A stretch of 61,354 bases of DNA, the filler included, from Platydemus manokwari (Eukaryota): assembly GCA_037951405.1 (NCBI GenBank). It is 5 parts of 5 records of this genome, joined end to end, with 100 filler letters (N's around TTAATTAATTAA, not from the genome) between each part and the next. Parts side by side here need not be neighbours in the genome. Positions count along the whole stretch, not along the records: positions 28,981 to 39,234 come from JBBMOY011153437.1; 4 more parts are not named here. One strand, 5' to 3'. Shown piece by piece: positions 1 through 61,354 of this stretch (positions are counted from its first letter, which is position 1; each line of letters begins with the position of its first letter). The notes under the pieces were generated by a model. It searched no databases, was not told where the DNA came from, and saw nothing but the letters and a program-made list of their open reading frames with translations. The translations under genes were made by a program, and so were the position numbers.

Positions 1-805
1 CAATATAAATTTCAATTTCACCCACATTATTAAATATAATTATAATTTTTCCATATATGCATTTATTATTTTATTTATTATAATATTAAACTATCAACCA
101 GAATTTAAACTATAGCATTTACGACACAGTTTTCAGTATAAATTATGATAATAATTCATTTGAATATAAATTAATGATATTTAAAATGCAACAATAGTTT
201 AGAGAATTCAAAAATATCAATGGATATATACTAAATCTTGTTGGCAAAGAAAATGTTAGCATGGAAACCGATCTATTTGCGTCCAGATGGTATTTGACAG
301 CAAAAGAAAACAATAAATTTATTAATTTAGGATTTAAATTTGGGAATAAAAAATAATTTATTTCATGGTCCTAAAATTCATTCATCGCATTGATGAGCTT
401 ATATAATAGATATAAACTACAATAAATATAAAAAACACTTCATCAATTCTTATTTAAAAATATAATCTTCACAGTCATTACAGTTTCGATGACACATATG
501 TTCAAAAAATAATATTTCTAAACAATTTTTGTTGTCAAAACACAAATAATTATTTAAATATCAAATTATAAAATTGTTAAGCAGACACTAAATATTTATT
601 CAAATCTATATTTATAACATTGTTTTACTGAGCTAATACTTAACAGATTTCAAATCTTGTTTTTCAAATAATATCTGGAATGTAATTATTTATGAATTTT
701 ATTATTTATGTTCGAATTTCAATTGCATTAACTGAAATTAATATGAAATGTTTTTTGATAAGAAAATGATTTTTGTGATCAATTTTAGATAATTGAATCA
801 ATTAA

Positions 806-2385
806 ATGGATCAACAAATACTAATCGATATGTGGAACGTTATGAGACAATATGATTTGGAAATCATTACTGAAGAATGGGAAGAGTGTAAATGTGGAAT
901 TTGTAAAAAGATACTGATTAATGCTTGTAATGTTCCTTGTGGGTGCCGATTCTGTAATGAATGCATTAAAGAGTTTTTAAAAGAAGGCAAAAGACAATGT
1001 CCTGGCCAATCAAAGTTGTGTAGCGAAATTCTAATCGATATTGATACCGAAGTCGTTCTTAATCGAGCAATCAATATTCGAATATCGAAATTAATCACTA
1101 AATGTCCAAATATTGATTGCCAATCACAAATAGAATTGAAAATGTTAAAAAATCATTTGAAAATTTGCGAGAACAAACCACAGAGTTGTCCTTTTATCAA
1201 TCTTGGGTGCGAGGAAAACAGATTATCTAATAATAAAGTTGGCGATCATCTGTTGCAGGAGATTTCATCGCATAGTAAATTATTGATTAATTTGATAAAT
1301 AATTTTGGAAACGAAATCGAGTTATTGAAAATGGAAAATCATCAACTGAAACAACAAATCAGAATCGATAAAGATGAAACAGAAGTAAAAAACAAATCAA
1401 TAATTGTAAAATAATATTATCGATTGAAAAATATTTTAGAAAATCATTCAAGATTTGCTGGACAAGGAAAGGAAAAATTCAGCAGAAATTGATTTGCTGA
1501 ATGAAGAAATGTGTGGACTTAAAATCGAAAACAGATCAATAAGAAGTGAGATGAAGGCACTGAAAGATGATCAGATGCAACAAGTGAGTTGATATGACAA
1601 AATATTGATTGATTTGTTGTTTTTTGTACACAGAATAACATTGTCAATACAATTATCGATAATCAAATGCCTCAAATAGATCCATTAAAACAATTAATTG
1701 AACAACAACAGCGAATCGATCAACTCAAACAGCAGTGTGATGAAATTATTGATCGATTGAAGTTAACTGAGGTACATTTGATTGATCGAGCACATGATTG
1801 GAAGAAATCATTGTTTAATAGGCACAACTGTATGAGATATCGCGAGAAACTATTGACAACATCAGATTGACGACAGCCCAATTAACAGAAAAAATATTCG
1901 ATTTTCAAGAGAATCATGAGAAAGGAAGGCAATATATCTGGAAAATCGATAATTGGGCAGATAAAATAAGGCTGGCTAAAAATAGCAAAGACGGAATTCG
2001 ACTTGACAGCAATGAATTTTTGTCGTACCCGTATGGCTACAAAATGTGTCTCGTTTTGTTCATTGATCGACATGGAGAGAATATGTATTTCTATTTCTGT
2101 ATTTTAAAGAGTGAATTTGACGACATTCTTGAATGGCCTTTTAATCGAGATGTCGAGTTGGCTTTGATAAATCAGAAAACTGGTTTCGCTTTTAAAAAAT
2201 GGCCAATAAAATGTTCAGAATATCATTCTGAAAATGGATTAAGAAAGCCATCGAATCCTATAAACGACCCATTTCGATTTGATTATCCCGATATTTCGCC
2301 AGCACAAATATCAGCATATCCGGAATGGTGTGAGAATAATCAAATTTTCATCAAATTTGTCAGCTCTGCCAAACATGTCAAATGA
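806..2385 (+). CDS. TRAF-family protein (RING - TRAF Zn finger - coiled coil - MATH/TRAF-C), ~474 aa, 4 exons
   Basis: Exons 806-1384, 1440-1583, 1634-1771 and 1822-2385 are joined by phase-0 GT-AG introns of 55, 50 and 50 nt and give one open frame. RING: CGICKKILINACNVPCGCRFCNEC...CP. TRAF-type Zn finger: CPNIDC...HLKIC...CPFINLGC...HL. A coiled-coil segment follows. MATH signatures: YIWKID, YGYKMCL, EFDDILEWPF, NNQIFIKF. The specific paralogue cannot be assigned by eye. Confidence 0.93.
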
Positions 2386-5300
2386 TCACCACTCAATCGA
2401 TTATGTCATCAATTGGTTGTTATCAACTGATTGGAAAAAAAATTGTTAATTATTTCCTTGTTTGCTGTGTTTGTGAAAGATATTTATTAAAGGAAAACAA
2501 AAAATCAATTTTAAATTAATGATTTATTTATCAAAATCAATAATGTCATTTTATTGACAATCATTGATTTCAATTAAATATCATTTTCACCCGCTCGATT
2601 TTTACGTCAATCTCAAGTAGTTTTGATAACCGCCTAACAATCGATAATTAATTTCCATTTATAATATAATTTAAATCTCAATTTATTCAAACATTAACAA
2701 TTTGGTGAAATTCAATAAATAAAATATTTATTTACATATGAGAAGTATAATTAATAGTGATGATTAAAAATCGCTTTGTGTGTTGATCACCATTTAGAAT
2801 CCTACCAATCGTATCAAATCCAAATACTCCATCACATACCATTGGTAAAGTTAATTATTGAATATGACCACCAATTCGATTCGACCAATGATGAACGAAT
2901 AAATGATGAATTTTAATTTTGTTTGGGTCTTGTATAGAACATGATTTATGGGATTTATAATATGATATAAGGGATGGATGGGTCACCACGATATATGGAT
3001 AGGATAAATATCTGGTGAGAACCTTATAGTTCCATTTATAAGCACAGGAGAAAACATATCTGATTCCAAAGGTATATTAGTAATGAGAAATGGTCTCTAT
3101 ATTTAAAGTGATAATTGATTATCATTCATTTTTAATGTTTAGAGATATGATAATCGATTAATAGATACGACTCCAATATTTTGATATTTATATCAATAAA
3201 TAACAAAATAGTGCTCAAAACCAAATTTTATTGTTAATTTTAGATACTCAGTTTATTATATGATGTGTGTTTTTGTTTCTTCTGACCCTTAAGGGGTTTT
3301 GACAGTTACTATTGGCGACTATAATATCGGAAACTAATTATCTAAAGGTTCTTATTAATTTCTAAAATTGTAAATGAGCACTATGTGCAAATAGACTGAA
3401 TGTAACGTAGGTTGTGTTAAAACCGAACGAATTTAATTAAAAATGAGAACTTTAATTAATATTTACTTAAATCGAATCTATTGACTACGGTACCTACTGG
3501 ATTAATATGAACACTGAAAACTGTTTCCCATAAATAAACTTTTGCAAGGCGATATAAGTTATATTTAAGAATAAATAAAAATTACAATTTCATATTATAA
3601 AAGAACAGAAAATTTCAGCAATACCCAATGCACCACGTAAGTGAATTATTGAAAGTTCAAAGCAGACGGAGAAGATTAGGAATTATTATTAATAATAAAA
3701 TGCAATAATAATAATAAAAATAGGTGTAATAATAATAATAATTTCATTGTCTTGCATTTTTGTCTTAGATGCTTATCCAACATTAGCGTTTGTTGGGGAT
3801 TAGTGTGATCTAAAATCAAATTAATCCTCTCGATAAAACAGTCTATTAGCAAATAAATCAATATTCAAATATTTTTATAGAACAATCGACTATTGAATAA
3901 AATAACAAATACAGAATATTCAAATATTTACAGTAATCAAAAATTATTAGAAATTAATTTATTAACCGGAAAGTCACTCCTTAGTTAGCTTCCAAAAATC
4001 CAAACTTTTCTAGTTTTTCGGTGGTTATAAAATATCCAATATTGATTGATAGTTTCACAGTCGATTTTGTAACTGATTTTAATTCTTTCACTCTCGATAG
4101 GTTTTACGGGTTTGTTTTGTCGGTGCATTATACCGTCCAAAATGCCCTCGTTGAATAGCTTTATTCTTTCTCTTTTGTCTTACCAACAATTAATATCAAT
4201 AAATATAAATCATACTCGGGTCAAGTTGAATAAAAAATTCAAATGTTGAATTAAATCCTCGAAGAAAACTCTGATAAATGATGAGACCTTTTAATAAAAT
4301 TCTCGTTCACGATTAACCAAATACCTCGGATCGATAATTATGATATTCTTTGATGTAGTCTATGAGTGTCGATTGTGTAAAATCTTCCGTGTGTTGAGAT
4401 TTCGTTGTTTAAACGAAATTTTAGTATGCAAAGTTTTATCGTAAAAACTTTCTGTGTGTAGACTACGCAGGTGGTCATCTTTGTTGATCTCTAATCTCGC
4501 AAATATTTTGCATTTTTATTTCTATGTGATCTTTCTTTATTTCTTATTTTCTTTATTAATTATCTTATTATCTTAATTAATTATATCTTCATACTTTATT
4601 TTCTATATTTTTCTACATTTATTTCATCATTACATCCCAATTAACTCTTTACATAAAAATTATAAAAAATAATAGAGAATCAATTGCAATTAAATGTCAA
4701 ATAATCAAAAATCAATGACCATAAAAAATCAATTTAAAATGTTAGATATTCAATATCGAATAACTAATTTGCAAAAAATAAAAAATAAAATTTTTTTCAT
4801 AATCAGAGAATTAACTGATCGGACTCAGGTACCACACATTTTGGAATTATTGATGATTTGTGAGTCTACATTTGAATGGATCTGTGAGGGATTATATTTG
4901 GATTCGAGATTTGTACTATTTATTTTAGAGTAATTAAACTGGGTTGCTGGACGATTTATGTTTTCGTACTCGGTCTGCACTCCAACAAATTTATTCTCAA
5001 CAACGATTTTATAAGATATCCGTAAAACGGTTAACTTTTTTATAAAGATTTCAGGTGGATTATGAAAGGTTTGGTCTTATTTATTTAATGGGACCAGTGC
5101 AGAACAATTTGATTATGACAGTTTTAAAAATGAAATAAATCACTTGATGTATTCATTTTAATCGTAAATATTCCAATGGGTACTTGATTCCAAATTTGGG
5201 AGTTTCTGGCTCAATATAAATTTCGATTTGCGCGCTTGGAATTAGTTTGATGAATATTGTTTCTTGATCAGTGTTGATAATTTTTATTGTTCAATTTGAC

Positions 5301-7836
5301 TTCAGTTATGCGATGGGATAGAATTAAAACTATATTTTTTATTCCGCAGGCTATGCCTATCTTAATTGGTAATAGATAGACTGACGAGTCATCGAATTTT
5401 CTCCTTGATACAATCATAATTAAAATTCAGCAATTTCCCGGTCTCCGTGGCTTTGTCTTTCAATTAGCAGTACAAACGAGTGGCGAGATTGTGTTGTTTT
5501 GGGATCTTTGTGGCCTGGGTTTCTTAAGAACAAACTCCAATTTTATTTTTCAGAGATGTTCCAAAAAGCCTTTTTGGTATTGACCAATTAAGATCAGTTC
5601 AACATCGTTCTAATTTTATTGTCAATGTATTATCTTCTGTGTATGTATTTGTTGTGATATTTTTCACTATCTTTCAAAAATTGTCATCAATAAAAATAGA
5701 TAAAATTGTAACAAAATTTACCTACGTTTTCTATTAATATTAATAATAAGAAAAAATAAGATTTTCATTGCATTGACTTTTGTTTAATATTTATTGTATC
5801 CAAAAGTAGAATCCTTTTGTCGAAAAATGTAGGGAAATTTTATTGAAAAATTAAATTTTAATTAAAAAATAAGATTGTCAGTTTTTACTGATCATTGTTT
5901 TTCTCTTTTATTTTCACTTGACAGTTGCTTTATATATTTCATTTGAATAGATGTTTCAATCAACGAATTTTATAAATGTCTAGTTAATTTATGCTTCCGT
6001 TGTTAAATTTGATTATTTTGAATACTTTGTACCCGATAGTTCAGTTAAAATTTTAGCACAATCAAAATATTTATTTTATTGGCATTATATTTTCAAATAT
6101 GTTTTGGTACTTCGTACCGTTGTTTATTTACATTATTTCACTAACTCTATCTTATCAAGTTTTATTACTACTAGCTTTATTTTGCTTCAGTTAACTTATT
6201 TTTATTTCTTGCGAGTCAATAATGCGCCATGGAAAAGGAAAGAAAATTCCTCTGAAACTGCGGAAATAAGATTCAATTTCTATCAAATAATTATTTGATT
6301 GTATTAAGATTTCAATATACTACGATATGGTCTCAAAAAATGCCAATACAATTTCAGATCACTAAAAATTGTATCACAAATATTTCATAAATTTCAGTTA
6401 AAGTCATTCATGCCAATATTTCAAATTGCATGATTGATTCTATTAGTAGAGAAATGCAGTTTAAGTTGAAAGATGATAGATTTCGATATAGTTAAATACA
6501 AGATCGGAAATTTAATTCATAAACAAATTAGATTGTTTGTTTTCTTGTATCGAATTCACATTTTAATAAATTAATACATGGCTTAAAGTAAAAATATATG
6601 ATGTTCAGGATATATTTTCCATAAATTGTGAAATAGATAAATTTGGTGCATAATGTAATTGAGTAATATTAACAATACTGATATGTGATTGTATAGCAAT
6701 CATGTTAAATAGAATTTCAAATAACTACATACATTCAATTAGTGGGTAAATACAATACACTGGAAACCCAATAATTTAATCAATCGAACAAAACTTTGTT
6801 TTATATTATTTAAACAATGAAACAAATTTGAAGTAAGCAAATCATTAATAGGATAAAAGAATAATTATATTTTCATAACTCAAACTTTTAACTTCATTCT
6901 TCTCCTAATTTGATATATGAATCAAATCATTTTTGTAATATTAATTTAGATATAGATTGTAAATTAAATAATTTATTCATAATAAAAATAACATTCATGC
7001 TAATAAAATTAATAATTATAACGAAGTTAAATATAAAATAATGATTAATTAAATAATTATTAATGCAAATGACAATAACAATTTATTCTTTCTGAGTAAT
7101 AATTTTGATAAAATAATGTAAATCATAAAATTATCAAATATTTTAAATCTTTCTGAGATCATTGCTAAAAATCCAACCGAATTTATAGATTTAAATTCAG
7201 GACACTTTATTTTATCTGCTTAATAATTGGTTTTATAAATGTAATAATCAATTCAATTTAACGTTTTACCAACCATCAATCAATTAATATGAGTGGTTAT
7301 CAAATCATTATAAAATCGATGGCACGGTTCATTGACAATAATGATACGAAAAGAAAAGTCTTTAAATTCTACTCGACATAACACTAAAATAGATCTACAG
7401 TAATTATTACGGGTCATCATTACATTACATCAAAGATAGAAATGGTTAAAAATAAAAACTAATAGCAAGTGTACAAACAAGCATATAACAATCGAAATCA
7501 ATCACATATCATGTATTAATAAAAAATATTTTAAATAAGTAATAATATAATAGGAGTTCATTGAAACTGATGTAATTAGATAGCAAATATATAAATATTT
7601 GTATATTTAAGGTCGAATGATACCAAATGAACGAAGCAATAAATATTTGAGCAGGTAGAAGAATCCCCGATCAACACACTCACTTACACACGCATATGGC
7701 CAACTTGAGCAACACACACCGACACGCGCATACACAAAAGGAAACACAAACATAGGAGAGGAATGACTGCAGCAGAAGTGGCTTTAGCGGAATGTTTGTA
7801 GCTAACTCATGTCAAACAAAGGATTAGGATTAATAA

Positions 7837-8522
7837 TCAATTATCCATGTTCCTGTGGCGGACACCTTCGTTAATTTCAGAGTTTTTTGTATCAGCAAGT
7901 AGAGATTGGCGAGTCGGGTTAGAATCGATTTCTACGCTTTTCTTACTCGATTTATGACGTTCATAGAAGACAATGACGGCAAACAGGATGACGATTTCAA
8001 TCACAATCCCGATAAAAGGCCACAATGGGGCTAATCTATCTACAAGAAATGAGTAAAGTAAAAATAAATATTGGTTTTATCAAGGATCTCAATCCACAAC
8101 CTTTCACTCGCAACTGGAGAATAACGGTATCGTTGCCATGCTCATTTCTAGCATCACAGCGATAATAGCCAGCATCATCTCTTTTCAGAATATCCCATGT
8201 AATGGTATTCTTGAAAGTAGATCCATTGCTTGCACTCAATCGATATTGAGGTGTAACACGAATCGGAATCGCACTCCAACTGAGATCCTCAACAACCGGT
8301 GGAAAAGCAAAGTATGTACACTTCTTTTCTGCTCGACCACCTTCAATTCCTCTTTCCGATTCCGTAAATTCATTGAGAAACGGTGGAGCTAAATCAAGAA
8401 ACTCAATTTATCGAAGCAACAGCACAATTGCAAATGATTACAAAATATATTGCCTTTTGCTTGAATTTCACTGCCGTTGGTTGTTGTGATTTTCAAAGTA
8501 TATTCCCCAGCAATTTTCTCCG
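7837..8522 (-). CDS. Basigin/neuroplastin-like Ig-superfamily membrane protein (3' three exons; 5' end unresolved)
   Basis: Exons 8522-8442, 8388-8101 and 8039-7837, with phase-1 GT-AG introns of 53 and 61 nt. Ig domain: KKCTYFAFPP...LSW...DDAGYYRCDARNEHG. Juxtamembrane/TM: KDRLAPLWPFIGIVIEIVILFAVIVFYE, including the intramembrane Glu diagnostic of basigin. Tail ends in VRHRN (compare basigin VRQRN). Confidence 0.88.
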
Positions 8523-9475
8523 CTAAAATTGGCAATGAGATAAGTAATTTTAGGAGAAATTCAAATTATTTCAAATTTATTATGTATTAATATCATATAA
8601 TAATACAAAGCAATAGCGAAATTAAACAATGCTATTCAATATGATAATACCAATACCATATTTAAAAATGTTTAAAAACAATTCATTACGTAAGCTCCAT
8701 CAATTATTTACACATTTTTTATTTCAAAAGTTCTTGGTTCATTGATTAAATATTAAAAAAAAACTCCCACAAAAAATCATCTTAATTGATTTCAATTATT
8801 TCACGTGTACTCAATAATCCAAACTTGAATTAATGCAAACTTTAAAAGCAATTAAAATTTTCCAAACACCCAATTAACGAATGAGATTTGCACTCATCAA
8901 TTATATATGCTCAACAAACAATTCAGTCTATTTCAATTCTAAATTTCTTTTCGTAAGAATTTATCGACATCCATAAAATAATAATTGCTATTTCACTACT
9001 CTGACTTTAATAAAATGTTAAAGCGTTCGAAATGACTTGGTAATAAATTGAATAAGTTATGCCAATCGATTGAAATTTGAATGCTGAACTTGTGGATAAT
9101 CATAAAAATACTTTGAGAGAAATGATGGTGACACCAAGTCATAAAATTTTCATAATTTTAAAAATCAATTACAAAATATATCAAGCTGTTTAATTATCTA
9201 CGATTTGCGTTGCTTAGCAACGACGTTTTTTATTGCATATCTGATTGGTTCTCTTAATTTCAAGATGAAATCATAACATATTCTCAACGGCCACTGGTAA
9301 CTGTTTAAGCTTTACAAGAATTTATTTTTATATATAGTAAGAATGTTAACAAAAAATGTAAATAAAAAGCGAACAAATTATGAATTTAACTTATATTTTC
9401 ATCATTTAAAATTTTATGTAAATAAATACGTGTGAGATTAGAAAGCAATGCCTAACAATAATTATTGAGTATTAA

Positions 9476-9692
9476 CCCTTTCAATACGATTTTTGGCCAG
9501 TGGAAATATTTTTGTATAACTGAACTATATGTGCTGCAAATAAATAAAGGAACATATTTACATAATTTCAGATTTTTAGAAAATATGGTTTTTTGAAAAA
9601 ATGTCTCTGCAGTAGTTTAGTGCGAATATTTTTCGTATCAGTAATTTTTGAACATTCTCTGGGACTTATATATCCCCGCAGTATTGAATGGG
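9476..9692. mobile_element. piggyBac-type non-autonomous element (MITE), 217 bp
   Basis: Left end TTAA|CCCTTTCAATAC and right end GTATTGAATGGG|TTAA: a 12-bp terminal inverted repeat (1 mismatch) with CCC...GGG termini and TTAA on both sides (9472-9475, 9693-9696). No coding capacity. Confidence 0.72.
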
Positions 9693-10929
9693 TTAATAAT
9701 GATATTTTTCAATATTAAAATTATTATTAATATTGATAATTTATAATAAATAATATTTCTATTTTAGAGATTTCAATATATTGTCGATATTTCATTTACA
9801 GTATTCGCCAATCGCCTTTATTTGAATTGCAAATGGGATTAAAAGAATCTGTTAAAAAAATATTTTTATATTTGTTTTATATAAATAACAGCAAAAAATT
9901 GATAAAACGGATAACATTTTCATTAGGTGTAAACTGATGACGTATAAGGGGTGCAGAAAATTAATACAAATCAATAAAGTAAGTCATGTAATGTTTTTGA
10001 TTTTTTACTAAAAACATTTATAATCAATAATAGGTTTTAAATACTGATTCGAATTAATCATTATTAATTAATAAATTTAACATAAGTAAGTGAAAATCAA
10101 ATCCAAATTTTAGTAATGAACAAAATCAAGACAAGAATTTAACATTTGATTATCTCATTGGAATAAAGTGAATTACATTTTATTATCTGTGAAATAACAA
10201 ATTTCATAGATTATATCTTAAAAATTCATGTTTGATGATAAATAATAATGACATATTGAACCTTATGTTCCAAAATAATATTTAGAAATATTAATAACAT
10301 ATATGATCATATAATTATTCAGTACTTCACCAAGGTCAATATAATTATCATCCACTAATAATTAATTATATATAAATAGCATAAATCTTGATTTATTCGA
10401 TTACAATCGGTAACACCAATATGAAAACATTTCAAACAAAAATAATAACGTTCATCAAGAATATAAATTAAAGTTATTAAAGAAAACAATAAACAAAAGT
10501 TAAAAATTGATCTTTTATCCGCAAGAAAAAATAATAATATATGATGCACAAATTCATAAAAAGCTCGTATTCTAATAATGAGAGTATTGATATTAATAAA
10601 TTACAACTAATCATATTTGATAATAAACAAATATGGACAATATAATAATGATCGGTCATACAATCAATATAAATAATATCTTTACATTAATCTAGTTAAT
10701 TACTGTTAATGACATTTCGAATTTTCAGTTTACACAAATTATACACCAATATTTCAAAAAGCGCCATTCATAATATATATCGAATACATTATAATACAAG
10801 CCTATTAAAAATCATTCGTCACATATTATGAATAATAATTTTTTATTTTCACTTTTACTTAAAAAATTGTCAAATTTCATTTATTGAAATCTTTAATATT
10901 ATTTCAATAAATATGATTGAATTAAAAAG

Positions 10930-11029
10930 NNNNNNNNNNNNNNNNNNNNNNNNNNNNNNNNNNNNNNNNNNNNTTAATTAATTAANNNNNNNNNNNNNNN
11001 NNNNNNNNNNNNNNNNNNNNNNNNNNNNN
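10930..11029. other. Artificial contig linker (N44-TTAATTAATTAA-N44)
   Basis: Exactly 100 nt. The palindromic 12-mer gives stops in all six frames. Identical at four places in the window. Confidence 0.97.
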
Positions 11030-12569
11030 TTTTCAAGTTTTCAAATCTCATTAAAAAATCAAAGAACTATCTATCAATAATTATGATGAATAGAATTATT
11101 ATATTTAAACAACATACTTTTTTCTAATTTGAAAATAAAATTTTCCCAAAATTTCTGTTAACCAATTCATTATATTTATAAAATCTTGATTTATGATAAA
11201 ATAAAGATTTAAACACTAAGGAAAACTTTTTACAAACTCTAAATTGTTTTTTAAGAATATTTCCATTAAAAAATATTCTAATTTTTATAAGGCTATAATC
11301 GATCTTTATATATAATGATGATAAAATTAACTTTAAACAGGAATTCTGCATGCCTAAATTAACTTTAAATCGAAAATATGAACAAGAGTTAATGGAAAGA
11401 TTAAATACTGATAAATCTATTCAAGCAAATTATTTAAATAGGTTGGAAAATGCAACTGATTTTCGCTTACACTTCATCTAATAATGAGGTTGAGCCTTGT
11501 AACCAATGTGAGAAGAACTTACCGTAGCTACAGAAATCGATAAAACACTAAATTAAAATGTAGAGGTTATTGTTGTATTATTGAGTTAAAAAGTGTAGGG
11601 ATTTAAATTAAGTACGGAAAAATGAAATTGAATTCTATTCAAATTTTTCACAAGAAATTACTGTTTTATGCACTTAATACTCATTATTATAAAAATAAAT
11701 AATCATTTAATAACTCTCAACCAAATCGGCTTGGATCTAATCAAACCAAACTATAATTAATTCTTAAGATAGATTTCATACTTATCCACCTTCTCTTTCG
11801 TTGTAATCAGACTATCAATTCAAAGAGAACTAATTTGGATCTCCAACATAAGTGTAATCGAAATTGCCAGAAAAACAGTGGCAATACAAATAATTCAAAT
11901 TAAAAATCCCCTGGTTATTTGTTTAATATTCTGCTGTCATTTAAATCCTATTATATAATATTGTAGAATTTTTTCATTGTAATTATATCTTAATTTTATT
12001 TATTTTATTGTGTTTATATTTCCAAAATTAGGACTTCTCCATGCTGGTGTTAATTTACAATAATACTAATCACAGCGAAAATTACTAATACATTCTAGAC
12101 TGTAATATCTTATAATTTTTTAAAATTTTGAGGTTCTTGAAAGTTTTGTGACAATTGTAGGGTACCAGACCCTGCGCCAGATAGAAACAATTATTAATAT
12201 AAAGTTTTTATTTTTATGAAAAAATCCTAAGAATTGAACTGAAAATAGAATTAGTAATAATAAAATACCTAATCAGAAGAATGAAATAGTATCAGAAAAA
12301 TAAATAGTTATATAATTGGAATAAATAAAATACGAAAATAGACGTAAATAATAGACAGAAAAATAAACCGTATAAATATAATTCAAACGTGCTGTGGAAG
12401 TGCCATCACCATTATTATCATATGATTATTATTTTTTATGAGTTATAACTATTTTAATTAATGGTGTGTGCATAATTATGGACCAATATAAAAACTTAGA
12501 ATTTAGATTAATAATAGAATAATTAATTCGATCTAAAATATATAATTGTTATTACAGGTTCCGACTACA

Positions 12570-12830
12570 AATAATCTTTATTATATAAATAAATTTGGAC
12601 TCAAAATGAGTAAATATGTAATTAGTTCATCACCAATTGAAATACAATTAATACAATGACATTAATTTTTTGGCAAATAACCAGATAAGTGATTAATTAT
12701 AATTGCTATTTATCGAGGTTCTATTTTAAATAACTAATTATAAAGGATTTTTCTTATGACCTGGCTCTTAAGAGTCTCCGTAACCGCAAAATTAGCGCTC
12801 ATTTCCTTGATGATTTTCTCAGTTTATTTG
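12570..12830 (+). repeat. Dispersed repeat fragment, homologous to ~39370-39670 (possibly LTR-element derived)
   Basis: Both sites share, in the same order, ACAAATAATCTTTA, TTTTTTGGCAA(A/T)TAACCAGATA, GATTAATTATAATT(G/A)CTATT, GAGGTTCTATTTT and TCTTATG...TAAGAGTC. Boundaries are approximate. Confidence 0.55.
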
Positions 12831-14700
12831 TACTTTTGTTGATGTATGTACAATCTAAAGTTTATAATGTGTAGTCCAAATATGAATAAGAGAAATTATC
12901 TCCAAATATTAATGATGAACAATACGATTTATAAGAATGAAGTATTACTTAGCTTCTTTGAAATTAAAAATTATTGAAATTATTTTTTGGTTGGAGTTTC
13001 TAATTCGAAACGATTGCTTAACAATTTTGTAGTAGTTTGTGGTTTAGTTTCTAATACTTTCTATTTAATATGTTTCGTTATTATTTTAATACTTGTTAAT
13101 CTTGATGATGAAAACTTTAATTGTTGTCTATTTATTAACTTACTAGACTCATATAATTATCTGTTAGTTCTTAGATCCTAGGTGAAATCATCAATTATCG
13201 ACTTTAAACTATTGTTGATTTGAGTCAAAAATTAGATCAACTCACAATTCCATCATAACTAAATCATCGTTTTCATAATTTATCTGCACAGAAATATCGT
13301 ATGAGACCCGAAATCCACACTATATTCACATTTGGTATCACTTATCACACGGCCGTTGATACCAGTTGGATTGGAATTTAAATTCCATATTAGCATATCC
13401 CTCACACAGTTTAAAGTAGCTTCTGGATAATTTGATTTTATATCAATGGTGAAATAATATTTTTGCATCACTATTATAAATAATATTTTCTTTATTCAGA
13501 GAAACTATTTTTTACAAATCCAGATTTTTTAAAATTGCATTGATATTAGTAAAATATATGCAACATTATCTGCCAATAACCACAATGATGTCTTGTTTTC
13601 TTTGCCATTTAGAAACTCGATTTCATGGTGAGCTGGATGTATTGTTTAAGTTAATAAAAGAATAATCAATTGATACAAAAATTATTTCATATCAAATTAA
13701 GCAATTGAACTTCAATTGGCTTACAAATTATTTGATAATCATTTCACAGGCTTTATATTTTTGGAACGAAAAACGAATTCATTTACATATTCAGTATATA
13801 TTTGTAAATTGTTTATTGCTGAAATCATCGAAGCTAGAAGTGTTGTCAGAAACATAAATGTTTCATTAAAAGAAATTCCAATTTCACATCTCTGTTACTG
13901 GGATAAAAATTCTCACAAAATCCAGCTGAAATAAAATATTTAAAATTTCGGACGAAACATATACTGGACAACAAAATAGGCGATTTTTTTTACTGAAAAG
14001 TTTCTGGGGTAACTAATTACCACAATAGTCAGAGGATATAATTTTTAAATGGATATAGATTTCAATTTGGTAAAAGCCAATAAAGTTTCATGCTTTTTTA
14101 TCTAACGTGACGACACGGGATTACAATAATACTTATAAAGTTGTTGAAAAAGCAACATATTCAACTTATAATTACATCAAAGTTAATGTTGACAGTGTTC
14201 TGGATCTAGGAGAAAGCCAATTCAACAAGTCTATTCATTACGGCATCATATTTAAGTAAAACTCTAATATAAAATATATAATATTATAAATAAAACAAGG
14301 AACGTCATTATAATTTAAGTTAAATCACTTTTTATTAACTTATTTAATTCTATAGTTTAGTCTGGTCCATGGGTCGGACACGAACTAGCAAAATTAGTCC
14401 ATACCTTATGTAAAACATCTGTGAACATTCTTAACAATATACAATTTAAAATCATTGTAGAAAATATTTTCGATATCAATTACGAGTTGTTTTTTCGAAA
14501 TAATTAAAGCACATTTACTTCATTTATCGAATTATTAAAATGATAAATAACGATTGTCTCTTACAGTTTGATAAAATTTGAGAATCATTACACTAATTCA
14601 TGAAGAGATAACAATTAATATCCAGCTTATAAAAATATTTTTATGAATAAAGATTATCAAGTATTTTAAAATTTATTTAAATTTAAAAATCAATTTTATT

Positions 14701-17700
14701 ATGATAGCATTGCTGTTGATTTTTCTTCTTGTACAACCACAACCGACATTGCCAACTTGTACTTACAATGAGAAATATGGTGAGCAATTTCGATTAAACT
14801 TTATTTCGATGACTAATGCACTACGTCAGCTCATGACGTCATCCATATTTAACTAAATATATACCATATTCCAGACTTGTATCATCATCATTCATTATTT
14901 TTCCATGTTATGTTGATTATGAATTAAGAAAATAATTAAAATTTCTTGTGCTATTAAATGTCAATAATATTATATCGATATCAACTATTTTCGATCAGGT
15001 CGAGCAGTGACCAGTGTTCAGGAAATCTCACTGTGTTACAATGCCGATTGTTCCACCAGCACAAAAATGTTGAAGAATAATGACAATTATCAACGTTGCC
15101 AAATCAAAGGCCAAGCAACAATATCGAGAATGAAAATCTTAATCTATCGTAAATCAATGGTGAAAGGTACAATACCCATGTTTTGTGTGGACTCCAGTGG
15201 TTTTTGGAAAAAAATCGATAAAAGTATTAAGTGTGACACGACAACTAGTTTGCGTTTTACATCTTATGCTTCTTTGGGCGAATATGATGTTTATGTTGTG
15301 GCTTGTGACGATCAAGAACAAGAATTTCCAGATCAAGGTTATTGTTATTTTTATAAATAAGTTTTTACTCAATTAATTTCCGAATAGGTGTGAGTATTTT
15401 AGGAAAATTTATTTATATTATAAAATATGAAGGCTTAAACTAAGAAAAGAGGTCCTTTGATCTACTTTAGTAATAATTTATTTCCGCGTTTGAGTTAATT
15501 TTGTATATAATTACAATGTTTGATTTATTCGTAGAATTCAGTTAATATCTCACTTTTTAGGATGTCTAGTAGGGACAAAACATAGTTTTTAAACCAAGCT
15601 CATATTTTAAAATCCTAAAACTTGAGATTATCCCTCAATTCGCTTTATAATGTTAAAAGGGGGTATTAGCTAGTTTTCAATAAATTACAATTCGATTTAG
15701 TTTGATTCATTTTTCAAATAATAAAAGTTTTAGGAAATTTTAGAAGCTCTAGTGTATTTAATTTTTTGTATCAAACAACTAAAATTCTTCTTAAGTGCTT
15801 AAATGAAAAATTCAAAATGTTTTAAAGAATTTAATTAAATAAACTATATAAATTTTTGCAATATACTCAACAATTACAAAAAATTTATTTTAGAACATCT
15901 TTTCTTAACTTTAGCCAATATAAATGATCAATTTAATTTGTTTGAATATTTTTATTAAATATACTTCTGGGGTTTGAACTTTTTAGATTCATTTTCAATC
16001 TCTTTAGAAACTGTTAAGATAAAATTTTCGCAACCTTTTATGCAGAAACTAAAAATTTCTTTCTTCTTTTTGATAAACACTTTAACTTCTTAAAATAGAA
16101 AACAAATGATTTATCTTATCACATTTAATATGGTTTTATATAATTAAAAATTGACAGACAATCCTCGTGAACAAATTCTTGGTTTCGATGCTGAAAACGA
16201 TCAAGTACCGCCATTTATAGGTTTGATGTATCCAACTGTACAAGTGTTTTGTGTTTCTAATTGTTTGGAAAACAAAGTATATTGGATGACTGTGGTAGGC
16301 GCTAAATATGTTGTTATAAGAAATGAAACCAGTGCACTCGTTGTAAAAACAGCCAAAATTACCGACCCGCAAGATATTGGTTTAGAAATCCACGCAGTTT
16401 GTGGAAAATCTCAAAGTACTGGAAAGAATTTTAAATTTTATATAGCAGGTGTGTGATAAGAATAATAATTACTTTAATAAACGATTGTTCTTTCACAGAT
16501 AAAATGACAGCTGTACTTCAGTCATATGCTGATAGTAAGGATCGTAATCCCGTAAATAATTACGATGCTGGAGAATCAATGGGTTGCATTGTCAATGGTT
16601 CTAATTCAGTTCGACCAAATGCTACTGGACCAACACCGTCTCAGAATATTGCTCTGACAAATCTTGATAATAAAGGAAATATTTATGAAAAAATAACGTT
16701 AGTTTAGCCTTCTTAAACACTCTTAAAACACAAATTCAAAGCTATCATACACTAGATATTGTTAGTGGGAGCTATATCTTTTTAACCAGTGTTCTTCAAA
16801 AGCTTGGAGGCGCTAAAAATTTCATTTTCGTAAGTGACTTATATTAAGCCAAAATATTGATCGAATTTTAAAGATCTGGAATTAGTACTGAGACCAGCTA
16901 TCACCGAAATAGAGCCAAGATTTGATGTTTTATGCGAGAATATGCAAAATCGTTGTTATTATTAAATATATTTTAATTTTTCTGTGTTAAAATTTTTTTT
17001 ATTAAAAGAATTTACTTTTAAGGGTCGCGAAGAAATTTGGACTCGTACAGTGAGTCACATCACAAAAAGTGTGTAGACCACTGGTTTAAACAACTAGAAT
17101 TATCAAAATTTTTAATTAAGACTTCTAAAATACAGATTATTGAAATGAATTTAAATATTTCCAAAAGAGGCATACATGATGGTCTTCCTGATCAGAATTA
17201 TAAAGGTTAACGAGACGAATGTAAATATGTTTTAATTAAAAAGATTTTAAAATTCATTTAGATATTAATTTTGAAATAAATCAAATTTTTCAAATGATTG
17301 ATTAGTTTTTAAAATATTTCGCACAGATAATACAAACGACACTGTGAGCCACTTTAATTTTGTAAAACACGTATTGAAAACGAACTGAACCGTCACGACA
17401 CCAATTTATATTTAAATACGATTATTTAAACAAATGAATATAAGACTTGATTATAAAATCTTTGAAATGTTAAAATCCTCAAAAATTCTCAAAATATAGC
17501 TATATGAATTGGTTGCTTGTTCAAAATCAATGAGCGAACTATGAAATGGAATATTCTATTCAATATAGATATGTACTAAGAACTACGAATCAATATTTGA
17601 TTAACATTTATATTTTCAAAGAATTAGATATTCGAGATGATAATTTTGCAGCCGTTTTTGATAAAATCCATTCAACAGTAATATTATTTTAAAAATTTGA

Positions 17701-20700
17701 GTTTACAATGATGATATAATAGTTTCATTTTCCATATACCTTTTGCTTTAAGTACATCATTTTATATTTTTATTTGGTGGTTCAACCAATTTTGACTTGT
17801 GCGCCATACTTTTGAGATGCCTTTATAAAACAAAAATAAATAATTTCTTATTTCATACTTTTGGGATTGATATCATTTTACCAAAACAACTAGTAACGGA
17901 ACATCAACAACCTTAACGATACCGGACAATTTGACGATACGATCTGGTGGTGTGGGTGTATTGTGTTATTTCGGTAGTTATGAATCCAATAAGACTGATG
18001 ATTATTATGAACTTTTGGTGAAACCTATATCTATTTCAGGTTTTGAACTATTTGTTTTAATACATTTCGATAAATGATTTTCTTATGTAGCACGATTCCG
18101 TACGAAATTAAAATATGTAGACCGTCCGATTTATCAAGAACCTTACGATATCGGGGTTGGAGAACAAATTGAATGTGATAAAGCTCATTATTTTGCTATG
18201 ACGAATTTGCCAATCAGCACAATACCGTTGTATATTTTGTATTCCACAAATGGCACGTATCCAGCATCATCCCTTTTAAATTATGAAAACCGTGACTGGG
18301 ACAATGCTACAAGCGGGCAAATGACTTTTAAGCGGAAGGATCCAAATAAAAAAATGTTTGCATTTTGCCTTCTTAATACTGAAATAACCACACCAGTTCA
18401 AATATTTTCGGGAGGTATTTTGTGATTATTTGGTATTAAATGGTATTTATGATTATCAATTCATTTTAGATAGACCTGCTGTTAGAATTCATTACCATCA
18501 TCCGAAATGGAAAACCGATTATCATTTGATGGGGTTTATTTTTATTTGTGATGGTGAAAATATCAATGATATATCTTTAACTTGTACGGACTGTCCACCA
18601 GATGTCAGTATGATCGTTATTGATGAAGGTACGACAGGAAAACGATTAGAAATTCCAAAATCTCTCACAAGAAATATTAATATTCGATATAGATGCAATG
18701 GATATTCATCTAAATACGAATCCGTTTTTAAAGAGCTCCCATTAAATATTATTGGTTTGTTGATGTTTATTGTTTATTGAAAAAATTGTAAACATTCTGT
18801 TTATTACTTTTTGGAATTTGTTGTCACAATTCACGTCTGGAAATAACGATTAATTTGATTTCTGAAATAAAATAATCTCGTACTAGATCGACTTATAAAT
18901 AGTATTGCGACGGATTTAATGACATGTAACCAAAATATGGTTAAGCGACAAGAGGTAATGGATCTGCATCTACTGATTGACTAAATATGAAATGGTGGAG
19001 TCAATGTCATATCTGATACTGATGAGAAACAGGCTTGGGATAAATTAATACTTCGGATAGAATTTATTATCAGTGCAACATATCAGATCTCAATTCGGCA
19101 TTCTCCTTTTGAAATTTTGTTTCGGGCGGCGAATTAGTATGCATGGGTTACGACTAAATAAACCAAGCCCGTACGACTAGATCATCAAAGAAACGGAAGA
19201 TCAGCTAAAACCACAAACTTAAAAACGAGATTGTAGAATTATCGAGATTGGTGAAGAAGTTTTAGTGAAGAAAGAACCACACAGGATAAAGAAGAACAAA
19301 GATCGTTATGAAGGTCTTCACAGAATTTTGAAAATTTTAAGCCCACATCAAGTGCTTCTTGATTTGCAGGGACAGCCAAAATCTCGAAGAATTGAGTGGG
19401 TAAAATAAATTTCAAAAATAACGGGAAAGGGAAGTTAGATAAATCTTAGATATTTAATTTGTTTACATATTCGATGCAAACAAACGATGTTTTCACTAAT
19501 ACTAAAAAAGTCCAGCGGTCGATTACCTATTGAATTTGTCTAACAACAGATCATGTAATTCATTCGCGAAACATTTTGATGAGTTTTTAATTCGAAAATG
19601 AAATTGTTACTTCCATAAATTTCTATATCACTAGTTTTACATCCAGAATAAAATTAATTATGCCAAGATTTATGGGAACAGAAAGTGTAATATTAATGTT
19701 TGTCACGGATTTCATCATCTACCCATTATGTAGATTTTATTTATGATTTATGCTTATATTTTCGTATGATTAAAATTTTTCCAGTGTCCGAAATAACGGA
19801 CTTATATGGGAATTATTCATTCTTTCTTTACGGAAAAGATTATTTACAATGCCGATCGTTTTTCACTGTAGTAGAAAACGGTAAATCTGTCAAGAAGTCT
19901 ATTCCTTTACCTCCCCAAATGCAAGTCGACGGTAGCGGGGCTGTTAATGAATATGGGAATATGTCTGAATTATTAATCATGCAAGATAATCTACCTGTTA
20001 TTGATTATTATCGTATAGTAGGTTTTCAAGCATGTTGCCCACCATTTGTAGCTAATAAATATTCATGTATGGGTCAATGGAGAACATTATTCGTTACAAG
20101 TAATTATATTATTTTCTGTTAAAAAGTTATGGGTATTTATTGATAAAAATTCTATGCTTAATACACAATTACATAAAAAGCTATTTTAATTAGGTAATCT
20201 TGATTGAGAGACTTGAAAATTAGACAATGCAGTTAGAATAATTATAAACTAAATATAAATATTAACGCAACAGTTATAATTAATTGAACTAGAATAATTC
20301 TTATAAATTATTAAATTATTATCTTCGATCTAACCAATCAAATTTAAATATATTCAAATATTGATTTTAACGAAGTGATATTAAATGAAATGACTAATAG
20401 TCACTGATAAATGGTGAATAGATTTTTGATAATTTCTTTACATTCAAATAGATTGCTTTTCATAATAGTAACAATATCATAAAGTTATTTATTATTATTA
20501 TTAAAATATTTTAAAAATATATTAAAGTATTAGTGAGATAAAAATAAAAACTTTTAATTGTGAATATATTAAAAATTATTAATTAAGGATTATATTATGT
20601 TAAATATAATGTGGACTTAACCGAAGTTTATCCTGGAAACGTGCTGCGATGTTATATATGCATGAACTTCACACATGAAGCATCTAATCAAAAATGCGAT

Positions 20701-20922
20701 GGCGATCATGTTATACAATCAAAGATAGCAATTCATGTCATAAATCCAGATGGTTCTGTCAATGCAACTGGATTTCAAGATGAGGTTCGAGCACCCGTGG
20801 AGGGATTAAAACCGGATCAAAGAGGATACTATAAAATAACTGATTACGATGTTAAGGTAGCATGTTTAGTTAGAGGTGTAGGCAACTACACGAAGATTTT
20901 TATGAAATGTAATAATATTTAA
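14701..20922 (+). CDS. Secreted multi-domain glycoprotein with seven tandem Cys-containing Ig-like modules, ~770 aa, 9 exons (family not recognised)
   Basis: Exons 14701-14779, 14999-15337, 16158-16448, 16499-16697, 17894-18039, 18091-18414, 18470-18754, 19785-20099 and 20588-20922. All junctions are GT-AG and frame-compatible (2313 nt = 770 aa + stop). Signal peptide MIALLLIFLLVQPQPTLP. Phase-1 introns separate ~95-115 aa modules. About 13 N-x-S/T sequons. No TM segment seen. Confidence 0.8.
16787..17083 (+). mobile_element. hAT (Buster/Charlie-like) deletion derivative in intron 4 of the secreted-protein gene
   Basis: Ends CAGTGTTCTTCAAA ... GTGTAGACCACTG (CAGTG...CACTG TIR), with imperfect 8-bp flanks TTTTTAAC/GTTTAAAC and a subterminal GGGTCGCG. 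The interior translates to a decayed hAT C-terminus (YIKPKY*S...DLELVLRPAITEIEPRFDVLCENMQ). Confidence 0.75.
19021..19437 (+). mobile_element. Gypsy LTR-retrotransposon integrase C-terminal remnant plus polypurine tract, in intron 7
   Basis: Translates to AWDKLILRIEFIISATYQISIRHSPFEILF and EIGEEVLVK...DRYEGLHRILKILSPHQVLL...RRIEWVK* (GPY/F-type module), followed by the purine run GGGAAAGGGGAAG. Confidence 0.7.
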
Positions 20923-20952
20923 TTTTTATTGCATTTATTGATTACCATTATC

Positions 20953-20963
20953 ATTATTATTAC

Positions 20964-21030
<67 letters not shown>
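20953..21030. repeat. (ATT)n microsatellite between the convergent 3' ends of two genes
   Basis: About 25 near-perfect ATT units. Confidence 0.95.
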
Positions 21031-21186
21031 TACGAAAACAAGATTTTAAATAATTCGTGAATGTTTGAAATATGTCGATTTGTAAATATAAAGAATAAAT
21101 AGTAAAAATATGCTTTTCGTTACAAGGAAATATAAAATAAAACACGTTAGGGATAAGTTGTAGGATAAATTACAAAAATATAGAAA

Positions 21187-23052
21187 TCATTTGTATATAC
21201 AATAATTTGCTTCTTCTGGAATTGCAATTGGTTTAGCGGGATTAATTTTAGAATGTAAAGACAAGTGATTGAGTTCTTCATTAGCATCAATGTATAATGA
21301 TGGACTAGGGGGTGAGTAATGTCTTTTATTGAAGATGTCATTATCTTTTGCTGTCGAATCCATATTGAATTTTCTGTTTTCTACTGCATATCCTATGAGT
21401 TGTCTTGATTCCAATGGATTATCCTGATTGACGTGATTTGACTCTCGTGACTTTGCAATTGCTGGACTTTTATAAATTAAATATAAAAATTCAATGAATT
21501 CAGCAAACACAGCAGCAGTTAAGCCAATACAGATTGATGTTAAGCCGCCAATGCGAGATAGTAATGTGTTTGAATCCAGAACTAATTTTTCAGTTTTTAT
21601 ATGAATGTCAAAATTTTTTCTCATTAAACTAATATAAGTGAATGTGTTCTCATCAATGTTATTGAAACTGGACGATTGATTGAATCGATTGTTTCTTATC
21701 TGCTCTCTTAGTTCTCTCGAAATGTTCAGAGATTGTTTAAGAATGCTTTTAATTCTTTCAACATTTTCTTTCGTTCTATTATCCCTGTAAGCAAAATAAG
21801 ATCGATATAGATTTTCGAGACTTTTTAATTTTATTTCATTAGCGGTCCATCGAGTTATAGACATCGTTGTGTCATAAATGGTAAATTGACAAGGAAGGAA
21901 ACATTGTGTATTTTCGATTCGTTGTCGTATCTCAACAAATCTTTCCTTGATATCACTAACGCAATCCAATCTGTTTAATATGAGACTTGGTTCATCTGTG
22001 GAAATTATATTAATGCAATACGGTACGGATGAATTTGATGGAAATGGCCGAGGGATATTGCTTAGCATACAACCACATTTCTCAATGATTTCCATTTGAA
22101 TTCTAGATGAGACACATTGAGTGAAAACATATTTAAATCGATTGTGTAAATCACGGATTCGTTTTTGTTTATTTCTACACGGATTTTTTGATGTACTCAA
22201 TCGCATCCATTTGGTGGGAGAATAAATCAAAGAATTCATTTTGGCAGGATGCATATTGATTCCTGAATTTTCTATATCTGGATATGTTTGAGGTTCATGA
22301 ATTGTCACTTTCAAACCCTCTCCTCGTTGGAGGATATCAAATAGAAAACTATTCGATAATTCTGGAATTTTATCACTCGACGTCAATTGAACAAGTAATA
22401 TCAGACCAATCACTTCAGTTGTATTGTTCTCTTCACCTTCAATTGTAAAACAATTAAAATATTCCTGATGAGAAAATAATTTAATACTAAATTTCTCTTT
22501 AGTCAGATCACATTTTTCGGCGATGACTATATCATTTTTATAAAGAAGAATACAATAACGAATCATGTCTTTCGAATGACCAAGTTTTATCGTATCGTTT
22601 AAAGCCAAGTTCATGTAGTAAGTGCTAAACAAATCATACAGTCTTAAAGTTGATAGATTTTCTAAACCAGGAATGTCGAATGACTTTAAAGACATTATCG
22701 TTAGATTGTCTTGTAATTCAGATGGAGACATAATTTCATGTCTCAGCCAGTAATCATTAGCAGCTAGAGAAAACGGATTTTGTCCACATAATGTTATTGC
22801 TGGAAATGGGCTTGGATAATCAAGTATTGTAGAAGTATGCCAAGCGGTTGTGTATTGGAGATAGTCTTGAATAAGAAATACCATAGTTACAATCAATATA
22901 CATGTCATCAGTAACACAAATCCCGACCACAGTATCTTTTCAAATTTCGTTTTGGCAGAATGAATTTTTGAAATACCTCTTATTGATGATATTTGACAAA
23001 ATATTTTGATTTTTGAAAATTTGACAACATTTTCCGGTGAAACTTTCTTCAT
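21187..23052 (-). CDS. DEG/ENaC (amiloride-sensitive sodium channel family) subunit, 621 aa, single coding exon
   Basis: Pre-TM1 SSIRG, TM1 KILWSGFVLL..., FPAITLC, YFNCFT, GLKVTIHEP, a Cys-rich thumb (KCGC...YC...CFLPC), and TM2 LLSRIGGLTSICIGLTAAVFAEFIEF. Confidence 0.93.
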   Translation of the reverse strand: MKKVSPENVVKFSKIKIFCQISSIRGISKIHSAKTKFEKILWSGFVLLMTCILIVTMVFLIQDYLQYTTAWHTSTILDYPSPFPAITLCGQNPFSLAANDYWLRHEIMSPSELQDNLTIMSLKSFDIPGLENLSTLRLYDLFSTYYMNLALNDTIKLGHSKDMIRYCILLYKNDIVIAEKCDLTKEKFSIKLFSHQEYFNCFTIEGEENNTTEVIGLILLVQLTSSDKIPELSNSFLFDILQRGEGLKVTIHEPQTYPDIENSGINMHPAKMNSLIYSPTKWMRLSTSKNPCRNKQKRIRDLHNRFKYVFTQCVSSRIQMEIIEKCGCMLSNIPRPFPSNSSVPYCINIISTDEPSLILNRLDCVSDIKERFVEIRQRIENTQCFLPCQFTIYDTTMSITRWTANEIKLKSLENLYRSYFAYRDNRTKENVERIKSILKQSLNISRELREQIRNNRFNQSSSFNNIDENTFTYISLMRKNFDIHIKTEKLVLDSNTLLSRIGGLTSICIGLTAAVFAEFIEFLYLIYKSPAIAKSRESNHVNQDNPLESRQLIGYAVENRKFNMDSTAKDNDIFNKRHYSPPSPSLYIDANEELNHLSLHSKINPAKPIAIPEEANYCIYK

Positions 23053-23490
23053 AACAAATAAAAGATAATGAATTTCAGTGTAAAATCATTATAAAATAAA
23101 AAAATTTTAACCAAGAATTTATCGAATTAATTGGGCATGTTTGGGGATTCTCATTGGGAAATTTCGGTAGCAAATGAAATTGAATTTCTATTTATCGATA
23201 TTAATAATTGAGATAATAGAAAAATATATTTGTAACAGTTATGTCAGTCTTGTGAAAAATATATTAACTAAATAAATGACATTTACAGTGACTGATCGAC
23301 TTGACAATTCTATTTCTATTTCAATCATTAGTTTGTAATATAAATACTAATGCACCATTTTATTTATAATGGTGAAATTGTGCTCTTCATGGCTCCAAAT
23401 AATCATTTTATTATAGGTTTTTCCTCAATTATAACCCTGGGGAATTTGCATATCTTCTTGAAATAAAAATAAAAATTAATACTAATAGTG

Positions 23491-23547
<57 letters not shown>
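23491..23547. repeat. (AAT)n microsatellite
   Basis: About 19 AAT units upstream of the DEG/ENaC start. Confidence 0.95.
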
Positions 23548-23550
<3 letters not shown>

Positions 23551-24010
23551 TCATTCAATACTGCATTTATTATCAATTATCATCGAACCACATAATATTC
23601 CATTGCTTAAAAATTTAAAATTCCGCAACAATATGGACATCTACTCGTTTTGTTTAAATGCATAAATAAAAACAGCAACTCCCAATAATTTCCTCAATAA
23701 TTTCAACAAAATTTTCGTAATTTCACATGAATTCAATTTTAATGACTTCCTATTTCTTTCCATTTAAAGGCTAAATTTCACAACCGAATTATAATCGTGA
23801 TACCAGTCAAAGATTTTAAATAACACCCCGATATAATTAGTTGAATTAATCACGGAATAATTTTCCGATATTTGGCTCACAAATGCAGTAAAGAAGAAAT
23901 GTAAACATTGAGTAATGGTCAGATTTTTATATATTAGATATTGAAGACTAATTTTATATTTCTATTTCTCGTCATAGCAACTAGTTGTAAAATGTAAAGA
24001 GATTTAATAT

Positions 24011-24568
24011 TGTTGAGTAGATCACAAATCTATCAAAATGGTCACAAGAACCAAGAAAAAACCCTAACAAGAGTCGATACACACAGACCACATAAACTCA
24101 CGTCCCGTTAACCAATCAAAATTGTTATAATATTAATCCATATTTAGAAGCTAAGAATCGACAGGCACATACCTACAAATGGCAGCAAGGTCAATTAACC
24201 GTCAATGGCACGAAAGATGTAAGGAACACTTCAAGTAGATTAATCCACGACTAAATTCAGCAAATTGAAAACAAAGATTCTTGACATCAAGCAGACATAG
24301 GACTTTAAAAGAAGTTGTGTTTTATGGATATCTGCCAGTCTTTTTTGGTCGGTAACTTGAGTTCTTAGCATATCTTTGTGTGAATTTTAGTAATAAGTCT
24401 TTTTGATTATTTTCCATTCTGTTTTTTTACTTTCTGGTGCCGAACCCGTCTTGAATGATTCACTTTGTGAATAGTGGAAAGATTTTCTGTTGTTGCTGTT
24501 GAGAATTTGATTGTATTATTTTAGTTAATACAATTTTCAGATCTAAATTGTTGACTGATAACCCAACA
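24011..24568 (+). mobile_element. Probable solo LTR (copy 1 of a dispersed family)
   Basis: TGTTGAG...CCCAACA termini. The interior is collinear with 40067-40445 and ~34230-34709 (shared CAAGAACCAAG, GGCAGC, TGCCAGT, TTTTTGATTA, TTTGTGAAT). 4-bp flanks ATAT/ATTT. Confidence 0.62.
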
Positions 24569-27500
24569 ATTTCAAAGCAGTGACATATAATGTATTAATT
24601 GAAAAATAAATCAAAAGTATAACTCAATTGATAAAAAATTTAAAGTGCATCTAATATGAGGAAATTCTTTATTTCCAAATGCTTAGTTAAGCCATCAAAT
24701 AGTTCAAACTATCTTCTGATTCACATGGAATCGATATTATTAATAAATTTTAAAATAATTGTCCAACTCTTTTTTAACAAAAAAGATACGAAAATTGCAT
24801 TTCTTTTTGAGAGAACTAATTTTCGGATATCGCTAAGAATATGCTTTTTATCCTTATTAGATTGAATGATAATGTTACTTTCTACAATTTTTTTAACGTT
24901 GGTTTGATATATTTTTATGTATTGTAAGCTACTAATCAATTGCATCGTCTTAGAAATTTTGGATTCTACTAATTTTCTTCGGTGTCAAATTCGAAAAAAT
25001 AATGAACATACTTTCACAAAGCATTTCAACCGAATGCATTGAAAAATATCGCTAAGTTTAAGTAGATATTTCCAAATTTTTTTATTAATCAAATCTACCC
25101 ATAGATCAGTTTTCATTATTGTTTTTATTAAAGAATTAAAACCTATAATTCACTCTCAAACATTTTACTAAATTATTATTAGGGCACACGACTTTTAAAA
25201 TTACTTTTTGGTTTTATAAATATATGTATTAACATAAACTATGTTCTTTGTAAACCATTTCTTATTAAATAAAACTAAAAAAAATTCAATAAAATTTAAT
25301 TTTACCTTTAAAACGATAACTTTCATTAAATATTACTTTCTAATTTTAAAACGAATTTATTCTTATATTTGCAAAATTTTTTGAAATTTTTAAACAAATT
25401 TTCAATAATCCCTTTGTAAATCCGTAGCGAGACTTTACTATGAAGCTCTTGAATCAAAATTTATCGAGTAAAAATTTAAAAGTAAATTCCTCCTACATTT
25501 TTATTTATTTTACATTCTCATTGTTTATTTTAATTAAATCATTGGATTATCAGTGTTTTAGATTAGTATTTGGTCTGCCTTTGAAACTTAAAATATCATA
25601 ATTCTTAAATTTTAGACGAGTAGAATATATAGCAACCAATCAAAAGTTACCTCGATCAAAACCCTGAAATAAGTACTTGAAGAGAGTACACAGAAACTAT
25701 CGTTACAAGTTCTGTAGGCAATGAATTAGAGATCTTAAAATTTACGGTTTATGATTGAATACTTACTTTTTATAGGTGCAAACATGCACAGAAGAACAAA
25801 CATCCTAATACTTTATGGAAGTGTGGTATCAAAACCTTGTATTAAAAGCTGAAAAACAAAGAACAAGTGTAAATTAAACACATGGAGTTTGAAAGAGCTG
25901 ATTCTCAACGAAAATTATTAATCTTTCTAGTCAGTAACTTTGAGAATATCAGGATTTAAAATTTTTTAATTTTAATTCCTAAATATTTAAATAAAATATA
26001 AATATATTAAAAACCATAATTAGTTTGAATACTTACAGTTTAATATGCTTTTCGTGTTGACTTTCTTAAATTCGTTTCCAATGCTTATTTAGTAAAATAG
26101 AATCAGTTAACCCGTAACATCTACGTTTATCTTTCGAATACTGAACTCTTCTTTACGTAATTTGATTTGTTCTTTGGGTATTTGTATAAAGATGGTGTAA
26201 TTTTATTAATTGTGCTTTATAATAATTAATATTTTTTGTTAATCACGATTTGGGAAATAAGGTAACACAATAATACTATTGGCGACATCAGGAAAATCAA
26301 AATTAAGCATAAGCAAATCGAAACCCAATATTAGAAATTACAATTAGAGTTGTATATATATACATGAGAGAGTGTATATGATGTTAATAAAATACATTCT
26401 GCTGGAAATATCATCATAAAATTAGAATTAAAAATCTACAATTTCAATGCTAATTTCAAAAATATTTACAAATCTTATAACCACATTTTTAAAATTTTCA
26501 AAGTCATTTTAGTCATAGTTTTCAAGATTAATTCGTGACTTCACAAATATAAGATTAGTTTATTTCAAAATTAAAAATAATATATTTGATAATCTAAACT
26601 GAGCTCAATGGAGTCTCCAGTGAGATGACCATTTGTAGAATTAATGTGATAAGGTAGTTTCAAAACTTAATAAAATACCTACAAATTATAATGAAATTAC
26701 TTAAAATAGTTCAGAATTTATTATATTCTTTGAACTAAATCGTTGTATATAACATATTATATAGTTCACCAATCAAAAAGAAATTTCTTTTGTAGTATTT
26801 TTGCATAAGAGTTAATTTTCTTATTTACGATGTAAAACAATGTATGACATTTCATTCTAATTTTCTAATTAACTTATAGCGAGCAAATATTGTCGATTTT
26901 AACATTCCATACACTTGCAAGCATAATATTTATTGTTTCTATAATAAAAATAAGCCATTGTTCGATTGTGTTTGTTGTAAACATAATAGAATATATCGTT
27001 TATAAACTTTTAATTAATTGGGATACTTAATACTAAAGATAAAAAGCTAAGATTAATCCTTCTTAACTGTTCAGTCATGCTAAAATTAATGGATATACTT
27101 CATTATACATTTCGTTGTTAGTTTTTATCTGTTTCAAAATGTTTCTGACAATCAATATAATCTCAGAAAATAAGATTTTATAAAATATTCAAAATCGAGA
27201 TACTCATTTTGAAATAAATGAATTATAAAACAATCTGATAAGCATAAAATATCATGAATTGCTTGTCAATGTGATTACCGCACGAAATCATTCTATTTCA
27301 TTATAAATTTGTCAAGTTTTTGACAGTTTCTAAAAGATGGCATTTTCAAATGAATTCATTAAATGTTATTGATTAAGAAAGAATATATTAAATAACTAAT
27401 TAAATAATATATATTATTTAGAAAATAAAATCACCAATAAAATTAATTAATCATTAATGTTAACCATTTCAAACAGAAATTATGAAGGTTATTCAAATAT

Positions 27501-28880
27501 ATTTTCCTTGTTGATAAATATCTTAGGAACTGTACGCTCAATTTTATTGTCCCATCTATACAAAAGAATAAATAGAATTGATAAATATAAAATAATACAT
27601 TTATATAAATAGTGAATAATCAGAGTCAGGACAGTAAGGAACGTGTAACTCTGTTCTCCAATAAAACTTAAATTCACACATTTAAAGTTACAGAATAAAT
27701 GTTGAAAGTTATTGGTAGTACATAAATGAGTATTTGCCATCACAACCCTTGGACCCGCTTTCTTGCTATAATACTCTTTACTGGCGCTCCGCTTAAAAGA
27801 TCATTTATAAACTACTCAGATAATGAAAAATCTTTCTCACGAGAACAAAACGTTTACCCAATTTTAAAATTTCTCTGGGGGAATGTGCGAATTCCATCAT
27901 TTTTATTTATCTTCTGTCATCAATAGGACATAATGAATTCTTTTCCTATTCATAATAATGTATTTTATGTTTACTACTAGCAAAACTTTTGAAGAACAAT
28001 TACGACGCACACTTTGACAAGATATTTTACTGTGTGATAATTTCAGCACTCTAAGAAGTCCATTATCGCAAACAGTATATTGTATAACAATTTTTAAGAA
28101 GTTTATGCTCATTCTGTTCTGAAGAATTTTATTTACGAAACTTTATGCAATCAATGAGTAATTTTATTATTTGTTTTATTAAATTTAGACCCACGGCTAG
28201 TCTTATCATTGGGGTCCGTTAAAATATATAAGTTCAACTTCAAGCTCCACACTATCATTTTTTTCTTGGGAGGCTTACCCGAGCACCTAAGCGGTACGCC
28301 CTTTACTGTTTCTTGACTACTATTCTGCTTCCACAATAACGAACATCGCGTTGTAGTGTTATAAAATCATTGTGTTTAAATTATTAATTTTTGTCGATTA
28401 ATACATTTTATTTTGTTATATTTTTGCCTTTATTTATTATAGTCCTGTCTAAATTTGTAAACATTATAAAATTAAATTGATCACAAAATATACTTGAATT
28501 TAACATATAAACTGCTATTACACCTTCAGTAAATATTTTTGAACGAAAGTAAGTTATTTTTAATATCAAAGTTTTCAAGTCTTTTACATTATTAACAATT
28601 TTAATATTTTGCGTCTTCTAACGTATTTCCTAATGTATTTTTATTTATTTGTTTTGGTTTACTAATATAATTTTCATTAATATTTACTATCTTCATTTTA
28701 ATTAATTAATTTTAATTATTTATTTAATTTTTGATTTTAATTATTTATTAATTCTCCTATCGAATAAATTTTTCCTCTTATTATTTAAATTTCAGCACTT
28801 TTTCCTAAAAATACAACGATAAGACTTATATTTTAAGTTTGTATTTATATCGATTCCAACAACTACCATACAACCATTAA

Positions 28881-28980
28881 NNNNNNNNNNNNNNNNNNNN
28901 NNNNNNNNNNNNNNNNNNNNNNNNTTAATTAATTAANNNNNNNNNNNNNNNNNNNNNNNNNNNNNNNNNNNNNNNNNNNN
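28881..28980. other. Artificial contig linker
   Basis: Same N44-TTAATTAATTAA-N44 cassette. Confidence 0.97.
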
Positions 28981-29289
28981 GAATATAATTAAATAAACTA
29001 TATAGAATTTTGCAATACACTTAACAAATTAAAAATTTTATTTGATGACCTTCTTTTTTGACTTTAGCCAGATTATTAAATTCTTTAATGTTAATTTAAT
29101 AAATGACTAATTCCAATTTAATTTAATTATATTTTCATTAGATTACATTTCATAATATATAGTCAACTTCGTTTTTAATTACTTATCTCTTTTTTTATCT
29201 CTTATTTATTTAATAATCATTGAATTTTAGAATAAATTTGACAATATAAGATTCCAAAATATAACTTGTCAGAATATTGATTATCGTAG

Positions 29290-29700
29290 AACATTGAAGT
29301 TTATTCAGTGATCAGTTGAAATATCACAGGAATCTCAATTAGTAGTCACATCATGTATCTACAGATTGCTTCGCCTCCACAATGGTAAAGGTCCACATTC
29401 GATAAGTTTAAGTCCTTACCTAGTGTTGATTATCCATTTTACTTTCCTTAACTTATCTGACAACCCAGAGTACCCATCGTTTTCACATTGCCAGAGTCTA
29501 TTTTGTCATCACTCAATTAGTCGAATAAAATGAGGTGAATCACTTACATACCTTAGAAACCTTTCCTAGATGGAATTCTGATTGTTTAAAACTCGTTTTA
29601 ATGTTCAAAATAATACATTCCAATATAATTTTATTAATAAATTATTGGTATACGCATTGTAAAGTCTGGAGTATGTTATTCAAGGACCAATGCCAAGGTC
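29290..29700 (-). mobile_element. Highly decayed LTR-retrotransposon pol (RT/RNase H) remnant
   Basis: Only short broken motifs on the minus strand (LSDKLRKVKW, FTIVEA, ISTDH), in the expected order, with many stops and frameshifts. Confidence 0.3.
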
Positions 29701-32479
29701 TAACAAAGAACTGTAAATATCGACATTAACAATTCCATTTTGGACATATTTGTTGTGTTAATCTTTAAACGCATTATCCGCAGTGAATTGAAATTTCATC
29801 TACTACTCGATTACAAATTATTCTTCATCCAATTGCTCATTTATTGATATTAATTTTAGATCAACGATTTTAATGTATTGCCAATGGGATTTTCGATTAC
29901 GTCAAAATTTGCAGCTACTTTACAAGAGATTTTTAGCTTCAGTAGATTTTTACCTTATTTGATTTTCATATGTGCAATCCAGTAAATTCTTTTCTCATTT
30001 TGTCTGCTACAAGTTCCCTTGTACCTATATTTGTATCGCACCAAAATTTTTATTCGAGTCGCCTTAGATTGATTTTTAATGTACTATTTTACCCTCCCCA
30101 CAAATTGGTCTAATCGCTGGCAAGTAATTCATTTATCTCCCAAGTTAATTTGTTATGTCTTCTGAAACACCGTCAAAAGAGCTGTGGCATTTTTTAAAAT
30201 TTTTAAGTATCTATTCATTGATGTACTCTTTTCATACATGGATGTCCTTCACAGCTCGTATTTTGAAATACTTAAAGTACAATTTAGCTATATAACATCA
30301 CATGAAATTACTATGGACCCAAGTTCCTTGGCAGTCTGTTTTAAGGTCTCTCTGATTTTACTTCAGCACGTTTAACTCCAGTCTTTTAGATTTTTATTGG
30401 ATTTAATAAAATTTTTTATCTAAATTAAATTGATTAATAAATTGTTGCAGATAGACATCACATCTAAAAGAATAATAATTATCATACATTTTTTTCATAA
30501 TTTCCTTAATTATTTAAATTAAAATTAACCGAAATCCAAAAATTTATTCAAAATTAGACGATCAATAAAAAAGAAACTAAAAAATAGAAATAAAAATAAA
30601 GAGATAAATATAGGATAAATAATTACTAAAATTAATTTTGAAAAATAATATAAAAGAAAAAAAGGCACAAAAATTATGTAAATATAAAATTTAATTACAG
30701 AAAAAACGTGCACAAACTATACATAGAATTAATTAAATTGAGTTATTTTGCCACGTGATAAATTGTAGAACATAAATAGTAAGGAAGAATATTAACAAGA
30801 TATTTTTTCTACAACTAGACGAATCGATATTATATTCTAAACGGAATTTTTATCATAAAACAACCGTTCACAATGACAACGAATTTCTTAATGAAATAAT
30901 TTTGACCGACTAATTATTCTTTCACTTGAATAAGGTCTATTTTTAGAATTGATAATTTATTTGACTTACCCCTCACTAGTATCTAAAATTTTCTTTTAAA
31001 TCAAGAGTTCTTGTTGGCTCAACTATCAATAAAGTTTGAAAAAGCAAACAAGGCTCTTACGGTGAAAACACACGAGACGTCCTTAAATTTCATCGAGAAA
31101 ACAATAGAATTCTTAATAATTAATCAGATTCAATTCCTTGATTATTCATTGCTTATTAATCATTTTGCGATTATTTAAACCCAATTGTATTTAATACGAA
31201 TTTTATTGTAGATTTTGATATATTTTCTATTTTAATTTATATTTTAATATTTCTAAAATTTCTAAACAGTAACTGTATCCGTTGTTTTGAGATTTTAAAT
31301 TAGCATTTTATAGTAAATCCACCACAGATTTGAAATCGTTACAACTCATTAATTCGCACAAACTGTTCAAAAATAAAAATAAAATAACCCATCGTGAACA
31401 TAATAATAAATTTGATTTTCGTTTTAATTAAAGTTGATCAAATGAATATTTTTAATTAAAAATAAATTGAGGAACTTTGTAATTTGTTCTCTGTAAGCTC
31501 AATTTTTCATTTTCCAATTAAGTGGGCGAATATTCGTGAATGGAGAATATTTTGAATGGAGAATTAATCGATGTAAAATGATTGAAACAATGCTCCACAG
31601 CTCGGATATGTGAGAAATTAATAATAATGTTTTGACAATATGGAACTAAACTACGAATTTGAGAAAATTAACGCTATATTTTGATGACAAAATGAAATAT
31701 GGAATTTTTGAAAGTCTTTTATATTATTGGGATTTATTGAGAGAGTGATTTTAAAACTAGAATTTTAAAATGAATTAAATCAATTAAGCCTTGGGAAAGA
31801 TGTAATAATATTATTAATGATAATAATTATATTTATATCAGATAAATTTCGATTTCAATAACCAATGGCATTAAAAATTCCATCTCTACTATCAATACAC
31901 ATCAAACAACTCTAATAAATCATAAACTATGAAATCAACATGAAATCCACGACCGTTTGACTAAATCGATATTCTTTACTATTAAAATGTTATCATTTGT
32001 ATTCCATTTTATTTACAGAAATAGTCTAAAGGTCAATTCATTACATTTTTACAAAAAACTATCAAATTAAACATTTGAAAGAGATGAATATTTGATTGGT
32101 CTGTTGTAACTGATGTTTGATATTGAGAACCGTAATGCAATTGTTACTTGGTCGTTACCGTGTTGAAAGCGTTACGAGGCAACCGAAATGTCACATTTGT
32201 AAAAAAATTGTGAAAATGCGAAGAGTTCAATCAGCATACTTCAAAGTGTTCATTTCACGAGATCTTTTAAGCAAAAGTGAAGATATTCCGTCAAAAAGGT
32301 AAATTTGAATGGAATCAATGGGGAAGAATTAGTATCTAAAACCAAATAAATATAATTATATACATTAGCTAAATTAAATGGATCGTTCTTTCATGTCTTT
32401 AAAACGCTTTTGAAGCGAAAATCTTAGCGAGTAACAGCCATAATAACAGTTTTCATTTCTTGGCCAATGATGAATAATA

Positions 32480-32800
32480 ATATAAGCTTGTTCAGACAAG
32501 TTGTCAATGCACTTTCTATATGATTTTCCATTCTAGTCTTATAGTGCAGCTCAGTAGGTGGGTAGAATGCAATCTCATTCGTTGTGCATGCAATGAAAAT
32601 TTTTTAAGTGTCATTTGTCTTTTAAAATCTTATTTCTAGACCGTTTCACTTACAGTAATGTTTCGATAGGAATGAGTATGTTTGGGCTTATCAATTACGT
32701 TTGGTAACATAAGAGCTCGTTAACTTGCTCAGTTCGATTGGCTGATTTTAGAGATTAAAGTTAATTCCTCGAATTCAAATTGTTAATGCATTGTTAACGT
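32480..32800 (-). mobile_element. Decayed non-LTR retrotransposon AP-endonuclease remnant
   Basis: Broken motifs TI*IRG (compare WNIRG), KPNILIPIET (compare PDI.LQET) and IAFYPP occur in the expected order. Confidence 0.35.
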
Positions 32801-34229
32801 TAAGTTGATCTGTTTATGAAGCGATATTTTCCTATAATTTTTCTATAAAGATATTCAGTTGGAGTATGTGATCGGGTATCTAAACTCGCTTGTGTTGAAC
32901 TTGTTCTATAGGTACCACCTTTCGTGGTTGTTTGAGATTTTCCTGGGAAGTGTTTTATTAGTGCTCTGGTGTTTCCTGTACTCCTAAGAGTATTGATTAA
33001 GCATTTCTCAAGTTTTGAACCTGTCAAGATTGTTAAGACTTGATTACTAGAAACAATTTTTTAGTTCGCATTGAGAAATAGGTCTAAATGGTTAAATATT
33101 ATGAAATCGATTGATGAGAATTTTATTATTATCATTGTCCATCGATTGTCTAAAATCTGGTCTATTGAGTAACAATGAATATTTCTAGGGATTATTATGA
33201 TAATTTTTAATGTTTTTTATTTAATTTTATATAATTCAGCATACAATTATTTAGTATCAATCGATAATTTATTTTATTATATTTAATTTATTCTCTTTTT
33301 GAGTTACAGTTTTGGGATCAACTAAACTATTATGTTACAAAACTAATGATTTATATCAATGTGAGAAGTCTTTATAATTGTCAATTCACGAAAATTAGAA
33401 TTATAAAAATTAGAATTATTTAATATTAGGTTGAGAATTCATAGTGAAATAATTATTGACCAATAGGATACAACTCACATTATTAGATACAAAATACTAA
33501 TATATCATGCAATCTAACTACTAAAGATCTAATATTCCTCAGTGTATCAATATTCCTACTGAACATTTCTTTATAATTCTTATAACTTATTTATGAAAAA
33601 GTCTTGGATTAAAATAATCTTAATAATAATTATCATCATTATAAAATATAAATTTAATAATTAAAACTGGATTGTGTGATGGCTTCGTTAAGAATTTATG
33701 ATCACATTTTATCATTTTCATATTCTGATTCACATCAATTTAAATTTAATAGCGGATTTTATGCAAATTCTTGATTTATAGTTAGCAGATAATTTTAAGA
33801 TTGGATGAAATAATGGTATTTTTATTATTTCCTTTTTGGCTTTATATGTTTAATTAAAGGCCATTTCAGTTTATAATTATCGATGCACTTTTCATGACTA
33901 TCAATTTCCTGTCTCTATAATGAATACAATCTCTCATGATTTATCGAATACCAACATCGAGATTTGAATATTAATCAAGAAAAATACTAAAAACTCATTA
34001 TTGCGCAATAAGGTTTCAACATTGATTTCGATTCATAATGGGAACTAATATGACGAATGAAAATAATTATTATTGAAAACATAATGAGGTTTTGCTGACT
34101 GAATCAAGGAGTCAATCGGTATATCATATCCATCATTATAAAAAAGTGATCGAATACGTCATTTAATAAGTCGCTGGTGGGTGGATTTGAAACCGAAACT
34201 ATTTCACATACAATTTTTTGGATTTGGGT

Positions 34230-34709
34230 TGCAGATATATTGATACTCCGACCAGAACTGTGATATATCCATTATTACATTTTTTAATTCAAAGTATTTG
34301 TATTTATCAAGCCTACAAACGGCAGCAAGCCCGTATATCCGCCAATGACGAGTGAGATGGAAGGAAAATCTCAAATAGATCGATCCACGAACGAATTCAG
34401 CGAATTGAAAACGAAGATACCTGACATCAAGTAGACACACCCGATAGGTCTATAATGAGGTTGAATTTCTTGGATTGTTGCCAGTATATTTTGATCGTTA
34501 ACTTGAATGTTTAGCCTATGTGTGATTTTAGTAATCAGTCTTTTTGATTACTTTTCATTCTATTTTTGACTTTCGGGTACTGATCCCATCTTAAATCATT
34601 TCCTTTGTGAATTGCGTAAAGATTTGTTATTGTTATCATTGAGACTTTGAGTGTAATATTTTAGTTAATACAGATTTCTAGATTCATATTGTTGATTGAT
34701 AAAGCAACA
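34230..34709 (+). mobile_element. Probable solo LTR (copy 2; 5' boundary uncertain)
   Basis: Collinear with 24011-24568 and 40067-40445; ends in GCAACA. Confidence 0.55.
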
Positions 34710-36208
34710 ATGTATTATAACAAAGTAAAATTGATTGTCGAATAAAAGGGAGCCTAAAATTGAACATCCATTTTTTATCTGATTATCAGATAAATATCAA
34801 TCAATAATAAAAATGGACAGGTCGATTTCGAGAAAAATTGTCAATTACCATAACCATAGAAAAAAAAATTCATTAAACAATTTGAAAAAAAATGGTTTTT
34901 CTCGAACTTCTACAATTGGGATGAGATATTACTTACAAAATATAAAGTTGATAATTATTCTTATGAGATAATTAATTTCCCTGTATCCGTTTCATTAAAA
35001 GAAAAAAAGAAATTATATACATCGTCTGGATTATTAGCTTTTCATTTCATTAAAACTCGAGACTCATTTTAAAAGCGATCATTGGTGATCACAATCACTT
35101 AGAAGTCTGATTATGTTCTTGTAGAGTCCTTTCAAGTAATTGATTGATTCTTCTTATTCATCACTATATCGATAATATAATTATAATTTCATTGATTTTA
35201 TTTAGATTTATATCATATATCGAATTGTGATATCTATAAAATTTGACGTTGATATTGTTTTTAACTTTTGAGAAATGTTTATGTCGACCAATAATAATTT
35301 GATATTTGAAAGCAACTTGTGAATTTTATTTAAAATATTTTATTTTTTATTAAATCTAAGTGGATTCCATTACCATTTCACCTAACCCAGGTTAAAATTT
35401 ATCCCAGTGACCTTCAAGAGCTAAATATACATGATAAATTCGATATGAATTAATGATTATGCCCAAATTTACAATATTAATATTTAATCCGAGTCTATTG
35501 ATTTATTTTACAATCAGATGATGGGATTTGTTCGCTAAAGGATTCGATTAAAAAAATGTTGACAACTGGTCAAAGAAACCTTAATGAAAAGATTATAACA
35601 CAAATCGAATAATGAAATCTTTAAAGGATCATCATTTTCGTGTAAAACTTATTATCATAGAAATAAACGTCTTGTTTTAACCAATCAGTATTCTGATTTT
35701 AAAGGTTTTTTGGTTTTGATTTAAGTTTAAAGCTAGAAATAATTTATGATCATTGTTGATAAATGCGAAATTAGAAATTGTCGTCCATGGAATAATTGAT
35801 TACATTAGAGAGAGAGATAAATAAAACAGATAACATTCTAAATTTATTCCATAATTGATATAAATATTATCTGGTGATTATTTGATAAGTCGATGCTTTA
35901 ATCACAAGTTAAAAATAAATAAATAAATAAATAATCAATTATTAATTTATAATACAGTGAATATGATATCGGCAATTTATCGATTGAAACTATTATGAGT
36001 CTTAAATTTTAACTTAAGCCTTCAGGTGGAAAAAGAGTTTTAGGGAAAAGTGGCTAGTGAGTTCGGGTTTTTTTTCTTATTTAATGTTCATTCTCATTGG
36101 ACGGGATATGTCGATAAGAAACACGAACGCAATCACTGCCGTTACTTGAAGAACTGAAAAGTATTTTTAAAATTTTCTTATCTGAATTACAATTTTCAAC
36201 TTATATAT

Positions 36209-36641
36209 ATAGGATTGGAACAAAAGTCTTGTCCGATAGAAAACAATATTTATTTAACAAAAAGAGACAGCATGTAAATTACGACATGTTTAACTCAAAA
36301 TAAGCTTCCTGAGATCGGATTCACCATACTCCCCAGACTTTGTCCTTTCAGACTATTATCTGTTTTCTCCTATGAAAAATTCGTTTCGTGGGAAAACGTA
36401 CCACTTCACCAAAGAAGTTAATGATGATTCAGAAAAGTGGTTCGCTTCAAAACCTGCGGAATTCTTTGAAAACTGCATAAAACAACTTCCAGAATGCTGG
36501 CAAAAGTGTATAGATGTTAAAGGTGATTTCAGATTTACAGAAAAATGATGTTTTGTTTATATTTCTCCATTTACGTATTTTCTTTATTGATTAAATAAAT
36601 ATTATTTGCTATCTGACAAAAATTTCGTTCCAATGCCATTA
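36209..36641 (+). mobile_element. mariner transposon, internally deleted
   Basis: Imperfect ~45-bp TIRs (GATTGGAACAAAAGTCTTGTCCGATAG...ATTTATTT versus AAATAAAT...CTATCTGACAAAAATTTCGTTCCAATG) in a TA context. The interior encodes the mariner transposase C-terminus SPYSPDFVLSDYYLF...WFASKPAEFFENCIKQLPECWQKCIDVKGDF. Confidence 0.88.
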
Positions 36642-37994
36642 TTTAATTGAGAATTCATATGGAAACAAATTAATTTAAAAATTTTGTTTACCTAGAAATT
36701 AAATAATTATAATAATTATAAGCTTGAATCCGACAGAGTCGGTCAATTCAGAAGAGAGTCGTGAAGTCAATTTCTAGGACGAACCAGGGGTTTAATTTTT
36801 CTCTTCTCCAATGTTCTCAGAGATAGCCATATCAACCAGTCTCTTAAAAACTGGCAGACATTCAAATTTTGCAATTAATGGAATAAATTGGCGACCACAA
36901 ACCATTGGCTAAAAAAAACATTTTCTCTCCCCATGAAATCTTTGGTGATCAGATCCTAATCAATTATTAAAATAGATGGTGATTATGCTCCTAAATAATT
37001 ATAAAACTTATGTGGAGTGAATTTGAATATTCTTTACTTCATTAATATTAAATTCATTAAATGCCAAGCATTAATACAACATCGATCCAATAATACATCA
37101 TTTGTTGGGCAATTTTAAAAATACTATTTTATTTAAAATTAAAATATCTATAAATAATTGATTAATAGATAAATAATTTTAATAATAGTTTTTATTATAT
37201 TTATTCCTACTAGATGTATTGATAATGAACTGAAAATAATTAAATCTTATTTTCTTAATGATTCAAAATTGTTCTATTTATAGATCATATTTATATTTAT
37301 GAACATTATATAATACGATGTATAAACAAATATCCTGTAATGTCGAAATTTGAATTTCCTTTCACTTGAATTAATTAGTGTGTTTTGTTTTATCGAAACA
37401 GTTTTCGTATTTGAAATTTTCCATGGTAATTTAAAATGAAAATCATGTTGAATAATAAAATAATGATAAAACCCATTAAAATGCTTCACATTCAATTCGA
37501 TTTATCAATGAAATCTTCAATGGCAATAATTGAAAATGAAGCCAATGAAATTTATTAAAATGAGCCATAGATAAGATATCAAAAAGCAAAACTTGTACAT
37601 AAATATATATATGATATAAAAAATTCGATCAATACGAAATAAAGTGGATAATTGTTGAAATGGCTTATTATGGATTTTATGAATATACACATAGAATATG
37701 CACAATCATCATCACAACAAATATTTGATGGATTTTATTATGAAAATACACTCGTCTCATACTGAAAAATGCACCGAATCAAGAGGAAAATTAAAAAAAT
37801 AAATGCAAATTCTAGTGACAGAACATCTTGAAATTGTTAATTGTCAAAATATGGAAAATGAAGTAATAATAATAATAATAATCTGATTAATGTCAAATAA
37901 ATAATCAATATGCTATTCATATCCACACAATGTTCATTGTCAAGGATTTTTTTCATTTGTGCAATTCGAATAGAATAAGAGGAATTCTCTGTCG

Positions 37995-39233
37995 TTATTT
38001 CTTTAAAAAGGCATCTTCAAGCAAATTCTCAACAGTTGCTCTTTCTCGAGGATCACCTTTCAAACATGAATAAATGAATGATTTCAGTTCAACAGCAGTC
38101 CCATGAGGTAACTCGTATTCAATACTACGAGATTCCGATATCGAAAATAGTGCATCAGCTTCACTTTTATCCGGACACGGAGGAGAACCTAGAAAATCGT
38201 TTTTTGTTTGATAAAAGAAATTGATCAAATGGAAATATTACCAGTTACAATCTCAACTAAAGTGGCACCGAATGACCATACATCGGCTTGTTTGCCGTAT
38301 GGTTCGTTATTGCACACCTCCGGTGCCATGTGTCTGTATTTTTTCACTTTCGATTTCTCAAACCCATCCATCTGATAATGTGGCCAGTAGCCTTGAGAAT
38401 ATTTGGCTAGAGTGAAACTGGACAGTTTTACATTTTGGCTTCCATCGACTAGAATATTCGATGCTAAAAAAAATCACGGATTGTTTTATGAATGCCATAT
38501 AATTAACGGTCTAACGTTTCAAATCTCGATGAATAATATCTCTGTCATGAAGATATTTCAGACCCTCAAGAATTTGTTTGGACCATTTCGAAATGATGGT
38601 TTCATTTATTGGCCAATTTTTCCCAAGAAATTCTTTCACCGATCCCTAAATAAACGATTCAATTCAATAAAATGCATCCAGTTTATTTACTCCAATCATC
38701 TTCTCGGTTTCAATGTAGAGATAATCAGCCGTTTTGCATATGCCAAATAATTGCACAAATCTTTCATGATTTTTCGTAATCTGAACCGTTGTCAACTCAT
38801 TCAAAAGAGCTTTATCATCCTTTAAATTGGCATTTCTCGTCAACTGATAACGTTTCAAAATGATTTCCTGTCCAGAAAATCGTTTTTGAGCTCTGAAAAT
38901 CTCCGAAAAGTCCCCATTGACAAGGACACCACTGATAATTTCCACATCATCCAAACTGAAGATAAAATCTATCATCAAACACAAAATCCTCCCATCCATT
39001 CATTCATTGTACCTCATCAAACGACAATATTTAATTTGATATTCATGTTCGATCCCAATCTCAAACAAAAATTTTCGATCGTCTAAAAATGTATTGTTTG
39101 AAAATAGAATCAAATCATTGTGATTGAAATGTTTTTTATCGGCGATGGCATACTTTACAGTGGCAATCGAGTCGACATTGCTATATTCAATAGCTATCGG
39201 TTCGCGATCAGCGAATATTGAATTGAGAGGGAG
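37995..39233 (-). CDS. Ubiquitin-like domain fused to a STE11/MAP3K-like protein kinase domain (probable pseudokinase); 5' end cut by the contig edge
   Basis: Exons 39233-39013, 38955-38691, 38645-38516, 38463-38242 and 38188-37995, joined by GT-AG introns of 45-57 nt, all frame-compatible with no stops. Kinase motifs: IILK, LLNEL, GGSVKEFL, QILEGLKYLH, IIHRDLKPSNIL, VKLSSFTLAK, MAPE, ADVWSFG, DPRERATVENLL. The first visible exon has a ubiquitin-like pattern. Confidence 0.88.
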
Positions 39234-39234
39234 T

Positions 39235-39334
39235 NNNNNNNNNNNNNNNNNNNNNNNNNNNNNNNNNNNNNNNNNNNNTTAATTAATTAANNNNNNNNNN
39301 NNNNNNNNNNNNNNNNNNNNNNNNNNNNNNNNNN
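39235..39334. other. Artificial contig linker
   Basis: Same N44-TTAATTAATTAA-N44 cassette. Confidence 0.97.
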
Positions 39335-40066
39335 TAAGTTATAATAATTATGACAATTGTTGAACACAAATAATCTTTATAATACACACTAATTTCAAAT
39401 CAGAATGAATAAATATAAAATTGATTTATCGATAAATATGATACGATTATTGCAATAAGATTGGTTTTTTGGCAATTAACCAGATAGAAATAATAGATAA
39501 ATCGATTAATTATAATTACTATTGTTGAGGTTCTATTTTGAAGAAATTAATTATTTTTAGGAATTTATCTTATGGCTGTGCCCGTAAGAGTCTTAGTTTA
39601 TCGAGTAGCTTAAATTTTGTTAGGTGTATTGTCCCCGTAACTTCAAATATGGCACTCAACTTACAGATGATTTTATGATGTATTAATATTTTAGTTGAAG
39701 TGAGAGTGAATAGAGGATCTTAATAAATATATTCTAAATAAATTTCTAATAAATAAATTTCCCAAATGAGAACGATTGTGGTGCAAACACAATCTTTACC
39801 TCGATTTTGTAATAAACTATTGTTATTGGATAATAATGTTTTATTTAATAACTTTTCGTAGAAGTTTTTTTTCAACTGATTTATTTTCCAGTATTTTCAC
39901 CTGGTACATTGACAATTTTGTAGAGTTAATATCGTCGTAATCAATAATTAGATGTGTGATCATTTATAATTCACAAAGGTCGTTTTCAATTTGGTGACCT
40001 TATAATTATATGGTCCTTTTAATTAGATATTTTCTTTATATTATTTCTTCGTGCTATTATTATCAT

Positions 40067-40445
40067 TGTTGGGTATATCACAAATCAATCAAAAGGGTTC
40101 CAAGAACCAAGGAAAAACCAATCAGATTCGTTCTAATGTTAATCCATATTTAGAAGCTAAAATTCGAAAGCACGTGCCTAAAACGGCAGCTAGATGGATC
40201 TATAAAAGAAGTTGAATTCAAAGGATTCTTGCCAGTCTATTTTTGGTCGGTAACTTTAGTGTTTAGCTTATGCGAGATTTTAGTAATCAGACTTTTTGAT
40301 TACTTTTCATTTTGTTTATGACTTTCGGACGCTCATCCCATATTGAGTGATTTTCTTTGTGAATTACGTAAAGATTTGTTATTGTTAGTGTATTATTTTA
40401 GCTAACATTGATTTTCAGATTGAAATTGTTGTTAATAATCCAACA
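40067..40445 (+). mobile_element. Probable solo LTR (copy 3, internally shorter)
   Basis: TGTTGGG...TCCAACA termini, 4-bp flanks TCAT/TCAC, and an internal TATAAAAG at ~40201. Confidence 0.65.
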
Positions 40446-40488
40446 TCACGTATTATCATTATTTTTTTTAATCATCAAAATTTTTTCA

Positions 40489-41580
40489 CATAAATCTTTA
40501 ATAATATCTTTAGCCTAAATAATTTTTCTTGAGTTCAGATATTATCTTCTAAAGCTTTTAGTTGACATAAAAATATTTTATCAATACCATGTTTAATAAC
40601 CTAATTTAACTTCTTTATAAAGCTTTTTCTTTTTACTTCCTAAACCGAAAAGTTATAATTCTCCATTACCAGAATTTATTGTTCTAAATTAACCGACTCC
40701 TTCACCACAATATAAAGTTATTAGGTGCAATTCCAAAACCCGAAAGAATTAGTAAAATACTTGTTTGTTACTATAGCCAAAATTTCACCAGATGGTCAAA
40801 TAAATTATAATTTCAATAATATCATCTATTGTTGGATTTGTAATTATATCCAGATGAATTCCTGTTTATTTAATATTACAAAATTTATTTGATTTTTCCA
40901 TGTCGCATATTAACAAAAACAAAATATCTGTGAACTGTTGTCTTTATTAATAAGATGACTTTATCATTTTAAAGTGGACATCATTATAGTTTTTGTCAAT
41001 GTTTTGAATTCTTTGCATTTATTATCATTTATTAAAATAACAATGTTGTTGTGTTATCATTGGTATTAGACATTTATAAATCGCATTTATTGCTTAAACC
41101 ATATTCAACAAACAGTCAAATAGATTTTGAAATAACTTTATAGGCAAGAATAATATTGTCAGCTTGCTTTTGAATCATTTAGAATGTTTGATTCAACCAA
41201 AAACACTTGAAATTACGATATAATTATTGATTACTGTTTGTTTATTGATTTCCAAATTTATAACATTGTAAAATGCTTTTTTTTATAATTTATTTCTTTG
41301 ATTGTCAGCTTGATCTTTTTCGACATGTATCCACAGTATTTTCCTCAAACTTTTGTAACTAACATTTATCGATAAATGGGGTTTTCTGAACGGATGTCTT
41401 TCTTTTCGCCTAATTAACATTTATACTGCAGTGGGCATTTAAATTTCCAGTTTGCAATTTTTATGTAATTATCTGGTACATGATGATTTTCCCGTACACA
41501 AAAATCTCTATTCTGTACGATCAGGCCTGGCTTTTTAAAAAGAGTTTCTTTTTAAAATACTTCTCTAAGATTACTTTCAT
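40489..41580. repeat. ~1-kb repeat, direct copy at ~48699-49615
   Basis: Long near-identical blocks such as GATATTATCTTCTAAAGCTTTTAGTTGACATAAAA, CTTCCTAAACCGAAAAGTTATAATTCT and GTAAAATACTTGTTTGTTACTATAGCCAAAATTTCA occur at both sites. It includes a decayed zinc-knuckle-like segment (..HPFR..) on the minus strand. Confidence 0.85.
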
Positions 41581-43174
41581 GTACAATGCATATCGTCACA
41601 TCATGGTCAATAGCAAAAGAAAATTACAATTTTTTACTGTTAAGCCCTTTGTAAAGGTATCTATTGTTATTATGGGGATCAATGCAAACTATTAGCTTCT
41701 CTAACAACTGAAAATTTCAACATGTTATTCTTCACCTGTCTCGGTAAGACATTGTGTTTAGCTGCCGACATTTTTTTCTCTAGCTGCTAATTCTCTCGAG
41801 TCTGATTCTCTTGACTCGTATTTGTATGAACACCCGAGAATTTCGTTGTTGATTGATTAGTGGCGTTATGCAGAACTTTATCCTTGGCAATAATTCAGCC
41901 CAATTTTTCACAAGGCTCCTACCTTTTAAAATAAATACTATAATATCTTAGTCATTTCGATTAGTTAATTTCTGGATAATTAGCAAAAGATTAGGACAAT
42001 TCTCATTCGAAAACCTGGAAAAGATGGTCAGTATAAAAAATAAATATCTGGAGACCAATATCTCTCTTAAAAATTTCAAAAGAATTTTTCTTCAATTTTG
42101 ACTAGAAGATTAGAGCAAAAAATTATAGATAATAACTTGTTCAATTCTAATTAGTTTTCATTTTGCCTCCTCAACCTACCTATAGTCTTTTTTTAAAAAG
42201 CAACTTATTATTTATTTATTTAGTTTTGATATTTTTCTTACTTTTTTACCGTTTAATGAAAAAATGAAAATTTACTTTTAGAAATAATTCATTACAAAAA
42301 TCAATTTTTTACGTTATTTGTTTAATGATTTAATTTAATAAGGGTATAAATTATATTTTCTATTATAAATTCGTCAATTACAAATTATATTTTATCGAAA
42401 TTATTTATTTAATATTTTGATTTTAATTTTATTTTGATAATTACATTCGATGTTTTGCTAGGTGCAATGTTTTATTGATTGCTACGACGTTCCTAACTTC
42501 TTTGTGTGTAAGAAGGTTGCGATGATCGTTCGAAAAGGTGTTCTCAATTAAATATTGCTTAGTATTTATATTAAGTTTGCAGAAATACATAAAATAATTA
42601 TGAGTGCGTAATAAAAATGGAATAATAATACGTTTTATTTATTTTTCTTTCTTAACATAAATTTTAAAATCACTTTATATTTATTCAGATTTTTATGAAA
42701 ATATTGATTGTAACTAGAGAAATTATTGATAGTTGCTAAGAAATTGTATTACGTTTTCACAACTAATATGCAAATTATTCACGAGATTTGTATCCACCTA
42801 AAAATAATACAGCATTAAATAATCCATTTTTTTTGACATCAGCAATAGAGATCATTTGGTATCACTTACAAAGTTATAGTAGTGCTTGAAAATGTTATCC
42901 CATCATCAGGACGTATATTTATATCTCAATATGTTTACCAATCAACTCATAAATATTATAAAGTCAATTAACAGAGAACGGACAAATCAATACCCGACAA
43001 TGAAAAAATCGGAAAGGAGGAATAAACAAGGAACTCGCAATGCACCTTAAAAATATCTGGAAATAATCTTCACGTCCATATATTTTAAAAACCTGACCAT
43101 AAAAATGTAATTAATCTGCGACTAAAATCAATCTCAAACGGTTTACATCTTCTGTAAAGAATTATCCAACGAAA

Positions 43175-43495
43175 ATAAATAATTGCAATAGGAAAAAATT
43201 CAAGAGAAATATAAAAATATTGTATGAAGATATTTCTGGACATTTTAGAAAAGTTTATGAAGGAAATGAAGATTAGACATTTGGTAGTAAATCAAAGATA
43301 TAATGGTCAGTTCATACATTTCACACTTAAATAAAAAGGACTCAGAAAGTCTTCTAAAATTATAGCGTATATAGTTTGAAAACGAATTATGTTTCAACTA
43401 ATTATCTAAATGTCCAAATATCTAAACTCATTATCTTTGTCTATGTCAAAATTTTTGTTGTAATCAAAAAAAGAAACGATTGGCGATAACAACAA
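43175..43495. repeat. ~320-bp repeat, inverted copy at ~47087-47390
   Basis: CAACTAATTATCTAAATGTCCAAATATCTAAACTCATTATCTTTGTCTATGTCAAAATTTT is present here and its reverse complement at ~47130-47195. The flanks also match. Confidence 0.85.
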
Positions 43496-43899
43496 ATGTC
43501 AAAGAGTCATCTCAAATTTATTTTAAAAAATAATAACTTATCAAATCATCATTTTATTAGAAAATTAAATATTTATATTAAATATATCAATTTAATTGAA
43601 TTGTGATTGATATATAGATAAAAAATTTTATGAATAATCAAATAAAATTAAAAAATGAAATGTTGGCAGAATAAATAAATCATTAAACGTAATTTGTTCT
43701 TCTCTTTACGCTCTAAATCTAATTAAGCTAATATCTCTGAACTTTCCATTTTATTTTTTTAATTTCCGCAGTAATGTCATTATTTTTATATTTTTGGAAT
43801 ATCATATGAAATATTTGAATTTTTACAAGCTATAATTGGACAAAAGTGCATTATTGAAGAAAATGCAAATGAAATATTAATTAAACGAGGTAGTATGTG

Positions 43900-44650
43900 A
43901 ATAAATTTTAGTTTTCAAAAACGAGCTCAGCTTACCAGCATCAATTGAACTGGCTAGTAAAGAGAGTCATCGTTACTATACAAGATACGATGAATTAGAC
44001 TCGATTGAACCAGCAGCTAGAGAAAATACTAAAGCGGCAGCCAACATAATGTCTAACCGGGACAGATGAAGAAGAACATATTGAATTTATCAGTTGGTTA
44101 AGAAGGTGACAGTTTGCATAGATTCCTCATAAGATAAATAGAAACCAGTACAAAGGTTCTTACTATGCAAAGTACAAACAGTAAGGAAGTGAAAGAATCT
44201 TTTGCTATCGACCTTGCAATGACGATAAAAAGTGAGAATAAGCTTTTACTTGAGTGAAGTTAACTTCGACGAAGCCTCAAAAAGTCATCTTAAAAACGCA
44301 TGCCCAGTATTAGAAAGTAATCAAAAAGAAAGTCTTTCAAAAAGAAATTTTTTCCAAAAAGCCAAAAATAATCATGCAGAAAAAAGATCTTTGTGTAAAG
44401 GAAATTCATCGTTGTCCATAGAAATTTCAAAGCGGAAGTTTAATCTACTGCAGAATTATTGTTAATTATACGAAGGGCATCCGTTCAGAGAACGTCATTT
44501 AGCCAAAATACCTAGCTTTGAATGTTTGTGGAAAATACTGTGGATACATGACGAAAATGGTGAGGTCGACATTCAAAGAAATACGTTGGAAATAAAAGTA
44601 TTCTATAAAGTCAATGACATTAAACATTTGAAAATCAATATCCAATTAAT
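43900..44650 (+). mobile_element. Decayed retroelement (gag-like) fragment, opposite-orientation homologue of ~41250-41900
   Basis: Shares GCAGCTAGAGAAAA, GAGACAG/GGGACAG..TGAAGAA and CATCCGTTCAGA with the minus strand of 41330-41830. C*LYEGHPFRERH resembles a broken CX2CX4HX4C knuckle. Confidence 0.4.
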
Positions 44651-45042
44651 AATCGAAAATTTTAACGTAATTTCAAGTTTTTATTTGTTGAGTCAAAAGC
44701 TATAAATGATCCAATAGCATAAAGACATCCAATAGCATAAAAGCATCCACAGTATTGTTCACAACTTTCCAAAGTAAGGTTTTTTAGCTAAATGACGTTC
44801 TCTGAACGGATGCCCTTCGCATAATTATCAACTTTTATTTATCAAATTTTATATCAAAATTTAATTTCTATGTCAATTTGTAATCAATAATTATGAGAAA
44901 TAGCTATTTCATATATAAAATCGATCAATTGAAATCAATAAATACAAAAAATCCAATATTTTCATTAATATTATGTGAAGCTACTGTTAATTATTAAGTA
45001 GATAATTAAATTGATATAAATTGCGTGTGTAGCGAATTTCTT

Positions 45043-45633
45043 TAAAAAGGACACATTGCGTCATGGAATGCACGTAAACCGACCCATTCATTTGTGATAT
45101 CATATTGAATTTCATTTCTAGGAATATAACAAAAATCATCAATTACATAATGAAATCAATAAAAAAGTACCAGGGAATTAAATGTAAAGATTTTAAGTGA
45201 ATGCATAGCGATAAGATATAAAATATTATTCATATAAAATTGGTGATAAAATATCAAAAATTAAAGAAATTAAAGGAATACAAAAATAGATTTTTAAAAA
45301 ACATGAATAACGAATTATTTAAAAATTGTTTATTCAATAATGAAAAATTAAAAAAGATGTGATGAGAATAAATTCGGATAAACATGATATGGAATTATCG
45401 AAAACAAATAAAATAGCTTAATATAATTTTGACCAAACGCGATTTATTTGTGCGGCAGTTATTGATAGTACACATTTAGAAAACGCAATATAATCAAAAC
45501 ATAAAAACTATTAACTGACTGTTCCTCGTTTAAACATAAATATAAATCAATATTATTTACTAATTTAAATAACTCATTTTTGACCATTTGATAAACAAAT
45601 ACATTATGATTAATTTTATTTCGTTTTAATAAA
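45043..45633. repeat. ~590-bp repeat, direct copy at ~47600-48193
   Basis: Near-identical throughout (AATGCACGTAAACC, AAAAAAGTACCAGGGAATTAAAT, GCGATTTATTTGTGCGGCAG, AACTGACTGTTCCTCGTTTAA). Confidence 0.9.
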
Positions 45634-48600
45634 TCGGCTGTATGGTGGATCATAGTAAATGTGAAAATAAATGCTTTTTAATTACAAAAAATAAATAATG
45701 GAAATATAATTATTTTGGCAACTCATTGGTTTTTATTTAATATTAGATTTTCATTTTAATCCTATAATTATTTTATGATAGATTCTTTAGAATTAAATAT
45801 TTGATACTAGAAAATGTTATTTTCAAATTTCGATTAATAAAAGTAAATGTAAGGTATGGCTTTTGAGGAAACGTCAATGGTGAAAGAACAAATATCATTT
45901 ATAGTTTTCCACCTTATTATTTATCTATAAAAGTAGTAAATAAAGTTATTTATTTTACGATATCTACTAAAGATTTTTCTGATATCTTTCAAATCTTAAT
46001 TAGTGGTTTTTATTAATTCGCTTCGCTGGCAAACATTGCTTATATTTTAAATTTTATCCAATTTTTCAGAAAAAGAACTTTCATTTTAACTTGATCTTTT
46101 AACGTTTTTTATTGAAATATCAAAGAAATTGATTTTATTTCATTAAACGTAAATTAAACGAAAATTATCGTAATAAATTTCATCAATAAACATTAAAGAT
46201 AAGTGTGAGAGCTAAAGCGAAAGAATAAACAAAGAATCTTACTAAATAATTCATAATCTCAGCCCAAAATATAAATATATAATCTAAAATCGAAAGATAT
46301 TTAAAGACAATGAAATTATATTACTATTAGTTACGAGGCATTGAAAATAAAATATTAATATTACGGATTAAATTTGTGAATGGCAATAGCAATTACAAAC
46401 TACATCTGTTAATTTGATGTAGTTAGTATGATCAACATATCAAAAAATAAGTATTTCTAAAGATGCAATCATTGTTACCAAATGCATCAAATTAAATATA
46501 ATGTGATTTAAATATTGATAATTTATGTGTTAAGAAAAACGATAAGGGTATTTAATATGATATTATCAGAGATATATGAAACATCTAAGCATTTCTTCTC
46601 GATGTTATCTGAGTTCAAATCCATTGTAAATCTAAATACAAAGATCGTCTCTAATTTTTATTTAAATTTATAACCACGCTATTTATATTATTCAGAGAAA
46701 TTGCATATACAAAATATTGCTTATGTTTCAGTTTTACCTTTCTGTAATGCCAATTACACTCAAACATCGATGATGAAATAAATGAATTATCACTTTAAAT
46801 AATAAAATTTCATAGGCTATAAGTGGTAACCTAAAAAATATATATTTGAAATCAAAAGAGAAAATAGTTAGTTATCCAAAGCTCACTCTGCTTTTCACTC
46901 TAATTTTCGTCAAATCATATATATAAATTGTTATAGTCGGGAGTTATAAGGTCAATGAAAGAATTCTATCAAAGCATTCTAATTTAGATAAAAATATTTA
47001 ATTAAAAGCAATAAATATTTAATTTTCTAATATAATGATGATTTGATAAGTTATTATTTTTTTAAAATAAATATGAGATGACTCTTTGACATTATTTGCC
47101 ATCGCCAATCGTTTCTTTTTTTGATTATAACAAAATTTTGACATAGACAAAGATAATGAGTTTAGATATTTGGACATTTAGATAATTAGTTGATACATAA
47201 TTCATTTTCAAACTATATACGCTATAATTTTAGATATATTTAAGTGTAAAATGTATTGACAATTATATCTTTGATTTACTACCAAATGTCTAATCTTCAT
47301 TTCCTTCAAAAATTTGCCAAAATGTCTAGGAAACTCTTCATACAAGATTTCCATATTTCTCTTGAATTTATTTCTATTGCAATTATTTATTAGTAATGAG
47401 TTGATTGGTAAACATATTGAGATATAAATATATAATATTGTTAAACGAATCTGACCTTATTTTAGAATCTTTTTGCCTACTTGTTGATTATGGTTACAAT
47501 GTTTGCAATGTGCCGATTCAATTCAAAAATGGACGAATGCATGGAAGAATGCAAACATTAAACCAAACATTGTGGACCACATTGATGCCACACTGGCAGT
47601 TCAAAAAAGGACACACTGTGTCATTGAATGCACGTAAACCAACCCATTCATTTGTGATATCATAATGAATTTCATTTCTCGGATATAACATAAATCATCA
47701 ATTACATAAGGAAATCAATAAAAAAGTACCAGGGAATTAAATATAAAGAATTTGACTAAATGCATAGCGATAAGATATAAAATATTATTCATATAAAATT
47801 GGTGATAAAATATCAAAAATTAAAATTAAAGGAATGCACAAAAAATTTTAATAAAAAACATGATTAACGAATTATTTAAAAATTGTTTATTCAATAATGA
47901 AAAAAATAAAAAAGATGTGATGAGTATAAATTCAGATAAACATCAAATGGAATTATTCAAAATAAATAAATTAGCTTAATATAATTTTGACCAAATGCGA
48001 TTTATTTGTGCGGCAGGTATTGATAGTAAACATTCAGAAACCGTAAAATAAACAAAACATATAAACTATTAAACTGACTGTTCCTCGTTTAATCATAAAT
48101 ATAAATCAATATTATTTACTAATTTAAATAACTCATTTTTGATCATTTCATAAACAAATAAATTATAATTAATTTTATTTCGTTTTAATAAATTATCACT
48201 GGCTTTAAAAGGTCTTAAATAATTCCAATTATTAATTTTATATCTATTTTCTTCGTTATCAAAACTAAATTATGACACGGGAGTTACATGATAAAGATAC
48301 CAATATACATCTTGATTATCCCATGGCATTCCATATTTAAATTGAAATTCAATCCACATTTTGAATATCTCAATGGATATACCAGTGTAGGTTCCACTGT
48401 TTCACGATTTGTTTCCATTTCTAAATCTATATTTTGAATCTGTTTGATAATTTTGATTTTGAAATACAACCTGTTTTTTATATCTGATGTTTTAGATTGA
48501 TTTCTATTTTTATTAAAACAACAAATATTTTTGAATAAATTATCAATGTGAACATTCTAGATATAAGTTTCATTCCATTTTATTTTTTAACTTCTTAATC

Positions 48601-51412
48601 TAATTTTTCTTTTAATTCTTTTTTATGTTCGTTGTTTGCTTCTTGTTGTATTTAATTTTCTAATTTTATATTATTTTTCTTATTATCAATTTTTTCATAT
48701 AAATCTTTAATAATATCTTTAGCCCAAATTATTTTTTCTTGAGTTAAGATATTATCTTCTAAAGCTTTTAGTTGACATAAAAATAATTTATCAATACCAT
48801 GTTTAATAGCCTAATTTAACTTCTTTATGAACCTTTTTCTTTTTACTTCCTAAACCGAAAAGTTATAATTCTGCATTACCAAAGTTCTAAATAAACCGAC
48901 TTTTACACCACAATACAAAGTTATTGGGTGCAATTTCAAAACACGAAAGAATAAGTAAAATACTTGTTTGTTACTATAGCCAAAATTTCATTAGATGGTC
49001 AAATAAATTATCTATTGTTGGATTTGTGATTATATCTAGATGGATTCCTGTTATTTGATATTACGAAATTTATTTAATTTTTCCATTTCGCATATTAACA
49101 AAAATAAAATATCTCTGAACTGTTCCTTTATTAATAGTTTTTGTCATTGTTTACAACTTTACAGGCACGAATAATATTGTTAGCTTGCTATTAAATCATT
49201 TAGAATGTTAGACTTAACCAAAAAAATTTGAAATTACTATATAATTATTGATTACTATTTGTTTATTGATTTTCAAATGTTTAACGATATCGGCTTCGTA
49301 AAATGTTTTTATTTATAATTCATTTCTTTGACTGTCAGCATAATCATCATTTTAGACATGTATCCGCAGAATGTTCCTCAAATTTTTGTAACTAGCATTT
49401 ATCGAGAAATGGTGTTCTCTGAACGGATGTCTTTCTTTTTCGTATAATCAACATTTATGCTACAGTCGGTATTTAAACTTTCAGTTTGAAATTTTTATGT
49501 AATTGTCTGGTACACGATGATTATCCTTTACATAAAAATCTCTTTTCTGCACGATTGGGCTTGGCTCTCTGTAATAAACTTCTTTTGGAAAAACTTTCCT
49601 GGAATTACTTTCATATACTAGATATAAGGCTTTGTGATGACGTTTATTTGCTTCCTAGAACTTAGCTACTCCATTCTTTTTAAAATTTATTTCAACATTC
49701 TACCAACGTTTAAACTTTTAATCGAAATAAAAAATTACAACCCCATTTTCAAAAAAACTATATTGGATATAGAGAGAAGAAATTAAGGGATACCTTAGTT
49801 AAACGTATATATGACACTAGACAAAAGAGGTGAACACTTACCATAAGATGAAGCTAGAGCGTAGACAAGTTGTTGCAAATAGGGATTCTGAATCAAATAT
49901 TATTGTAATATCAGGAGGCCTTCCAAAATAAAATGAAGAACAAACTGCAGTTTGAGAAGAAAGTATAATAAACATATCAAGATTAGCATAAAAATGGTGG
50001 AGAAGATTGTGCTAAATATAGATATAACAAGCCTTCATATATTAAATTTATGATATTATATTATATGTTTATCTTAATTAGATATTTCCTTTAATTAAAT
50101 TGGCTATTTGTAGACATTATTTTATCAATATACAATCTGAAGCTCACAATAATGTCTTCTATTTTTTGAATATTTTAGAATTTTTGACTCAACCGAAAAA
50201 TTGGAAATTACTTTTCAGTTATCGAATATTATTTTGATATCTATGTTCTAATGTTTAATGTGCTCTGCTTTAAAAACTATTTTAGTTTGGAATTTCTGCA
50301 AATTAATAACATTATCAATTTATTTATCAAAAGTTATTTATAAATATAAATATACTATATAATGTGATGAAATACTTTTTAAAATATAATTACAAATACA
50401 CAATATGAAACATTTAACTTTTCAAACAATAAAAATTAAAGAATTATCATTGAAATAGGAAAAGTAATCGATAACAAACGAACGTTTAACATAAATAGTG
50501 TTTTACTTATATTAGCGACAATGACGACAATACATGTCGTATTTGGTGGAGCTGCTGGAGTCACAGTAAATCAATCAAGACAAAATAAGAAAACAGGTAT
50601 ATACACTAAAAGTGTCAAAGATGAATTTTTTGTAGTTAGAATGCATTTAAAACTCTCTGAAGTTGAAGACTATATAAAAAATGCTAAATATCTAAAGTTG
50701 TTTATTGAAAATTGTGTTAAAAACATTTCTTTGTTTTAAAATCATCCGATTATATCTCAACTAGCTCTGACAAAATTAAATATATCGTAACCTTTCATTT
50801 TAAGACTCCCAAGGTATCCTTTTAACTCACCTGTCACCTGTTAAAGGAAGTCATTTTGACTTATAAATTTCTAGACAATTGGTAAAAGTTTAGGACAACC
50901 CTCATTACAAAACCTGATAGAGATATTCAGTATTAATAAAATAATACCTGGCGACGAAAATCAAATTCATAAGATTTTTTGCAAATCTGACTAGAAGATT
51001 AGAGAATTAGGTTAGAGATGATAAGTTGTTTAATTCTATTTAGTTTTTATTTTGTCTCTTTTTATTTATTTTTTATGTTTTTAAAATTTTTTTTCCTATT
51101 TCATTTCCGTTTATTGGAATAAAAGAAATTGTTTTTTGTATATTAAATAACTTTTATAACGTTTTTTACTCATTATTTAAATTTATTTAATTAATTAATT
51201 AAATTAATTCTTCAATCACCAATTCTATTTTATCGAAATTATATATTTAATACTTTAATTTTCATTTTATTTTGAGAACTGCATTCCATATTTTGCTGGT
51301 TTCCATGATTTAATGATTGCTAAGACGCTCTAAACTTTTTGTATGTGAGCAGGTTACGATGATATTTAGAAAAGATGTTCTGAATAAAATACTGCCTGGT
51401 ATTTACATAAGG

Positions 51413-51502
51413 TTCGGATATTATACAGATATTATTCAGATATTATTCAGATATTATTCAGATATTATTCAGATATTATTCAGATATTATTCAGATATTA
51501 TT
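51413..51502. repeat. 11-bp tandem repeat (TTCAGATATTA)n running into the contig end
   Basis: About 8 units, the first two degenerate. Confidence 0.92.
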
Positions 51503-51602
51503 NNNNNNNNNNNNNNNNNNNNNNNNNNNNNNNNNNNNNNNNNNNNTTAATTAATTAANNNNNNNNNNNNNNNNNNNNNNNNNNNNNNNNNNNNNNNNNN
51601 NN
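51503..51602. other. Artificial contig linker
   Basis: Same N44-TTAATTAATTAA-N44 cassette. Confidence 0.97.
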
Positions 51603-52971
51603 AATAGAATTGATTGTGTCTTGACTTTTTTTGTTTTGATTTTAGTTTGTGGTTTTGAAAATAGTATGAGCGGCTAACACCAGGTTTTATCTATTTAGAT
51701 AACGTACTTCGTGAAAATTTATTGATTTAAAAAGCTTAAATGTTAGAAAGCTGGTTTACTTGTTACTCTAAGATGTATAGAGATTCTCTCAAGAGAACAT
51801 CTGATATTTCTAATTCACTAATGAATAAGGTTTACGTTTTTTCATACTACTGCCAAAATAAATTCATTTCTCATGTTTAACCGATATATTTTGATGATAT
51901 TTCGAATTTTCATGATTAAATATTAAATCCTCTGATATACACCGTCATTAATCTTTTAGCTGCTACTATGTCATTTGGTACGATTTAGTTATTTCAAGCC
52001 AACAAGTATATTTTTATGATGAAATTAAATCAAATTATAAAAATAGTATTTCTTATTTATCAAAACTTTATAATGCTCATATTTACTTTTTCCAAAATCT
52101 TTGATTTTCTTTTTCGCTATTGAATTTTCAATTTATTCTTTCTAATTTCTAAATATTTATATATCGAATTATCTATATTTGTATAAAGAATTTTTTCATC
52201 CATCTTCTATATCTGATCTATTTTCAGCTTATTTTATAAGTATGCTTGACTCCTTGCTTCAATCGATACTCTCGAAGTTAAAGCAATCGTAATTCACTAT
52301 CGTATTTGAAGGTTTCTTGTTAGAAATATAATATTTTATTGTTTCATGTGATTGATCTTCTCAGATTAAAATCCAAATGCTGTGCCAACTGCTATTGTTT
52401 CATGATAACTATTAAGGAATTTAATTCCTCCCACCCATGCAAAGTGTATATTTAATGACATTATTAAAATAAATTATCTTACATTACATTAACATTATTC
52501 AAAATAAATATTAAAATAACTATTTATCAAAACTTTAAAATTCTCGCTCCCATAACAATGAAATATTATGTGAATTAACCAACTTCAAAATTTCTTCAGT
52601 TTTAATTTAATTTTCGAGTTTCTTCACAGCTTTTTCAAAATTTGTAATATAATTTTCAATTTTAGAATTAAACAGAATTGGTGAAATGTACACTAAAATT
52701 AAATATTTAATAAAATCATCAAATATTTGATGATATCAATTTAAATATTCATTTGGTAATCTTAACGATGAAGCTATTTGACGACAGTTAAACTCGAAGT
52801 AGCATTTTCAAATACATAAAACAATGGTTAATTATAAATAAAAATTAGAATAAAGAGTAATTTCAGTTGGTTAAGCATATGCAAATAGAGATAACAGAAA
52901 TTATGAAATCAATCAGAACTTAATAAAAATATATTTACAGAATAATGTATGTAATTTATTAACAAATATAC

Positions 52972-61354: not shown

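What the first reader, a model, noticed from the sequence alone, without database searches (positions are those of the whole stretch)
37995..39233. Ubiquitin-like domain fused directly to a MAP3K-like kinase domain
Seen: exon 39233-39013, which is absent from the ORF track, reads LPLNSIFADREPIAIEYSNVDSIATVKYAIADKKHFNHNDLILFSNNTFLDDRKFLFEIGIEHEYQIKYCRLM. It aligns almost without gaps to ubiquitin (ITLEV/IAIEY, DTIENVKAKIQDK/DSIATVKYAIADK, LEDGRTLSDYNI/LDDRKFLFEIGI), has no Gly-Gly, and splices in frame straight into kinase subdomain I. Known: MEKK2/3 carry an N-terminal PB1 domain separated from the kinase by a long linker, and IKK/TBK1 have their Ubl C-terminal to the kinase. Inference: an integral ubiquitin-type domain abutting a STE11-like domain is an architecture I do not recognise. 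It may be a lineage-specific adaptor linking ubiquitin-binding partners to MAPK signalling.
Basis: partly seen in the sequence, partly recalled or inferred. Interest (0 to 1): 0.8.

Follow-up and report, generated by a model that had tools for sequence, protein, structure and literature searches.

The report
Ubiquitin-like domain fused to MAP3K-like pseudokinase
A five-exon gene in an unidentified AT-rich eukaryote joins a ubiquitin-fold domain, with almost no linker, to an ASK1/MEKK-like kinase domain that has lost a key catalytic residue; it belongs to a rare, unannotated family, and is an unusual variant of domain pairings seen elsewhere rather than a new kind of system.

Summary
On the minus strand, five exons (39233-39013, 38955-38691, 38645-38516, 38463-38242, 38188-37995) join in frame through four GT..AG introns of 45-57 nt. 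The first exon is ubiquitin-like: Pfam ubiquitin E 3e-4 (below threshold here, above it in the closest homologue), an almost gapless alignment to ubiquitin repeats, and a model matching ubiquitin at TM 0.83-0.88. It has no Gly-Gly and meets kinase subdomain I after about 5-7 residues.

Kinase exons C, D and E match MAP3K5/ASK1 and MAP3K2 best. The N-lobe is very divergent, two of three glycine-loop glycines are lost, and DFG reads SSF, so it is probably a pseudokinase or atypical kinase.

Four other loci in public assemblies share the Ubl exon. Three also show the following kinase exon, with the intron at the same position and phase. Those homologues show the Ubl exon is not the first exon, and probably follows further Ubl-like exons. 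The window copy is cut by the piece edge.

The novelty claim is only partly right. Sponges hold about 45 proteins with ubiquitin repeats N-terminal to a kinase, and plant UbDK kinases carry N-terminal Ubl domains. Direct abutment on a MAP3K-like pseudokinase is a new variant. There is no RNA evidence and the organism is unknown.

The parts
39013..39233 (-). Ubl exon, cut at its 5' end by the piece edge. It has a ubiquitin-type beta-grasp fold, no Gly-Gly, and ends in phase 2 (..ATG AG|GT).
   Evidence: Homologous exons: P0001, P0007, P0014, P0022.
38956..39012 (-). Intron 1, 57 nt, GTACAA..TCTTCAG. It holds an in-frame ATG at 38999-38997, so a kinase-only ORF is formally possible.
   Evidence: The position and phase are conserved in L001, L002 and L004.
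38691..38955 (-). Kinase exon B, the N-lobe. The glycine loop is degenerate (V-N-G-D-F-S). The beta3 Lys (IILKRY) and alphaC Glu (LLNELTT) are kept.
   Evidence: Pfam Pkinase positions 9-80. Alignment A3. The profile finds no PDB chain at E<=1e-3.
38646..38690 (-). Intron 2, 45 nt, GT..AG.
38516..38645 (-). Kinase exon C, from alphaD to the catalytic loop (QILEGLKYLHD..HRDLK).
   Evidence: Pfam Pkinase 38.4 bits. Best PDB match is MAP3K5/ASK1 at 7e-8, with MAP3K2 at 7e-6.
38464..38515 (-). Intron 3, 52 nt, GT..AG.
38242..38463 (-). Kinase exon D: PSN of the catalytic loop, SSF in place of DFG, MAPEV, and ADVWSFG.
   Evidence: The A4 profile finds MAP3K2 at 9e-11 and MAP3K5 at 1e-9.
38189..38241 (-). 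Intron 4, 53 nt, GT..AG.
37995..38188 (-). Kinase exon E, the end of the C-lobe (DPRERAT), with the TAA stop at 37997-37995.
   Evidence: PDB hits are MAP3K5 only, at E about 1e-4.

Best explanation
Shown:
- The window holds the 3' 343 codons of a spliced eukaryotic gene.
- A non-conjugatable ubiquitin-fold domain, encoded by its own exon, is joined by about 5-7 residues (..CRLM-S-LDDV..) to an ASK1/MEKK-like (STE11-type MAP3K-like) kinase domain.
- The gene belongs to a small unannotated family: this copy plus four loci in other assemblies. In the three loci that reach the kinase, the Ubl-to-kinase intron has the same position and phase, and no indel occurs at the junction.

Inferred from homologues:
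- The Ubl exon is preceded by at least one further exon of Ubl size with the same intron phases (two in L001). The full protein is therefore probably a short tandem array of Ubl modules ending directly on the kinase N-lobe.

Inferred mechanism:
- The DFG Asp is Ser in both copies where that region is seen.
- Only one of three glycine-loop glycines survives in all four N-lobes.
- One copy has HRN for HRD.
- The N-lobe is unusually divergent.
- Taken together, the kinase-like domain most likely acts as a pseudokinase or scaffold, perhaps still binding nucleotide, and not as a conventional MAP3K.
- The rigidly tethered Ubl, whose equivalents of the ubiquitin Ile44 patch (Phe44, Cys70) never vary in the family, serves either as an intramolecular brace on the N-lobe or as a docking surface for ubiquitin-binding partners.
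For: - Gene model.
- Ubl: Pfam, profile with shuffle control, alignment, model and fold matches, language-model neighbours.
- Recurrence: HMMER over 1.84 billion representatives finds four homologous exon fragments. Three of their contigs carry kinase exons directly downstream, and spliced models of L001, L002 and L004 have identical junction phase.
- Constraint: window versus L001 gives pN 0.28 and pS 0.74 for the Ubl exon, and pN 0.19 and pS 0.75 for kinase exon B.
- Kinase type.
- Catalytic motifs. SSF is shared by the window and L002, and L002 has HRN.
- N-lobe divergence.
- Upstream Ubl-like exons: Pfam E 0.02, hhalign in register at E 0.008 and 0.03, language-model neighbours 0.91-0.94, beta-grasp order of secondary structure in a weak model, family HMM beating 2000 of 2000 and 1990 of 2000 shuffles for the two L001 exons.
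Against: - There is no RNA evidence at all. The only run holding the sequence is a DNA-like contig set.
- The 5' end is missing from the window.
- The structure model used an alignment rich in ubiquitin rows, which biases it toward that fold.
- The window copy keeps Lys72, Glu91, the HRD Asp, Asn171 and APE, so activity without a DFG Asp remains possible. From general knowledge, CASK is a kinase that works without the DFG Asp; this was not checked here.
- Evidence that the upstream exons are Ubl is weak. L004 and L002 are not significant, and the model has pLDDT 50.
- The spliced full-length protein could not be given to any search or folding tool. Kinase classification is therefore per exon, and no Ubl-kinase interface was modelled.
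Confidence: 0.6

Rival explanations
1. It is an active but atypical MAP3K-like kinase. The adjacent Ubl regulates it in cis, as the ubiquitin-like domain of IKK-beta and TBK1 does from the other side of the kinase domain.
For: The window copy keeps the beta3 Lys, alphaC Glu, HRDLKPSN, APE, and the subdomain IX Asp and XI Arg. The C-lobe is well conserved and ASK1/MEKK2-like. Both domains are under purifying selection.
Against: The DFG Asp is Ser in both copies where it is seen. The glycine loop is degenerate in all four. L002 has HRN instead of HRD. The N-lobe profile finds no solved kinase.
Confidence: 0.25
2. These are two transcription units or isoforms. The Ubl exon belongs to an upstream poly-Ubl gene, and the kinase is translated on its own from the ATG at 38999, which lies in frame with exon B inside 'intron 1'.
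For: An in-frame ATG follows directly after the TGA that closes the unspliced Ubl frame. L002 also has an in-frame ATG 5 codons before exon B. No RNA data exist to exclude this.
Against: L001 and L004 have no usable in-frame ATG there. GT..AG is kept at the same position and phase in all four loci, and the junction has no indel. An intergenic distance of zero is implausible for a eukaryote whose other introns must be spliced.
Confidence: 0.07
3. It is a decaying or non-functional copy, or an artefact of gene prediction.
For: It lies at a contig edge in AT-rich, gene-poor sequence next to a decayed mariner element. Expression is not shown.
Against: 343 codons run without a stop or frameshift. 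All four introns have canonical ends. pN is far below pS against L001. The independent run's contig shows 3 other letters over 1342 nt and no insertions or deletions.
Confidence: 0.05
4. The N-terminal module is a PB1 domain, which would make this an ordinary MEKK2/3-type MAP3K.
For: PB1 is also a beta-grasp fold, and MAP3K2 is among the best kinase matches.
Against: Pfam reports only the ubiquitin family at E<=10 and no PB1. The top 50 structural matches are all ubiquitin-family structures: ubiquitin, FAT10, ISG15, SUMO, Rad23 Ubl. The long linker of MEKK2/3 is absent.
Confidence: 0.03

Closest known systems
MAP3K5/ASK1 and MAP3K2/MEKK2 (STE11-type MAP3K kinase domains)
   Same: They are the best solved matches for three of the four kinase exons. 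In exon C, MAP3K5 is the top single-domain match at 7e-8.
   Different: ASK1 is described as having thioredoxin-binding, TPR and PH regions before the kinase, and MEKK2/3 as having a PB1 domain and a long linker (general knowledge). Neither has a ubiquitin-family domain abutting the kinase. Here DFG reads SSF and the N-lobe is too divergent to match any solved kinase.
Sponge 'polyubiquitin-like' kinases (e.g. P0068, NCBI polyubiquitin-like isoform X2 of Dysidea avara; P0029)
   Same: Tandem ubiquitin-family domains lie N-terminal to a protein kinase domain in one polypeptide. About 45 proteins with this layout were found.
   Different: Their repeats are near-canonical ubiquitin. In the four members examined (P0029, P0036, P0063, P0068), 150-350 residues separate the repeats from the kinase, and in P0068 this stretch is Gln/Glu-rich. 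The kinase is of another type. P0068 has HRD and DLG, while P0029 has HCN and DIV. Similarity to the window kinase is only generic. No paper describing this family was found.
IKK-alpha/beta and TBK1/IKK-epsilon (kinase domain followed by a ubiquitin-like domain)
   Same: An integral Ubl sits immediately next to a kinase domain and contacts it (general knowledge; reviews listed).
   Different: The order is reversed, with the Ubl C-terminal to the kinase. The kinase family differs. Those enzymes are catalytically competent.
Plant UbDK / type II PI4K-gamma kinases
   Same: N-terminal Ubl domain(s) are fused to a domain with protein kinase activity (PMC3741686, which cites Galvao et al. 2008).
   Different: The catalytic domain is of the PI3/PI4-kinase type, not a eukaryotic protein kinase of the STE group.
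STRAD-alpha and other STE-group pseudokinases
   Same: A STE-group kinase fold with lost catalytic motifs that acts as an allosteric partner (general knowledge, offered as an analogy for mechanism only).
   Different: They have no Ubl domain, and no specific sequence relationship was tested here.

Membership tests
Ubiquitin family domain (Pfam PF00240), integral type | Score at or above the Pfam gathering cut-off (25.4 bits) | tested here: inconclusive
   Window exon 20.9 bits, E 3.1e-4. Homologous exons: L001 26.5 (passes), L004 22.9, L003 12.6, L002 none.
Ubiquitin family domain (Pfam PF00240), integral type | Beta-grasp fold (beta-beta-alpha-beta-beta-3/10-beta) | tested here: met
   AF2 pLDDT 78.3. 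Foldseek PDB TM 0.83-0.88 to ubiquitin, FAT10 and ISG15. Atlas TM 0.80-0.86. Caveat: the input alignment was rich in ubiquitin rows.
Conjugatable ubiquitin-like modifier | C-terminal Gly-Gly exposed or releasable | tested here: not met
   The domain ends ..YCRLM-S and continues into the kinase. No member of the family has GG.
Eukaryotic protein kinase (Pfam PF00069) | Kinase fold covering subdomains I-XI | tested here: met
   The four exons cover profile positions 9-262 of 263. Exons C and D each exceed the cut-off alone.
Catalytically competent protein kinase | GxGxxG loop, beta3 Lys, alphaC Glu, HRD Asp, catalytic-loop Asn, DFG Asp | tested here: not met
   Lys, Glu, the HRD Asp and Asn are present in the window. 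The DFG Asp is Ser (SSF) in the window and in L002. The glycine loop keeps 1 of 3 Gly in all four copies. L002 has HRN.
STE11-type MAP3K (ASK/MEKK) | The kinase domain groups with MAP3K1-5/15 rather than other groups | tested here: inconclusive
   Per-exon PDB searches: exon C MAP3K5 7e-8, exon E MAP3K5 only, exon D profile MAP3K2 9e-11 and MAP3K5 1e-9. Exon B gives CDK9 at 5e-5, and its profile gives nothing. No full-length search or tree was possible.
MEKK2/3-type MAP3K | N-terminal PB1 domain | tested here: not met
   No PB1 hit at E<=10. No PB1 among the top 50 fold matches.
IKK/TBK1 family | Ubl C-terminal to the kinase, followed by a scaffold or dimerisation domain | tested here: not met
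   The Ubl is N-terminal. The ORF stops 3 residues after the end of the kinase domain.
Sponge polyubiquitin-like kinases | Specific similarity of the kinase domain, and a long linker between the repeats and the kinase | tested here: not met
   BLASTP of exons B and D against the P0029 kinase shows only the APE/DVWSFG region, at E 5e-5. The window has no linker.

The most novel reading that the evidence does not exclude
The family encodes a built-in mimic of a linear polyubiquitin chain. Several Ubl modules, each on its own phase 2/2 exon and therefore easy to duplicate or skip, would be hard-wired to an ASK-like pseudokinase scaffold. Ubiquitin-chain readers would then be recruited constitutively to a MAP3K-type platform without any E3 ligase. 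The sponge poly-ubiquitin-kinase family would be an independent invention of the same logic.
Probability: 0.12. Interest if true: 0.7.

Novelty: new variant of a known kind. Interest (0 to 1): 0.42.

Why it matters
If the protein is expressed as modelled, it puts a ubiquitin-fold domain in direct, fixed contact with the N-lobe of a MAP3K-type kinase fold. I found this arrangement in no solved structure, no paper in the held library, and no annotated protein reached by these searches. It could show how a Ubl can regulate or replace the function of a kinase N-lobe. Together with the sponge family, it would suggest that Ubl arrays have been coupled to kinase-like scaffolds more than once. Against this, the family is tiny in public data (five loci), the organism is unidentified, and neither expression nor activity is shown. 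For now it is a curiosity with a clear experimental path and does not answer an open question.

Tried and rejected
- RNA evidence: the only run found is a DNA-like contig set. Its contig ends 1 nt past 39233.
It was therefore never searched or folded whole, and every kinase and Ubl test was made per exon.
- The word-index search with the Ubl family alignment returned only the four fragments already known. With the exon D profile it returned only L002's own exon.
- JGI metagenome contig scans with two kinase-exon profiles found nothing. The Ubl alignment had no stretch conserved enough to scan with.
- The scan of prokaryotic genomes returned only generic bacterial Ser/Thr kinases, and the viral contig scan returned two giant-virus (GVMAG) contigs with only generic kinase similarity, at 31-64% identity over short segments. 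None is a family member.
- The PB1 reading was rejected.
- P0029 and the sponge proteins were tested as possible relatives and rejected as close kin.
- The model of the upstream exon of L001 was too weak to use (pLDDT 50, Foldseek E about 1).
- Atlas look-ups for the farthest upstream L001 exon failed four times because the machine was busy.
- Literature searches for a described Ubl-MAP3K or Ubl-pseudokinase found none.
- The organism could not be identified. There is no Rfam hit, and the homologous contigs are unnamed Logan or ENA records.

Full report
**Scope.** Only places 28981-39234 of the window are real sequence. The finding lies at the right-hand edge of that piece, on the minus strand.

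**Gene model.** Five exons join in frame:

| Exon | Coordinates | Following intron |
|---|---|---|
| A | 39233-39013 | 57 nt |
| B | 38955-38691 | 45 nt |
| C | 38645-38516 | 52 nt |
| D | 38463-38242 | 53 nt |
| E | 38188-37995 | none |

All four introns are GT..AG. The result is 343 codons ending at TAA 37997-37995. Exon A ends ..ATG AG|GT and exon B begins T|TTG GAT, so the protein reads ..CRLM-S-LDDVEI... The piece averages about 27% GC. Outside this gene it has no open frame longer than 86 codons and no Rfam match.

**Is exon A ubiquitin-like?** Taken alone the sequence evidence is weak. Pfam ubiquitin gives E 3.1e-4 and 20.9 bits, below the 25.4 cut-off. Single ubiquitin chains in the PDB give E about 0.2. 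The very low E-values for polyubiquitin chains are sums over nine weak repeats and should be ignored. Four further lines support the call:
- An exhaustive HMMER search of 1.84 billion representatives found 30 proteins. Four are short exon-sized fragments of true homologues (P0001 at 56% identity, then P0007, P0014 and P0022). The rest are multi-repeat ubiquitin-like proteins.
- The family aligns to those repeats with one 2-residue indel, and Lys27 and Leu50 of ubiquitin are kept.
- A profile built only from the ubiquitin-like repeats scores the four homologous exons at 34, 26, 17 and 12 bits. Those exons played no part in choosing the repeats. The maximum over 10,000 shuffles was 12.2. The L001 exon passes the Pfam cut-off at 26.5 bits.
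- An AlphaFold2 model (pLDDT 78, pTM 0.64) has the beta-grasp order of elements and matches ubiquitin, FAT10, ISG15 and SUMO at TM 0.83-0.88, with no PB1 domain in the top 50. Language-model neighbours are ubiquitin families at 0.91-0.94.

One caveat applies to the model: its input alignment was rich in ubiquitin rows. There is no Gly-Gly. The equivalents of ubiquitin Ile44 and Val70 are Phe and Cys, and both are invariant in the family.

**Is the fusion real?** No RNA data could be found. The single run that holds the sequence is a set of DNA-like contigs that include the introns, and its contig ends 1 nt beyond 39233. The case therefore rests on comparison:
- The contigs that encode P0001, P0007 and P0022 (L001, L002, L004; GC 42%, 45%, 30%) all carry a kinase exon directly after the Ubl exon.
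- Spliced models of these loci have introns of 45-61 nt with GT..AG ends. The Ubl-to-kinase intron sits at the same codon position and phase (after Met, phase 2) as in the window, and no indel occurs at the junction.
- Between the window and L001, synonymous sites are saturated while the proteins are kept. For the Ubl exon pN is 0.28 and pS is 0.74. For kinase exon B pN is 0.19 and pS is 0.75.

One rival deserves mention. An ATG at 38999 inside intron 1 is in frame with exon B, so a kinase-only product is formally possible. L002 has such an ATG too, but L001 and L004 do not.

**What lies upstream?** In L001, L002 and L004 the Ubl exon begins at a phase-2 acceptor 9 codons before the conserved SIF motif. 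The ATG that a gene caller used in L002 lies inside that intron. The window holds only 4 of those 9 codons, so its exon is cut by the piece edge and is not the first exon.
- L001 and L004 share a further upstream exon that ends ..DYDW. This exon shows Pfam ubiquitin E 0.02 for the L001 copy, an in-register hhalign match at E 0.008, ubiquitin-family language-model neighbours, and beta-grasp order in a low-confidence model.
- L001 has a third exon of Ubl size, again phase 2/2. It scores above all 2000 shuffles with the family profile and gives hhalign E 0.03.
- The L004 and L002 upstream exons are not significant by that test.

I take a tandem array of Ubl modules before the kinase as probable, not shown. 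I did not try to recover the window's own upstream sequence.

**The kinase.** The four kinase exons cover Pfam Pkinase positions 9-262 of 263.

| Exon | Best solved matches |
|---|---|
| C | MAP3K5/ASK1 7e-8; MAP3K2 7e-6 |
| E | MAP3K5 only, about 1e-4 |
| D (window + L002 profile) | MAP3K2 9e-11; MAP3K5 1e-9, level with RSK2 and close behind TYK2; then STE20-group kinases |
| B (N-lobe) | CDK9 5e-5 |
| B (four-sequence profile) | nothing at E<=1e-3 |

An EGFR entry also ranks first for exons C and D. In one search it is matched over two stretches. I discounted it as a tandem-domain construct, which I did not verify.

'MAP3K-like' is therefore reasonable for the C-lobe, while the N-lobe is unusually divergent. 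Status of the catalytic motifs:
- The beta3 Lys and alphaC Glu are kept in all four copies.
- The glycine loop keeps one of its three glycines in all four.
- HRDLKPSN is intact in the window but reads HRNVKPSN in L002.
- DFG reads SSF in both copies where that region is seen.

The family has therefore lacked the metal-binding Asp since before these copies diverged. This points to a pseudokinase or an atypical enzyme.

**Comparison with what is known.** One of the 30 HMMER hits, P0029, has 11 ubiquitin repeats, a linker of about 150 residues and a C-terminal kinase-like domain. Searching with that kinase region found about 45 proteins with ubiquitin plus kinase Pfam domains. Most are from long ENA contigs, and one is the NCBI protein 'polyubiquitin-like isoform X2' of the sponge Dysidea avara. 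Corals and sponges carry the same kinase type with other N-terminal domains.

Ubl domains N-terminal to a protein kinase therefore already exist in databases, although I found no paper on them. That family differs from the window gene in three ways:
- Its repeats are near-canonical ubiquitin.
- In the four members examined, a 150-350 residue stretch separates the repeats from the kinase.
- Its kinase is related to the window's only generically.

Plant UbDK/PI4K-gamma kinases also carry N-terminal Ubl domains, but on a PI3/4-kinase fold. From general knowledge, IKK and TBK1 have the Ubl on the C-terminal side, and MEKK2/3 use a PB1 domain with a long linker.

**Family size.** Word-index searches, two metagenome scans, and scans of prokaryotic genomes and viral contigs added no member. 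The family is known from five loci. None is annotated or named, and the organism stays unidentified.

**Verdict.** It overstates the novelty of the architecture, and it misses both the likely loss of catalysis and the likely additional Ubl modules. I rate this a new variant of a known kind, of moderate interest. Expression, the 5' end and biochemical activity are the open points.

Noticed in passing
window 36321-36530 (+): The C-terminal ~70 residues of a mariner/Mos1-type transposase (SETMAR 1.5e-10, Mos1 2e-10, matching chain residues 271-339 of 345). Only this tail was found. Pfam found nothing in it or in the ORF just upstream. It is probably a decayed mariner copy about 1.4 kb 3' of the kinase gene.
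   Followed up: partly
window 38997-38999 (-), inside intron 1: An ATG in frame with kinase exon B follows directly after the TGA that closes the unspliced Ubl frame (..AATGAATGAATGG..). A kinase-only isoform is formally possible. L002 has a similar ATG, while L001 and L004 do not.
   Followed up: partly
P0029 / L005:495-4118, and P0032-P0068: About 45 proteins, apparently from sponges, with 2-15 ubiquitin repeats, a linker of 150-350 residues and a kinase domain that Pfam matches as PK_Tyr_Ser-Thr/Pkinase. One is annotated by NCBI only as 'polyubiquitin-like' in Dysidea avara. No paper describing the family was found.
   Followed up: partly
L001:218-1077: Three successive exons of Ubl size (about 71-78 codons), each with phase-2 introns on both sides. 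This pattern fits tandem exon duplication of a Ubl module and would allow exon skipping without a frame shift.
   Followed up: partly
window 38691-38954 (-), with L001, L002 and L004 exon B: The kinase N-lobe has a conserved G-D-(F/Y/V)-S-(E/D)-I motif in place of the glycine-rich loop. Its four-sequence profile matches no solved kinase at E<=1e-3, although the C-lobe is clearly ASK1/MEKK2-like.
   Followed up: partly
L003:299-526: After the Ubl exon this 526-bp metagenome contig starts a kinase-like stretch (..TDEVIAK..) and then turns into unrelated, GC-richer sequence. It may be a chimeric assembly.
   Followed up: no
window 28981-37990: Nine kilobases at 22-32% GC with no open frame over 86 codons, no Rfam match, and a short ATT microsatellite near 37870. 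This flank looks gene-poor or repeat-rich.
   Followed up: partly
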